Part shown: positions 1 to 64,000 of the stretch, one piece after another
How positions within the stretch are numbered: position 1 is the stretch's first letter
Layout: every line of letters begins with the position of its first letter
Assembly (NCBI GenBank): GCA_014905635.1
Contig: JABVCE010000032.1
Span: 248,001 to 312,000 of the forward strand
Direction of reading: 5' to 3'
DNA from: Scenedesmus sp. PABB004
Lineage: Eukaryota
DNA length: 64,000 nucleotides
The notes under the pieces: model-generated
Told to the model about the DNA's origin: nothing
Seen by the model: only the letters and a program-made list of their open reading frames with translations
Database searches by the model: none
Position numbers and translations under genes: made by a program

Positions 1-220
1 CCGCCCGTGCTCCTGACCATTGTCGGGGCGTTATGGCTCCGTGGCTGTGACTGAGGCATGGCGGGCGGCCGCGGTCGCCGGGTGCGTCTGTCACATGGCT
101 GGAAACCCCAAGGCTTCAAAACTGACAGTCAAAAAGTCAAAGTGATGTTCCTGCCTCCTGCAGCAACTCTCGCAGAGGACGACACTTGGCAGGGGGGAGA
201 CTGGTTGCGTCTGCGGCTTT

Positions 221-792
221 GTGGAAAGTCCAAGTAAAGCCTGGTGGCGCCCCACTATCGACGAAGTGGACGTCGAGATTGTCTGCGCAGACTGCAGCGT
301 GCACGAGTGTGTATGTCGAGCGGTTGGCTGTGAGCGCTTTGAAATCAACCAGGCTTGCTTCAGCGGCCGCCGCTGGGACGGCGCCCGCAGGTGGCCGCTG
401 CGGCGCTGGCTGCCACGTGGGCTGGCGCACGTGGCAAAACACATCAAGTGTACAATTATTCAACTGTGCGTAGGACTTGCCGCGAACTTTTTGAGCATGT
501 CCCGGGCGTCGCCGATGAAGGTGGCGGCGATGCGGGGAGGCGCGGACACGAAAGAAACACTCGTGGCGCGCGCAGCACGGCGGTGGAGGCGAGCATGTGC
601 AGAGCAATGCTGCAAGACGCACACGTGCCGGGCCTGATCGACGAGTTCCTGTTTGGCTACCACGTCACCTTTGCGCCCATGGTGGGAGCGGGCTGGGGTT
701 TGACGATCGATTCGAATGCGATGCTTGTGGACGCGTTCCAGCTGTTTGCAGAGCTGCGGCGGCACGGCGTGCGCGCGCACTCCTGGGTGTAA
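221..792 (+). pseudogene. Degenerate FkbM-like (Methyltransf_21-type) methyltransferase remnant
   Basis: The C-terminal frame reads GLIDEFLFGYHV...W...DAFQLFAELRRHGVRAHSWV*, resembling the DELFFEHHV...LF..LR..GIRAH.W ending of algal/plant FkbM-type proteins. The upstream part is in another frame (frameshifted) and of lower GC. Confidence 0.4.
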
Positions 793-1421
793 TGTCTGAC
801 TGCCTGCTGGATCCGGGCGTCGCGCGTGAGCAGTTGCACGCCAACCATGCCACACGCTCACGAGGCGTGCTGGCGGCCGCGCGCGTGCAGGCATGCCCCC
901 CCCCCTCCCCAGCCACGCGTGCAGACCACCTGACGAACTCGAGGGGGCCCAGCAGCATCAATCCAGCTGGCTACCAACACAAACTCTCGACTGTGGCCAA
1001 CCCGCGCGCGGAACGTCAGCTGCGCTGGCATCCGCGTGCACTGGCAGCAGCTGCGCAGCTACTGGTGCGTGGAGCCAGCGGGGGGCGTCCTGCCAAGCAT
1101 TCCTGGCCGTCTGCACTTGCACAACCATGCAGGACGCTGCCCTGGGTATGTGGAGGTGTCGCTGGAGGCATCGCTCGACTGAGCCCAGGCTGACCAGAGC
1201 ATAAGAGTGTCGGCACCATTGCCAAGTGCTGGGCCGCCGCCCTGGCCCGAGCTCACCCGACCATCCACTCTGCCCAGCCATGATGCAGGTAATGTGCTGG
1301 CCTGTGGCTGGCATGGGTGAGCGCCGGCATCACACCACGGCGTCCCACTAGGCGGCGAGCAGCCCGCGCAGTAGCCACGGATGACACCGGCCGCCAGCTG
1401 CACCCGCAGCCGGCGCTGCAG

Positions 1422-1950
1422 GTCGCGTCGATGCAGCAGTACGAGCTCGTGTCGGAGGCGCCGCTGCACAGCCGCTACCTGACCGTGTACGACCGCCGCG
1501 TGCGCTTCTGCGCGCCCGGCAACCCCGCCGAGGTGCGGAGCGGGGCGCAGGGGGCTAGACGGTCGCACCGCGCGCGCACACCCAGGGCCGGCGCTGACCG
1601 CAGCCCGCGGCCGCCGGGCCACCTCGCGCGCGCGACACAGTGCCGCGTGCTCGACTTTGACGTCGTGGGCCACCCGCGCGCCAACTTCTGCTTCGCGGTC
1701 ACCTTTCCCTTCCACCCCTACAAGGACGGCCGCAGCGGCGGCGAGGTGCGGCGGCGGCTGCGCTGCGTGGGGCGCGCAGGTGAGGGGCACCGCCTGCGGC
1801 TCACGCCGCCCGCGCGCCCTCCCGCCCGGCCGCCAGGTCACGCTCATCCGCGAGTACGCGCAGGGCCCGCACGCGCTGGCCTACTGCCTGCCCACGGGCG
1901 GGCTGGACCCGGGGCGCCACACAGCCCTGGAACTGCAGCGCCACCATTGA
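1422..1950 (+). pseudogene. Truncated NUDIX hydrolase (three exons)
   Basis: Spliced exons YLTVYDRRVRF / LDFDVVGHPRANFCFAVTFPFH / VTLIREYAQG...YCLPTGGLDPGRH. The frame stops inside the Nudix box before REUxEE, and there is no clear first exon. Confidence 0.65.
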
Positions 1951-2089
1951 CGCAGTGGAAGTCGCGATTGTCGGCGCAGACCGCAGTCGCTCAGCGGCAC
2001 GGGCGCGCAGCCCCTGCCAAAAGCTGGGCGACGTTGCGCCCGAGAAAGCGACAAGTTACCTGGGGCGGCGGTGGCGCCAACGCTGGCTT

Positions 2090-2650
2090 GACCCCCCCCC
2101 CCCCTCCGCCGCCTTGCCCCCCCCCCCCGCCCCCTGCCCCCACCCACCCCCGCCTTGCGCGCCCCCCCCCCCCCCCCCCCGCCTGCCTCCCACCCCCCCC
2201 CGGTCGCCTCGCCCCCCCCCCCCCCGCCTTGCGCCCCCCCCCCCCCCCGCCTGCCTCCCACCCCCCTCCCCCCCCGGTCGCCTTGTGCCCTCCCCCCTGC
2301 CCCCCCCCCGTCGCCTTGCCCCCCCCCCGCCCTGCCTTGCCCCCCCCCTGGCCCCCATGCCCACCCCCTTGGCCCCCTCCTCCCCTCTTCATCACATCCC
2401 CCGGCCCCCCCCCCCCCCCCCTTGCCCTGCCCCCCCCCCCCGCTGCCCTGCCCCCCCGCTGCCCTGCCCCCCCCCTGCCCTGCCTTGCCCCCCCCCTGCC
2501 TTGGGGCCCCCCTTGCCCCCACTTGCCCCCCCCTGCCCCCCCTTGCCCCCCCCTCCCTCCCCCTCCCCCCTCTCCCCCACACGTCAAGCCCACCCGACCC
2601 CAACCCTAAACCCTAAACCCTCACCCCCCCTCAACCCCCCCCCCGCCCGC
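2090..2650. repeat. Poly-C low-complexity tract with short CCCTAAA telomere-type repeat (2602-2621)
   Basis: Long C runs interrupted by CCTTG units; AACCCTAAACCCTAAACCCT at 2602-2621. Confidence 0.85.
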
Positions 2651-2653
2651 TCC

Positions 2654-5600
2654 CACCTGCATGTGCCAGTAGCGCTGGTGGTGGCGGTCGGTGCCCAGCG
2701 GCTCGGAGCGAATCGCCGCCCTTGCCCTTGGACTTGCTACCGCCCTTGCCGCTGCCGCCCTTGCCCTTGCTGCGGCCGCCGCCGCGACCGGTTGGCGCGG
2801 CGGGCGGCGCCGGCGCGCCCTTGGCAGCCCCGGCGCCGCCCTCCTCCCCGCCCTCGGCGCCGTCGGCGCCGTCAGCGCCGTCGCCGCCCTCGCCCGCGGC
2901 CGCCTTCTCGGCTGCCGCCGCCGCCGCGGCCGCTGCGGCCGCCTCCTGCTGCTCTGCGAGCTCCGCCGCCGACACGGGCATGACAAACTCGGCCTCGTAC
3001 GCGTCCGCCTCGCGCACCGCCTCGTCCAGCAGCTCCTCGGTCGCGCCAGGCGGGCGGCCGTCGCCGACGCGCGACAGCGCGGCCTCAAGCTCCTCCAGCA
3101 CCTGGCCTGCGGGCGGAGGGGCGCGGAGGGGCGCGTCGTCGCCCTGCCCGCCCCCGCCGCAGCAGGCAGCGCGCGGGACCCCGGCGCAAGGCGCGGCGCA
3201 AGGCGCGTGCAGCCGCCCGCTCACAGAGCTCGTCCACGCTCGTCTTGCCGCGCAGGCGGGCGCGCCAGTGCTTGACGGGCAGCTCGTAGACGCCCGCGCC
3301 CACGAGCGTGCTCACCAGCGCCTCCAGCTCGCTCAGGCACGCCGCCACCGCGGTCGCCTCCGCGCACGCCTGGGCGGGCAGGCGGGCGGCAGCGGCGCTG
3401 CGCTCGGATGGGCTCTACGTGCAGCCGGCGCCGCGCGTCCCCCCCCCCCCCACCCACCTGCAGCTCCTCGGGGGACGGCGGCGCCGCGCGGGCGCGCCCC
3501 TGAAGCTGCTGCCCGCCGGCCCGCCCCCGCGCGGCCAGCCCGCCGTGTCCAGGGGCGCGCTGACCGGCATGGCCGCCGCCGCGCGGCGCAGCCAGGCGGC
3601 GCGCTGCCGGCGGCCGCGCGGCACGGAGCGCACGTCGAGCGGCAGCTCCGGCGGGCGCAGGCAGCGGGTAAACTCGTCGCGGCGCCTGTGCAGCGCCTGG
3701 TGCAGCGCGCCCTCGCGTGAGCCGCGCTTGTTGAGCGCCGCCAGCAGCGCGTCGAGCTGCACGCGGCTGGTGATGAGGCCCAGCGAGTCGCCCCCGGCCG
3801 ACTCGACAAAGATGACGGACGGGTCGGACTGCAAGCGCGCGGGGCGCGGTGGCGGCGGTAGGGGAAGGGGAGAGGGGCGTCAGAGCGCCCTCTCCTCCCC
3901 CCGCTCGCCAGCCCCCGCGCCCACCTGCATGTGCCAGTAGCGCTGGTGGTGGCGGTCGGTGCCCAGCGGCTCGGACCGGATCGCCTGCCGCGCCGGGTCG
4001 GCGGCGAGCGCCTCGCAGCCCTCAGCGCCGCGCCACGCGCTGCTGCCGCCGCCGCCGCCGCCGTGCCAGCCGTCCGCGGCGCTGGAGGGGTCGGGCGTGT
4101 CGTCGCGCGCGCTGAAGCCTGCGGGGGGGGGGGCACGGGCGCATGGGGCGGCCGGCTGCGCGCCCGCCGCACACACCCCGTGCGCCGGCAGGCACCACGC
4201 CCCCCTCTCCCAGGCACCCCCCCTCCCCACCCACCCACACACAGACACACACCGTGCGCGCCGTCCGCCAGCTCGCAGGCGTCACCCCCGATGGCGCTGC
4301 CGCTGCGCGCGCGCTTGAGCGGCGGCTCCCCGCCGCTGCCCTCGCCGCCGCCCTCGCACGCGCCGCTGAGGCCGCCCGAGTCGCCGGGGCCGGGCGTGGC
4401 CGCGGCGGACGCCAGCAGCTCGCGCGTGCGCTTGTCCCTGCGCGGCGGGAGGGGGGGGGGGGGGGTCAGGCCGCGCCGCGCCCGCCTGCCCGCGCTGGCA
4501 GCCCCGGGCGCGCCCCACTCACCGCGCGGCCTGCGCCGCCTCCTTGCGCGCGCGCGCCGCCTCGCGCTCCCTGCGCCGCTCCTCCGCGTTGGCGTGGTAC
4601 TGGCGGGTGGACTGGCTGATGGTCGCGTCCAGCCTGGGAGTGTGTGTGAGTTGGGGGGGGGGATTGGGAGTGGGGGGTTGGGGAGGGGGGAGGGGGGCGG
4701 GCGACGGTGCAGCGCGGCGCCCCCCCGCCATCCCCTCCCCCCCTTGCCCCTCCCCCACCATCCACTCCCCCCTGCCCCCCCCCCCCCCCCCCCCCCGCTA
4801 CCCTCCCCCCCCCCCACCTGGCCCCCCCACCTGCCCCCGATCTCGGTCTTCATGTTGAAGCAGTTGACCACGTCGTTACACAGCGCGTGCAGCAGGCGTA
4901 GGTGCAACTCGGGCGGCAGCGACCACACCGCCTGGGCGGACAGGGGGCAACGGCAGACGCAGCGCCGTCAGGCGCGGCGCTGGAGCGCAGCCGCCGCCGC
5001 TGCACGCGTCGCAACGCCGGCGCCGCACCCGCTTGCCCAGCTCCACCGCGGCGTGGACCATGACCAGGTCGTCGCTGAGGCTCGCGCACGCGTCGCCGCG
5101 CGCCAGCTCGCTCTCGCGCACGCGCAGGCTGCTGCGCGACAGCAGGCAGTACCTGCCGGGGGGTGTGCATATTCGTTTGTGTGGGGGCAGGGGGGGCATG
5201 AGCGGCTGGCGGCTCCCCCGCCATGAGCGCAGCCCCGCTGCCCCCCCCACACACACCTGCGCAGCAGCTCCTGCCAGGTCGCGTTGCCGTTGGGCGGGAG
5301 GCCATTGTGCGGGCCGCACCATTCCGGGCGCTGCGCGGCGGCGCCGCGCGCCGCGACCGCGCTGCTGCGCTCCAGGCAGCGCGCCCAGCGCTTGACGCGC
5401 GCGCCGACGTGCCCAGACTCGATGTGGCTCTGCGCGCGGCGGCACAGGGTGAGCGCGGCGGTGCCTGCGGTGCGTTGCGTGTTGCGCCGCGCCCTCCCCC
5501 CCCCACACACACACACACGCACCCACACACCCACACACCCACATCCACCCACCGCCCGCCCGCGCGCACCCACTGCGCCAGCAGGTACTTGACGAGGCTG

Positions 5601-7044
5601 CTGTAGAGCTCAAACAGCTCGGGCCCGTCCAGCGGCCACGCGGCCGCCTGCTGCAGCTGGCCCAGGTTGAGGTGCGGCGCGCCGCACACGGGCGCAAAGG
5701 TCGCCAGGAACTCGGCCACCGCCAGCGCGTCCATGAGGCTGCGCAGCTGGCGCTCGTCCTGCGGCGGCGGTGTGGCAGCGAGTGGGCGCAACCAGGGCGC
5801 GCGGCGGGCTGGGCGGGGGCGCGGCGCGCGGCGTTGCGAAGCCCCCCCCCCCCCACACCCGAATGACGTCCTGCAGCGGCGGCGGGCCTGCGGCGGTGGC
5901 CTGCAGACGCCGGTCCGCAGTCTGGAGCAGCTGGCCGCCCGCGTGCGCCACGAACGCGCCGCCGCCGTAGGCAGCATAGGGCGCGGCCGCAACGCCGCCG
6001 CGCCGGCCGCCGGGCGGCAGCGGCGGCAGGCCCTGCTGCAGGTCGACAGCGTCCTGCGTTGGGGCAAGGGCAGCGCGAGGGTGGGGCGGACGGGCGGGCG
6101 GGAAGGGGAGCAGGCAGGAGGCATCACCCCTGCCCGCGCGCCCACTCACGTCCACGCTGCGGGCGGCGCCCTGCAACCGCGGCAGCTCCATGGAAATGTC
6201 GTCCGGCGCGCCGCTGCAGGAGGGCGGCAGGCGGCGGTCAGCGGCCAGTGCACCAGGGGCGGCGCGCCGTCCCCACCACCCACCGTGCACCGCGCTCGGC
6301 GTCCTGCCTGCCGCTGCCGCGCGGGCCGCCCGGCAGCGGCAGGCAGCTGCGGGCAGGGCAAGGCAGCGGCGCGGGCGAGCGCTGAGCGGGCAGCAGGGGC
6401 GACCCCCACCGCCAGCCGTGCTCCCGCCCACCTCGGGCAGGCCCACTCGCCCTCGGGCAGGTCGGCCCAGTCGAGCCCCAGGCAGGAGACGTGTTGCGCA
6501 CGCGGGCAAAAGTCGCAGAGCAGCAGCGGGCTGAACGACGCGTGGTGCGCCTGCCCGCACGCGCCGCACGCCGCGGCGTTGGCGGCAAACGCCTGGCGCC
6601 GCAGCCGGGCGTGCGCGGGGTTGGGCGCGCCCGGCGCCAGCGGCGCCGACTGGTCGGCCGGCGCGCTGCCGCCGCCGCCGGGCGCGCCCGCGCGGAACTG
6701 CCGCCATAGCTCCGCCGCCGTCGCCGGCTCCAGGTGCGGCGCGAGCTTGGTCAGCACGTCGGCGATGTGCACGGGCTGCTGTGAGCTCGCCAGCGTCGTC
6801 TGCAGCATCTCTGCGATGCGTGCGTGGGGCTGAGCGTGGATCGCAACAGCAGACCAGCATCTGGCGGCGGCCCCCCCCCCCCCTCCTGCGCACCCGGCGC
6901 CATGGACGCGAGCGGCAGCATCTTGCGCGCGTCGTCGTGGTGCTCGAGCAGCCGGATGACCGTCTGCAGCACCCGGCACTGCGCCACGCTGGGAGGTGGC
7001 GGAGGCTGGGGCGGCGCTGCCGAGGCGCCACCGCCGTTCTCCAT
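2654..7044 (-). CDS. PHD finger + DDT + WHIM1 + WSD (WHIM2/3) chromatin protein (ISWI-partner type), multi-exon, 3' end unresolved
   Basis: ATG 7044. PHD CGAC...LLLCDFCPRAQHVSCLGL..LPEGEWACPR (~6430-6575); DDT DALAVAEFLATF...LNLGQL (~5570-5760); WHIM1 WSLPPELHLRLLHALC (~4860-4930); WHIM2 IRSEPLGTDRHHQRYW (~3925-3985); WHIM3 QLDALLAALNKRGSREGAL. Confidence 0.85.
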
Positions 7045-7554
7045 GGCGCCTGCGCAGCGACAGCGGAGCAGCGGCGGCAGCGTCAGTGAGCCGCGGCGGG
7101 CCCGTGCGCGCGGCTGCCGGCCATGCGGCGCCGGATACGAGATTATGGGCATTTAATGCATGCGCACGTGGCGCACCAGGTCGCGGCGCGGGCCCGCGGC
7201 GACGGGAGCGACCCGCCACCAACCCGCACCTTGCCGTCCGCCTCTCGCGGGCCGCTCGCAGCCGCCGCTCGTGCTCGGGACCACAGGTGAGCGACTTGCG
7301 CACGCTCGAAACGCCACGGGATGAGGCGCTGCTGCACCAGGGAGGCGGGCGCTGCTTCGCGGCTCCTTGCTGCACTGACCGGCCGTGAGGCGTGGGGCCG
7401 CCCACAGGGTGTGCGCCCCAGTTGAGGAGAGGGACAGCTGGCCGCCGCCACAGGACGCAGCGGCCGCTGGGCCCTGCCGCCAGGCCCTGGCCGCTGCGCC
7501 GTCGCTGAAGGGGGCCAGCGGCGGCAGCTCCACCAGGAAGCTCCGCCGGGCAGC

Positions 7555-8799
7555 TGGGCGTGGCGCTGCTGGCGTGGGCCAAGGGCACCGCGCTGCGCAA
7601 GGGCCGGCCGTACACGGCGACGGTCGAGTTCCCGCTGGCCTGCGGCATCACCGTGGGCACGCAGGTGCGCCGGGGGAAGTTGGCGGGCGGCGGGCGCGCG
7701 AGTCTTCGCGCGCCCGTCGCTAGCTTGCAGGCCGCTCACCGGCCCCCGCTGCTGCCGCTGCGCTACGCTGCGCCGCTCGCAGGAGCGCATCCGTGGCGTC
7801 GCGGTGGGCAGCGTGCTGAGCGTGAAGCCCAGCCTCGACAAGGTCGACGTGCTCGTCGAGGTGCGCCGGTGGCGGGGCGGCGCGGTACCTGCCTCGCCCC
7901 AGTGCCGCAACGCGCGCGTCCGCCGCCATGCGGCTTCGGCACCTGCGCACTCGTGCCCTGCGCCCGCAGGTGAACGACGTGTCCAGCGTCATCCCGCGGA
8001 ACAGCGTGGTCGAGGCCAACCAGAGCGGCCTCATCGCGGAGCCGCTGGTCGACATCACGCCCCAGCTGCGGCTGCCCACCTACACGTAAGCGCTGCGCCG
8101 CCAGCCCGCTCGAACTGCGCGCCCGCGCCGCCACGCGCGCGGCAGGCGCGCCGTGCACGCCGCCGCGCCGCCGCGCGCCACAGCGCGTCGCCGCTCGAAG
8201 TGGCCGCGTGCGAGGCGGAGGGTGCGATCGTGTGCGCGGCGGGGCACATCCGGGGGCAGCAGGGCGTGGCGCTGGACGACATGGTGTACGTGATGACGCG
8301 CACGGCGCGCCAGATGGAGGAGGTGCGGGGCGCGGTACGGCTGGGTTATGGAGGCTGGGCGTGCGGCAGGCTGCATGTGTAATGTGCCGCCCACGCAACC
8401 TGCCCTCGCAGGAGGGCGTCGACAAGTTCTTTGAGGCCGCGCAGGCCGCCAAGGCGGCGCTGGAGGAGGCAGCGCTGCTGCTGGAGGAGGCCGCGCAGCT
8501 CACCAAGGAGGTCACGCCCCTGCTGCAGGTGCGGCTGAGGGGGGCAAGTGAGGCGCGAGGCACGCGCTGGGCTCACCGAGGCGGCGGTGGGCGCTGCGGC
8601 CGACATCCAGGCGCTGCAGAGCGCGGTGCTGACCGACGACAACGTGCGTGCGCTGCGCGCCGCGGTGATGACGCTGTGCAAGACGCTGGAGCACGTGGAG
8701 AGCATCAGCGCCGACGTGAGCGTGTTCAGCCGCGACACGGGCGTGCAGCGCAACCTGAAGACGCTCATCACCGCGCTCAGCCGCATCATCGAGGAGTGA
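7555..8799 (+). pseudogene. TGD2: TGD2/MlaD (MCE-domain lipid transport) copy, apparently decayed
   Basis: Exons YTATVEFPLACGITVGTQ / RIRGVAVGSVLSVKPSL / VIPRNSVVEANQSGLIAEPLVDITP / ...LKTLITALSRIIEE*. I found no transit-peptide exon, VRIRG reads ERIRG, and the last intron lacks an acceptor at ~8570. Confidence 0.7.
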
Positions 8800-9097
8800 A
8801 GGGGCGGGGGGGGGGGGGGCAGCGAGGAGGGGGGGGGCATGAGACTGGCGGTGGTGACCGCGAGCCGGGGCTTGTGAGCGTTGAACCGCACGCGACGCCG
8901 CCGCCTCGCCAGTAGGGTGCCGGCGCCAGCGCCTGCCGCACACAGCAGCGGTTCGCGCACGGCTGAGCAGTGGGCTCCCCGTTCATCAGGCGCATCGGGC
9001 GTGCCGCCGTTGCCGCTGTCGCCCCGGGTGCTCCGGCCGCTGCCCGCGGGCGCACGCGGTACGACGTCCTTGCCCCACGTGGGCGCGTCGCTCCCCG

Positions 9098-9382
9098 TCT
9101 TCGAGCGCGACAAGCTGGAGCGCCAGGTGGCGCGCCTCGAGGGCCAGGCGGTCGCAGGGGATGTGCCCCACCGCCTGCTGCCACCGCCGCGTCGCGCCCA
9201 GCCTACGGCAACGAGCAACGGGCTGCGCGCCCGAGCAGCGGGCTGGCCTACGTGACACGCCGCAGGCGCAGGCGGCGCTCGGCGCGGTGCGCGTGCGTTT
9301 GCGCGGGATGGTTCGCGTGCGCTGAGCGAGGCGGCGGGCCTGGCAGAGGCCGACGAGGGCGCGGGCCTCGGCGCGTGGCGGT
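9098..9382 (+). pseudogene. EFG1 fragment copy 1
   Basis: TCTTCGAGCGCGACAAGCTGGAGCGCCAGG... aligns to 23447-23770 with an internal deletion. Confidence 0.8.
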
Positions 9383-9531
9383 CGGCTGGCCAGCACGCGC
9401 CGCTCATCAACTGCGTCACTGGCACGCCCAAGCTGCTCCAGGGAGGGGACGGTTGGTGGCACGCGCGCGCCACGGCACTCGCGTCACGGCACTCCACACA
9501 GCTGGCCTTGCGACGGCCGTGGCACGCTGCG

Positions 9532-9569
<38 letters not shown>

Positions 9570-9599
9570 TGCCGCGCGCCGCCGCCGCCGCCGCTGCCG

Positions 9600-10853
9600 C
9601 GGCAGCACCACCATGACGGCCGTCTTGGACGCGTCACTGGCATCGACGCGTCGCTGGCATCGACGCTTCGAGTCGCCAGCGGTTGAGCGCAGCACGCGTG
9701 ACGTCGGCAAGGCTCTGCGTCTACTCCGGTGAGCCAGCCACGCCAGCACAGTCGTCCGCGTACATCAGCGCGACAAGCTTGTCGCCAGGTGCCGCGTGCG
9801 GGGCCGGTGCAGCGGCCCCAGCCGGCAGCGCAGCGGCCGGCGCAGGGAGCGGCACACCCGGATGTGCAGCCCACACCTCGCGCAGCACCGCGTCGACTAA
9901 CACGGTGAACATGGTGGCGGCCAGCGTGTCGCCCTGCTCCCAGCCCATGCCCGGCTGGTAAGCAGCCGACAGCGCGCTGCGGTGCAGCACGCGGCTGCGC
10001 GGGCCGTCCGTCATCTGCGCCAGTACGCGGAAGAGCTTGCCGCGCACTCCCCATTGCCACAGTTGCCACAACAGCCCGGCGCGCCAGACGGTGTCGTAGG
10101 CCTTGTGGATGTCCAGGAAGAGGACATACGAGTCGAGGCCTTGCGCGCGACGCGCTGCAAGGCAGGACGTGAGGATGAACACGTTGTCCTGCGCATTGCG
10201 GCCGGGCCTGAAGCCCTGCTGGGCGTCGTGGAGGCGGTCGCCCTGCTGGAGGTGGGGGACGAGGCGGGCGTTGAGTACGAGGTTGTACAGCTTGTCCACC
10301 GTGGAGCCCAAGGTGATCGGCCGGTAGTTGGCGGGCTCAGCGCGGTCGCTGCGCTTGTAGATCGGGCGCACAACGCCATCAGCCTGCGCCTTGACCTCCA
10401 GCTCGAACTGCAGGTTGTAGAAGGCAGCCAGCGCAGCCCAGACTGCCTCGCCACCAAACGCAAGAGTTCGTTGGGCACGTCGTCGAGCGGGCTGGGCGCG
10501 CGGTTGTTCTTCAGCGTACTGGCTTGATCGGCAATGTCGTCGATGGTGATGGGTGCCGACAGACTCGTACGCCCCTCAGCCGCGTGCGACGCCTCAGCGC
10601 GGAGGCGTGCGACGTCGGCCTCCACCAGCTGGCGGTGCTGCTCGTCAAAGTCGGCGCCCGCCGCGAACGCCGCCTGGTCGCCGATCGACGCGCACTGCCC
10701 CGCCAGCGCGTCCGCAATCTGCTGGTCGCCGACCACCGGGCCATCGCCGGCTGTGCTGCCGGGCACACTCAGCGCGCTGGGCCCGGCGTCGCGTGCGCCC
10801 ACATGCGTTTGTCATCCCGCACCGCATGCAGCTCGAACACGCGCTGCCATGAA
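9600..10853 (-). mobile_element. Degenerate non-LTR retrotransposon (LINE, RTE/RTEX-like) reverse transcriptase fragment
   Basis: PIYK..DRAEPANYRPITL, QQGFRPGR, FLDIHKAYDTV, G..QGDTL, MYADD, SKTAVMV. Frameshift near 10400 and an in-frame stop at 9721. Confidence 0.93.
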
Positions 10854-10855
10854 GG

Positions 10856-11505
10856 GGCATGGTGGCGGTCACGCTGCGCGAGGCGGCGGGCCTGGCCGAG
10901 GCCGACGAGGGCGCGACCTCGGTGCCGCGGCGGTAGCAGCCGGGGTGGCAGGTGCAGCAGGGGGCGCCGCACTGCGGCACACGCCGGGCAAGCAGCTGCA
11001 GCAGGCACAGCAGCAGGGGGGCGAGGACGCTGGCGGCGGCGGGGAGGAGGCCAATGACTTTTTCCTGGGCGGCAGCAGCGGCGAGGATGGCGGCAGCGCG
11101 AGCGATGGCGGCGGGCAGCCGGGGCGGTTGCCTGCCACCCAGCCGCCCCAGCAGCGGCGGCGGCAGCCGCAGCAACAGCAGCCCAAGCGGCTGCGGCGCG
11201 ACGCCGCCGAGCTGGCGACGGTGGCTGAGCCTGATGCCAGCAGCGCCAGCAGCAGCGAGCTCGGCGCCAGTTGGGGGAGCGACACCAGCAGCAGCGGTGA
11301 GGCGGGCGACAGCAGCGGGGAGGCAAGCGAGGGCGGCGCTGGCGGTGCGGGCGACATCGCTGCCTGGCTAGAGCAGCAGCGGCGGCAGGCAGCGCCGCTG
11401 CTGGCCAGCACGGACGGCGGCGGGCAGCCCAAGCACCGCCAAAGCAGCAGCAGCCTGCAGGGCCGCAGTGGGCGGAGCGCGGCAAGCCGGCGGGGCCCAA
11501 GCTCC
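10856..11505 (+). pseudogene. EFG1 last-exon fragment copy 2
   Basis: Aligns to 23690-24410 (EEANDFFLGGSSGE, GDIAAWLEQQRRQAAPLL). Confidence 0.85.
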
Positions 11506-11548
11506 GTGCAGCTTGCAGCGCGGCCAACGCGCGCGGCGGCGGCTGCTA

Positions 11549-11668
11549 GGCATGGTGGCGGTCGCGCTGCGCAAGGCGGCGGGCCTGGCCGAGGCCGGCG
11601 AGGGCGCAGGCCTGAGCGCCGTGGCTGTGGCAGCTGGGGCGGCGGGCGTGGCGGGGAGCGCCACGCAG
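11549..11668 (+). pseudogene. EFG1 fragment copy 3
   Basis: Begins GGCATGGTGGCGGTC, the same breakpoint as copy 2; aligns to 23690-23805. Confidence 0.8.
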
Positions 11669-11679
11669 CTACCGAGCCC

Positions 11680-11890
11680 AGAAAGGTTTCCGCGGAAAAC
11701 AAATCAGCGAACAGACAACCTTTCTTCTGCGAAATACAAACAAAAATAATCAAAACTTGAATTATTTACATCATACGCATTCGAACCATTTCCCGCATTT
11801 CGAAACATTTGCCATTATTATTTCCATCGAAAAATACTCGGCGGCCACCCGCGGTAATTATTCTGCGGCAAAATACACATACTAAACGGA
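11680..11890 (+). promoter_or_regulatory. AT-rich promoter with palindrome TTTCCGCGGAAA (11687-11698) and related half-sites
   Basis: Sharp AT-rich island upstream of ATG 11976. The same palindrome occurs at 56869-56882, and an E2F-like TTTCCCGC is at ~11789. Confidence 0.55.
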
Positions 11891-11975
11891 CCTGCCCCGC
11901 ACCCTCCGCCACCGACCTGCCCTGCGGTTCGTCTCTCGCACCTACACCCGTCGACTGACACCGGACACAGCCACC

Positions 11976-14900
11976 ATGCGGCCCCTGGCGCTGGCCCTGG
12001 CCTGCCTGCTGGCGGCCTCGGCCGCCCAGGGCGCGCGCGTGCTCCAGCAGTCAGCGACGCAGTTCAAGTGGGTCCAGCTCGCCCTCTCCTTCAAGGGCAC
12101 CACCTGCGCCGAGCTGGGCGGCGCCGACTTCATCGATGGTCTCCGCATTGCTGGGCGCAACGACATGCGCGCCGCGCTGATCACCGCCGGCATCACCGGT
12201 TTCAACGTGCGCGCCAGCTCGCGCGACTGCGTCGACACGTCCATCCCCAGCTTTGTCAAGCTGGCGCAGACGCTCGTCGTGCTGAGCTACAACGGCACCA
12301 CCAACTTGGAGGTGCGCAACGCGCTGTGGAACGCGGCGCGCGAGCGCATCTGCACCGGCGGCTACAACCGGGTGGTGTGGTCTAACGTGGCGGACTACCT
12401 GGCCAACAAGGACAACCTGGTGGCATTCAACAGTGAGTTTAGCTGTGTTCAGGGGCCTGCCGCCGCTGCCCAGCTCCTGATCTCCCTAACGCACACCACC
12501 CTCGCCCCACGCAGACGCGTCGCGGCTGAACCCCTCGGGCAACAGCGGCGCCAACCAGATGCCCTACGTCCCCGCGGCAGGCGGCTGCGGCACCCCGGGG
12601 CCCAGCCCCGCGCCGAGCCCCAGCCCCAAGCCGGCGTCGCCGAGCCCCGCGCCAGCGTCGCCGAGCCCCGCGCCAGCGTCGCCGAGCCCCGCGCCAGCGT
12701 CGCCGAGCCCCGCGCCAGCGTCGCCGAGCCCCAGCCCCGAGCCGGCGTCGCCGAGCCCCAGCCCGGTGCCGTCCCCCAGCCCGAGCCCCGCTCCGGTGAG
12801 TGCGCGGTTTGCGCTGAGCAGCTTGGTGTGTGTGGGCTCTCGCAGGTCCTCAACTGGGCGCTGCACTCGCAGGCCCTGAACTGCAGCTCCATCCCCAACT
12901 CTGTCGAGGTCAACGGCACCTGCACGTGCGGCAACCCGTCGTTCCCCGCGCCGGTGCTCAACGGCACCACCCTGGTCGCCTGCCTGGGCGTCAGTGGCGT
13001 GTGCCCGGTCAACTACGTGGCGGTCAGGACGGCCACCGGCGCGCTGGTACAGTGCCTGGCAGGCATCACGCAGTGTCCGGCCGGCCCCTACACTCTGTTC
13101 CAGATGGCCGGCAACCCGCTGCGCCTGGTCGAGTGCCGACCGGCGACCAGCGCGTGCGTGTTTGGGATCTTTTCCTCGCCCGTGCTGCCCGACGCAGTCT
13201 CCAACACGGCCGTGGGCTGCGTCGCGCCCGACTCGTCTTGCCCTGCCGATTACCCAGTGGCGTTCAGGACGAGTGGCTCATTTGCCACCATTCAGTTCTG
13301 TCGCAAGGCGGCCAGCTGCGCTACAGGCTCCGCCTACCCCACTCCAGGCTGGAGCGCCACGGGGCAGCTGCTCGCCTGCCTTGGCCTTGCATCCTCCGAC
13401 CCTGCCACCGATCCGTGCCCGTCCTCGACGACCAACCTGGCCATCAACTTCCCGACCGAGGTGGTGGCAGTCATTTCCAATGCAGCCACAGTTGTGGGCT
13501 GCCTTATCGGCGGCGGGGTGTGCTACGACGCGCTGCCCGACTACCGGCTTGGCGTGTACACCCCGGGCAGCCTGCCAGTGCTGACCCAGTGCCGCGTGTC
13601 GCCGGGCAGCAACTGCGACACCTTCTTGGGCGGTGTCTACACCACGGAGGCAGTGGACGGCGTGCAGCTGCAGGGCTGCATCGCGAGCCCTACCAGTGCC
13701 TGCCCCATCGGCTATGCACAGCCCACGCTGTCGGGCGGGAACATCATCAAGTGCTCCAAGACCAACTCCACCATCACGTGCGACCCGCTGGGGTCCACCC
13801 CCGTGTCGCTGGTGGACATCTCGGGCACCGTGGTTGGCTGCTCGGAGCAGGTGACCGCGTGCCCCACAACACCTAACTATCCCATCGCCGAGTACGGACC
13901 GCTGGGCGGCGCGACGGTCATTCGCCGGTGCCTCGCCCCCGGCTCGACATGCGCGGCGGGGGCCACAATTTTCTGGGGTGCCGCGACGGCGGGCGCCCTG
14001 CCCACGGTGCAACAGTGCTGGCCCGCTGGCTCGTCGTGCTCCGGCATCTACACCATCCCCGTCCAGAGCGGTGCGGCGTCCAGCACGCGCGTGGGGTGCC
14101 TGTCCACTTCGGCCACCACGACGCGCTGCCCGGCCGACTGGCCGTTCACGTACGTCACAATTGGTGACGCCATCGACCGTTGCCTCGCGACGGGCGCGGT
14201 CAGCACCTGTGAGGCAGCTGCAAACAACGCGTTCAGCATCCCGGCGCGCACCATCAACGCGCAGGGCGACGCCCTCGTGGGCTGCATCCAGGCCGCTGCC
14301 CCTAACCCTTCCAACCTGTGCCCCGGCAAGTTCCCTGTGGAGGTCCGAGCTGGGTTCGCGCTAGTTGGCGGTGTTGCCCCGCTGGCGTGCCTGTCGTCCT
14401 CCTCTACGAGCTGCCCGGCCGGCAACCCCTTCTTCTTCCGCTCCGCCTCTGGACTGGACTTTTGCATCAATGGCAACCCGACCCTCGCCGGCAACGTGCA
14501 GCGGTGCAGCGCGGGCGACAGCGGCACGTGGGCCCCATACACCGCCGTCAACTACAAGACCCCCGGCGGCGTGCTGCAGGGGTGCAGCACGGCCGTCACC
14601 GTGTGCGCCGCGGGCTTCCCCGTGCAGTTCAGGGACCAGAGCACTGGCGGCACCCTCACAGAGTGCCGCGTCGCAATGACCGTGGAGTGTCCGTCGGCCG
14701 TGCAGCCGCCCACGCCCTCTGAGCCGCCTGTCAACCCCCTCGTCCCCTATCAGACGACTGTGCGGGAGAATGGTGTCATCACCCAGTGCCTGTACACGGG
14801 CGGGTCCTCATCGTGCAACCCGCCGCTGGTCGCGGTGTACACCGGCACCAACGGCGCTGCCGGCACCCCGGCCACCTGCCTCGCCGCGGGCACCAACGCG

Positions 14901-16610
14901 TGCCCGACTCAGGCACCCTTCCCCGTGTACGGCGGCTCCACGTCCCTGCTGGTGCGCTGCCTCATCGCCGCCCCTGCGCCGGCGACGGGGTGCACTGCGT
15001 CGTACGCGGGCGCGACCGCGACGGCGGAGGTGTACGCCGGCGATGGCTCGATCGCGGCGTGCGTGGAGACCGCCAGCCCCTGCCCGACCCTCCTGTCTGG
15101 CACGACGTCCGTGCCCACCTACTTCTTCCGCCCAAGCGCCGTTGCCATCGATTACTGCACGATTGTGCAGCCCACAACCTGCCCCACCACCGGTGCCAGC
15201 ACTCCCACTGGCACCGCATACCCAACCACTGCGTCGTTCACCGCGGGCGGCATCGCGGGCTGCCTCGTGGCGACCCCCGCGACCTGCCCGGCGGGTTTCT
15301 CGTTCTCGCTGCAGGGCGGCACTTCGGCCACCACCGCGGCCACCGTCGAGCGGTGCCTGCAGGACGACGCCACCCGCGTGACGTGCCCGGTCGGCTACCC
15401 GGTGCCGCTGCTGGGCGCAACCGCGAGCAACACGCTGGAGGGTTGCGTGGCAACGGGGCCGCGGTGCCCCACCACCTACCCAGGCTTCTTCATGAGCGGC
15501 AACCCCGCACAGCTGCAGTTCTGCAAGGCTGGGACCATCGCCTGCAACTCCGGCGCCGCACCCATCGCCTCGTTCACCGTGCCCGTCCAGACAACATTCT
15601 CTCTCTCTCCAGTGGTCCTGGGCTGCATCGCGACCAACTCACCGTGCCTCGACGGCACGACCGCCACAAACCCCAACTCGTACCCCGCGACCGGCGGCGC
15701 CACCTCCCCGGCATTCGGTGCCACGGGCCTCAACTTCTGCTTCCAGGGCGCCATCTCGTGTGCGGGGAGCTACGCCGACACGGTGTACAATGCCGGTGGC
15801 ACTGCCATCGGCTGCGTTGCGGACGCCGCGCCATGCCCCGACAACGTGGCTGGCGTGTACACCGCCAAGGTTGGCCTTCTCACGGACAGTACTGCTGGCG
15901 CCGCGGCATCTTCGCGCGTGGGCTGCATCCCCATTGCCTCTGGCATCGTCTGTCCCGGCACGAGCTTTGGCGGCGTCAGTACCTACACAACGGAGGTCTT
16001 CAACGTAGCGGCGGGGACGACAGCCACCAACGCCAACCTGGTCGCATGTGTGACGGCCGCCAACAAGTGCCCGGCCATCACCGCGGCCGCGGCGTACAAC
16101 TACCCGCTCAACATGATGACGCAGCTCACTGACGTAGACACCGTCACGCTGACTGAGTGCCGCCCTGCGACCACTGCGGGTGTCACATGCCCGGCAGGCC
16201 TCGTGTCTGTCGTGGATGCCGTGCCGGCAACTGCGATATCCGCAAGCAACCTCGTCGCCTGCATCACCAAGTTGGGCGGGACACCTACTAATGTGGTGAA
16301 CTGCTGGTCGACCCAGTCGCCGACAGGGGTGTGGCTGGCCAGCACTGCTGGTGTGACTGCCGGCACTTCTGTCACGCAGCCCCTGCTGGATGCTTCAAAT
16401 GTTCTGCAGCAGTGCCGCAGGGGGGTGGCTACGCAGGGGGCGGTGTGCACTGGGCAGCCGGAGGGTTTCACACGGTGTGGTTACATCACTGGCGCTGTTA
16501 CTGCTGGCACAGGCATTCAGGCATGCTTTGCCGCCACCGGGACGTGTACATTCACCCCGGGCTATACCGCTAACAATGTTGCTGTGGTACAGTGCTCGGC
16601 CTGTGCCTAA
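11976..16610 (+). CDS. Secreted cell-wall-type glycoprotein: signal peptide, N-domain, (Ser-Pro) shaft, ~1245-aa two-Cys repeat region; ~1491 aa spliced
   Basis: Exons 11976-12432, 12515-12795, 12873-16610 (GTGAGT donors, CTAAC branch point, CAG acceptors, phases consistent). MRPLALALACLLAASAAQG signal peptide; TGTAA at 16812. Confidence 0.88.
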   Translation: MRPLALALACLLAASAAQGARVLQQSATQFKWVQLALSFKGTTCAELGGADFIDGLRIAGRNDMRAALITAGITGFNVRASSRDCVDTSIPSFVKLAQTLVVLSYNGTTNLEVRNALWNAARERICTGGYNRVVWSNVADYLANKDNLVAFNSEFSCVQGPAAAAQLLISLTHTTLAPRRRVAAEPLGQQRRQPDALRPRGRRLRHPGAQPRAEPQPQAGVAEPRASVAEPRASVAEPRASVAEPRASVAEPQPRAGVAEPQPGAVPQPEPRSGECAVCAEQLGVCGLSQVLNWALHSQALNCSSIPNSVEVNGTCTCGNPSFPAPVLNGTTLVACLGVSGVCPVNYVAVRTATGALVQCLAGITQCPAGPYTLFQMAGNPLRLVECRPATSACVFGIFSSPVLPDAVSNTAVGCVAPDSSCPADYPVAFRTSGSFATIQFCRKAASCATGSAYPTPGWSATGQLLACLGLASSDPATDPCPSSTTNLAINFPTEVVAVISNAATVVGCLIGGGVCYDALPDYRLGVYTPGSLPVLTQCRVSPGSNCDTFLGGVYTTEAVDGVQLQGCIASPTSACPIGYAQPTLSGGNIIKCSKTNSTITCDPLGSTPVSLVDISGTVVGCSEQVTACPTTPNYPIAEYGPLGGATVIRRCLAPGSTCAAGATIFWGAATAGALPTVQQCWPAGSSCSGIYTIPVQSGAASSTRVGCLSTSATTTRCPADWPFTYVTIGDAIDRCLATGAVSTCEAAANNAFSIPARTINAQGDALVGCIQAAAPNPSNLCPGKFPVEVRAGFALVGGVAPLACLSSSSTSCPAGNPFFFRSASGLDFCINGNPTLAGNVQRCSAGDSGTWAPYTAVNYKTPGGVLQGCSTAVTVCAAGFPVQFRDQSTGGTLTECRVAMTVECPSAVQPPTPSEPPVNPLVPYQTTVRENGVITQCLYTGGSSSCNPPLVAVYTGTNGAAGTPATCLAAGTNACPTQAPFPVYGGSTSLLVRCLIAAPAPATGCTASYAGATATAEVYAGDGSIAACVETASPCPTLLSGTTSVPTYFFRPSAVAIDYCTIVQPTTCPTTGASTPTGTAYPTTASFTAGGIAGCLVATPATCPAGFSFSLQGGTSATTAATVERCLQDDATRVTCPVGYPVPLLGATASNTLEGCVATGPRCPTTYPGFFMSGNPAQLQFCKAGTIACNSGAAPIASFTVPVQTTFSLSPVVLGCIATNSPCLDGTTATNPNSYPATGGATSPAFGATGLNFCFQGAISCAGSYADTVYNAGGTAIGCVADAAPCPDNVAGVYTAKVGLLTDSTAGAAASSRVGCIPIASGIVCPGTSFGGVSTYTTEVFNVAAGTTATNANLVACVTAANKCPAITAAAAYNYPLNMMTQLTDVDTVTLTECRPATTAGVTCPAGLVSVVDAVPATAISASNLVACITKLGGTPTNVVNCWSTQSPTGVWLASTAGVTAGTSVTQPLLDASNVLQQCRRGVATQGAVCTGQPEGFTRCGYITGAVTAGTGIQACFAATGTCTFTPGYTANNVAVVQCSACA

Positions 16611-17901
16611 AAGAGCAGCCAGCGCTCACCGGTGCGTGTGTCTACCAACCTGGCTGGACGGCATCGAACGGAAGGGCTGGTCTCGCCAGTGGCGCGCGGC
16701 CGTCGCGCGCTTGCCGGCTACGCCCCTTGTTGACGCCGCTATCCCCACAGTGGCCTCGCCTGCTGCGGCCCCTCTGGTGGACGTGCAGCAGGCTACACTT
16801 GGGAGCTTGTGTGTAACCCGCATCGCCCGAATCGGCCCCGCCCGCAACGGAACACGCCGCCCACGTCAACAGCCCTCCGCGCTGCTCGGGGGCGGGCGTG
16901 CTCCGGGGCGGGCGTACTCCAGGGCGGGCGTGCGGGCCCAACTACCTTTCGTGCTCGTTCCGCGCCCGCACGCAGTGGCCAGGCAGCCCGCTGCGCTCGA
17001 CGGCGCAGCTGCAGCAGGTCGGCGAGGTCGGCGAGGGGCCCGTTCTACCATGGAATGAACGTGTACCATGGTCGGCATCACCTACCGCCGCTGTCATCAC
17101 GGCTGCAGCCCGCGCCGCCGAGGGGCGCTGCGGCGCACTGCGCGTGCGCTGCACGCCGCGCTGCGCTGCCTGCCGCCGCCGCCGCTTCCCGCTCACCTGT
17201 CGCCGTCGCCCCTCCCTCTCCTGCCCCGCTCGCCCGCGCGCCGCCCGCTCGCCTCGGCTGCGCGCCGTGCCGGCTGCGTGCCGTGCCACAGGCGCGCCGC
17301 CGAGTCGTCCGCCGAGTAGTCCCTGCGCCAGTGCCGCGTGCAGCTTGCCGCGGCGCTGCGCGGCGTGCTCGGCTGGCGCCTCGTTCTTTGCGAGGACGGC
17401 CGCGCTCTGTCCGCCCCGCGGACCGCCCCAGCCAACCGCTTCATGACGCGCTGGATCTCTTTTGGCGGGGCGGGCAAAGGCGACCGGAACGCCGAGACGA
17501 TGAACGCGGCGGAGGTGCAGCGCCACCGGGTGCCCTCTGCGATGGCCGGCGCCCGCCGCCACTGCCAGGCGCTGCCATCCAGGCCGTCCAGATCTCCCAG
17601 CCCCAGGATCAGTGCATCGAGAACAGCGGCTTCTCGATCGAGGACGGTCGGCGGGCGCCGTGACAGTAAAGTTGCCGCTGCACGCGCTGTTGTGGCTGCC
17701 GCTGCTCCTGGAAAACAAAAGCACCCTGAATATACTTCACAGCGCACCGACACCGCCCACAGCCCACCACAGCGGGACCTCGAAGCAGCTGCGCAGAACC
17801 CCAGACCTCAAGGCGGCTAGGTCGCTCGCGAGGGCACATCCGCCCTCTTTCGCGCACGGTGCAACTGCGACAAGTAGCGCTCAGCGTCACTGAACCGCGC
17901 C

Positions 17902-19647
17902 ATGGCCGCCCCGCGCCCGCTGGTGGGCGTGCAGGGCCTGGATGGCGCGGCCGCCGAGCAGACGGCGCTGCCGGCCGTGTTTGGCGCGCCCATCCGGCCC
18001 GACATCGTGCGCACGGTGCACACCAACATGGCCAAGAACCGGCGCCAGCCGTACGCCGTGTCCATGAAGGCGGGCCACCAGACGGCGGCCGAGTCGTGGG
18101 GCACCGGCCGCGCCGTCTCGCGCATCCCCCGTGTTCCCGGCGGCGGCACGCACCGCGCGGGGCAGGGCGCGTTCGGCAACATGTGCCGCGGCGGGCACAT
18201 GTTTGCGCCGACCAAGACGTGGCGCCGCTGGCACCGCAAGATCAACCTCAACCAAAAGCGCTACGCCGTCGCCTCCGCCCTCGCCGCCACCGGCCTGCCC
18301 GCCCTCGTGATGGCGCGTGGGCACCGCATCGAGCAGGTGCGTGCGCGTCGGGGAGCGGCAAACAGCGAGCGGCGGGCGAGGAGGGGCGGCAGCAGCGGCG
18401 GCGGCGCTCGCCTCCCACCCCTCACGCCGCCTCCGCCGCACACCACGCACAGGTGCCCGAGGTGCCGCTGGTCGTGAGCGACGCCGCGGAGGGCATCACC
18501 AAGACGAGCAAGGCGCTGGAGCTGCTGCGCGCGCTAGGCGCCGCGCCCGACGCGGACAAGGCCAAGGACAGCAAGGCGCTGCGCCGCGGCAAGGGCAAGA
18601 TGCGCAACCGGCGCCACGTGCTGCGCAAGGGCCCGCTCGTCGTGTACGGCGCAGACCACGGCATCAGCAAGGCCTTCCGCAACCTCCCCGGCGTCGAGGT
18701 CGCGCCGGTGGACGCGCTCAACCTGCTGCAGCTCGCGCCCGGCGGCCATCTCGGGCGCTTTGTCATCTTCACGCGCTCCGCGTTTGACCGCCTGGACGCC
18801 ATCTTTGGTGCGCGTGCGCAGGGGCAGGCGGCACAGGGGCAGGGAGGGTGGTGCAGCGCTGCGACTGCCGCGGCAGCTCACCCCACGGCCCGCCCTGCCC
18901 CCCGCCCCAGGCACGGCGGCGGCGGGCAGCGCGGTGAAGAAGGGCTACCGCCTGCCGCGCTCGGTGATGGCCAACGCTGACGTGACGCGGCTCATCAACA
19001 GCGATGAGGTGCAGAGCGTCGTCAACGCGCCAAAGGTGCGGCGGTGGCGCGGGGGTCGGGCGCTGCGTCAGGCGTGGTGCAGCCGCTGAGCCCTGTGCCC
19101 CCCCCCCCCCGCGCACGCAGGCCGGCGGCGCGCGGCACTACGCGCTGAAGAAGAACCCGCTGAAGAACCTGGGCGCGATGGTCAAGCTCAACCCCGCGGC
19201 CGCGTCGGCGCGCAGGTGCGGCGAGGCCCCGCGCGCCCCCGCTGCCGCGCCCGCCTGCGCCCCGCGGCGGTGATGATCCGCTCCAATTTCAATCGTCAAG
19301 CTCAACAGTCTGACTGCGCAGCCCGCAGCTTGAGGAGGCTGCATTCTCTGAGCCGGGGCGGCGCACCGTGGCTGTGGCCCGGCGCGGCGGTGCCGCCGCC
19401 GGTCGCTCACCACCCCCCCTCTTGCGCCCGTGCTCGCAGGTCCGCCATCCTGCTGAGCGAGCGCCGCGCAGTGGAGCGGGCTGCGCGGCTGGCCAAGGTG
19501 CGCGCGGGCCAGCCCGGCGGTGCGCCGCGGCGCAGCGCGGAGGGCAAGGCGCTGGCCAAGCGCTTCTACGGCCAGATGGTCGTCGACAGCGAGTACCAGG
19601 GCGAGGACTACGAGGTCTTCGACAAGTGGCTCGGCACCGCGCAGTGA
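17902..19647 (+). CDS. RPL4: 60S ribosomal protein L4 (uL4)
   Basis: [36 protein letters not shown]. Exons 17902-18336, 18453-18807, 18911-19035, 19121-19215, 19440-19647. Confidence 0.98.
19264..19357 (+). ncRNA. Intronic box C/D snoRNA with two LSU rRNA guides
   Basis: Box C GTGATGA 19270-19276, D' CTGA 19310-19313, C' TGAGGA 19331-19336, D CTGA 19348-19351, terminal and internal stems. Guide GTCAAGCTCAACAG is complementary to conserved LSU CUGUUGAGCUUGAC. Confidence 0.88.
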
Positions 19648-19720
19648 GCCCGCGGCGGCAGTGCAGCGCGTGCGAGTTACGGACTCTGGGGTGACCGCGG
19701 TTCACCTCAATCGCTCCCTG

Positions 19721-20439
19721 TCAGCCCGCGGCGGCGGCCTTGCGCGCCGCGATCTCGCGCTCCGCCGCGATGAAGACGAGCCCGCTGGCAGCGTAGCACG
19801 CCGGCGCGAGCAGCATCGCGTGCTGCAGGCCCACGCCCTCGGCCAGCTTGGCCACGCCCACTGGCCCGCACCCGCCGATCAAGTTGCTGAGCGCGGGCAG
19901 CAGCAGGGGCTGGTCAGGGAGGGCAGGCAGCGCTGGCTGGCCATGCGCAGCCCCTGCCCCTGCGCCACCCACCGGATGCAGAGGTAGAGCGCGCTCGCGG
20001 TGCTCCCCAGCTCGCGCGGCGCGATGCCGCGGATCATGACCGCGCCCGGCGCGCGCCACGCCTCGGACAGTGCAAAGCCGACGAGCAGCGCCGTGAAGGA
20101 CGCGCCCGGGCTGCGCGCGAGCAGCGACTCGGCGATGAACGGCGCCGCCAGCAGCGAGGCGCCGCCGGTCAGCCACGCGCGGCCGCCCACGACCGCCAGC
20201 CAGTCGCCGATGAGGCCGCCGCCGACGCCGCCGAGGATGCCCCCGACGGGCAGCACCACTGCGAGCAGCGGCGCGTAGACGGAGCTGTCCAGCCCAAACA
20301 CGCGCTCGTAAAAGGTCGCGTGCCACGCGATCAGCGCGTAGCTGCCCACATCGTTCAGCGCCGCTGCGAGCGTGGTCGCGCGGAACGCGCGGTCGCCGAG
20401 CAGCCGCGCCACCGCGCCGGCGCCCGGCGCGGCGGCAGC

Positions 20440-20475
<36 letters not shown>

Positions 20476-21855
20476 CTCTTCGCCCGCGCCCGCAGCTGCT
20501 GCGGCTGGTGCAGGTGCTGGCAGCTCCGGCCCCAGGCCCTCGACAATGCAGGCGGGTCCGGCCAGCTGCGGCGCGCCGCCCTCCCCCGGCACGCCAGCCT
20601 GGCTGCTGCCGCCGCCATCGTCGCCGCCATCGTCGCCGCCGGCCCTGCCCTTGCCGCCAGCAGAGCCAGCAGCAGCGGCCGCCTGGTGCCAGCCGCGCCC
20701 GGTGGCCAGGCCCAGCAGCCGCGCGCTCGCGCCCGCCGCCGCCTCGCGCCAAGACGGCGGCGGCGCCGCGTTCAGCCCGCCAGCGCCGTGCCCGCCAGCC
20801 TCCTCCGCCGGCGCGCCGCGCGGGTCGCGCACCGTGAGCAGCATCAGCGCCGCGACGGCAAAGCCTGGCAGCCCGATCCAGGTGAGCAGCTGGCGCCAGC
20901 CGCCGCCGCCGCCCGCGCCGGCCTCGTACGCGATGACGTGAAAGTTGTAGTTGTACAGCGGGCTCACCGCAGCCATGTCGCCCGAGGTGTAGATGATGGA
21001 CATGCGCTGCAGGTCCAGCGCGTCCAGCGGGACCATCGACAGTGACACGCCGCCGCCGTCCGCGCCGCCGCCCGCCGCCGCGTCGGCCATGCTGCCCACG
21101 CCGCCGCCGCCGCCGGGCGCGCTGCCCGCTGCGGCGCCGCCGCCGCGTCCACCGGCGCCGCCGCTGCCCGTGCGGTGTGCGGCGAGCACGGCGGCAAAGG
21201 AGAGCGCGCGGCCCAGGTAGATGGCGCAGTTGTAGGCGGCCAGCGCGGTCGACTGGTTGGCGGGGAACAGGTCGGGGATGAGACTGAAGCTCACGGGGTT
21301 TTGTGCCGCCTGCGCGACCGCAAAGCCCGTGCGCGCCGCCAGCAGCTCGCCAAACGAGCCCGCGCGGCTCGACAGCACGCTGAGCCCGCTCCACGCCGCC
21401 ACGCCGAGCGCGAGCAGGCGCGGCCGGTCCAGGCGGTCCGCCAGCAGGCCCACCGGCACCAGCGCCGCAGCGTAGAGGTAGCTGTAGCCGCTGACCAGCG
21501 CGGCGCCCTGCAGGTCGCTCAGGTGCAGCTCGGGACTGATCATCGGCAGCAGCGCCGGCAGCGCAAAGCCGCTCGTCGCCTGGTGCACGTAGCTCAGGCC
21601 CAGCACAAAGAGCGGCCACAGCCGCGTCGCGTCGGCCGCCGCCTCCGACGACGCGGCCTGTGCTGGCGCGGGCGCGGGCACGGGCTCGAGCGCGCGCACC
21701 GCCGCAAGGGCAGGGGCGTCCACACCGCCGCCCGCCGCCAGCGCGTCGTGGAGCGCCGGCTCCGTGGGCGAGCCGCCCAGCGCCGCCGACGCCGCCAGCG
21801 CCTCCAGCGCGGGCGCGTGCGTGACCGCAGGCGCAGACGCTGCTGCTGTGGCTGG

Positions 21856-21899
<44 letters not shown>

Positions 21900-22578
21900 C
21901 GGCCGCCGCAGAAACTGGCTGTGGCCGCTCCTGCACGCCCTCGCCGCCCAGATCCGCAACCGGCACTGCGCCCACCGCCGCACTAAGGTCCTGCTCCAGG
22001 CGCTCCAGCTTGGTCAGCACCTCGCTCAGCTGCTGCGTCGCCGCCGCGCCGAGGCGCGGCTCGCCGCCCATCTCGCCCACCGCCGCCGCCAGGTCGGCCA
22101 GGCTGCGCTCCGCGACGCTCGCCAGCTCGCTCAGCGCGTCGGCTTCAGCGCTGCCGGCGCTGCTGGCGGCGGCGTCAGGCGGGCGGCGCTTGCCGTCGCT
22201 GCCGCTCTCGCCCGATGAGGGCGGCGCCGAGGCGATGCGCGAGGCGCGGCCGATCACGTCGTACATCGTGGCGAGGCCGCCACCCTGCACCGGCTCCTCC
22301 TCCTCCTCGAAGCTCATGACGCCCGCGGGCAGCGGGGGCGGCGGCGGGCTGCTGCTGGCCGCTGCTCCGGCGCCGGCCGCGAGCGCCCTGCTGCTGCCCC
22401 CGACGCCGCCGCCGCTGCCCGTGCTGCAGCGGCATGACAACGCCGCTGGCCTGGCGGGGAGGCACCAGCGTGCGGCCGCGTGGCGGCGCCAGGGCGGTGC
22501 CGAAAGCCGAGCGCTGCTGCTGCTGCCGCCGCCGGCCGCGCCGCGCAGCAACGCTCGCGCGCCGCCCAGCGCCTGCAT
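19721..22578 (-). CDS. MFS transporter (spinster-like), probably plastid-targeted
   Basis: Motif A GLLADRLDRPRLL, hydrophobic helices, GGLIGDW. ATG 22578; one intron at 19887-19972. Confidence 0.88.
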
Positions 22579-22966
22579 GGAGGGGGCGCGCAGCCCTCCC
22601 ACGGCTCGCCAGGCGCCGATCGGCGCGGCAGCAGCAGCCAAGGCTTCAGGCGCCGCCCGCCGCGCTCAGCCTGTGGCTCCGTGGGTTGTGCGCGCCCGCC
22701 ATGAGGACGGGGGAGGGTGTGGGGCGGCGCGGTGCAACAGACGGGGCGCCGCGGCGCGCACGGGGCGGCTGCTGAGTGTGGCGGCGGCGCAGGGCGCGGG
22801 GCTCATCGGCGGCGCGCCCCACGCCGCCTGTCAGTTCCCGCCGCGCCCCTGACCGCGCCCGTGACGCTGGCAGTCGCTGCCTAGCGCCTGCGCCGCCGCG
22901 GCCGCCGGCTCCAGCGCCCCCACATCCTGCGCTCACAGTCAAACCGGCGCGCGGCTGCGTCGCGCC

Positions 22967-24293
22967 ATGACGAAGGCGCCCGCGCGGCACGCGTCCAAGC
23001 GCGGCGGGGCGGGCGCGGCCGGCCGGCAGGAGCAGCGGCCGCCGCGCGGCGAACGAGCCGCCGCCGGCGCCGGGGCGGCCAAGCTGCCGTCGCTGAAGAA
23101 CCAGATCCGCGGCCTGGAGCGCCTGCTGGGCAAGGTGGGGGAAGCGCGCAGCGGCAGGGCGCGCAGCACGCGCCGCCGGCCGGCCGCCGCTGCCCACGCC
23201 GCCGGCGGCCGCTGCGCCGCAGCCGGGGCTCGACGCGCGCGCGCGCGCCGCCAAGGAGCGCGAGTTGGCGGAGCTGCGCGCTCGGCGCGAGGCGGCGCAG
23301 CACGGGGAGCGCGAGCGCAAGCTGGCGGCGCGCTACCACAAGGCGCGCGCCCGCCGCCCGCTGCGCTCGCTGCGGCTGCCGACCCCCGCGCCGCGCGCGC
23401 CCAGCTCACCCACCCCCGCCGCCGCCCGCACGCGCCGCAGGTGCGCTTCTTCGAGCGCGTCAAGCTGGAGCGCCAGGTCGCGCGCCTCGAGCGCCAGGCG
23501 GCCGCCGCGGACGCCGGCGGCCCCGGCGGCGGCTGCGCGGCCGAGCTCGACGCGCGCCTGGCCGCCGCGCGCGCCGACCTGGCCTACGTGCGTCACTTCC
23601 CGCGCGGCGAGCGCTACGTGTCGCTGCTGCGCCGCGGCGACACGCCGCAGGCGCAGGCGGCGCTCGACGCGGCGCGCGCGCGGCTGCGCGGCATGGTGGC
23701 GCGCGCGCTGCGCGAGGCGGCGGGCCTGGCCGAGGCCGACGAGGGCGCGGGCCTCGGCGCAGTGGCGGTGGCTGGCGCGGTGGGCGCAGCCGGGGCGCCG
23801 TGCCACGGCAAGCGGGGAGCAAGCGGCGGCAGCAGGCGCAGCAGCAGCAGGGCGCGGGGGGCGAGGGCGCTGCCGGCGGCGGCGAGGAGGCGGCCGACGA
23901 CTTTTTCCTGGGCGGCAGCAGCGGCGAGGAGAGCGGCAGCGCGAGCGACAGCGGCGGGCAGCCGTGGGCGTCGCCTGGCATTCAGCAGCCGCGGCGGCAG
24001 CAACAGCAGCAACAGCAGCCGCAGCCGAAGCGGCCGCGGCTCGGCGCAGCCGCCGAGCCGGCGCCGGCGGCCGCGCCCGACGTGGGCGCCAGCAGCAGCG
24101 AGCACGGCACCAGCGGGGAGAGCGACGCGAGCAGCAGCGGCGGCGAGGGAGGCGAGAGCAGCGGGGAGGCAGGCGAGGGCGGCGCGGGCGACATCGCCGC
24201 CTGGCTGGAGCAGCAGCGGCGGCAGGCGGCGCCGCTGCTGGCCGGCACGGGCGACCGCGGCGGGCGCCCGCAGCAGCCTTCAAAGCAGCAGGA

Positions 24294-24349
<56 letters not shown>

Positions 24350-24585
24350 TTGCAGGGGCGCAGCCGGCGGAGCGCAGCAAGCCGGCAGGGCCGAACTTCG
24401 GGCCGCCCAAGGTCGGCGTGGCTCACGGCGCGGCAATGGCTCGCAGCAGGGGCAGGCCCACGGCGGCCGCGCAGCGCCCGGGCGGCAAGCCCAAGCCCAA
24501 GGGGGCGGCGGCCGCCGCCGCGCCCAAGCAGCAGCCGCTGCGCACGCGCGCGGAGGGCGGGCGGCGGCGGCGGGCCAAGAAGTGA
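22967..24585 (+). CDS. EFG1: rRNA-processing protein Efg1
   Basis: SLKNQIRGLERLL, ERKLAARYHKVRFFERVKLER, DLAYVRHFPRGERYVSLL, DDFFL. Exons 22967-23134, 23223-23342, 23441-24585, with an apparent 1-nt frameshift at ~23792 and poly-Q (CAG)n at ~24298-24348. Confidence 0.88.
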
Positions 24586-24697
24586 GGCGTGCGGCCGGCG
24601 AGGGCAATTCGTTGCAAGGTGCCTGCTGCTGCCACCTGGGCGCTGGCGGCACAACTCCTGCAAATCGCGCAAGCGCAGTCTTGGTGCAGACGCCCGC

Positions 24698-27600
24698 TCA
24701 CAGGCGCGCCGCGGGCGCGGGGCCGTCGCCGAGGCGGCGCCCGCTGGCCGCCGCGGCGGCGAGGTAGTCGCACGGCTCGAAGAACCCCGCCAGCCCCACG
24801 CCGCGGAAGCGCTCCGCCAGCGCGGTCAGCTTGGCCGCGATCGCCGCCGCGCCCACGAGGTCGGCCCAGAACAGCAGCCCGCCCCTGCGGCGGCCGGGCG
24901 CGGCGCGCGGCGGCGGGGGGGGGGGTGGCGCCGGCACCACGCCCCCCCCCCCTTCTTGCAGCGAGCGCCCCGCCTGCGCGCCCCACCGCACCTGAAGGCG
25001 GGGAAGCCCATGGCCATCACTGTCGCGACGTCGAGGTCGCCCGGCTTGTCGACGACGCGCTCGGCCACGACGCGGCAGCCCTCGTTGACGACGGGGAAGA
25101 ACAGAAACTCGACCACCTCCTGCGGGGCGCGGGGGGGGGGGGTGCATGCTTGCGTGTGTGTATGTGTGTGAAAGGGGGGGTCTACACTCGGCACGCAGCA
25201 CACACAGCGCGCGAGCGCACCTGCGGCGACATGCGCGGCGTCGTGCCGCCGTGCACGCGCGCGAGCAGCCCCGCCGACGCGACGGACGCCTCCAGCAGCG
25301 GGCGCAGCGCGGGGTCGGGGCTGGCGCGGCGGCTGGCGTCAAACTGCGGGGCAGGTGCGCGGTCGCGCGGGCGGCGGCGGTAAGCAGGCGGCGCAGCCGC
25401 GCGGGGCGGGTGCAACCCAGCCGCACGCGCGTGCGTGAGCGCCCACCTTGTAGAAGCCCGCGCCGCTCTTCTCGCCGAGGCGCCGCGCCGCCACGAGCGT
25501 GGGGAAGAGGCCGCTGGCGTAGACGCGCTCCGGGAAGGCCTCTGCAAAGTTGCGCCCCACGTGCAGCCCAATGTCGCTGCGGGGGCGGGGGGGGGGGGGG
25601 GGGTGGTCCGGGCCGGGCGCACGCCACGACGTGCGCGCTGCGCACGCCAACGCCTACCTGCCGACGAGGTCGCTGAGGCGGAAGGGCCCCATGGGCATGC
25701 CAAAGCCCGCCACCGCGCGGTCGACCTGCGCCGGCGTGCGTGCACGTGCGGGTGTTGAGTCAAGGTGCCGCGCGCCAGTGGCGCCGCCATCGGCGCCCCG
25801 TGCCTCCCCCCCCCCTTGCCCCCCCCCCCTCCCCCCGCCTCCCGGGCGCCTCCCGCCCACGCGCGCGCACCGCGTAGGGGTCTGCCCCCAGGTCGGCGAG
25901 CAGGCAGGCGGCCATGGTGTAGGGGAAGAACACGCGGTTCACCGCAAACCCCGTGCAGTTGCCCACCACGACCGGCGTCTTGCGCAGCGTGCCCGCGAGC
26001 GCCAGCGTGTCCAGCACCGCCTGCGCGCCTGTGCCGCGCGTGCGCACAATCTCCAGCAGCGGCATCACGTGTGCGGGGCTGAAAAAGTGGGCGCCCAGCA
26101 CGCGCGCGCGCGTCGCCGGCTGCGGAGGCGGCGGCGGGGGCGGGCGGCGGCGTGGGCCAGCGAGCGCCGCGTCGCTCAAGGACTGGCCGCTGGGCCCTGG
26201 GCGGCGCGCGCCTGCAGGCGCGCCGCGACGAGGTCGATGTCGATCGTCGACGTGTTGGTCGCGAGGATGGCGTGCGGCGGGCAGGAGGCCTCCAGGTCGG
26301 CAAAGATGGCCTGCTTGAGCGCCACGTCCTCCAGCGCCGCCTCGATCACCATGTCCACGCCGCCTGCAGGGGGGCGCACCCGGGGGGGGGGGGGGGGGGG
26401 GGTCGGGAGGCGCCAAGCACACGCTGCGCCTGTCCGCGGTCCCCCCAGCCCCAGCCCCCCGGCCGCCTCCGCGGCGGCGGCGCACCAAAGGCCGCGTAGT
26501 CGAGCGCGCCCGTGACGCGCGCGAGCGCCGCGTCGGCGTCCGCCTGCGACATGCGGCCCTTGCGCACGCGGCTGGACAGATTGGCGCGCACGCGCCCCAG
26601 CCCCGCCTGCGCAGCGGGCGCGGCAGCGGTACAGTGCGGTGCGCCGGTCAGCAGCGTCCGGGGTCTGTGGCGGCGGCAGCCCCCCCCCCCCCCCCCGCGG
26701 CGGCGGCGGCGGCAGGCGCTGCCCCCCCCCCCCCCCCCCCGTGGCCGTGCACCTCGAGCGCCGCGGCGTTGACCTCCTTGAGCACCACCCCCAGCCCCGA
26801 CAGCACCAGCGCCGTCGCGATGCCGCTGCCCATCAGCCCGCCGCCCAGCACCGCGACGCGGGCGATGCGCCGCGGCGTCAGGCCCGCGTCCGTCACGCCC
26901 GACACCTGCGCGCGGCGCAGCGGGGGGTCAGCGGCGCGCGCACAGCCTGCGCCGCGCGGCGCGCCGGCTGGCCGCCTCGCCCCACCTTCTTGGTCGCGCG
27001 CGTCGCGAAGAACACGTGCACCAGCGCCTTGTGCGTGTCCAGCGCGGCGGCGGCGGCAAACGCCTCGCCCTCCTTGGCCAGCCCCGCCTCGCCGCCGCGC
27101 GCCACGCCCGCCTCCACGGCGTCGAGGCAGAGCTGCGGGTGCGCCAGGTGCGGCGTGCGGCGCGCCGCCTGGGCGCGCGCGAGCGCGATCACCGCCACCG
27201 CCTCGCCGTACGGCTCCAGCCGGTCTGCGGCGTTGAGTGTGCGTGTGTGCGTGCGTGTGGTGGGGGTGAGGGACCGGCGCGAGCGCGGCGAGCCGCCGCT
27301 CCCGCCGCCACTCCCGCCGACGCGGGCGCGCACCCGTGCGCGTGAGCGACGCCAGGCGCGGCAGGCGGCCGGCGGCGATGTCGAGCGCGCGCGCGCGCGC
27401 GACGGCCAGCAGCTCGCCGACCGGCACGACCGCGTCGACGAGGCCGGCCTTGAGCGCCGCGTCGGCGCGCAGCGGCGCCGACGTGAGCATCATCGGCAGC
27501 GCGCGCGCCAGCCCCACCACGCGCGGCAGGCGCTGCGTGCCGCCAAAGCCCGGGATGATGCCGAGCTGCAGCTCCGGCAGGCCCAGGCGCGCGCCCGGCG

Positions 27601-28088
27601 CGGCAACGCGCGCGTTGCAGGCGAGCGCGACCTCCAGCCCGCCGCCGAGCGCCGCGCCGGCGATCGCCGCGACGCTGGGCTTGGGCCCCCCTCCAGCAGC
27701 GCCGTGAGGCGCGCGTTGACGGTGCCGTCGATGCCGCCGCCCGCGGGGCGGGCGCGGAACTGGGCGATGTCAAAGCCCGCGCTGAAGGTGCCGCCCCGGC
27801 CCGCCACCACCACCGCCGCCACCGCGGGGTCGGCGTGCGCGCGGCGCAACGCGTCAAACAGGCCCGACAATACTGCGCCGGCCAGGGCGGGCAGGCCGGG
27901 GGCAGGCGTGTGAGGGCTCGGGTGTGGAGCGGCGTGCCGCGCGGCGCCCCCGGGCGCGCCAGGCGCGGAGCGGCAGCCAGCACCCCCACACACCCACCGT
28001 CGGGGTGCAGCGCGTTGACGGGCGGGTTGGACAGCGTGATCAGCGCCACGCCGTCGGGCTCGGCCCGGTACTCCACGGCCGGCGCCAT
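24698..28088 (-). CDS. Peroxisomal beta-oxidation multifunctional protein (enoyl-CoA hydratase/3-hydroxyacyl-CoA dehydrogenase, MFP2/AIM1-like)
   Basis: [71 protein letters not shown]-terminal PTS1 ARL*. Apparent 1-nt frameshift in a G run at ~27688. Confidence 0.95.
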
Positions 28089-28780
28089 GGCGCGCCGCGC
28101 TGCTGGGTGCGGTGCGGGAGGGAGAGAGAGGGTGTGTGTGTGGCGGGGGCGCGCGCGGCCGGCGGAGTGGCGGCGGTGATGGGCGACGCGGCGGCTGACG
28201 GGGACGCGGCGCCAACTGCTGCGACCGCTCGGCTGCCTGTGGCGCTCAGCGCCGCCAGTCGCGGCAGAGGGCGATGCACCCGCACGGCCGCCTGGCACAT
28301 GGGCTGCGCGCGCGCGGCAACAGGCGCCGGGCGGCCGGGCGACCGCCCAGCGCTGCGCGCGCCGGGCTCGTGCGGGCGCGCCGCCTCGGCGCCCGCGCAT
28401 CCCGTGCGGCGGCGGCTGGCGGCGCGCCGTGGCCTGCGCCCGCGGCGTGTGCGCAGCCGCCGCGCTCGTCGACGGCCGCCCTCGCCACTGGCCACGGGCT
28501 GGCAGCTGCGCGCGCGCGCGCGGGAGCGCGAGCGTGGGCGCCACTGGGACCGGCCGACGTGCATTGAGGGTGCAGGCCCCACGTGCGCCGGCTGCCGCCG
28601 CGCGCACGGCCGCTGCGAAGCGCGGCGGCGCAGGTTGCGGGGTTCGCCGGCGACGCGCCCTGCGCCGCCGCCCGCCAGTTCCCGCCGCGCCCGTGATCGC
28701 GCCCGTGGCAGCTGGCAGTCGCTGCAGAGCGACTGCGCCGCGGCCGCCGGCCGCCGCTCTAGCGCTCGACAGCGGCGGTG

Positions 28781-31069
28781 ATGGAGCCGGGCGAGCTGGA
28801 GACGACCTGGGGCGCGCTCGCGCCGGCCGTGGCGCCTCACCTGGCGGCCTACGATCCCGCGCGCGACGGGACGATCTTCGACGACGACCTGGGCGCGGGC
28901 GGGGCGGCGTGGCGGGCCGAGTTTGGCATCATCGCCGCGCTCGGCGGAGCCCCTGGCGCCGGAGGCGGGGCGCCCGTGCTCCCCCCCGGCAGCGGTGCTG
29001 ATGGCGTGGCGGCCGGGCCTGCGGTGGTGGCGCGCGCCGGCTCGCACGGCGCCGCACGCCCCGCGGCGACGCAGCAGCAGCGGCCGCCGGCCGGTGACGC
29101 GCGGCAGCAGCAGCTGTGGGGCGTGCCGCAGCAGCTGTGGGGCCTGCAGGAGCAGGCGGCACTCATCGCGGCGCAGCACGCGGCGCTGGGCGGCGGCGTG
29201 CCCGGGGCGGCTGAGCAGCAGCACGCCGCGGCGGCGAGCGGCGGCGGCGGCAAGGCGCCGCCGGGGCCCAAGAAGCCGCGGTGCGGGGGTCCGCGCTGGG
29301 CGAAGGGCCGCGCTGCGTGCGCTGGCGCGTCGCCGGCGCCCACGCTCTCCCTGGCGCGGCGCGCAGGGAGCGCCCGCGCAACGTGGTGAGCAGCCTGGAG
29401 GCAGAGGTGGCGGGCAAGCTGGCGCAGCTGCAGCTGCTGAGCGCAGAGAACGAGGTGCGGCGCGGGGGCAGGCGGCTGCGCGTCGGTGCACAGCGCTCGT
29501 GGCCCGCCCCCGCCCACTGCCGCCGCGGCCGCAGATGCTCAAGCTGCGCGCGACGGTGCTCGAGGCCACGGTGGCCAGCCGCGAGGACCAGGTGCGCCGG
29601 CGCCAGCGGCGGCTGCCATAACCGCCTTGGCGCCACCCCCCGTGTGCTAGCTCACCCCCCCCCCCCCCCCTCTCCCCCCCTCTCTGACCCCCCTGGCCAG
29701 ATGCGCGTCATCAGCGAGCACGGGCCGCCCATCTACCCCGCGGACGCGCCGCTGCAGCCGCAGCAGCACCAGCAGCAGCACCAGCACCAGCAGCAGCACC
29801 AGCAGCAGCACCAGCAGCAGCCGCCGCCGAGCGGCGGCGGCGGCGAGGCCAGCAGCGACGGCTGCTCGCCCGCGCCCGCGCCCGGCGGCGCGACGCAACA
29901 GGGCACGCCCGTGCCGCAGCCACCGCCGTCGCCGCCGCCGCCGCCGGGCGGCAGCGCGCCCTGTGCTGCCGCGCCGGGCGGCGGGTCTGTCGCGCGCGCG
30001 GCGATCAAGGCCATGTCGGTGGAGGAGATCATCGCCCACTGGCGCGCCTTCCTCGCCGACGTCACGCGCGAGCTCGTCGCGGTGGGCGGCGAGGGCGGCG
30101 GCGGCGGCGTCTCTGCGGCGGCGCCGAGCCCCGCGACCGCGCGCATCGACGCGCTCGTGGCGCGCGCGTCGTTCCTCATCCGCACCGCGCAGCAGCTCAA
30201 CCCGGGTGCGGGGTGTGGGTGTGGGTGGGTGGGTGGGTGTGTGTGTGTGTGGGGGGGGGGGGGGGTGTCGCGCGCGCCGCACGTGTGCCCGCGCCTTCCT
30301 TGCGCGCCCTCCACGCGTCTGTCCGCGCAGGCGCGTACTGCCGGCTGTTTGGCACGCACCTCGACACGGGGCTGCCCGCCGCCTACGACGACGCCCACTG
30401 GCGGCGCGTGGTCGCGGTGCTGGGGCTCAGCCAGCAGCAGGCGCGCGCGCGGCGCGTGGTGGGGGCTTTCGCACTGCATGGCCTCTCTGCCCCCGCGCTG
30501 CCCACGGACCACTCCGCCGCCCGCCCCTTGCTGGCAGGTCAACCACATTCTCGCGTGCGCGGAGCTCTACTTTTCCTGCCGCGCGCGGCTGCAGGCGGAG
30601 CAGCGCGGCGCGCAGGCTGCGCTCAAGGCCGCTGCGGCGGCGCCCGACAGCCTGCTGCTGGGCGGCGGCGGGAGCGGCGGCGGCGGCGACGCGCCGCTGC
30701 AGGTGCTCGCGAGCAGCCTAAAGCGCGAGCACGTGCTGCGCGTGATGCTCAACAGCTTTGTGTGGGGCCGCATCTTCACGAGCGTGCAGTGCGCCAAGGC
30801 CGCCGTGTACAGGCGAGAGACGCGAGGCGCGGGGGGGGGGGGGGGGGGGGGAAGAGCGCCCCGGCTGCCGCTGGCGCTGGTGCTGCGCGCGCTGAGCCGC
30901 CTCTGCCCCCCACCCCTCAACGCGCAGCCACCCCTTTTACGTCGACATCCACGCCATCGTGTGCGTGATGTGCGAGGACGCGCTCGCGCCGCCGGGCGGG
31001 GGCGCGGGGGCCGCCGCACAGCCGCAGGCGTTTGCGCACCGCGCGGCGCCAGAGGCGGGCGCCACGTGA
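28781..31069 (+). CDS. Chlorophyte bZIP-like leucine-zipper protein with C-terminal helical domain
   Basis: Zipper LEAEVAGKLAQLQLLSAENEMLKLRATVLE; HWRRVVAVLGLSQQQ; FTSVQCAKAAVYSHPFYVD. Exons join in frame. Confidence 0.7.
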
Positions 31070-31159
31070 GCTCACACGGGCAGCCGGGCAGCATGTGCAA
31101 CCGTGTCAGCCGTTACTCGCGTCACGCCGCGTCGCCGCTGCGTTTGCCGCCAGCGCCGC

Positions 31160-33896
31160 TCACTGCACCGCCTGCGGCGCCAGGCACACAAACATGCGCG
31201 CCAGCACGTGCTGGCGCGGCGCGTCCGGCGCGCCGGGCGAGCCCTCGCGCTGCGGCGGCGGGCACGCCCTGCCTGCGGCAGCAGCCGCGCCTGGCGACGC
31301 GGGCGGGGGCGGGGCGGACGCCGCCGCAGCACCGCCTGCGCTGCTGTGTGGCACGCTGGCGCTGGTGCCCGTCTGCCTGCGGCTCGTGGGCCGGCCCGCC
31401 GTGAGCGGGCCCGCGGCCGCCGCGTCCTCCCGAGCGCAGGCCGCTTTGTCTGTGGTCGTGGCCGCAGACGCCGCAGGCGCGGCAGCGCCCGGCTCGGGGC
31501 TGGCAGGCACCGCGGCGGACGCCCCCGCACTGCTGACCGCCTGCTTGGCCTGCCCGGGGTCGGCCGCCTGCGGCAGCACAGCGCACGGCGGCAGAGGGGC
31601 GTCGTGAGGCTGCGGAGGCCGCTGCCGGTTGCGTCGCCCCGTCCCGGCCCCGCGCACCTGCGCCTGCGGGGCGGCGCCCTCGCTGGTGCGCTGCGCGTGG
31701 GCCGCCAGCACCCATGCCGGCAGCTGCGACGTCATCGGGCTGAAGCCGCTGCCGCCCGCGGGCGCCGCCGCCGGGGGCGCCGCAGTGCCGCCCGCAAGGC
31801 TGTGGGGCGGGCTGCTCCGCGCCGGCTCGGAAGTCGGCGCGGGCTGGCCCCCACCGCAGGCGCCGCCAGCAGCCGGCTTGGCCGGCGGCGGCGCGGCCTT
31901 GCGCCACTTGGACAGCGGGCTGCCCTGCTTGCGCCCCGCCGCCAGCTGCTGCTGCTCCCTGCGCGGGGCGTGAGTGCAGCAGCAGGGCGTGAGCGCAGAG
32001 GCCGCAAGGCGAGCGCGCGGCGCGCGCGCAGGCGCGGCAGCGCCCCCGCACCGCAGCTGCGCCAGCTCCGCGAGCAGCTCGCCGTTCTGCTGGCGCAGGC
32101 TGCCGCCGAGCTCGCTGCTGCTGGCGAGCTGGGCGCCGAGGTCGTGCAGGCGCGCGGTGAGGGTGTCGACGTTGACGTTGGCGCGGTCGAGCTGTGCCTG
32201 CAGCGAGCCCGCCGCCGCCGCCGCCGCCGCGAGCTGCACCTCCAGCTGCCGGCGCAGCTCGGTCACGCCCGACAGCTGCGCGCAGCAGCGCAAGGGAGGG
32301 GGGCTCAGCGGGGGAGGGAGGCCGCGCCATGCCCCACCCCGCCGCCCCCACACACACGCACCTCGGTGCTGAGCTCCAGGTTCTCCTCCTGCAGCAGCGT
32401 GACGCGCGCCTCGAGCTGCTGCTGCTCCGCCTCGAGCTCGCGCAGGCGCGCCAGCGCGGCCTCCAGCCCCGCGCCCGCCTGCTCGGCCGCCGCCTCGAGC
32501 CCGGCCATGCGCTCGTCGCGGCCGTCGATCTCCGACTGCAGCGCCGACACCTGGCCCGTGAGGCACGCGAGGTCCGCCAGCAGCTCCTCGCGCTGCCCCC
32601 GCGCCTCGGCGAGCTGTGAGTGAGGTTTGGGGGGGGGGGGGGGGGCGTCGGGCAGTGGGCGGCGCGACACACAGAGCAGCGCTGCCTAGCCAGAGCGCCC
32701 CCTGCCATTGCACCGCGCGCGCGCCGACCTGCGCTTGCGCGGTCACGAGCTGCGCCTTGGCCGCCAGCGCGGCGTGGTGCAGCTGGTCGTGCTCCTGCTG
32801 CATGCCGCGGTGCCGCTCCTCCGCCTCCTCCAGGCTGTTCTGCTGCGCGCCGCACAGCTCCTCCAGCTCCTTGACCTGCACACGCGCCGCAAGGCGCTGC
32901 TCGGGCCGCGCCACTTGGGCCGCACAGCACAGCGGGCGTGCCCCCCCCCCCCTCCGCACCTGCTTCGCGTGGCCCTGCTCCCGCACGTAGCTCTCCTGCA
33001 GCGCCGCCTTGACCTGGCCGTGCAGCTCCTTCAGCCGGTCGCGCTCCGCCTCGGCGCCGTCGCGCTCGCACCGCGCCGTCGTCAGCGCCACGCTGAGCTC
33101 GTGCACCTGCGGCGCGCGCGTGCAGGCCGGCGCGCTGAGCCGGGAGGGGTGGTGTGGCAGCGGGCGCCGCCGGTCGCGCGCGTGCGCTGCGCGCCGCGCG
33201 CCTGGTTGGCGAGGTGGTCGCGCTCCGCGCGCAGCGTGCCGACGTCGTGCGCGTACGTGGCGAGGTCGCGCTCGGCGAGGTCGTGGCGCTCCTGCAGCAT
33301 GCCCATCTCAAACCTGGCGCGAACGCACCCCCGGGGGCGCACGTCGGCGGCGGACGCCGCTCGCGAGCGCCGCGGTGTCGTGGCGCGCTGGGCACCGTGC
33401 CCCCCCCCCCACCCACGCACCTGAGCGCGTCGAGCTCGATCTGCTTGCTCTTCTTGTGCTTTTTGAACATGCCCTTCAGCGTGCCCCCCCTGCTGCGCTC
33501 GCCGTCGTCGGCCTCGCCGCCGGCGCCGGGGCGGCTCAGCTCGTAGCGCATCGACGCCCGCGAGCCGCGCCCCAGGTCGGACGCGCCCGCCTCGGAGCCC
33601 GCGTCGTCGTCGCTCGCCCCCGCCGCCGCGCTCGGCGGGCGGGGCGGCGGCGGCTCGCCGCCGTCGCGCGGCGGCGCGTCGGCGGCGTCGGCCGCGGGCG
33701 GCTTGTTGTTGACGACGAGCTTCTTCAGCCGCCGCCACGTGCTCGCCTTGCCGCTCGCGTGAAAGTCGCCGGCCGCGGCGGACGCCACAGGCTCGACGGG
33801 CGGCACCGCGGGGGGCGCGGCGGCGCTGTCGGGGGCAGCCTCCACCCCCATGCCGGCCTCCAGGCGGCCCTCCACCTCCAGCAGCGTGTCGGCCAT
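31160..33896 (-). CDS. Long coiled-coil protein, unknown function
   Basis: Heptad-rich exons (ELSVALTTARCERD, LEAEQQQLEARVTLLQEENLEL); ends ARMFVCLAPQAVQ*. Confidence 0.7.
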
Positions 33897-34294
33897 CGCG
33901 GCTGCGAGGGCTGCGTGCGCGCGCCAACCGCCGCCGCCGCCTGCTGGCCGCGCCGCCGCTGCTGCCGCTGCCCGCCCGCCGCCGACCGGGGCGTTTGTCA
34001 GTGAGTAAAGGCCGTGGTCGGGGCGGGTCGCAGGGGCGGCTGCGGCGGCGCGCGCTAGCTGGTCAGCAGCAGGCCCAGCGGTGCTCAGCGGTTTGTAGGA
34101 GCGCGTGTGGGTGCCTTGTGCGCTCGGCGAGGCGCCCCGGGGGCTGCTGGCGCGGCCGCAGCGCGAAGCAGCCGATTTCGCGCGCTGTTACTCGCGTTAC
34201 AAGGCCCACGAATGCGAGGGACCATCGTGGACCACTTTCCTGCACGCCCACTTCCAACTGCGCACCGCGGGCAGCCACACAGACGACCACAGCC

Positions 34295-34553
34295 ATGGCG
34301 CCGACCCCACCATCTGCGCCGCCGCCGCTGCTGCTCGCCCTGGCGCGCCGATCGCGGGTGCGGGAGCGGATTGCATCGCCCTGCGAGCCACACGCGCCAA
34401 CGCCAAGTGCGCCTCGCTCACGCCGCCGCCGCCGCCGCGCCGCAGGCCGCCGCCGCTGCTGCTCTCGCCACGGCCGCCGCCGCTGGCGGCCCCGGCTGGC
34501 CCCTCGCGCGGCGCCTGGGCACGTGCTCGGCCTGCGCGGCGGAGCAGCAGGCG

Positions 34554-34585
<32 letters not shown>

Positions 34586-34973
34586 CAGCGCCACAGCGCC
34601 CCGCCCGCCGCGGCGGCCGCGGCCGGAGGAGCGGCTGCGCGTGGCGCTCGCGCGCGAGGCGCGGCCCGACGCGGCGGCGGCGGCGGCGGCTGAGGCGGCG
34701 GACGTGTTCAGCCTCTCGCGCTCGCTCGGCGGCGGCGGGGCTGCGAGCGGCGCCGGAAGCGCCACCAGCAGCGCCGCGCGGCGCGGCGACGGCGCGGCCG
34801 CGCTGGACAAGCTGGTCGGCGTCCTCACGCGCGACGGGCGGCGCGGCACGGCGCGGCGGGTGCTGCTGGACGCGATGGCGGCCATCCGCGCGCAGCTCGC
34901 GGCGGGGGGGCGCCAGCAGCAGCAGGCGGCGGCGCAGCAGCGCGGCGGCGGCGGCGGCGGGGGCGGCAGCTGA
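34295..34973 (+). CDS. Organelle-targeted protein with N-terminal half of ribosomal uS7 domain
   Basis: Exons 34295-34357 and 34446-34973 in phase; LDKLVGVLTRDGRRGTARRVLLDAM resembles uS7 K.IN.LM.DGKK..A..I. Confidence 0.6.
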
Positions 34974-35066
34974 TGAGCGGCGCGCGCGTCCGCTGTGTTG
35001 CATCATCATCACGACGCCCGCCCGCCCGCCCGCCCGCCCGGCCGCGCGCCTCCTCCCCGCCGCGCG

Positions 35067-36792
35067 TCACATGCTGTCCGTGACCGAGTCGGCGCCGACC
35101 AGCTCCGGCGGCAGCGCGCTCGCCACCGCCGCGCGCGCCTCCTCGCACACCTGCGCGCCGGCGGCGGCGGCGGCCGGTCAGCCCGGCGTGGCGCGACGCC
35201 AGGGGGCTAGCCCCCCCCCCCCCACACACACACACACACGCCCGCGCACCTTGTCGGCGCCCCTGCCCGCCGCGGGGATGGGCGGGTGCACCACGATGCG
35301 CACGCGCCCGCCAAACATCTGGCCCTCGCGCCCCGCCGGCATCACGCGGCCTGCGGCGGCGCGTGCGCGGTGGGCGGGCGCGGCAGCGGCGGCCGCGCAC
35401 GCACGATGCCCCCCCTCCCCCCGCGCGCGCGGCCACGCCGCCCAAGCGCCACGCCGCCCAAGCCGCGCCGCGCCGCGCACCCGTGCCGAGGAGCGTGATG
35501 GGCACCACGGGCGCGCCGGCCTTGACCGCGACGCTGAACGCGCCCTTCTTGAAGCCGCCGAGCACGCAGTCCTTGCTGCGCGTGCCCTCGGGGAAGAAGA
35601 GGCAGCTCGCGCCCGCGCCGAGCAGGGTGATGCACGTCTGCAGGCACTTGAGCTGGCTGCGCCGGTCGACGCGGTTCAGCATGATGTGCCCTGGTGGTGG
35701 TGGTGGCGGGTGGGGGGGGGGGATGCAGGCGGGCGGGAGCGCGATGGGGGACGGTGAAGGGGGGGGGTGACGAGGGCAGCGGTCCGGCAGCGCGGCAGCG
35801 CGAAGCTCCCCACTGCCTCGGCAGCGCCGCCGGCGCCGCCGGCGGCAAGCCACCCCCCCCCCCCCCCACACACACACGCGCGCGCACACTCCCCCGCCGC
35901 CGCGCCTGTGAGGAACATGGACCAGCCGACGATGGGGATGAGGAAGTTTGATGTCTTGCTGATGAACTTGAACGGCCGGCGCAGGTGGAAGAGGCTGTAG
36001 ATGTCCATGAAGCTCTGGTGGTTGGCCACGTACACCGCCGGCGCGCCCGGCGGCGGCAGGTTCTCGCGCCCCACCACCTGCGCGCGCGCGCGCGGCGGCC
36101 GGCGGCGTGGGCCCGCGGGTCTACGCCGGGGGCAGGCGCGCGCGGCCTGGGCGGCGAGAGCCCCCCCCCCCCCCCCAAAACGCGCCTCGACGCTGTAGAA
36201 GGGCGTTGTGCTCGCGATGGCCCACAGGTTGTTCACGTAGTGCTGCGCCAGGCGCCGCGTGTTGTCGAGCGCCATCACCGGCAGGCACAGGCACAGCATT
36301 GCGATGAACAGCGGCACCGCCAGCGCAAACGTCCACGCCGCAAACAGCGCGGCCCGCACGTGCGCCAGCAGCTTTGCGACCCCTGCGCGGCGCGCGCGGG
36401 GGGCGCGCGTGAGCGGCGGGCTGCCGCGGCCCCCGCGCGACCAGCTTGCCGCCGAGCACGTCGGCCCGCAGCGCCGGCAGCAGCGCACCTCCTGCCGCCG
36501 CGGCGTCATCGTCGCCCGCCGGCAGCGGTGTCGCTGCCGCCGCCGCCGCCGCGCAGGCCAGGCCCGCGCCGCGGCGGGCGTGGGGCGGCGCGCCGCCCGG
36601 GTGGCGCGCCGGGGCGTCAATGGGCCGCCCGGCCGGGCAGGGGGCCCGAGCCTGCTGCGCGACGGCGCCCGCGGGGCGCGCTGGCGCCCCGCGGCCCAGC
36701 GTCCAGGCGCACGGCCGCAGCGATCGCCAGGGCTGCAGCCCGGCCACGCGCCGCGCGGCGGCGCTGGTGCTGCTGCTGCTTGCGGCCTGCAT
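35067..36792 (-). CDS. LPAT1: Plastid 1-acyl-sn-glycerol-3-phosphate acyltransferase (LPAAT)
   Basis: NHQSFMDIY, FKFISKTSNFLIPIVGWSMFLTGH, FFPEGTRS, FKKGAFSVA; transit-peptide-like N-terminus. Confidence 0.93.
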
Positions 36793-37048
36793 CCTGCAGC
36801 TGCCCTCGCTGCTGCCCTCGCCGCTCAGCTGCGCGCGGGCCGGCCGGGCATCGCGGGTCGCGAGCTGGCGAGGGAGCGCGCCCCGGATCTGTGGCGCGCG
36901 GTGCGCTCCGCCAGCGGCGGCGCGTGCGCGGCGCTGCTGCTGCTGCTGCCGCCGCTCGAGCGTGGTGCGCAGCTTGCCTGTTGTGTGAGGATGCACCAGG
37001 CCACTTCGTTTCCCAGCGCCGCAAACGGCTCGCGCAAACCCGCGGGTC

Positions 37049-39242
37049 TCAACTACCGCTGAGCCCCGCCGAGCGGCTTGGACGCCGACCCGCCGCCGCC
37101 GCCGCCCCAGCCGCCCCCGCCCCCGCCGCGGCGCCGGGCGGTTTGGGCGTCGGCGGCTTGGCGGCGCCAGGCGGCTTGGCGCCCGGCGGCGCCTTCTTCT
37201 TTGGGGCCGCGGGCGCGGGCGAGGGCGAGGGGCGCATGCTCTCGTCCTCAAACTCCTTGTGCATCTGCTGCAGGTTTTTGAAAAACCCGATGCTCGGCAG
37301 CTCCACGGGCGCGCCCGGCGCGGTCGCGTTGGCGGTGGCGTTGCAGGAGAGGTGGGTCTGGTTGGCGGTGCGGTTGAGGTTGATCTCGGTCTCGTTGCAC
37401 GCCGGCGCAGCAGTCACCGTGATCGTCTGGTTGAGCGTGGGCAGCTGCGGCACGATGCGCGGCACCGAGGGCAGCAGCGCCTTGAGCCCCACGCTGCTCG
37501 CCAGCGCCTCGCCCAGCAGCGGCAGCGGCAGGCCGCCCGGCAGCGCCGGCAGCGCCGGCAGGCGCAGCCCCGCGCCGCGCAGGCCGCCGCTGCTCGCGCT
37601 GCTGCGCGAGAGCGTGGCCGAGGGCAGGCGCAGCTGCGTCGCGAGCACGGGCGCGCGCCGCACGCCCGCGCCGGCGGGCTGCGAGGTCGCGTTGGCGGAC
37701 GCGGACGCCGACGTCACGCCCGTCGCGCGCGACAGCGCGGCCGCATTGGCCGCGCCCGCCTGCGCGGCGGCGGCGCTGTCCGCGGCCGCGGCCGCGGCGA
37801 GGCCCGTCGCCGCGGTCGCGGCGAGCGCCGCCGAGTTGCCGACGCCGCTGAAGCTGGTGCTGCCGACGCGGCTGGTCGCGTTGAGCGCCGCCGCGCTCAG
37901 GCTCGCGCTCTTGGCGGTGGAAGAGCCTAGTGCTGCGTGTTGGTGGTGTGTGTGTGAGTGTGTGTGTGTGTGGGGGGGTGAGGGTGAGGGAGAGGGGTGA
38001 GAAGGGGGCGAGAGGGGCGCGTGGGGTGAGCCGGCCCCCAGCGCGGCTGCGCGGGCCCGGGGCCGGCTGGGCGCCGGCGCGGCCCGCCCGCCCACCCACC
38101 CGACTTGGCGGTCGCGAGGGCCTGTGTGTCGGCGCTGGCCTCGAGGCTGGCCGCGGTCGAGCCCACGGTCGCCTTGCTCGCGCCCGTGAGCGTGCCCGCG
38201 ATGACGCCCGTGTGCGCGCTGGTGTCGCCCTCGGCGAGGCTGTTGGCGAGCTGCGCGCCGTACGACTCGCCCAGGCCCGTCATCGACGCGCCGAGGCCGG
38301 CGCTGTCGGCGCCCTTCTTGCCGACCGCGTTGGTCAGGCCGCCCGTCGCGGTGGGGCCGGCGATGTCGAATGCCGCCGCGCGCACGCTCGTGTCGGCGGC
38401 GCCCTGCGGCGTGGCCGCGAGGTTGCTGCTCATCGCGTTCTGGCTCAGCCCGCCGCCGTTGATGACAAAGGTGTCGGTGCTCGCCTTGGCGCCGGTGCGA
38501 CCGAGCGCGGTCGCGCCGTTGGAGGAGCGCCCCGCGCCGACGAGGCCAAACACGATGCCGCGCGCGTTGGCCGTCGCGTCGCGGCCCGCGAGCGTGAGCG
38601 CGTTGGACATCGCCGCGCCGTCCATGAAGGGGTTGATGTTGAGCGCGCCGCTCTGCACGTCGGCGAGGCCCCGGTCGGGCGTGTTGGTGTCGGCGGTGTT
38701 GGACGAGATCGTGCCCGTCACGAGCGCCTTTGCAAACTCGAGCGCGGTCATGCCGTTCTCCAGCGTGATGTTGTCCAGCCGCGGGAGCGTCCAGTTGCGC
38801 GGCCCGCCGGAGCGCGGCGCCGCAAAGAGGCTCATGTTCTTGGGCAGCTGCTGCAGCAGGCCCAGCATCTGCTGCGCCGCCAGCGACGCGGCCGACGGCG
38901 GCTCCCCCGGTGCCGCCGACGACGCGTTGGCGGGGACCGCGGTGCCGTTGAGCGGGGCGGCCAGACCGGGCGCGCCGCCGCCGCTCGCGGCTGCTGGCGC
39001 CGGCGCCGTTGCGGTCGGCAGCGGCGCCGTTGGCAGCAGCGCCGCGCCGCCCGCGAGCGCGGGGCCGACGACGTCGCCCTGCAGCAGCGCGCGGCCTCGT
39101 GCGTCGCCTGCGGCGCGGCGGTCGCACAGGCGTGAGCGCCGCCACGAGTGAGCAGCTGCGCGCAGCGTGCCGGCGCCTCACGTGCGCCGGCCGCCAGCGC
39201 CAGCAGCGCCAGCAGCAGCCAGCGGCGCCGCGCGGCGCCCAT
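37049..39242 (-). CDS. Secreted Ala/Gly/Thr-rich protein, unknown function
   Basis: Signal peptide MGAARRRWLLLALLALAAG; several N-x-T sequons; P/K-rich tail; probably three exons. Confidence 0.6.
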
Positions 39243-39723
39243 GGCGCGGGGGACGCCGCCGCGCTGGTCGTTGGCTTCTGACCCGCCTAAAAAGCTACCG
39301 CGATGCTGTGCAGTCGGCGCGGGCGCGCGGCGGGGCCGCGGGACGCTTCGCGCGCGCGCTGGGCGCGCGCTCCCTAGCGCGGAGGGGGCGCGTGCCAGCG
39401 GCGAGCTGGTCTAGCTAGGTGACTCGAGCACGAGCTCGGGGCGAGCCGGCGGACGCGGGGGCGGCCTGGCCGGTGCGATGCTGTACCGCCGCCAGTTGCG
39501 GCGGGCGCGCGAGCGCTCAGGGTGGCTGCGAGTGCGGGGTGCCTGCTGACTCGAGGCTGTGAGTGCATGCGGCGCGGGGGGCCCTGCTGGGGGTGGTTGC
39601 AGCAGCACGCGCCGCTCTTGTTCTCTCTCAACCCTTGCGACGCTCCGGTCTCTTGCTCGGACGCCCTGCCCACGGCGCACGAGCGCGAGGGAAGACCGGC
39701 CCCCTCTCTCTCTCGCGCGCGCC

Positions 39724-41348
39724 TCACAGGCCGATCTGCTTCTCGAGCTTGGGCAGCGCGTCCAGGAAGAGCAGCGTGAACATGGCGTGCGGTGCGATGC
39801 TGCGGGGCGGGGCGGTGGCGGCATGAGGCGGCAGACGGCGCGAGGGCGCGGGCGCGGCGCGGGCGCCGCGCCGGCGAGCTGCTGCGGCCGCCGGCCCCCG
39901 CTGCCGCCGCCCTGGCCCCCCCCCCCCCCCCGGAATCCAGGAGCGCACCGCACGAGGTAGGTGGGGAAGCCGGTGTAGAACTTGAGCGGGCCCTCGCTGC
40001 GCAGCGTCTGCAGCGCGCAGTCGACGGGGCCGCGGTAGGGCATGGTGCCGTCGGCGTTGGGCGTCATGCGCTGCATGCGCGTCTTGACAAAGTCAAAGGG
40101 CAGGCTGCACGCGCTCGCAAAGAAGCCCGCGATCATCGACCCCCCCAGCACCGCGACGCTGCCGCCCTTGGTGAAGCCGGCCGCCTCGATCATCTCCTTG
40201 GCCTGGTCGTTGGACGCGAGCATGCCCATGTTGAGCGCCATCGCGCGCACCACCGTGGGCCCGCCGCCGCGGAACAGCCCCGCCACGCCGTCCTCGCGCA
40301 CGATGCGCACCTGCGCCGCCGCGGCGAGGGAACGCAGGCGGCGGCGCCCGCGCGCGTCGGAGCAGGCCTGGTGCGCGCAGCGCGCGCCCGGCGGCGTGGC
40401 CGCCGCCCGCCCCCAGGGCCGCCGCCCGTGCGCCCCCAGGGCCCCGCCCCGCCCCGCCCCGCGCCCCCCCCGCCCGCCCCGCGCCCCGCTAAGCCCCACA
40501 CCATGGCGTCGCCCACGCCCTTGTAGTTGCGGCGCTGGTCCACCGGCAGCGTGCTGTCCGCCTGCGGGCGGGCGGGCGGGCGGGCGGGCAGCCGGGTCGG
40601 GGCGCGCCCGCGTGCGTGCGTGCGGCAGTCCACGCTCGCCGCTGCTGCCTCGAGTGCCGCCGCTGCTTCATGTGCCGCCGCCGCCGCCGCCGCGACGCCA
40701 CCACACCACCACCGCGCGCTGCTGCCCGCCAGCCCCCCCCCCCCCCCCCCCCCCCCCCCCGCGCGCGCGCCCCCGCCCCTCGGGCGCGCCCCGCCCCGCG
40801 CGCCGCGGCGGCCCACCTGCATGCGGATGAGCGTGAGGTCGGCGGGCGTGCCCACCAGCGCGCCCAGGCCGCCCGCGGCCAGGCCGCACGCCGCCTTCTG
40901 CCACAGCGGCAGGTTCTTGCCGCCGTTGGCGCTCTTGGCTGCCTCCGTGAGCTGGCTGAAGATGCCCAGGCGCGCCGTCGTGTAGGTCGCCTGGCGCAGC
41001 AGGCCCGCCGAGAGGCCCTTGTACAGGGAGCCAAAGCCGTCCTTGGCGATGATGTCGCGCGCCACGCCCAGCTGCGCAGAGAGGAGGCGTGCGAGGGGCG
41101 CGCAGGTCGGGTCGCGCTCCGCCGCCGCGCCGCCCGCCCGTGCGACGGGCCGCCGCACCGCCCCGCCGCCTTGCCCCGCTCACCGGGCCGCCGGTCGCGC
41201 CGAGCTGCAGGCGGACCTTGACCATGTCGACGGGCTGGATGAGGCAGGTCGCGCCCATCCCGCTCAGGCCGCCGTTGACGTACGGCTTCACGGCCTTCCA
41301 CACCGGGTTGTCCGCCATGCTCGACGACTGGGACATCGCCACGGCCAT
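39724..41348 (-). CDS. DTC: Mitochondrial dicarboxylate/tricarboxylate (oxoglutarate/malate) carrier, copy 1
   Basis: QPVDMVKVRLQL, GLLRQATYTTARLG, TPADLTLIRMQAD, VVRAMALNMGMLA, LPFDFVKTRMQ; ends EKQIGL*. Confidence 0.93.
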
Positions 41349-41956
41349 GCGCGCCGGGCAGGCGGCGCGGGGGCGCAGAGGGAGGGCCTGCGGATCCAGC
41401 GCAAGTGCACCAACGCGCGCACCGCATCAGGCGGCGCGTGCGCGGCGGGGCGGGCGTCGCGTGCGCTGTGAACCGGCGCGGGGCACGTAATTGGCCCCCG
41501 CCACGGCCCCCAGCGCAACCAGGCGCGCCGCGGTGTGGCGCTGCTGCCGCGCACGCCGCGCATGCGCCGCGCCCGCCCGCTATGCGATGCTGTGGTGGCC
41601 GCGTGCACTGGAACAATCGCATAAGCTGCCGGCCGCCCGTGCCCGCTGCTGCAGGAGCGCGCACCTGAAGAGCGCTGAGAGGGGTCGCCGCGGGCGCAGC
41701 ACACGCAGAGCGAGCGAGGCGGGCGCAAAAGGTGGTGACGGTGCGGCGCGGAGTGGCTGAGCAGGTCGGACGGCGCCGCCGTTAACGCCGCCCGCTCGCG
41801 CGCCCGCCGCACGCAGCGCGCGCCGCCGCCGCCGTGAGTGCACCGCCGCCGCGCCCCCGGCCGGGTTGCGCGCCACCGCCGCTGCACGGCCACTGCCCGC
41901 TCATCGCGCACGCTCGCTGCTCGCGCGCCCGCCCGCCCGCGAGCAGCGCGGCGCGC

Positions 41957-42962
41957 TCAGAGGCCCGCGGCGCGCTGGTACTCGTTGAGGGCGTTGAGGA
42001 AGACCAGCGTGAACATGACGTGCGGCCCGATGCTGCATGCGGCGGCGGGCGGTGGCGGGCCGCCGTGAGGCGGCCTCGAGGGCGCCTCGAGCGGCCGGGG
42101 CGACTGCGGCGCCGCGCCGGCCAGCTGCTGTGGCCGCCGGCCTCAGCTGCCCGCCGCCCGCGCGCGCGCGCACCCCGCCAGCCCCCCCCCTCCCCCCCCT
42201 CGCCCCCCTCGCTGGAGCGCACCGCACGAGGTAGGTGGGGAAGCCGGTGTAGAACTTGAGCGGGCCCTCGCTGCGCAGCGTCTGCAGCGCGCAGTCGACG
42301 GGGCCGCGGTAGGGCATGGTGCCGTCGGCGTTGGGCGTCATGCGCTGCATGCGCGTCTTGACAAAGTCAAAGGGCAGGCTGCACGCGCTCGCAAAGAAGC
42401 CCGCGATCATCGAACCCCCCAGCACCGCGACGCTGCCGCCCTTGGTGAAGCCGGCCGCCTCGATCATCTCCTTGGCCTGGTCGTTGGACGCGAGCATGCC
42501 CATGTTGAGCGCCATCGCGCGCACCACCGTGGGCCCGCCGCCGCGGAACAGCCCCGCCACGCCGTCCTCGCGCACGATGCGCACCTGCGCCGCCGCGGCG
42601 GCGAGGGAACGCAGGCGGGGGCGTGCGGGCGCTCGCGCGCGTCGGGCGCAGGCCTGGTGCGCGCGGCGCGCGCCCGGCGGCGCGGCCGCCGCCCGCCCCA
42701 GGGCCGCCACCCGCGCGCCCCCAGGGCCCCCACCCCGCCCGGCCCCGCGCCCCGCTAAGCCCCCACACCATGGCGTCGCCCACGCCCTTGTAGTTGCGGC
42801 GCTGGTCCACCGGCAGCGTGCTGTCTGCCTGCGGGCGGGCGGGCGGGCAGCCGGGTCGGGGCGCGCCCGCGTGCGCGCGTGCGGCAGTCCACGCTCGCCG
42901 CCGCTGCCTCGCGTGCCGAAGCCGCTGCCGCCGCGACGCCACCACACCACCACCGCGCGCTG

Positions 42963-42993
<31 letters not shown>

Positions 42994-43530
42994 GCGCGCG
43001 CCCCGCCCCTCGGGCGCGCCCCGCCCCGCGCGCCGCGGCGGCCCACCTGCATGCGGATGAGCGTGAGGTCGGCGGGCGTGCCCACCAGCGCGCCCAGGCC
43101 GCCCGCGGCCAGGCCGCACGCCGCCTTCTGCCACAGCGGCAGGTTCTTGCCGCCGTTGGCGCTCTTGGCCGCCTCCGTGAGCTGGCTGAAGATGCCCAGG
43201 CGCGCCGTCGTGTAGGTCGCCTGGCGCAGCAGGCCCGCCGAGAGGCCCCTGTACAGGGAGCTAAAGCCGTCCTTGGCGATGATGTCGCGCGCCACGCCCA
43301 GCTGCGCGTGGCGCGCGTGCGGGGAGGAGGCGTGAACGGGCGCGCTGCCCGCCGCCGCGGCGCCTGACCGCAGCCGCGCCCCGCCCCGCACTCACCGGGC
43401 CGCCGGTCGCGCCGAGCTGCAGGCGGACCTTGACCATGTCGATGGGCTGGATGAGGCAGGTCGCCATCATGCCACTGGCGCCGCCGTTGACGTACGGCTT
43501 CACCGCCTGCCACGCGGCGCTGTCGGCCAT
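41957..43530 (-). CDS. DTC: Mitochondrial dicarboxylate/tricarboxylate carrier, copy 2
   Basis: Same carrier motifs and intron positions; starts MADSAAWQAVKPY, ends NEYQRAAGL*. Confidence 0.93.
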
Positions 43531-43966
43531 CGCTGCTGCTGCCACCGCGCTGCGGTGCGGCGGCGCCGGCGCCGGCGCGGGCGCAGGTCAGCTCCGCAGG
43601 CCTGACGACAGCAGCCATCGGCCAAGGGCCGCTCAAGGACCGCAGCGCCTGGCGCAGTGGCGGCAGTGAGCCCCCCGCCATTCACCGCCCCTGCGCCGGG
43701 CGGCCCCTGCCGCACGAGGCAGCCGCCGCACGCTGCCCATGACACCGTTCGCCGCTCACCAGGGCAGGCGCCGCGCTGCGGGGGCGTGCGGAGCGCCGGG
43801 AGTGCGCGCGTGGGGTTGCGCGGGTGTGCCGGGCTTGTGGATGCGCAGGCGCTGCGCGGGTGGGCTTGCTTGTGGCCTCGGCCGGCGTCGTGCAGGGCGG
43901 GCAGTGTGCGCACGTGGGGGCGCGCGCGGGGTTTGCCGGCGGCGCTGCGGCCGCTCCGGGGTTAAC

Positions 43967-45760
43967 CTACGACAGCGGGTCGGCGGCCTCCCAGTCGAAG
44001 CCGATGCTGCCCAGCAGCTCCAAGCGCCGCCCGCTCAGCACGCCGCAACGCGCCGCCACGCGCTGCACAGAGCACCAGTTGATGAGGTAAAAGTCGGCGC
44101 CGCCGCTGAGGGACAGCGGGCTCGCGTGGCCGTGCGCCTCCTTGAACCTGGCGGTGGCGGCGGCGGCGGCGGTGGTCGCACGGTGTCACACGTGCAGCAG
44201 GGCGGTGGCGGTGCAGGCCGCGCACATCGCACCGTGCCAGCTCCAGGAACCAGACCAGCCACTCCGCCTCGTCCTCGTCGGCCTCGAAGCCGAGCTCCTC
44301 CAGCGCCGCAGCGCGCGCCTCGGGCAGCGTGCCGCGCGCCAGCTGGCGCCGCTGCTTGGCCGCCCACCTGTGGCGCCGCCGGCGTGGGGCGGGTGAGGGG
44401 CGGGCGCGCCCGAGCGCCGTCCCCCCACATCTGTCAACCCGGCGCCCTCGCACCGCGCCAGGCCCGGGTCGTCGCCCGAGCGAAAGCCCGCGCCCGTGTC
44501 GCCGTGCGCCGCGCGGTACACGCGCAGCTGCGCCAGGCGCTGCCGCCACTCGGGGTCGCCGTCGCACGCGACGCCGTGCTCCCAGGCCTGGGCGGCGCGG
44601 CAGCACGTGGGCGGCGGGCGGGCGGCTGCACAGCGGCACTGCGTCGAGCACTAGCCGCCAAGCCGTCCCACCTGGACGAGGCCCGCCAGCTCCTCCCCGC
44701 TCAGCGCCGCCCAGTCGGCGCCCGGCTCGCCGCCCAGCAGCAGCGCGGGCTGCGCCTCCACCAGCTTCACGACGTCCACGCCCCCCGGTACGCGCGCGCT
44801 CGCCAGCTGCGCAGCGCCGCCGTCGACAGGGGCGCAGCGGCCGTCGGGGGCGCGCGCCCGGGCCTGCTCCCCAGCCCCCTGTCCCCGCGCCCCCAGTGCC
44901 CCGGCGCGGCGCACCCGCATCGCCATGAGCCGCGCCATCATGTCGTGCCGGCTGGCCGCCAGCAGGCGCGGCTCGCGCGTGACCATCCAGATCACGTCCA
45001 CGTCGGCACCGCCGCCCAGCAGCGCGTGCAGCGACACCAGCCGCCGCGACACCGCCGCGATCTGCCGCGGGCCCGGCAGCGGCGCGCGAGCGGTGGCTGT
45101 TGGCGCGTGCGGCAACCGCGCGGCCGCCGCAGCGCCGCGCGCACCTCGGGCACGGCCGAGTCGACCGCCCAAGTGGCGGGCACGCCCGGCAGCAGCGCGC
45201 CCTCCGCCAGCGGCGCTGCGGCGTCGCGCAGCCACGCCGCCTCGACGCCGCCGCCGTCCCCCAGGCCGCCTGCGTGGGGCGCGCCACGCGCACGCAAGTC
45301 CGTGAGCGTGGGCAGGCGGCGGCAGGGCGCTGCGCGCCAGGGGAGAAAGCGGCCCAGCCGCTGCCGCGCACGCACCGAGCTCCTTGGCCACGCGGACCAG
45401 CTGCGCACGCTGGCCGCGCTCAAACACGCCCCGCGCCTCCCAAAAGTCTGACAGCAGGTCGTCCACCGCGGCGGCGGCCGCCGCCGTGGACGCAGCGTCG
45501 GGCGACGCCGCGGGGGCAGCGCAGCAGCAGCGCCGCGGCTGCCCGCCAGCCGGGCGCCGGCGCAGCGGGCAGGGCGCCTGGTCATCTGTGACGGAGCGCG
45601 GTGGTGTCTGGCGCGCTGGCGGGCCCAGAGCCGGCTGCGGGGCCGCGCTGCGGTGGCGGCAGCTCCGCGGCGCGAGCCAAGCCACCGCTCGCCGCTGCTG
45701 CTGCTGCCGCACTCCGGCGCCCAGGCGCGGCGGCGGCGTGCGATGGGTCACGCTGCGCAT
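43967..45760 (-). CDS. Organelle-targeted protein with mTERF-like repeats and two helicase-associated (HA) domains
   Basis: DVIWMVTREPRLL and DVVKLVEAQPALLL (mTERF-like); EWRQRLAQLRVYRAAHG...LARWAAKQRR...LEELGF and FKEAHGH...LINWCSVQR...LLGSIGFDW (HA). Confidence 0.75.
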
Positions 45761-45984
45761 GGGGCCACCGGCAAGCGGCGACGACGTAGGAGGCGGCGCC
45801 GCCGCGGCGCGAGCAGCGTCGAGCGGCGAGCGCTGCCGGATGTCACTGCTCCCTGACCACACACGCCGGCCTAGCGCTGCGCACTTCGGCGGCCGCGCAG
45901 GGCGCAGGGGTGCAATGCGCTGCGGGCCCACCCGACCGCCAGCCCAGGCGGGCGGGCAGGCGGGCGCACCAACCCCCCGCCGCC

Positions 45985-46211
45985 GCGCACCACGCCCGGC
46001 CGCCGCAGGGGCGAGCTGCTGGTCCCACCTCGTGGGTGCAGCGGCGATCGCGGCCAAGTTGCGCGCGCTGGCCAGATGCTTCCGAGGCGAGGGGCTGGCG
46101 GGGTGCTTCGAGCCGCGCGACTACCTCGCAGCCACGGCAGCCAGCAGGCGCCGCCTCGGCGACGGCACCCGGCGACGGCCCCGCCCGCGCCCGCCCGCGG
46201 CGCGCCTGTGA
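45985..46211 (+). pseudogene. Inverted copy of MFP last exon plus acceptor
   Basis: Aligns to the reverse complement of 24698-24905 ([11 protein letters not shown]...FEP.DYLAA...AARL*). Confidence 0.85.
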
Positions 46212-46881
46212 GAACCTTTATACTCCCGGTCTCGATGCGGCCACTTTCCCCACCCCCGCGATGCCTCACGTCGTCCATACGTTCTGCGCCAGCAAAGGCG
46301 TCCGTACATTGAGGCCAGCCGGAACGCTGAACAACAGGCGCCGTCTTCTGCGCAAGACCCTTCCTCAGCCCAGCACACAGCAGATGCCAGACATGACGCA
46401 TGCGCGCCCCGATCCGTGCTTTGCCTTCCTCCTCCTTCCTCCACCTCCTGATGATTCAAACATGACATGACTTGACGAGCATCCACCCGTCCTGCCAACA
46501 GCGTCGTCCCAAGCTGCGGCTTAATAGGAAGACGCTCCCCTGCAAGCTCCCTCCCTTACCCGGTGTGACCATGCACAAAGAGCCCCCTGATTTGATCAAA
46601 GGAGAAAAGGTGCAGCTGCTTCAGCATGAACTTACCCTGCTGTGCACGTGGCCATGGCATGGGCACCTGCTGCCGACACGTCCCTCACAAGACTGAGCTG
46701 ATGCAGAAAAAGCTGTTTGACTGAAGCTTATTTTCCCGCATCACCACCCTGCCTCCCACTCGTCCGCCCCGGCCTGCCCGGTTGAGCGCCGTTTTAGTCG
46801 TGTGTGCGTTCAGAGTCCTCCCGGGCCCCCGGGGATAGCCCCGCCGATGCAGCCCGCAGCGGAGAGCCACCACCACCCCCT

Positions 46882-46887
46882 ACACAC

Positions 46888-46963
<76 letters not shown>
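46882..46963. repeat. (CA)n microsatellite followed by (CG)n
   Basis: Directly visible alternating purine-pyrimidine tract. Confidence 0.95.
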
Positions 46964-46964
<1 letters not shown>

Positions 46965-47380
46965 ATGTGCTGCACGGTGCTGCCACGCCGGCACGAGGTC
47001 CAACGATCCCCTTCTTGGGCTATCACAGCGAGTTCCAGTCAGCAGTCCGCTGCGCCGCCGCTGGAGCGCAGTGCAGAGGCTGCCGTCCCCTCCCTCCCTC
47101 CCTCCCCCCCCAAAAGCGCGATCCCGAACCACCTGCAGTCCCCTCCCCGTCCCAGCCGCATTTGCATTCAGCTGCTCGTGTGGCGCCCACGCCCCGGCCG
47201 TCGCCCCTGACGGTGCTCAGGTGCGCGCATGAAGCGGCGGCAAGCGCGTGACAAGGCGTTTTGCCAACAGCACACTGTGCTGTTGTGCTGTTGCGATCTG
47301 TGCACAACCAGCAAATGTTGAGGGCGGCCGCAACTGGTCGACGAGGCGGCCTCCTCGACGCTGTGCGGTGCCAGAGCTTC

Positions 47381-48400
47381 CTAAATCAGCAGCAACGCGT
47401 CGTCATCCAGCAGGCGGACAAAGCCGCCTGGCGGCAGCGCCCCACCCACGCCGGGCAGGGTTCGCTCCGCCTGCACCAGCGTCTGGCTGTGCAGCGCCAG
47501 CTGTGCTGCTGCGGCCGCCGCGGTCGCGGCCGCGCTGCTCGGCGCGACCATCGACGCCACGCCCGCCATCAGCTCCTGGCTGAGCCCCATGGGCAGCAGC
47601 CCCGGCGCGCCACACGGCGCCGAGGGCAGCGGCAGGCCGGTCGCGTCCTTGCCCAGCAGCAGCTGGTGCTGCTGCGCCCGCAGCGCGGCAGCCGCCGTGC
47701 AGGACAGGGGCGCGAGCGTGGCGCACGCGCGCTGCAGCAGCCACGGCGGAAAGGTGGGCGTCGCTGCCTCGCCGGCCACGAAGTCGGCGGTGCTGCTGCG
47801 GCTCCGCTTGCAGTGCTGCACCGCGCCGCCGTGGCGGTCCAGGGGCTCGCCTGGGCTGCCTGCGGTGCCGCTGCCGACGTCAGCCACCGCCGCCAGCGGC
47901 TCGCTGTGGCGCTTGCAGCCGAGCGGCGCGGCGCGCGGGCCGGCGTTGCGCGGGCTCAGCGCCAGCACCGGCTCGCTGAGCGCCGCGCCGCAGCGCGGCC
48001 ACCATGCGTCGCGGTGCGACGGCCGCCCGGCCGGCGCGCTGTGCTGGCGCCGCAGCTCGTGCGGAGCCGGGTCCTCGAGCGCGCCTGCAACCGCCGCGAA
48101 TGGTGCCGGCTCCGCGCTCGCCTGCCGCTGGGTCGCGCTGCCGCTGCCGGACGGCTCCGCGGCGGCGCTGCGCGCGCGGTCGCTGTCGCCGCCGGTGGTG
48201 GCGGCGCCTGCCACCTCGCCGCTGCTGCTGCCAAAGTAGCTGTCCAGGAAAGCGTCGACGCCCTCGAACGCTGGCGGGAGTGCCCCCGCCGACTGCGCCG
48301 CGTACGCCTGCAGCAGCGTGTCCTGCTGGCGGTCCAGGCGGCGCTCGATGGATCTCAGCGCGTCCAGCAGCGCCGCCAGGGGGATCTCGCTGGCCGCCAT
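47381..48400 (-). CDS. Intronless hypothetical protein (339 aa), inverted-pair left copy
   Basis: Open ORF, N-terminal coiled coil LLDALRSIERRLDRQQ, ends FVRLLDDDALLLI*; paralog at 49297-50313 with indels that keep frame. Confidence 0.7.
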   Translation of the reverse strand: MAASEIPLAALLDALRSIERRLDRQQDTLLQAYAAQSAGALPPAFEGVDAFLDSYFGSSSGEVAGAATTGGDSDRARSAAAEPSGSGSATQRQASAEPAPFAAVAGALEDPAPHELRRQHSAPAGRPSHRDAWWPRCGAALSEPVLALSPRNAGPRAAPLGCKRHSEPLAAVADVGSGTAGSPGEPLDRHGGAVQHCKRSRSSTADFVAGEAATPTFPPWLLQRACATLAPLSCTAAAALRAQQHQLLLGKDATGLPLPSAPCGAPGLLPMGLSQELMAGVASMVAPSSAAATAAAAAAQLALHSQTLVQAERTLPGVGGALPPGGFVRLLDDDALLLI

Positions 48401-49296
48401 GGCGCAGGGGGAGGGTGCCCTCTGCGATTAGCCTGAGCAGCGATCTCTCTCTGCGCGCGGGCGCGCCGCCATGCGACCGCGGCGAGCGACACGGCGTCAG
48501 GGAGTGGTGGCGGTCGCCCGCGCGCTGCAGCAGAATGCGCCGCGCGGCCGGCTACAGCTGCGGGGAAGCTGCGGTGCAGAGCACGCGCGCGCGCCTGTTT
48601 GCCGCCCACAGCGCGCTTCCGCTCTCCCCGGATATGGTGCGCGTGGCGGGGGCATTTCGGGCTCCAGGCGGCGCCACAACCTAATACCAAATGGCGCACA
48701 TTTTGGAAGTTCGCGGTCGGCGGGCGTGAATTCTCATCTCGGCTGCTCGGCCGGCTCCTGGGGCGCGTGGGAGACGAGCGGTTCGGGCGTGCAGAGCCAC
48801 GGCAGGGAGGCAGGCCGCCTTCGCGGCGGCGAGCGGCGGCGAGCGGCGGCGAGCGGCGGGGCGGCGAGCAGGCAGCTTTGTGCAGACAGCGGGAGGTGGC
48901 CCGCGTGACCACATTGCAGGGGTGGGTAAAGGCAGTTGCAGCAGCTCCTGAGGTGGTGTCACCCTTGCACCGTCGCGTGCGTCGCGCTGCTGTGGTAGCT
49001 AGCCGCCGCGCGGCGATGCCGCCATTGCGCGCAAGCGGACTGCTGCTGCTGAGCCGGGGTGGGTCTGTGGACTTTGTGGCACAAACGCTGCCCCAAACGG
49101 TGCGGGGCGGGGGTGGTGGCGATCACTATAAACGCCGTAGCGGCTGCCCGCGGGGCCGCGCCGGCCCGTGCGTGCCTTGAACGTTCGTGTGGGGCATAGG
49201 AAAGCTACCGGGGCGCCGACACGGCGCGTCGAAACACAGGCGCGCCAGGCACCGCACGCAAGCGATGCCGCTGTCGCAGGCACGTCTCGGAAAGCC

Positions 49297-50313
49297 ATGA
49301 TCGCTGGCAGCGAGGTCCCCCTGGCGGCGCTGCTGGACGCGCTGAAGTCCATCGAGCGCCGCCTGGACCGCCAGCAGGACGCGCTGCTGCAGGCGTGCAC
49401 GGCGCCGTCGGCGGCACCCCCGGCGTTCGAGGGCGTAGACGCGTTTGAGGGCGTCGACGCCTTCCTGGACGGCTACTTTGGCGGCAGTGGCGAGCTGGCA
49501 GGCGCCGGCACCGCCGGCGGCGACAGCGACGCGGCGCGCAGCGCTGCGGAGCCGTCCGGCAGCGCGACCCAGCGGCAGGCGAGCGCGGAGCCGGCACCGT
49601 TCGCCGCGGCTGCCGGCGCGCTCGAGGACCCGGCTCCGCACGAGCTGCGGCGCCAGCACAGCGCGCCGGCCGGGCGGCCGGCGCACGGCGGCGCGTGGCC
49701 GGGCTGCAGCGCGGCGCTCAGCGAGCCGACGCTGGCGCTGAGCCCGCGTGCCGGCCCGCTCGCCGCGCCGCTCGGCTGCAAGCGCCACAGCGAGCCGCTG
49801 GCGGCGGTGGCCGACGTCGGGAGCGGCACGGGGGGCAGCCCAGGCGAGCCCCTGGATCGCCGCGGCGGCGCGGTGCAGCACTGCAAGCGGAGCCGCAGCA
49901 GCGCCGCCATCGTCGTGGCCGGCGAGGCGGCGACACCTACCTTTCCGCCGTGGCTGCTGCAGCGCGCGTGCGCCACGCTCGCGCCCCTGTCCTGCACGGC
50001 GGCGGCCGCGCTGCGGGCGCAGCAGCACCAGCTGCTGCTGGGCAAGGACGCGACCGGCCTGCCGCTGCCCTCGGCGCCGTGTGGCGCGCCGGGGCTGCTG
50101 CCCATGGGGCTCAGCCAGGAGCTGATGGCGGGCGTGGCGTCGATGGTCGCGCCGAGCAGCGCGGCCGCGACCGCGGCGGCCGCAGCAGCACAGCTGGCGC
50201 TGCACAGCCAGACGCTGGTGCAGGCGGAGCGAACCCTGCCCGGCGTGGGCGGGGCGCTGCCGCCAGGCGGCTTTGTCCGCCTGCTGGATGACGACGCGTT
50301 GCTGCTGATTTAG
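49297..50313 (+). CDS. Intronless hypothetical protein (338 aa), inverted-pair right copy
   Basis: GCCATG start at 49297, TATAAA at 49127-49132, C-terminal half identical in protein to the left copy. Confidence 0.72.
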   Translation: MIAGSEVPLAALLDALKSIERRLDRQQDALLQACTAPSAAPPAFEGVDAFEGVDAFLDGYFGGSGELAGAGTAGGDSDAARSAAEPSGSATQRQASAEPAPFAAAAGALEDPAPHELRRQHSAPAGRPAHGGAWPGCSAALSEPTLALSPRAGPLAAPLGCKRHSEPLAAVADVGSGTGGSPGEPLDRRGGAVQHCKRSRSSAAIVVAGEAATPTFPPWLLQRACATLAPLSCTAAAALRAQQHQLLLGKDATGLPLPSAPCGAPGLLPMGLSQELMAGVASMVAPSSAAATAAAAAAQLALHSQTLVQAERTLPGVGGALPPGGFVRLLDDDALLLI

Positions 50314-50937
50314 GAAGCTCTGGCACCGCACAGCGTCGAGGCGGCCGCCTCGTCGACCAGTTGCCGGCGCCCCTCTCAGCATTTGCTGGTTGTGCGGAGA
50401 TCACGTACAAGCACACATCATAGCAGCGCAGCTGCGTCCATTTCGGAGGCAGCGCCTCCGAAATGGCAACGCCTTGTGTGGGCAGCGGCTTGCGTACGAA
50501 CGTTCCGATCTTGACTGAACGTCAGTGAACAGCGTGATTGCCGACTCACACAGCTGTGAGTGGGTCATGTGTGAGTGGCGGCTGTGACAAGCCGGGTGGT
50601 TTAAGAACCCATTTTTCAGGCCTCAAGGCTGCCAAGTTGATCATCTTGCTGTGTCCAACGAGCTGGAGTTTGGTGGGTGGTTTGAGCAGCGCGGACGGCC
50701 CGTGGCGGCCAGGAAAGCTGCGTGCGCTGCACACGTGCTGCAGCATCAACTCGGTGCACAATCACACGGGGGCTGTGCGCACGTGGCGCTAGATTCAGCC
50801 TTATGAAGAAGAAAATCGCAGTCTGTTGAAAAACAACACAGCAAATGTTACACGCTATCTCACTGACCAACAACAAGGGGTGGGGGGGGGGGGGTCAGTG
50901 CACATGGACAGGGGAGGCAGTGCGCTGTTGTTCAAGG

Positions 50938-51305
50938 CAGGCGCCGCGCTGCGGGGGTGTGCGGAGCGGCGAGAGTGCGCGCGTGGGGTTGCACGGGTGT
51001 GCAGGGCTTGTGGTGGTGCATGCACTGCATGGGTGGGGGCAGGCTGCACGGGTGTGGGCCCGGCCGGCACCAGGCCGGGCTTGGTGGCGCCGGTGCGGGC
51101 ACGCGGGGGTTTGGTGGCGCCATTTTGCGCGTCCGGGGTTACGACAGCGGGTCGGCGGCCTCCCAGTCGTGCAGCAGGCTGTGCACATCACACTGCACGA
51201 GCTCCAGGAACCAGACGAGCCACTCCCTCGTCCTCGTCGGCCTCAAAGCCGAGCTGCGCCAGCGCCGCAGCGCGTGCCTCGGGCAGCGCACCGCAAGCCA
51301 GCTGC
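50938..51305 (-). pseudogene. Fragmentary copy of HA-gene 3' end and 3' flank
   Basis: 50938-51170 aligns to 43765-43998; 51181-51305 aligns to 44220-44345. Confidence 0.8.
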
Positions 51306-51577
51306 CTCTACACGCCGTGCTTGTGTGTGCAGTTGTTGGCGGCGCGACTGCTCGTCGGAGGGGGGGGGGACTGGGTGGTGCCAGCGGCAGGACAGGGCAG
51401 GACTTTTACCGCGCCCGTCCGCTGCACGCATGGCGCGTCAGAAGTCCGCCCGCCCGGCAGTGCTTCGGTGCCGCCGGCGCACGCTGCGCGTGCCGCGCGG
51501 GCAATGCGCCCGCGCGCGCCCCGCCCCCAAAAATGACGGCGGCGCCCCCCCCCTCTGGTGCGGCTGCGCGCGGGCCC

Positions 51578-54500
51578 TCACGGCGTCGCCGCCTCGGCCG
51601 CGCCGGCGCTGGCCGCGCCGCTCCACGGGCACTTGCCGCCAGGGGCACTCGCATCCGCCCTGCCGCCGCCGCTCGATAAGGCCGCCGCCGCGCCCACCGG
51701 CTGCGGGCGGGGCTCCGGCGCGCGCGGCGCAGGCGACGGCGGCTGCGCAGCAGTCGCGGCTGCACCACTGCGTGGCGGCGGCGCGTCTGCGCGGGGCGTG
51801 ACGGTCATCCACAGCCCCGCCACGGTGTGGATCGTTGCGCCTGGCGAAGGGGGGGGGAGGGGGGGGGGGGGGGTGGTCGGCGGGGCGGGCGGGCGGGCGG
51901 GCGGGCGGGCGGGCGGCGGGGGCTTTGCCCCCGAGCGCTCACCGGTGGTCATGCCGACCGGGGGCGCGTCGGGCGCGAGCGCAAAGTCGAAGCGCGCCGT
52001 GAGCGTCGCGAGCGCGGTGAGCGCCTCAAACAGCGCAAAGGTGTCGCCGATGCACTTGCGCCGCCCGCCGCCAAAGGGGAGGTACCGGAAGCCCTCCGTC
52101 ACCTGCAGGCGAGGGGGGGGGCGCGGGGGTTATTGGGGGAGGGGGCGCAGGTGGGGCGCGCGCAGAGCCGGGTGCTGGCGGAGTCCCCCCCCACACACAC
52201 ACCCCACCCACCCACCCACCCACCCACCCACCCCCCACACGTACGCACCTCGTTGGGCGGCGGCGCGTCGAGGGGGAAGCGCTCCGGCCTGAACGCGTCT
52301 GGGTCGTCCCAGAGCGCGGGCGAGCGGTGGAGGTTCCACACGCTGATGAAGATGTCGCTGCCCGCGGGGACGACGTACTCGTCAAACGCGTCGTCAGCCA
52401 GCGCGCTGCGGGCCCGGGGAGGGGGGGGGGTGAGAACGGCGGCCAGGTCTGTGCACAGCAGCCCCGCCGCCCCGCGCGGCCGCCAGCGACCCCTCTCCCC
52501 GCACCGGCGTATGAGCACCGGGGGCTGGGGGTAGAGGCGCATCGCCTCATTGATGACGCGCGTGGTGTAGTGCAGCTCCCGCAGCTGGTCCACGCTCGGC
52601 GCGCCGCCGCCCACCACCGCGTCGACCTTGAGAGGGGGGGGGGGGGGGCGGGGCCGCGCTGGGCGCTGGCGGGCCACGCGCCATGCCCTGGGTCTGGCCC
52701 ATGCACGCGCGCGCGCAGCGTGTGCTGCATGCACTAGCGCGCACCTCTGCGCGCACGCGCGCGACCACGCGCGGGTGCTGCGCGAGGAGGTAGAAGGTCC
52801 AGGTCAGCACCGCCGCGGTGGTCTCGTGCCCCGCGATGAGCATCGTCATCAGGTCGTCACGCAGCTGGCGGCTGCTGATCTCGTCGCCTGACAGGGGGGG
52901 GGGAGGGTGTGTGTGTGTGGGGGGAGGGACTGGGCCGGGCCAGCGCGCACGCCCTCCCCCCCTCTCACAACCCCCGCCCACCCGAGGCGACGAGGAAGCG
53001 CAGTATGCTGGGGTCGTCCTCGCTCAGGTACTCCTCGCCAAACGACGGCTGCTCCGCCTCCACCAGCGCGCGGCACTGCGCGATCAGGCCGTCCAGGCAG
53101 CCGTTGATGACCTGGGAAGGGGGGGGGCAGGTCGGCACAGCCGCTGCTGCTGCGCAACGCACTCCCCCCACCCCACCCCAGACCCCAGCGCCCCCAGCGC
53201 CGCCGCTGCGCACGCGCCTGGAGCGCCGCTGTGACGCGGCGCTGGCGCGGCACGAGCCAGCGCGCGGGGGGAAAGTTCCAGTAGGGCAGCGGCGCGGTGG
53301 AGCGGTACTCTGCCTCGCGCAGCGCGGTGTAGACGGCGGATATGACCGGGTCGTCGTGGGTGAGGGAGTCAAACTCATAGTTGAACACCGCCTGGTGCAG
53401 GGTTCAGGGTCGAAGGAGGGGCGTTGTGTGTGTGTGTGGGGGGGGGGTTGAGAGGGGGGCGGGGGTGAGGGCGCGTGCGGAGCCCCCTGCCCCCCCCACC
53501 ACACCCACGCCCCACCGCACCTTGCCGATGATGTCAAGCGCGAGGCGGCTGAAAAAGTTCTCCATCTCCACAGACTCACCCGACGCCGCCGCCGCAGACA
53601 GCCGGCCGTCGCAGCCGTGCGCCGCGCACGCGCCAAACATCGACACCTGGCGGCGCCGGCAGCGGTGGTGGCGGCGGCGCAAGCGGGGGCCGCTGCCGCT
53701 GCGGTGTGCAGCAGCCCCCTCATTCCCCGCGTCGCCGCGCCGCGGCCAGCGCTCGCTCACCATGCTGGCGACGTACTTTTTGTGCAGCGCCGGCACGATC
53801 GCGCGGCGGCGCACGCGCCAGACCTCGCCGTCCGCGGGGATGAGGCCCTGGCCCATCACAAAGTCCAGGATCTCGCTGCGCGTGGTGGGTGGGTGCGGGG
53901 GGGGGGGGGGGGTGAGGGAGGCTGCTGCTGCTCAGGCGGGCCCCTGGCCAGCCCCGGCCAGCCTCCCCCCCTCCTTGCCCCTCCCCTTGCCCCCCCCCCC
54001 CGCATGCCTGAGGATGCCCTTGGAGTACTTGTCCGCGTGCGTCGACAGCACCTGCCGCGCGTAGCCCGGGTCGCTGATGATGATGAAGGTCTTGGGCCCA
54101 AAGCTGAGGCGGAAGATCTTGCCGTAACGCAGGTACAGCTTGTACCTGCGGGGAGAGGGGACGCGGGCGCCCGCTCGCGTGGGCGCGGACGGCGGCACGC
54201 CACGCGCCCGCCGCCCGCGCGTCGCCGCCGCTCACAGCGGGACAAACACGGGCTGGCCCACGATCTCCCGGATGTCGCCTGCGGGCGCGGGGCGGAGGGG
54301 CACGGGGGCGGCGCTGCTTTGGGGCCAGCCGCTGCGGCGGCCGCGGCAGCTCGCGCCCCAGCGGGCGGCTGCGCACCCGTCGCGGTGGGCAGGCGGGACG
54401 CGGCCGCCGCGCGCCACTCGCGGCCCAGGCGCGCCAGCGCGAGCGCCAGCGCGCGGCCTGCGCCGAGCGGGGGGGGGGGAGCGGGGCGTCAGCAGCCGCC

Positions 54501-54866
54501 GCAGCGCTGCCGCTGCTGCCGCCAGCCGGCGCTGCTGCCGCTGCCGCCTGCAGCAAGCACGGCCCCCTGCGCACCGACGCCGACGGGGTCCTGGGCCAGG
54601 AACTTGCGCACGGGGCGGGTCAGCTTCTCCTTCGTCGACCCCGCGTCGGTGAACTCGCCCGAGAGGATGCGCGCCGACAGCTCGTCCGCCGCGGCCGCGT
54701 CCTCCTCGGCGTCGGCGGGCCGCTCATCGTCCCGGGGCGCCGCGCACGGCGCAATGCGGGCCCGACCGCGCCGCGGCGGGGCTGGGAAGAGCGGCGCGGC
54801 GCCGGGCGGCCGCGGCACCGGCGCCGCGTGCCGCCCCGAGGCGAGGCCGGGCCGGCGCGCCAGCAT
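51578..54866 (-). CDS. CYP97A: Cytochrome P450 CYP97A carotenoid beta-ring hydroxylase
   Basis: [66 protein letters not shown], heme motif [11 protein letters not shown]. Confidence 0.95.
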
Positions 54867-55119
54867 TGGCGGGCTGCACCCGGTCGCGCGCCAGCCGCCG
54901 GGCGCTGAGGCTCGGGCGCGCGGGCGGCGGCGTGCGGCGGCGAGCAGCGGCGGGCGCCGACCGGCGGCGCGCGACGACGAGCGGTGAGGCCTGCAGTGCA
55001 GACCGCTGAGAGTAGCGGAGCCAGGCAGCTCAGGTGTGCGCTCCGGCAGGCTCGCGCGACGTGCCGCGGCCCGGCGCAAGCCCTGCCAGGGCTTGCGGCT
55101 GCTGCGCCGCCGCGCGCGC

Positions 55120-56242
55120 GGCAGATTGCGGCGGCTGGTGTCGCTGCACGCGCTGCTGGGCGGCGGCGCCGACGTGGACATGATATGGATGGTCACGCGC
55201 GAGCCGCGCCTGCTGGCGGCCAGCCGGCACGACATGATGGCGCGGCTCTCGGCGATGCGGGTGCGCCGCGCCGGAGCAGCGCTGGGGGCGGATGCACGGG
55301 AGCTGGGGAGCAGGCTGGCGTGTGTGCGCGCCCCTGACGAAGGCCGCCGCGCCCCTGTCGACGGCGGCGTCGCGCAGCTGGCGAGCGCGCGCGTGCCGGG
55401 GGGCGTGGACGTCGTGAGGCTGGTGGAGGCGCAGCCCACGCTGTTGCTGGGCGGCGAGCCGGGCGCCGACTGGGCGGCGCTGAGCGGGGAGGAGCTGGCG
55501 GGCCTCGTCCAGGTGGGACGGCGCTTGGCGCCCAGCGCATGGCGCCCAGCGCGTGGTGCAGCGGCGCCGCCGAAGCAGCAGCCACGCACGCCGCCCCACA
55601 CGCCGCGCTCGCCCACGCAGTCCTGGGAGCACGGTGTCGCGTGCGACGGCGACCCCGAGTGGCGGCAGCGCCTGGCGCAGCTGCGCGCGTATCGCGCGGC
55701 GCACGGCGACACAGGCGCGGGCTTTCGCTCGGGCGACGACCCGGGCCTGGTGCGGTGCGGGGGCGAGGGGTTGGGAGGGAGGGCTGCTCACGCGCTCGGG
55801 CGTGACTCGCTCTCATCCGGCCGGGCCGGCGGCGCCACAGGTGGGCGGCCAGGCAGCGGCGCCAGCTCGCGCGCGGCTCGCTGCCCGAGGCGCGCGCTGC
55901 GGCACTGGAGGAGCTCGGCTTTAAGGCCGACGAGGACGAGGCGGAGTGGCTGGTCTGGTTCCTGGAGCTCACACGGTGCGATGTGCACGGTCTGCAGCGC
56001 CACCAGCCTGCCGCGCGCACGCGTGACACCGTGCGACCGCCGCTGGCCTGCCGCCGCCGCTCTGCCACCACGCCAGGTTCAAGGAGGCGCACGGCCACGC
56101 GAGCCCGCTGTCCCTGAGCGGCGGCGCCGACTTTTACCTCATCAACTGGTGCTCTGTGCAGCGCGTGGCGGCGCGCTGCGGCGTGCTGAGCGCGCGGCGC
56201 ACGGAGCTGCTGGGCAGCATCGGCTTTGACTGGGAGGCCGCC
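55120..56242 (+). pseudogene. Inverted partial copy of the mTERF-like/HA gene (introns retained)
   Basis: Aligns to the reverse complement of 43985-45065; lacks the 5' exons and the native stop. Confidence 0.85.
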
Positions 56243-56412
56243 CGGCGCCGGGCGCGGTGGTGGCGGGGCGCACTGCCACTCTAGCGCAAGGCGCCGCGGC
56301 CTTGAGCGGCCCTTGGCCGATGCCGGGTGCATCCAGGCCTGCGGAGCCAACCTGCGCGCATGCCGGCGCCGCCGGCGCCGCCGCCGCACTGCAGTGCGTG
56401 GCGGCGGCAGCG

Positions 56413-56631
56413 ATGGCCGACAGCGCCGCGTGGCAGGCGGTCAAGCCGTACGTCAACGGCGGCGCAGCGGCATGATGCGACCTGCATCATCCAGCCCATC
56501 GACATGGTCAAGGTCCGCCTGCAGCTCGGCGCGACCGGCGGCCCGGTGAGCGCGGCGGCGGGCGGGCGGCGCGCGACCCGGCCTGCGCGCCCCTCGCGCC
56601 TCCTCTCCGCGCAGCTGGGCGTGGCGCGCGG
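56413..56631 (+). pseudogene. Inverted 5' fragment of DTC (third copy)
   Basis: MADSAAWQAVKPYVNGG, then frameshifts; ends shortly after the first intron (LGVAR). Confidence 0.85.
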
Positions 56632-56698
56632 CAGCAGCCATCTGCCTGTGTGGCGTGCCCCTCTCACGCCTCCTGGCAGCACGCTCGCGCAGCTGGGG

Positions 56699-56797
56699 CC
56701 TCGCGACATTATTCCGCGGCCACACGGCTGACATGCCGCATGCGCGCCCATGCGCATGCGCCATGTCAGGCGGAGTGAGCGGAATAATGGTGCGAGG
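56699..56797. repeat. Imperfect ~47-bp-arm foldback
   Basis: CCTCGC..CATTATTCCGC..CTGACATG.CGCATGCGC / GCGCATGCG.CATGTCAG..GCGGAATAATG..GCGAGG with a 6-nt loop. Confidence 0.8.
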
Positions 56798-56844
56798 TGT
56801 TGGAATGGTATGGGGCGGGACCGCGCGGGCGGCGCACTCCATCG

Positions 56845-57055
56845 GCAAATTTCCGCGTAATGCAGTGGTTTTCCGCGGAAAATGGCTTCACCGAAATCAG
56901 CATTTGCGAACTCGTGGAAGTGCTGTTTGCGCCGCGCCTGAGCGCAAACCAATTCCACCTCCTCACGCGTCTCTGGCGCCACACACCTGGCGCTGCAATG
57001 CACTGATTGGTTGTGCAACTTATCACTACCCGTCCTGTCCTGCGGAAAATTCAAC
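56845..57055 (+). promoter_or_regulatory. Promoter with perfect palindrome TTTTCCGCGGAAAA (56869-56882) and half-sites
   Basis: Also ATTTCCGCGTAAT 56849-56861 and CTGCGGAAAAT 57040-57050; motif shared with 11687. Confidence 0.55.
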
Positions 57056-60000
57056 ATGGCCCCCGGGCCCCCCAGCGGCCGCGCGGCGTCCCTCACGGCG
57101 CTCCTGGCCGTCTCCCTGCTCTTCCTCGGCACCGCACGGGGCCAGATGCCCCCCCAGTGCAGCACTGCCACCACCAACGTCACCACGCGCTGCGCGGCCC
57201 CCTGCGCCGTCTGCCTGAGCTCCCCCGGGCCCGCACGGCTCAGGACGTGCGTGTGCTGCAAGGCCGGCTTCGTCCCGGCCGCCACGGGCAAGTGCCGCGC
57301 TTGTGGGGTCGGCGAGTTCTCAGCGGCTCCTGGCGCCACCAAGTGCGCCCGCTGCCGCGACGGCCTCACGACCACGGGCAAGAACGCAACGTCCTGCAAC
57401 GGTGAGTGGTCATAGGGAGTGGCAGGGGCTGGGGGCTGGCTTTGTGCTTGGTTCTGCCTGCCGTCATCCTCACCTCCCCCTCCCCCGCCGCCTCTCTCAT
57501 CCCCCCCCCCCCGCCACACACACACAGCTTGCCCGGCCGGCACCCAGCTGCGCCTGGTCAAGCGCGACGGGCGCGACGTGCAAGTCTGCCGCCCCTGCCC
57601 AGTTGGGCGCACGTCGCTCGGGGGGCCCACCGCAACCAGCCCCCGCTGCACGCCCTGCCCGCGCGGCCGCACGACGGCCGGCGACGACAGGACTGCCTGC
57701 CCCGCCTGCCAGCCCGGCTTTGGCGGCAGCGCGTGCGGCCGCTGCGCCGCCAACACGTACGGCGTGGGCGGTGTCGGCGCCGCGTGCCTGGCGTGCCCTT
57801 TTGATACCACCTCGGCGCCCGGGTCGTCGGCCGCCACCGCGTGCGTGCGGAGGGACATCCCTGGCGTGTCGCCCTCGCCCGTGTCGCCCTCGCCGGCGCC
57901 GTCTGTTGCCTCGCCCAGCCCGGCGCCGCAGCCGGCCTTCACCGCCACGCTGGCGATCAAGGCGTCTGGCGCCTGCAACGCCTCGCTGCACGACGCGTTT
58001 GTCAACGCCACGCGCACGGCCATCCTGGCGCGCACACCCACCAGCGAGCAGGGGTCGGTTGCCGTCACCAAGGGCGCCTGCACGACGTCCCCCGGGCGCC
58101 ACCTGCTGGGGCGCTGGCTGCTGGCGGCGGCGTCGTCCACCTACGACGTGCAGGCGTTGTCCACGTCCGACGGCGGCGCAAGCGGCATCACGCAGACGGT
58201 GCAGGACCCGGGGCTGCAGACGGCGCTGGACAACACGGCTGCCCAGTTTGGGTCTGATGTGCTCAATCTTGGTAAGTTGGCTGTGAATTGAGGCACGCAG
58301 CCTGCTCCAGAAGCTAGGGCTAATTGAAACCACCTGCCCTATGCAGATGTTAAGGTGGAAGACCCTACTCCCAGTCCCAGGCCAGTCTCTTCACCTTCAC
58401 CTGCGCCGATGACATCACCCTCGCCGGGGCCGGCCGCATCGCCCTCGCCTGCACCGGCGGCGTCGCCCTCGCCTGCGCCGGCCGCATCGCCCTCGCCTAA
58501 CCCGAACGCATCGCCCTCGCCGGCGCCGGCTGCATCGCCCTCCCCTGCGCCGGCCGCATCGCCCGCGCCTGCGCCAACCCCGACTCCTACGCCGTTCTTC
58601 CCTCCTATTGTCCCTCCACTGGTGAGTTTTGTACAGTTACAAATGTGCTGGGTTACATAGGCACTACTAACAAACCACACGCTGCAGGTGGCGAATGGGG
58701 GTGCCTGCACCACCGACACTGCCTGCGAGAGCGGCCTGTGCGCAGACACCAACAACGACAACACCAAGGACACCTGCAAGGTTGGTTGCGTGCGCGTGCG
58801 CGGTAGCAGCGCTGCGTGCACTTGTCGCACATACCGCACCGCAAGCGAGCAGTGAGAGCTGGCATCCAACACCGCTACCACCACCACCACCTCGCCCACA
58901 CTCTCTCTCTTCCTGACCTGCCCCCGTCCGTGCGCTCGATGCCGCCCGCCCACAACGCGCGTGCGGTGCAGGTGGCAAACGGGGGTGCCTGCACCACCGA
59001 CACTGCCTGCGGGAGCGGCCTGTGCGCAGACACCAACAACGACAACACCAAGGACACCTGCAAGGTTGGTTGCGTGCGCGTGCGCGGTAGCAGCGCTGCG
59101 TGCACTTGTCGCACGTGCCACACCGCAAGCGAGCAGTGAGAGCTGGCATCCAACACCGCTACCACCACCACCACCTCGCCCACACTCTCTCTCTTCCTGA
59201 CCTGCCCCCGTCCGTGCGCTCGACACCGTCGCCCACATCGCGCGTGCGGTGCAGGTGGCAAACGGGGGTGCCTGCACCACCGACACTGCCTGCGGGAGCG
59301 GCCTGTGCGCAGACACCAACAACGACAACACCAAGGACACCTGCAAGGTTGGTTGCGTGCGCGTGCGCGGTAGCAGCGCTGCGTGCACTTGTCGCACATA
59401 CCGCACCGCAAGCGAGCAGTGAGAGCTGGCATCCAACACCGCTACCACCACCACCACCTCGCCCACACTCTCTCTCTTCCTGACCTGCCCCCGTCCGTGC
59501 GCTCGATGCCGCCCGCCCACAACGCGCGTGCGGTGCAGGTGGCAAACGGGGGTGCCTGCACCACCGACACTGCCTGCGGGAGCGGCCTGTGCGCAGACAC
59601 CAACAACGACAACACCAAGGACACCTGCAAGGTTGGTTGCGTGCGCGTGCGCGGTAGCAGCGCTGCGTGCACTTGTCGCACGTGCCACACCGCAAGCGAG
59701 CAGTGAGAGCTGGCATCCAACACCGCTACCACCACCACCACCTCGCCCACACTCTCTCTCTTCCTGACCTGCCCCCGTCCGTGCGCTCGATGCCTCCCGC
59801 CCACAACGCGCGTGCGGTGCAGGTGGCAAACGGGGGTGCCTGCACCACCGACACTGCCTGCGGGAGCGGCCTGTGCGCAGACACCAACAACGACAACACC
59901 AAGGACACCTGCAAGGTTGGTTGCGTGCGCGTGCGCGGTAGCAGCGCTGCGTGCACTTGTCGCACGTGCCGCACCGCAAGCGAGCAGTGAGAGCTGGCAT

Positions 60001-63000
60001 CCAACACCGCTACCACCACCACCACCTCGCCCACACTCTCTCTCTTCCTGACCTGCCCCCGTCCGTGCGCTCGATGCCTCCCGCCCACAACGCGCGTGCG
60101 GTGCAGGTGGCAAACGGGGGTGCCTGCACCACCGACACTGCCTGCGGGAGCGGCCTGTGCGCAGACACCAACAACGACAACACCAAGGACACCTGCAAGG
60201 TTGGTTGCGTGCGCGTGCGCGGTAGCAGCGCTGCGTGCACTTGTCGCACGTGCCGCACCGCAAGCGAGCAGTGAGAGCTGGCATCCAACACCGCTACCAC
60301 CACCACCACCTCGCCCACACTCTCTCTCTGACCTGCCCCCGTCCGTGCGCTCGATGCCGCCCGCCCACAACGCGCGTGCGGTGCAGGTGGCAAACGGGGG
60401 TGCCTGCACCACCGACACTGCCTGCGGGAGCGGCCTGTGCGCAGACACCAACAACGACAACACCAAGGACACCTGCAAGGTTGGTTGCGTGCGCGTGCGC
60501 GGTAGCAGCGCTGCGTGCACTTGTCGCACGTGCCGCACCGCAAGCGAGCAGTGAGAGCTGGCATCCAACACCGCTACCACCACCACCACCTCGCCCACAC
60601 TCTCTCTCTTCCTGACCTGCCCCCGTCCGTGCGCTCGACACCGCCCGCCCACAACGCGCGTGCGGTGCAGGTGGCAAACGGGGGTGCCTGCACCACCGAC
60701 ACTGCCTGCGGGAGCGGCCTGTGCGCAGACACCAACAACGACAACACCAAGGACACCTGCAAGGTTGGTTGCGTGCGCGTGCGCGGTAGCAGCGCTGCGT
60801 GCACTTGTCGCACGTGCCGCACCGCAAGCGAGCAGTGAGAGCTGGCATCCAACACCGCTACCACCACCACCACCTCGCCCACACTCTCTCTCTGACCTGC
60901 CCCCGTCCGTGCGCTCGATGCCGCCCGCCCACAACGCGCGTGCGGTGCAGGTGGCAAACGGGGGTGCCTGCACCACCGACACTGCCTGCGGGAGCGGCCT
61001 GTGCGCAGACACCAACAACGACAACACCAAGGACACCTGCAAGGTTGGTTGCGTGCGCGTGCGCGGTAGCAGCGCTGCGTGCACTTGTCGCACGTGCCGC
61101 ACCGCAAGCGAGCAGTGAGAGCTGGCATCCAACACCGCTACCACCACCACCACCTCGCCCACACTCTCTCTCTTCCTGACCTGCCCCCGTCCGTGCGCTC
61201 GATGCCTCCCGCCCACAACGCGCGTGCGGTGCAGGTGGCAAACGGGGGTGCCTGCACCACCGACACTGCCTGCGGGAGCGGCCTGTGCGCAGACACCAAC
61301 AACGACAACACCAAGGACACCTGCAAGGTTGGTTGCGTGCGCGTGCGCGGTAGCAGCGCTGCGTGCACTTGTCGCACATACCGCACCGCAAGCGAGCAGC
61401 GACAGCTGGCATCCAACACTGCCACCAACACCTCCTCACCCACACTCTCTCTCTCCCTGACCTGCCCCCGTCCGTGCGCTCGATGCCGCCCGCCCACAAC
61501 GCGCGTGCGGTGCAGGTGGCAAACGGGGGTGCCTGCACCACCGACACTGCCTGCGAGAGCGGCCTGTGCGCAGACACCAACAACGACAACACCAAGGACA
61601 CCTGCAAGGTTGGTTGCGTGCGCGTGCGCGGTAGCAGCGCTGCGTGCACTTGTCGCACGTGCCGCACCGCAAGCGAGCAGCGACAGCTGGCATCCAACAC
61701 TGCCACCAACACCTCCTCACCCACACTCTCTCTCTTCCTGACCTGCCCCCGTCCGTGCGCTCGATGCCTCCCGCCCACAACGCGCGTGCGGTGCAGGTGG
61801 CAAACGGGGGTGCCTGCACCACCGACACTGCCTGCGGGAGCGGCCTGTGCGCAGACACCAACAACGACAACACCAAGGACACCTGCAAGGTTGGTTGCGT
61901 GCGCGTGCGCTGTAGCAGCGCTGCGTGCACTTGTCGCACGTGCCGCACCGCAAGCGAGCAGCGACAGCTGGCATCCAACACCGCCACCACCACCACCTCG
62001 CCCACACTCTCTCTCTGACCTGCCCCCGTCCGTGTGCTTGATGCCGCCCGCCCACAACGCGCGTGCGGTGCAGGTGGCAAACGAGGGTGCCTGCACCACC
62101 GACACTGCCTGCGGGAGCGGCCTGTGCGCAGACACCAACAACGACAACACCAAGGACACCTGCAAGGTTGGTTGCGTGCGCATGCGCGGTAGCAGCGCTG
62201 CGTGCACTTGTCGCACGTGCCGCACCGCAAGCGAGCAGCGACAGCTGGCATCCAACACTGCCACCAACACCTCCTCACCCACACTCTCTCTCTTCCTGAC
62301 CTGCCCCCGTCCGTGCGCTCGACACCGTCGCCCACAACGCGCGTGCGGTGCAGGTGGCAAACGGGGGTGCCTGCACCACCGACACTGCCTGCGAGAGCGG
62401 CCTGTGCGCAGACACCAACAACGACAACACCAAGGACACCTGCAAGGTTGGTTGCGTGCGCGTGCGCGGTAGCAGCGCTGCGTGCACTTGTCGCACGTGC
62501 CGCACCGCAAGCGAGCAGCGACAGCTGGCATCCAACACTGCCACCAACACCTCCTCACCCACACTCTCTCTCTTCCTGACCTGCCCCCGTCCGTGCGCTC
62601 GACACCGTCGCCCACAACGCGCGTGCGGTGCAGGTGGCAAACGGGGGTGCCTGCACCACCGACACTGCCTGCGAGAGCGGCCTGTGCGCAGACACCAACA
62701 ACGACAACACCAAGGACACCTGCAAGGTTGGTTGCGTGCGCGTGCGCGGTAGCAGCGCTGCGTGCACTTGTCGCACGTGCCGCACCGCAAGCGAGCAGCG
62801 ACAGCTGGCATCCAACACCGCCACCAACACCTCCTCACCCACACTCTCTCTCTTCCTGACCTGCCCCCGTCCGTGCGCTCGACACCGTCGCCCACAACGC
62901 GCGTGCGGTGCAGGTGGCAAACGGGGGTGCCTGCACCACCGACACTGCCTGCGGGAGCGGCCTGTGCGCAGACACCAACAACGACAACACCAAGGACACC

Positions 63001-64000
63001 TGCAAGGTTGGTTGCGTGCGCGTGCGCGGTAGCAGCGCTGCGTGCACTTGTCGCACGTGCCGCACCGCAAGCGAGCAGTGAGAGCTGGCATCCAACACCG
63101 CTACCACCACCACCACCTCGCCCACACTCTCTCTCTTCCTGACCTGCCCCCGTCCGTGCGCTCGATGCCGCCCGCCCACAACGCGCGTGCGGTGCAGGTG
63201 GCAAACGGGGGTGCCTGCACCACCGACACTGCCTGCGGGAGCGGCCTGTGCGCAGACACCAACAACGACAACACCAAGGACACCTGCAAGGTTGGTTGCG
63301 TGCGCGTGCGCGGTAGCAGCGCTGCGTGCACTTGTCGCACGTGCCACACCGCAAGCGAGCAGCGACAGCTGGCATCCAACACTGCCACCAACACCTCCTC
63401 ACCCACACTCTCTCTCTTCCTGACCTGCCCCCGTCCGTGCGCTCGACACCGTCGCCCACAACGCGCGTGCGGTGCAGGTGGCAAACGGGGGTGCCTGCAC
63501 CACCGACACTGCCTGCGAGAGCGGCCTGTGCGCAGACACCAACAACGACAACACCAAGGACACCTGCAAGGTTGGTTGCGTGCGCGTGCGCGGTAGCAGC
63601 GCTGCGTGCACTTGTCGCACGTGCCGCACCGCAAGCGAGCAGCGACAGCTGGCATCCAACACCGCCACCAACACCTCCTCACCCACACTCTCTCTCTTCC
63701 TGACCTGCCCCCGTCCGTGCGCTCGATGCCGCCCGCCCACAACGCGCGTGCGGTGCAGGTGGCAAACGGGGGTGCCTGCACCACCGACACTGCCTGCGAG
63801 AGCGGCCTGTGCGCAGACACCAACAACGACAACACCAAGGACACCTGCAAGGTTGGTTGCGTGCGCGTGCGCGGTAGCAGCGCTGCGTGCACTTGTCGCA
63901 CGTGCCGCACCGCAAGCGAGCAGCGACAGCTGGCATCCAACACTGCCACCAACACCTCCTCACCCACACTCTCTCTCTTCCTGACCTGCCCCCGTCCGTG
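57056..64000 (+). CDS. Secreted Cys-rich/Ser-Pro wall-type protein with tandem-exon repeat region; continues beyond the window
   Basis: Exons 57056-57401, 57528-58271, 58347-58621, then 93-nt phase-0 exons from 58688. Signal peptide, CxxC..G (TNFR/GCC2-GCC3-like) repeats, RHLL/RWLL motif, (SPSPAPAA)n. Confidence 0.85.
58688..64000 (+). repeat. Tandem array of 277-284-bp exon+intron units, 19 exons in window
   Basis: Exon starts 58688, 58972, 59255, 59539, 59823, 60107, 60387, 60671, 60951, 61235, 61516, 61797, 62074, 62354, 62634, 62914, 63198, 63478, 63759; each TGCAG|GTGGC...TGCAAG|GTTGGT. Confidence 0.97.

Follow-up and report, generated by a model that had tools for sequence, protein, structure and literature searches.

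A tandem array of 93-nt exon and intron cassettes in the green alga Scenedesmus sp. PABB004, candidate 3' part of a gene for an extracellular or wall glycoprotein

Described cassette arrays and algal wall glycoproteins

That repeat proteins can grow by joint duplication of an exon and its intron is already established as a principle, the 90-bp-exon arrays of Tetrahymena being an example. The locus described here lies in a stretch of 64,000 nucleotides of Scenedesmus sp. PABB004, hereafter the window, and shares with these arrays an intragenic tandem unit of one short exon of fixed length and one short intron, visible at the nucleotide level, a single intron phase throughout and exons that each contribute about 30 residues to a repeat protein. 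Exon numbers vary in Tetrahymena, which the paper on that system ascribes to unequal crossing-over. The Tetrahymena introns are in phase 2, with a codon shared across the junction, and the modules are LRRs, whereas the algal array is in phase 0 and its modules are beads with four cysteines. Moreover, thousands of such genes are documented by RNA-seq and Ka/Ks in Tetrahymena, while the alga offers one array locus of this kind in 64 kb, known from sequence alone; a retrotransposon association is reported in the former and none is seen at the algal array.

In the spider flagelliform silk gene and the human LPA kringle-IV type 2 region, tandem exon and intron units undergo homogenisation that includes the introns, protein length follows from copy number, and copy-number polymorphism has been measured. 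These are animal genes, with units of kilobases that are far larger than those of the alga. The exons of the Schistosoma micro-exon genes (MEGs) are symmetric, and their skipping is documented to give in-frame protein variants; for the algal array, skipping is a mechanism put forward in a preliminary description of the sequence and would operate by analogy. MEGs also build secreted proteins from many short exons, as the algal locus may do, but their exons do not form tandem cassettes of near-identical sequence; the abstract of PMC10526429 gives exons of 3-81 bp and long introns that reach 5 kb.

As regards the putative product, the chlorophycean hydroxyproline-rich wall glycoproteins (HRGPs), among them GP1 and the pherophorins, have in common with it a Ser/Pro/Ala rod with a short internal repeat, globular parts that contain Cys and, as far as its sequence suggests, a signal-peptide-like start. 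Chaotrope-soluble glycoproteins of >150 kDa are reported from Scenedesmus walls (PMC11839794). No pherophorin or other HRGP-specific Pfam domain was found in exons 1-3 or in the bead at E<=1.

Given that the principle is known elsewhere, the value of this locus would lie mainly in annotation and algal cell-wall biology, not in a new mechanism. If transcripts confirm the model, it would be a clean and young case of a repeat protein growing by symmetric exon and intron duplication, in a thinly annotated green alga genome of ~78% GC for which 7,092 genes are listed in the part of PMC12571836 available to us. It would also illustrate how coding sequence in such genomes can lie concealed in satellite-like arrays, where annotation pipelines and repeat masking miss it.

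Architecture of the locus

We consider it probable, at roughly two in three, that the array forms the 3' portion of a single plus-strand protein-coding gene of this chlorophycean alga, with cassettes read in frame and a product that is an extracellular or wall glycoprotein (Table 1). The gene would start at 57056 and encode a signal-peptide-like N-terminus (MAPGPPSGRAASLTALLAVSLLFLGTARG...), ephrin-receptor-like Cys repeats, a domain of ~120 aa, a Ser/Pro/Ala rod and at least 19 cassettes.

Table 1. Features of the proposed gene, in positions of the window. G14 and E14 give the residue at bead position 14.
Feature	Position	Strand	Remarks
Exon 1	57056..57401	+	first ATG of frame; phase-1 end, G|GTGAGT
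Intron 1	57402..57527	+	126 nt, GTGAGT...CACACAG
Exon 2	57528..58271	+	further Cys-rich CxxC repeats, short Ser-Pro stretch, ~120-aa domain
Intron 2	58272..58346	+	75 nt, GTAAGT...CTAAT...TGCAG
Exon 3	58347..58621	+	Ser/Pro/Ala-rich rod; ends in phase 0 at CTG|GTGAGT
Intron 3	58622..58687	+	66 nt, AT-richer, GTGAGT...TACTAAC...CTGCAG
Array	58683..64000	+	exon and intron cassettes, unit 277-284 nt, 18.9 copies
Array exon 1	58688..58780	+	E14; two synonymous differences from other copies
Array intron 1 (representative)	58781..58971	+	191 nt; donor AAG|GTTGGT; acceptor GTGCAG|; CTGAC 56 nt from the 3' splice site, the stretch from there to the acceptor free of AG
Array exon 2	58972..59064	+	G14
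Array exon 3	59255..59347	+	G14
Array exon 4	59539..59631	+	G14
Array exon 5	59823..59915	+	G14
Array exon 6	60107..60199	+	G14
Array exon 7	60387..60479	+	G14
Array exon 8	60671..60763	+	G14
Array exon 9	60951..61043	+	G14
Array exon 10	61235..61327	+	G14
Array exon 11	61516..61608	+	E14
Array exon 12	61797..61889	+	G14
Array exon 13	62074..62166	+	G14, plus G4E
Array exon 14	62354..62446	+	E14
Array exon 15	62634..62726	+	E14
Array exon 16	62914..63006	+	G14
Array exon 17	63198..63290	+	G14
Array exon 18	63478..63570	+	E14
Array exon 19	63759..63851	+	E14; then 149 nt of the next intron to the window end

In the predicted N-terminus, the n-region is basic, the core is hydrophobic and the c-region has small residues. 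The Cys-rich repeat that follows it in exon 1 aligns to Pfam PF07699 (Ephrin_rec_like) with E=8e-5 and 22.8 bits, the gathering score being 23.1. Exon 2 also aligns to this family below the cut-off (E=0.0025, 18 bits), and its sole database relative carries PF07699. The ~120-aa domain of exon 2 received no family in the Pfam search and leads only in the Atlas comparison, and AF2 modelling gave a pLDDT of 40. With exon 2 as query, no protein from this locus was found in the 135-433 aa or the 434-2000 aa class, which, with the negative search for the bead given below, indicates that the gene as modelled is absent from public protein sets. Of the 91 residues encoded by exon 3, 35 are P, 17 are S and 18 are A; the exon thus specifies a Ser-Pro-rich rod as in chlorophycean HRGPs, and it contains a 24-bp (8-aa) tandem repeat of 6.8 copies at 58413-58575; rods of this type undergo hydroxylation and O-glycosylation in the wall proteins of Chlorophyceae, and the present one may be modified likewise.

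The upstream introns are canonical, with GTGAGT or GTAAGT donors, TACTAAC or CTAAT branch sequences and CAG acceptors, and the codon split by intron 1 (G|CT, Ala) keeps the frame. The phase-0 junctions of the array and the in-frame connection to the Ser-Pro exon ending at 58621, both claimed in the preliminary description, hold throughout: joining the three upstream and 19 array exons from the ATG gives 3,132 nt and 1,044 codons with 0 stops.

What resembles a satellite (Tandem Repeats Finder: period 284, 96% matches, 1% indels, score 9677) is indeed, as had been claimed, an array of cassettes, each with one whole exon-like segment and one whole intron-like spacer, head to tail, as in tandem exon duplication. 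All 19 segments measure exactly 93 nt, are symmetric (phase 0-0) and in frame with the upstream exons, and are preceded directly by GCAG and followed directly by GTTGGTTG in every copy, so that the flanks CAG| and |GTTGGT are invariant. The 18 complete spacers span 184-191 nt, in agreement with the ~185-190 nt first estimated, and the window end truncates the 19th. A branch point CCTGAC had been named for every unit; its core CTGAC is present in 18/18 complete spacers, the full hexamer in only 15, and the first AG 3' of CTGAC is the proposed acceptor in all 18. As spacers vary in length and the units are not multiples of three, the frame is kept only if the spacers are spliced out.

The findings described above suggest a model in which a symmetric phase-0 cassette, made of the 93-nt exon and a GT-AG intron of ~188 nt, was multiplied by in-register tandem duplication of the exon along with its intron, with ongoing sequence exchange between cassettes by unequal crossing-over or gene conversion. 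Since the exon length is divisible by three in each cassette, the gain, loss or skipping of cassettes would preserve the frame, and the product, which is most likely a long glycoprotein of the cell wall or the extracellular space, could vary in length. Considerably more tentative is the proposal that a lineage-restricted and previously undescribed four-Cys bead of 31 residues is set in copy number by in-register unequal crossing-over and by in-frame skipping at the RNA level, such that fibre length changes both genetically and post-transcriptionally; we hold this to be possible rather than probable. As a whole, the interpretation given in the preliminary description is partly supported.

The encoded bead

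Each array exon encodes a bead of 31 aa, VANGGACTTDTAC[G/E]SGLCADTNNDNTK, with four cysteines spaced C-x5-C-x4-C-x11-C, which presumably form two disulfides in a secreted product, and a second half rich in Asn, Asp and Thr. At position 14, 13 of the beads have G and the other 6 have E. The bead peptide had been predicted correctly in this respect, and G4E in copy 13 and the two synonymous changes in copy 1 had been missed.

The bead gave 0 matches at E<=0.001 among 1.84 billion representative proteins, and this search revealed no counterpart of the Cys-bead array in chlorophycean wall glycoproteins. A Cys-bead module of this kind would add to the small set of building blocks known from algal wall proteins. 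There are resemblances, all below family thresholds: the best PDB sequence match aligns bead residues 4-20 (G-x-x-C-x5-C-x-S-G-x-C-x-D) to prokineticin Bv8 with E=1.2, Pfam PF11410 scores E=0.026 and 14.9 bits, under its cut-off of 22, and the nearest Atlas clusters are Dickkopf_N-like families of Myxococcota (0.79-0.81). The Pfam search reported no match of the bead to Dickkopf_N, and no family above its curated cut-off. In favour of a coding array, the motif GxxCx5CxSGxCxD is found again in unrelated Cys-rich proteins, and the upstream Cys at 5-residue spacing, left free in the search pattern, recurs in several independent metagenome proteins.

In this regard, bead residues 1-20 share motif and Cys spacing with the Cys-rich modules of prokineticin, colipase, Dickkopf_N and Myxococcota-like type (G-x-C-x2-D-x2-C-x-S-G-x-C). 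These modules, however, continue with ...D-G-x-C-C and further cysteines, to a total of 6-10 Cys per domain. Knottins have six cysteines per domain and the colipase fold ten, counts that a bead with four does not fit. Modelled by AF2 from its sequence alone, the bead reaches a mean pLDDT of 55.9, which does not suffice for a fold search.

Coding signals, splice sites and alternative readings

Codon usage was compared with that of the neighbouring CYP97A3 gene as CAI reference. In the frame imposed by exon 3 the array exon reaches a CAI of 0.58, close to exon 1 (0.57) and exon 2 (0.59), whereas the remaining five frames of the segment give 0.17-0.32. GC by codon position is 0.45/0.61/0.87 in the array exon, with a GC3 similar to those of exon 1 (0.59/0.73/0.92) and exon 2 (0.64/0.69/0.90), and is flat in the spacer (0.58/0.76/0.68). 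These statistics favour the frame and strand first proposed for the array.

The main alternative is that the array is a non-coding or formerly coding satellite, derived from a recently amplified terminal exon and intron, in which case the mRNA would end before the array or skip most of it, and the exon look of the copies would be due to youth and homogenisation. In line with this notion, divergence between units is low overall, neither the bead nor exon 2 retrieves a homologue or an annotated protein, and retention of intron 3 leads to a stop at 58658-58660, 13 codons past exon 3 (ORF 58328..58660). The array acceptors are also weak by local standards: scored with a matrix built from 15 local introns, they reach 1.8-4.2 bits, against a leave-one-out range of -0.0 to 14.2 and a median of 7.4 for real sites. 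The ~16 nt just before their AG are G-rich and not C-rich, and the branch-like CTGAC stands 55-56 nt from the acceptor, compared with ~18 and 32 nt in two neighbouring introns.

Variation among the units points the other way, with limited power. Pairs of units differ on average by 0.82% in their exons and by 3.34% in their introns, a 4-fold lower exon diversity. Variable columns number 4/93 in exons and 26/191 in introns (p=0.022), and variable events 4/93 and 21/191 (Fisher p=0.075), the latter an underpowered comparison of few events; 2 of the 4 exon changes are non-synonymous. As first observed, the indels are confined to introns, no array exon having any, but the argument drawn from this is weak, since the 8 indel columns go back to 3 separate events (of 3, 4 and 1 bp) and chance alone would keep these out of the exons with p=0.30. 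Also against a satellite speak the exact exon length, the splice dinucleotides kept on either side and the uninterrupted frame in 19/19 copies, the codon usage and GC3 in the frame set by exon 3, the textbook signals of intron 3 directed into the array, and the plus strand free of TGTAA after 16812, from exon 3 to the window end included. On balance, we regard the satellite as unlikely and the coding array as the better account.

A second question concerns the 3' end of the exon. The proposed donor AAG|GTTGGT scores 6.4 bits, within the leave-one-out range of real donors (1.0-11.1), and is the top-scoring phase-compatible GT in the unit, although its T at +3 is seen in 0/15 local donors. Further phase-0 GTs follow 9 nt (TGC|GTGCGC) and 15 nt (CGC|GTGCGC) downstream, and either might be the actual end of the exon. 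Cassettes spliced at these sites would encode beads of 34 or 36 aa with five cysteines, possibly alternating with the 93-nt form, and would be told apart by junction peptides: ...DTCK-VANGG... is predicted for the 93-nt exon and ...DTCKVGC-VANGG... or ...DTCKVGCVR-VANGG... for the alternative donors. GTGCGC is the commonest donor hexamer of the neighbouring gene (3/12 introns, with GTGCGG or GTGCGT in 3 more), each of the three candidate donors keeps the frame, and the first ~18 intron codons show good usage in frame 0, sliding windows at offsets 18-21 reaching a CAI of 0.62. The downstream sites score, however, only 2.8 and 4.1 bits, carry C at -1, where 14/15 local donors have G, leave one of five cysteines unpaired and, in the case of the +15 site, are altered to ATGCGC in copy 13. 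A longer exon is accordingly rather improbable, and the 93-nt exon is retained.

Tandem arrays are a classic site of assembly error, and the present one runs past the window end, so we considered that its copy number or whole extent might be an artefact of repeat expansion or collapse in a long-read assembly. The 18 complete units comprise 16 distinct sequences, in which indels and substitutions are shared, linked and mosaic, neither random nor identical. Four gametes occur at 108/210 pairs of informative sites, and past recombination among units is thus visible. This pattern, together with an assembly of 77 contigs and a listed value of 1300, presumably the N50 in kb (accessible part of PMC12571836), makes an artefact very unlikely.

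Finally, assignment of the repeat to a minus-strand gene, as an unspliced long ORF or antisense exons, is scarcely credible: it could appeal to a stop-free frame of 556 aa at 58339-60009, to minus-strand TGTAA motifs at 58637 and 58653 and to an antisense shadow-frame window across the acceptor with a CAI of 0.625, by which codon statistics by themselves do not decide the strand, but stop-free frames are expected on this A-poor strand (AT skew +0.09 to +0.16), the ORF shifts frame between units and ends at changes of unit length, its Arg/Cys/Gly-rich product belongs to no real family (sole Pfam match PF06564, E=1.7e-4, no single stretch passing), and the three antisense frames of the array exon have a CAI of 0.18-0.32.

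Anatomy of the array and of the gene model upstream

The 3' end of the window is occupied by a single tandem array, which Tandem Repeats Finder follows from 58683 to the window end with a period of 284 (18.9 copies, 96% matches, 1% indels, score 9677). When located by their conserved start, 19 open segments are found at a spacing of 277-284 nt, every one of them exactly 93 nt long (19/19) and flanked by GCAG on the 5' side and GTTGGTTG on the 3' side in all 19. The array extends beyond the window, and the assembled sequence thus gives at least 19 units. In all copies the segment translates into VANGGACTTDTAC[G/E]SGLCADTNNDNTKDTCK, a 31-residue peptide with four cysteines that we call the bead; the variable position is Gly in 13 copies and Glu in 6. 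In addition, copy 13 (numbered in + strand order) carries G4E and copy 1 shows two synonymous differences. The tryptic peptide predicted from the bead is VANGGACTTDTAC[G/E]SGLCADTNNDNTK.

The 18 complete spacers measure 184-191 nt. All contain CTGAC (CCTGAC in 15 of the 18), and the interval from this motif to the acceptor is free of AG in 18/18. The unit lengths are not divisible by three and, when the spacers are read in the exon frame, 11 of the 18 contain a stop, the remaining 7 shifting the frame because they are 187 or 188 nt long. These observations agree, in every particular that could be checked, with the cassette of acceptor, 93-nt exon, donor, intron and branch-like motif set out in the preliminary description, and the G/E position of its peptide is recovered as well. 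No copy of the bead was detected in the window outside the array (tblastn, E<=10), nor were further long-period tandem arrays found in window positions 1-58700.

Upstream, on the same strand, three exons can be modeled. Intron 3, which separates them from the array, is 66 nt long and AT-richer, with TACTAAC placed 18 nt upstream of the CAG that adjoins the first array exon at 58688. Once joined, exons 1-3 and the 19 array exons yield 3,132 nt, or 1,044 codons, without a stop and with the frame still open at the window end; the phase-0, in-frame connection proposed earlier for the exon ending at 58621 therefore holds across a 22-exon join. The array repeat starts 5 nt upstream of the first array exon and, therefore, the duplicated unit brought its own acceptor. 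Intron 3 also contains TTACA twice, at 58637 and 58653 (TGTAA when the minus strand is read), which probably reflects its composition; on the + strand, no TGTAA occurs in the window downstream of 16812.

Window coordinates of the gene model, its internal features and the neighboring gene
Feature	Position	Strand	Remarks
CYP97A3-type carotenoid hydroxylase gene	51581-54866	-	13 exons; translation exactly that of P0002
First ATG of the frame	57056	+	gene model
Exon 1	57056-57401	+	ends G/GTGAGT, phase 1
Exon 2	57528-58271	+	ends G/GTAAGT, phase 1
~120-aa domain without family	57902-58270	+	exon 2 residues 125-247, after the Cys-rich repeats
Exon 3	58347-58621	+	ends CTG/GTGAGT, phase 0
Intra-exonic repeat in exon 3	58413-58575	+	24-bp (8-codon, ASPSPAPA-like) unit, 6.8 copies, 81% matches
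Extra phase-0 GT sites	59074 and 59080	+	each array intron has them 9 and 15 nt from its start; listed here for one unit

Coding potential and splice signals

A coding exon array appears to be the best explanation of the repeat, to which we give roughly two chances in three. The case is built from signals internal to the sequence. The length of the array exon is a multiple of three, and its best-scoring frame is the one imposed by the phase of exon 3, each having a chance of 1 in 3. With the neighboring CYP97A3 coding sequence as a codon reference independent of the array gene, the codon adaptation index (CAI) of the array exon reaches 0.58 in the exon-3 frame, compared with 0.57 in exon 1, 0.59 in exon 2 and 0.17-0.32 in the segment's remaining five frames. 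GC content by codon position (0.45/0.61/0.87) rises as in exons 1 and 2, and is flat in the spacer. An antisense shadow-frame window, however, attains a CAI of 0.625; codon statistics therefore favor the frame but cannot alone fix the strand, and the assignment of the array to the + strand would follow from the upstream gene model. Minus-strand ORFs over the array were rejected, their Pfam matches being sub-threshold and driven by composition.

On average, two units diverge by 0.82% over the exon and by 3.34% over the spacer. Counted as mutational events, variation amounts to 4 in the 93 exon columns against 21 in the 191 spacer columns (Fisher p=0.075), and counted by columns it gives p=0.022, a value in which linked indel columns enter separately. 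In this regard, the earlier remark placing every indel in an intron is correct as an observation; as an argument it involves three events, for which the chance probability is 0.30.

Splice signals were scored with a rough position weight matrix built from 15 local introns, with leave-one-out ranges. The proposed donor scores 6.4 bits, within the range of 1.0-11.1, and has a T at +3 that is shared by 0 of the 15 local introns. The proposed acceptors reach 1.8-4.2 bits, where the leave-one-out median is 7.4; a C-rich tract lies 25-50 nt upstream of them and the final ~16 nt are G-rich. It is possible that each array exon ends instead at one of the GT sites located 9 or 15 nt downstream, in which case the beads would have five cysteines. 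Both sites are in phase 0 and come with GTGCGC, a hexamer favored by the host alga, but they have C at -1 and score just 2.8 and 4.1 bits, and we rank them below the donor that closes the 93-nt exon.

Exchange between units and the predicted product

Among the 18 complete units there are 16 distinct sequences, whose variants are shared blockwise: two spacer core types, two tail types, and indels of 3, 4 and 1 bp. These blocks are combined in a mosaic manner, with four gametes at 108 of 210 pairs of informative biallelic sites. Mosaics of this kind are the mark of units that have exchanged sequence repeatedly, whether through unequal crossing-over or gene conversion, and contradict random read errors or artificially duplicated identical copies as the source of the pattern.

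These features allow us to propose a model in which, within a gene for a secreted glycoprotein, one exon and its downstream intron underwent tandem duplication followed by in-register expansion. With a symmetric exon of 31 codons (phase 0-0), each cassette would add one bead, and expansion or contraction would always preserve the frame. Donors and acceptors are near-identical and, therefore, any donor could in principle be joined in frame to any acceptor that follows it, so that cassettes could also be skipped. The earlier suggestion that protein length is tuned genetically or by exon skipping seems plausible.

The predicted N-terminus, MAPGPPSGRAASLTALLAVSLLFLGTARG, resembles a signal peptide as judged by eye. 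It is followed by ephrin-like Cys repeats, the ~120-aa stretch, a Ser/Pro/Ala rod encoded by exon 3 (35 P, 17 S and 18 A among 91 aa) and the beads. Against Pfam Ephrin_rec_like, whose cut-off is 23.1 bits, the Cys-rich repeats of exon 1 fall just short (22.8 bits) and those of exon 2 reach 18 bits. Searches for homologues of exon 2 returned, in the 'longer' class, one protein from Tribonema minus that matches the ephrin-like part only, and none in the 'near' class. In the Atlas, the ~120-aa domain scores 0.90 to an unnamed eukaryotic cluster and 0.78 to a SEA-domain cluster, values to be taken as leads only, and the AF2 pLDDT of 40.1 for the whole exon 2 is too poor for a reading of the fold. 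The product would be a long extracellular molecule in which a Cys-rich N-terminal head is followed by a rod carrying glycans and by small disulfide-bonded beads arranged in a string. Glycoproteins of >150 kDa are reported from Scenedesmus walls (PMC11839794), and the wall may be a plausible home for such a product.

Homogenized exon+intron units that set protein length are known from spider flagelliform silk and human LPA KIV-2, and the micro-exon genes of Schistosoma are a known case of variation through the skipping of symmetric exons. The closest documented parallel to the array is the LRR gene family of Tetrahymena. In this ciliate, thousands of LRR genes include tandemly arrayed exons of exactly 90 bp with short phase-2 introns, whereas the present exons are 93 nt long and in phase 0; the Tetrahymena arrays are ascribed to unequal crossing-over, with support from RNA-seq and Ka/Ks (PMC6564038). 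A limited phrase search of the literature for green-algal precedents (tandem exon duplication; repeated exons and tandem repeats in Chlamydomonas) found none, which is weak evidence that such arrays are absent from green algae. The array matters chiefly for annotating the genomes of GC-rich algae and for the biology of algal walls.

Possible relatives of the bead and genomic setting

Bead residues 4-20 form the motif G-x-x-C-x5-C-x-S-G-x-C-x-D, alignable (E=1.2) with the N-terminal part of prokineticin Bv8; in Pfam, the bead matches PF11410 below threshold (E=0.026). Its nearest Atlas clusters, Myxococcota Cys-rich and Dickkopf_N-like proteins (0.79-0.81), are leads only, and the AF2 pLDDT of a single bead (55.9) is uninformative on its fold. 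With phmmer, no homologue was retrieved at E<=0.001 among 1.84 billion representative proteins.

In metagenome DNA, a 12-codon degenerate pattern of the bead matched 0 loci and a looser 9-codon pattern matched 107. No tandem array was present in the best 80 of these 107, each with a single match, and tblastn re-scoring of all 107 found just short motif matches (<=20 aa). The pattern covered the second half of the motif, and several independent matches kept the upstream Cys at identical spacing although it was not required. Translation of seven loci gave, in six cases, Cys-rich proteins encoded by one long ORF on contigs that are GC-rich and apparently bacterial; the seventh (L074) looks like a chance match. 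Pfam searches on three of these seven returned Kelch, Disintegrin and a weak DUF7107. Neither the Bv8, PF11410 and Atlas likenesses nor the metagenome matches show family membership; combined, they make an accidental open frame less likely.

The proteins of five loci (L003:3-2627 (+), which has Kelch repeats, L009, L031, L097 and L013), all large products of long single ORFs on GC-rich, apparently bacterial contigs, contain repeated Cys modules of the form G-x-x-C-x5-C-x-S-G-F/L-C-x-D-G-V-C-C, barely classified by Pfam (DUF7107, E=0.0013).

P0002, which the neighboring hydroxylase gene encodes, is CYP97A3 of Scenedesmus sp. PABB004 per NCBI; in this gene model the 12 introns measure 90-146 nt and 2 of them start with GC rather than GT. 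The alga is tabulated in PMC12571836 with 39.8 Mb in 77 contigs, 78.5% GC and 7,092 genes, and the GC content of the window (66-81%) is consistent with that figure. No database protein was found from the array locus, which may be because annotation is thin. Just 5' of the ATG, at ~56400-56560 (+), lies a short segment similar to the N-terminal end of mitochondrial carriers (Pfam Mito_carr; E=0.017 over 21 residues, short of the cut-off), with no sign of the remainder of such a gene between ~56560 and 57056. Elsewhere in the window, C-rich low-complexity sequence forms dense tandem repeats at 2092-2580, and 46882-46949 is an (AC)34 microsatellite.
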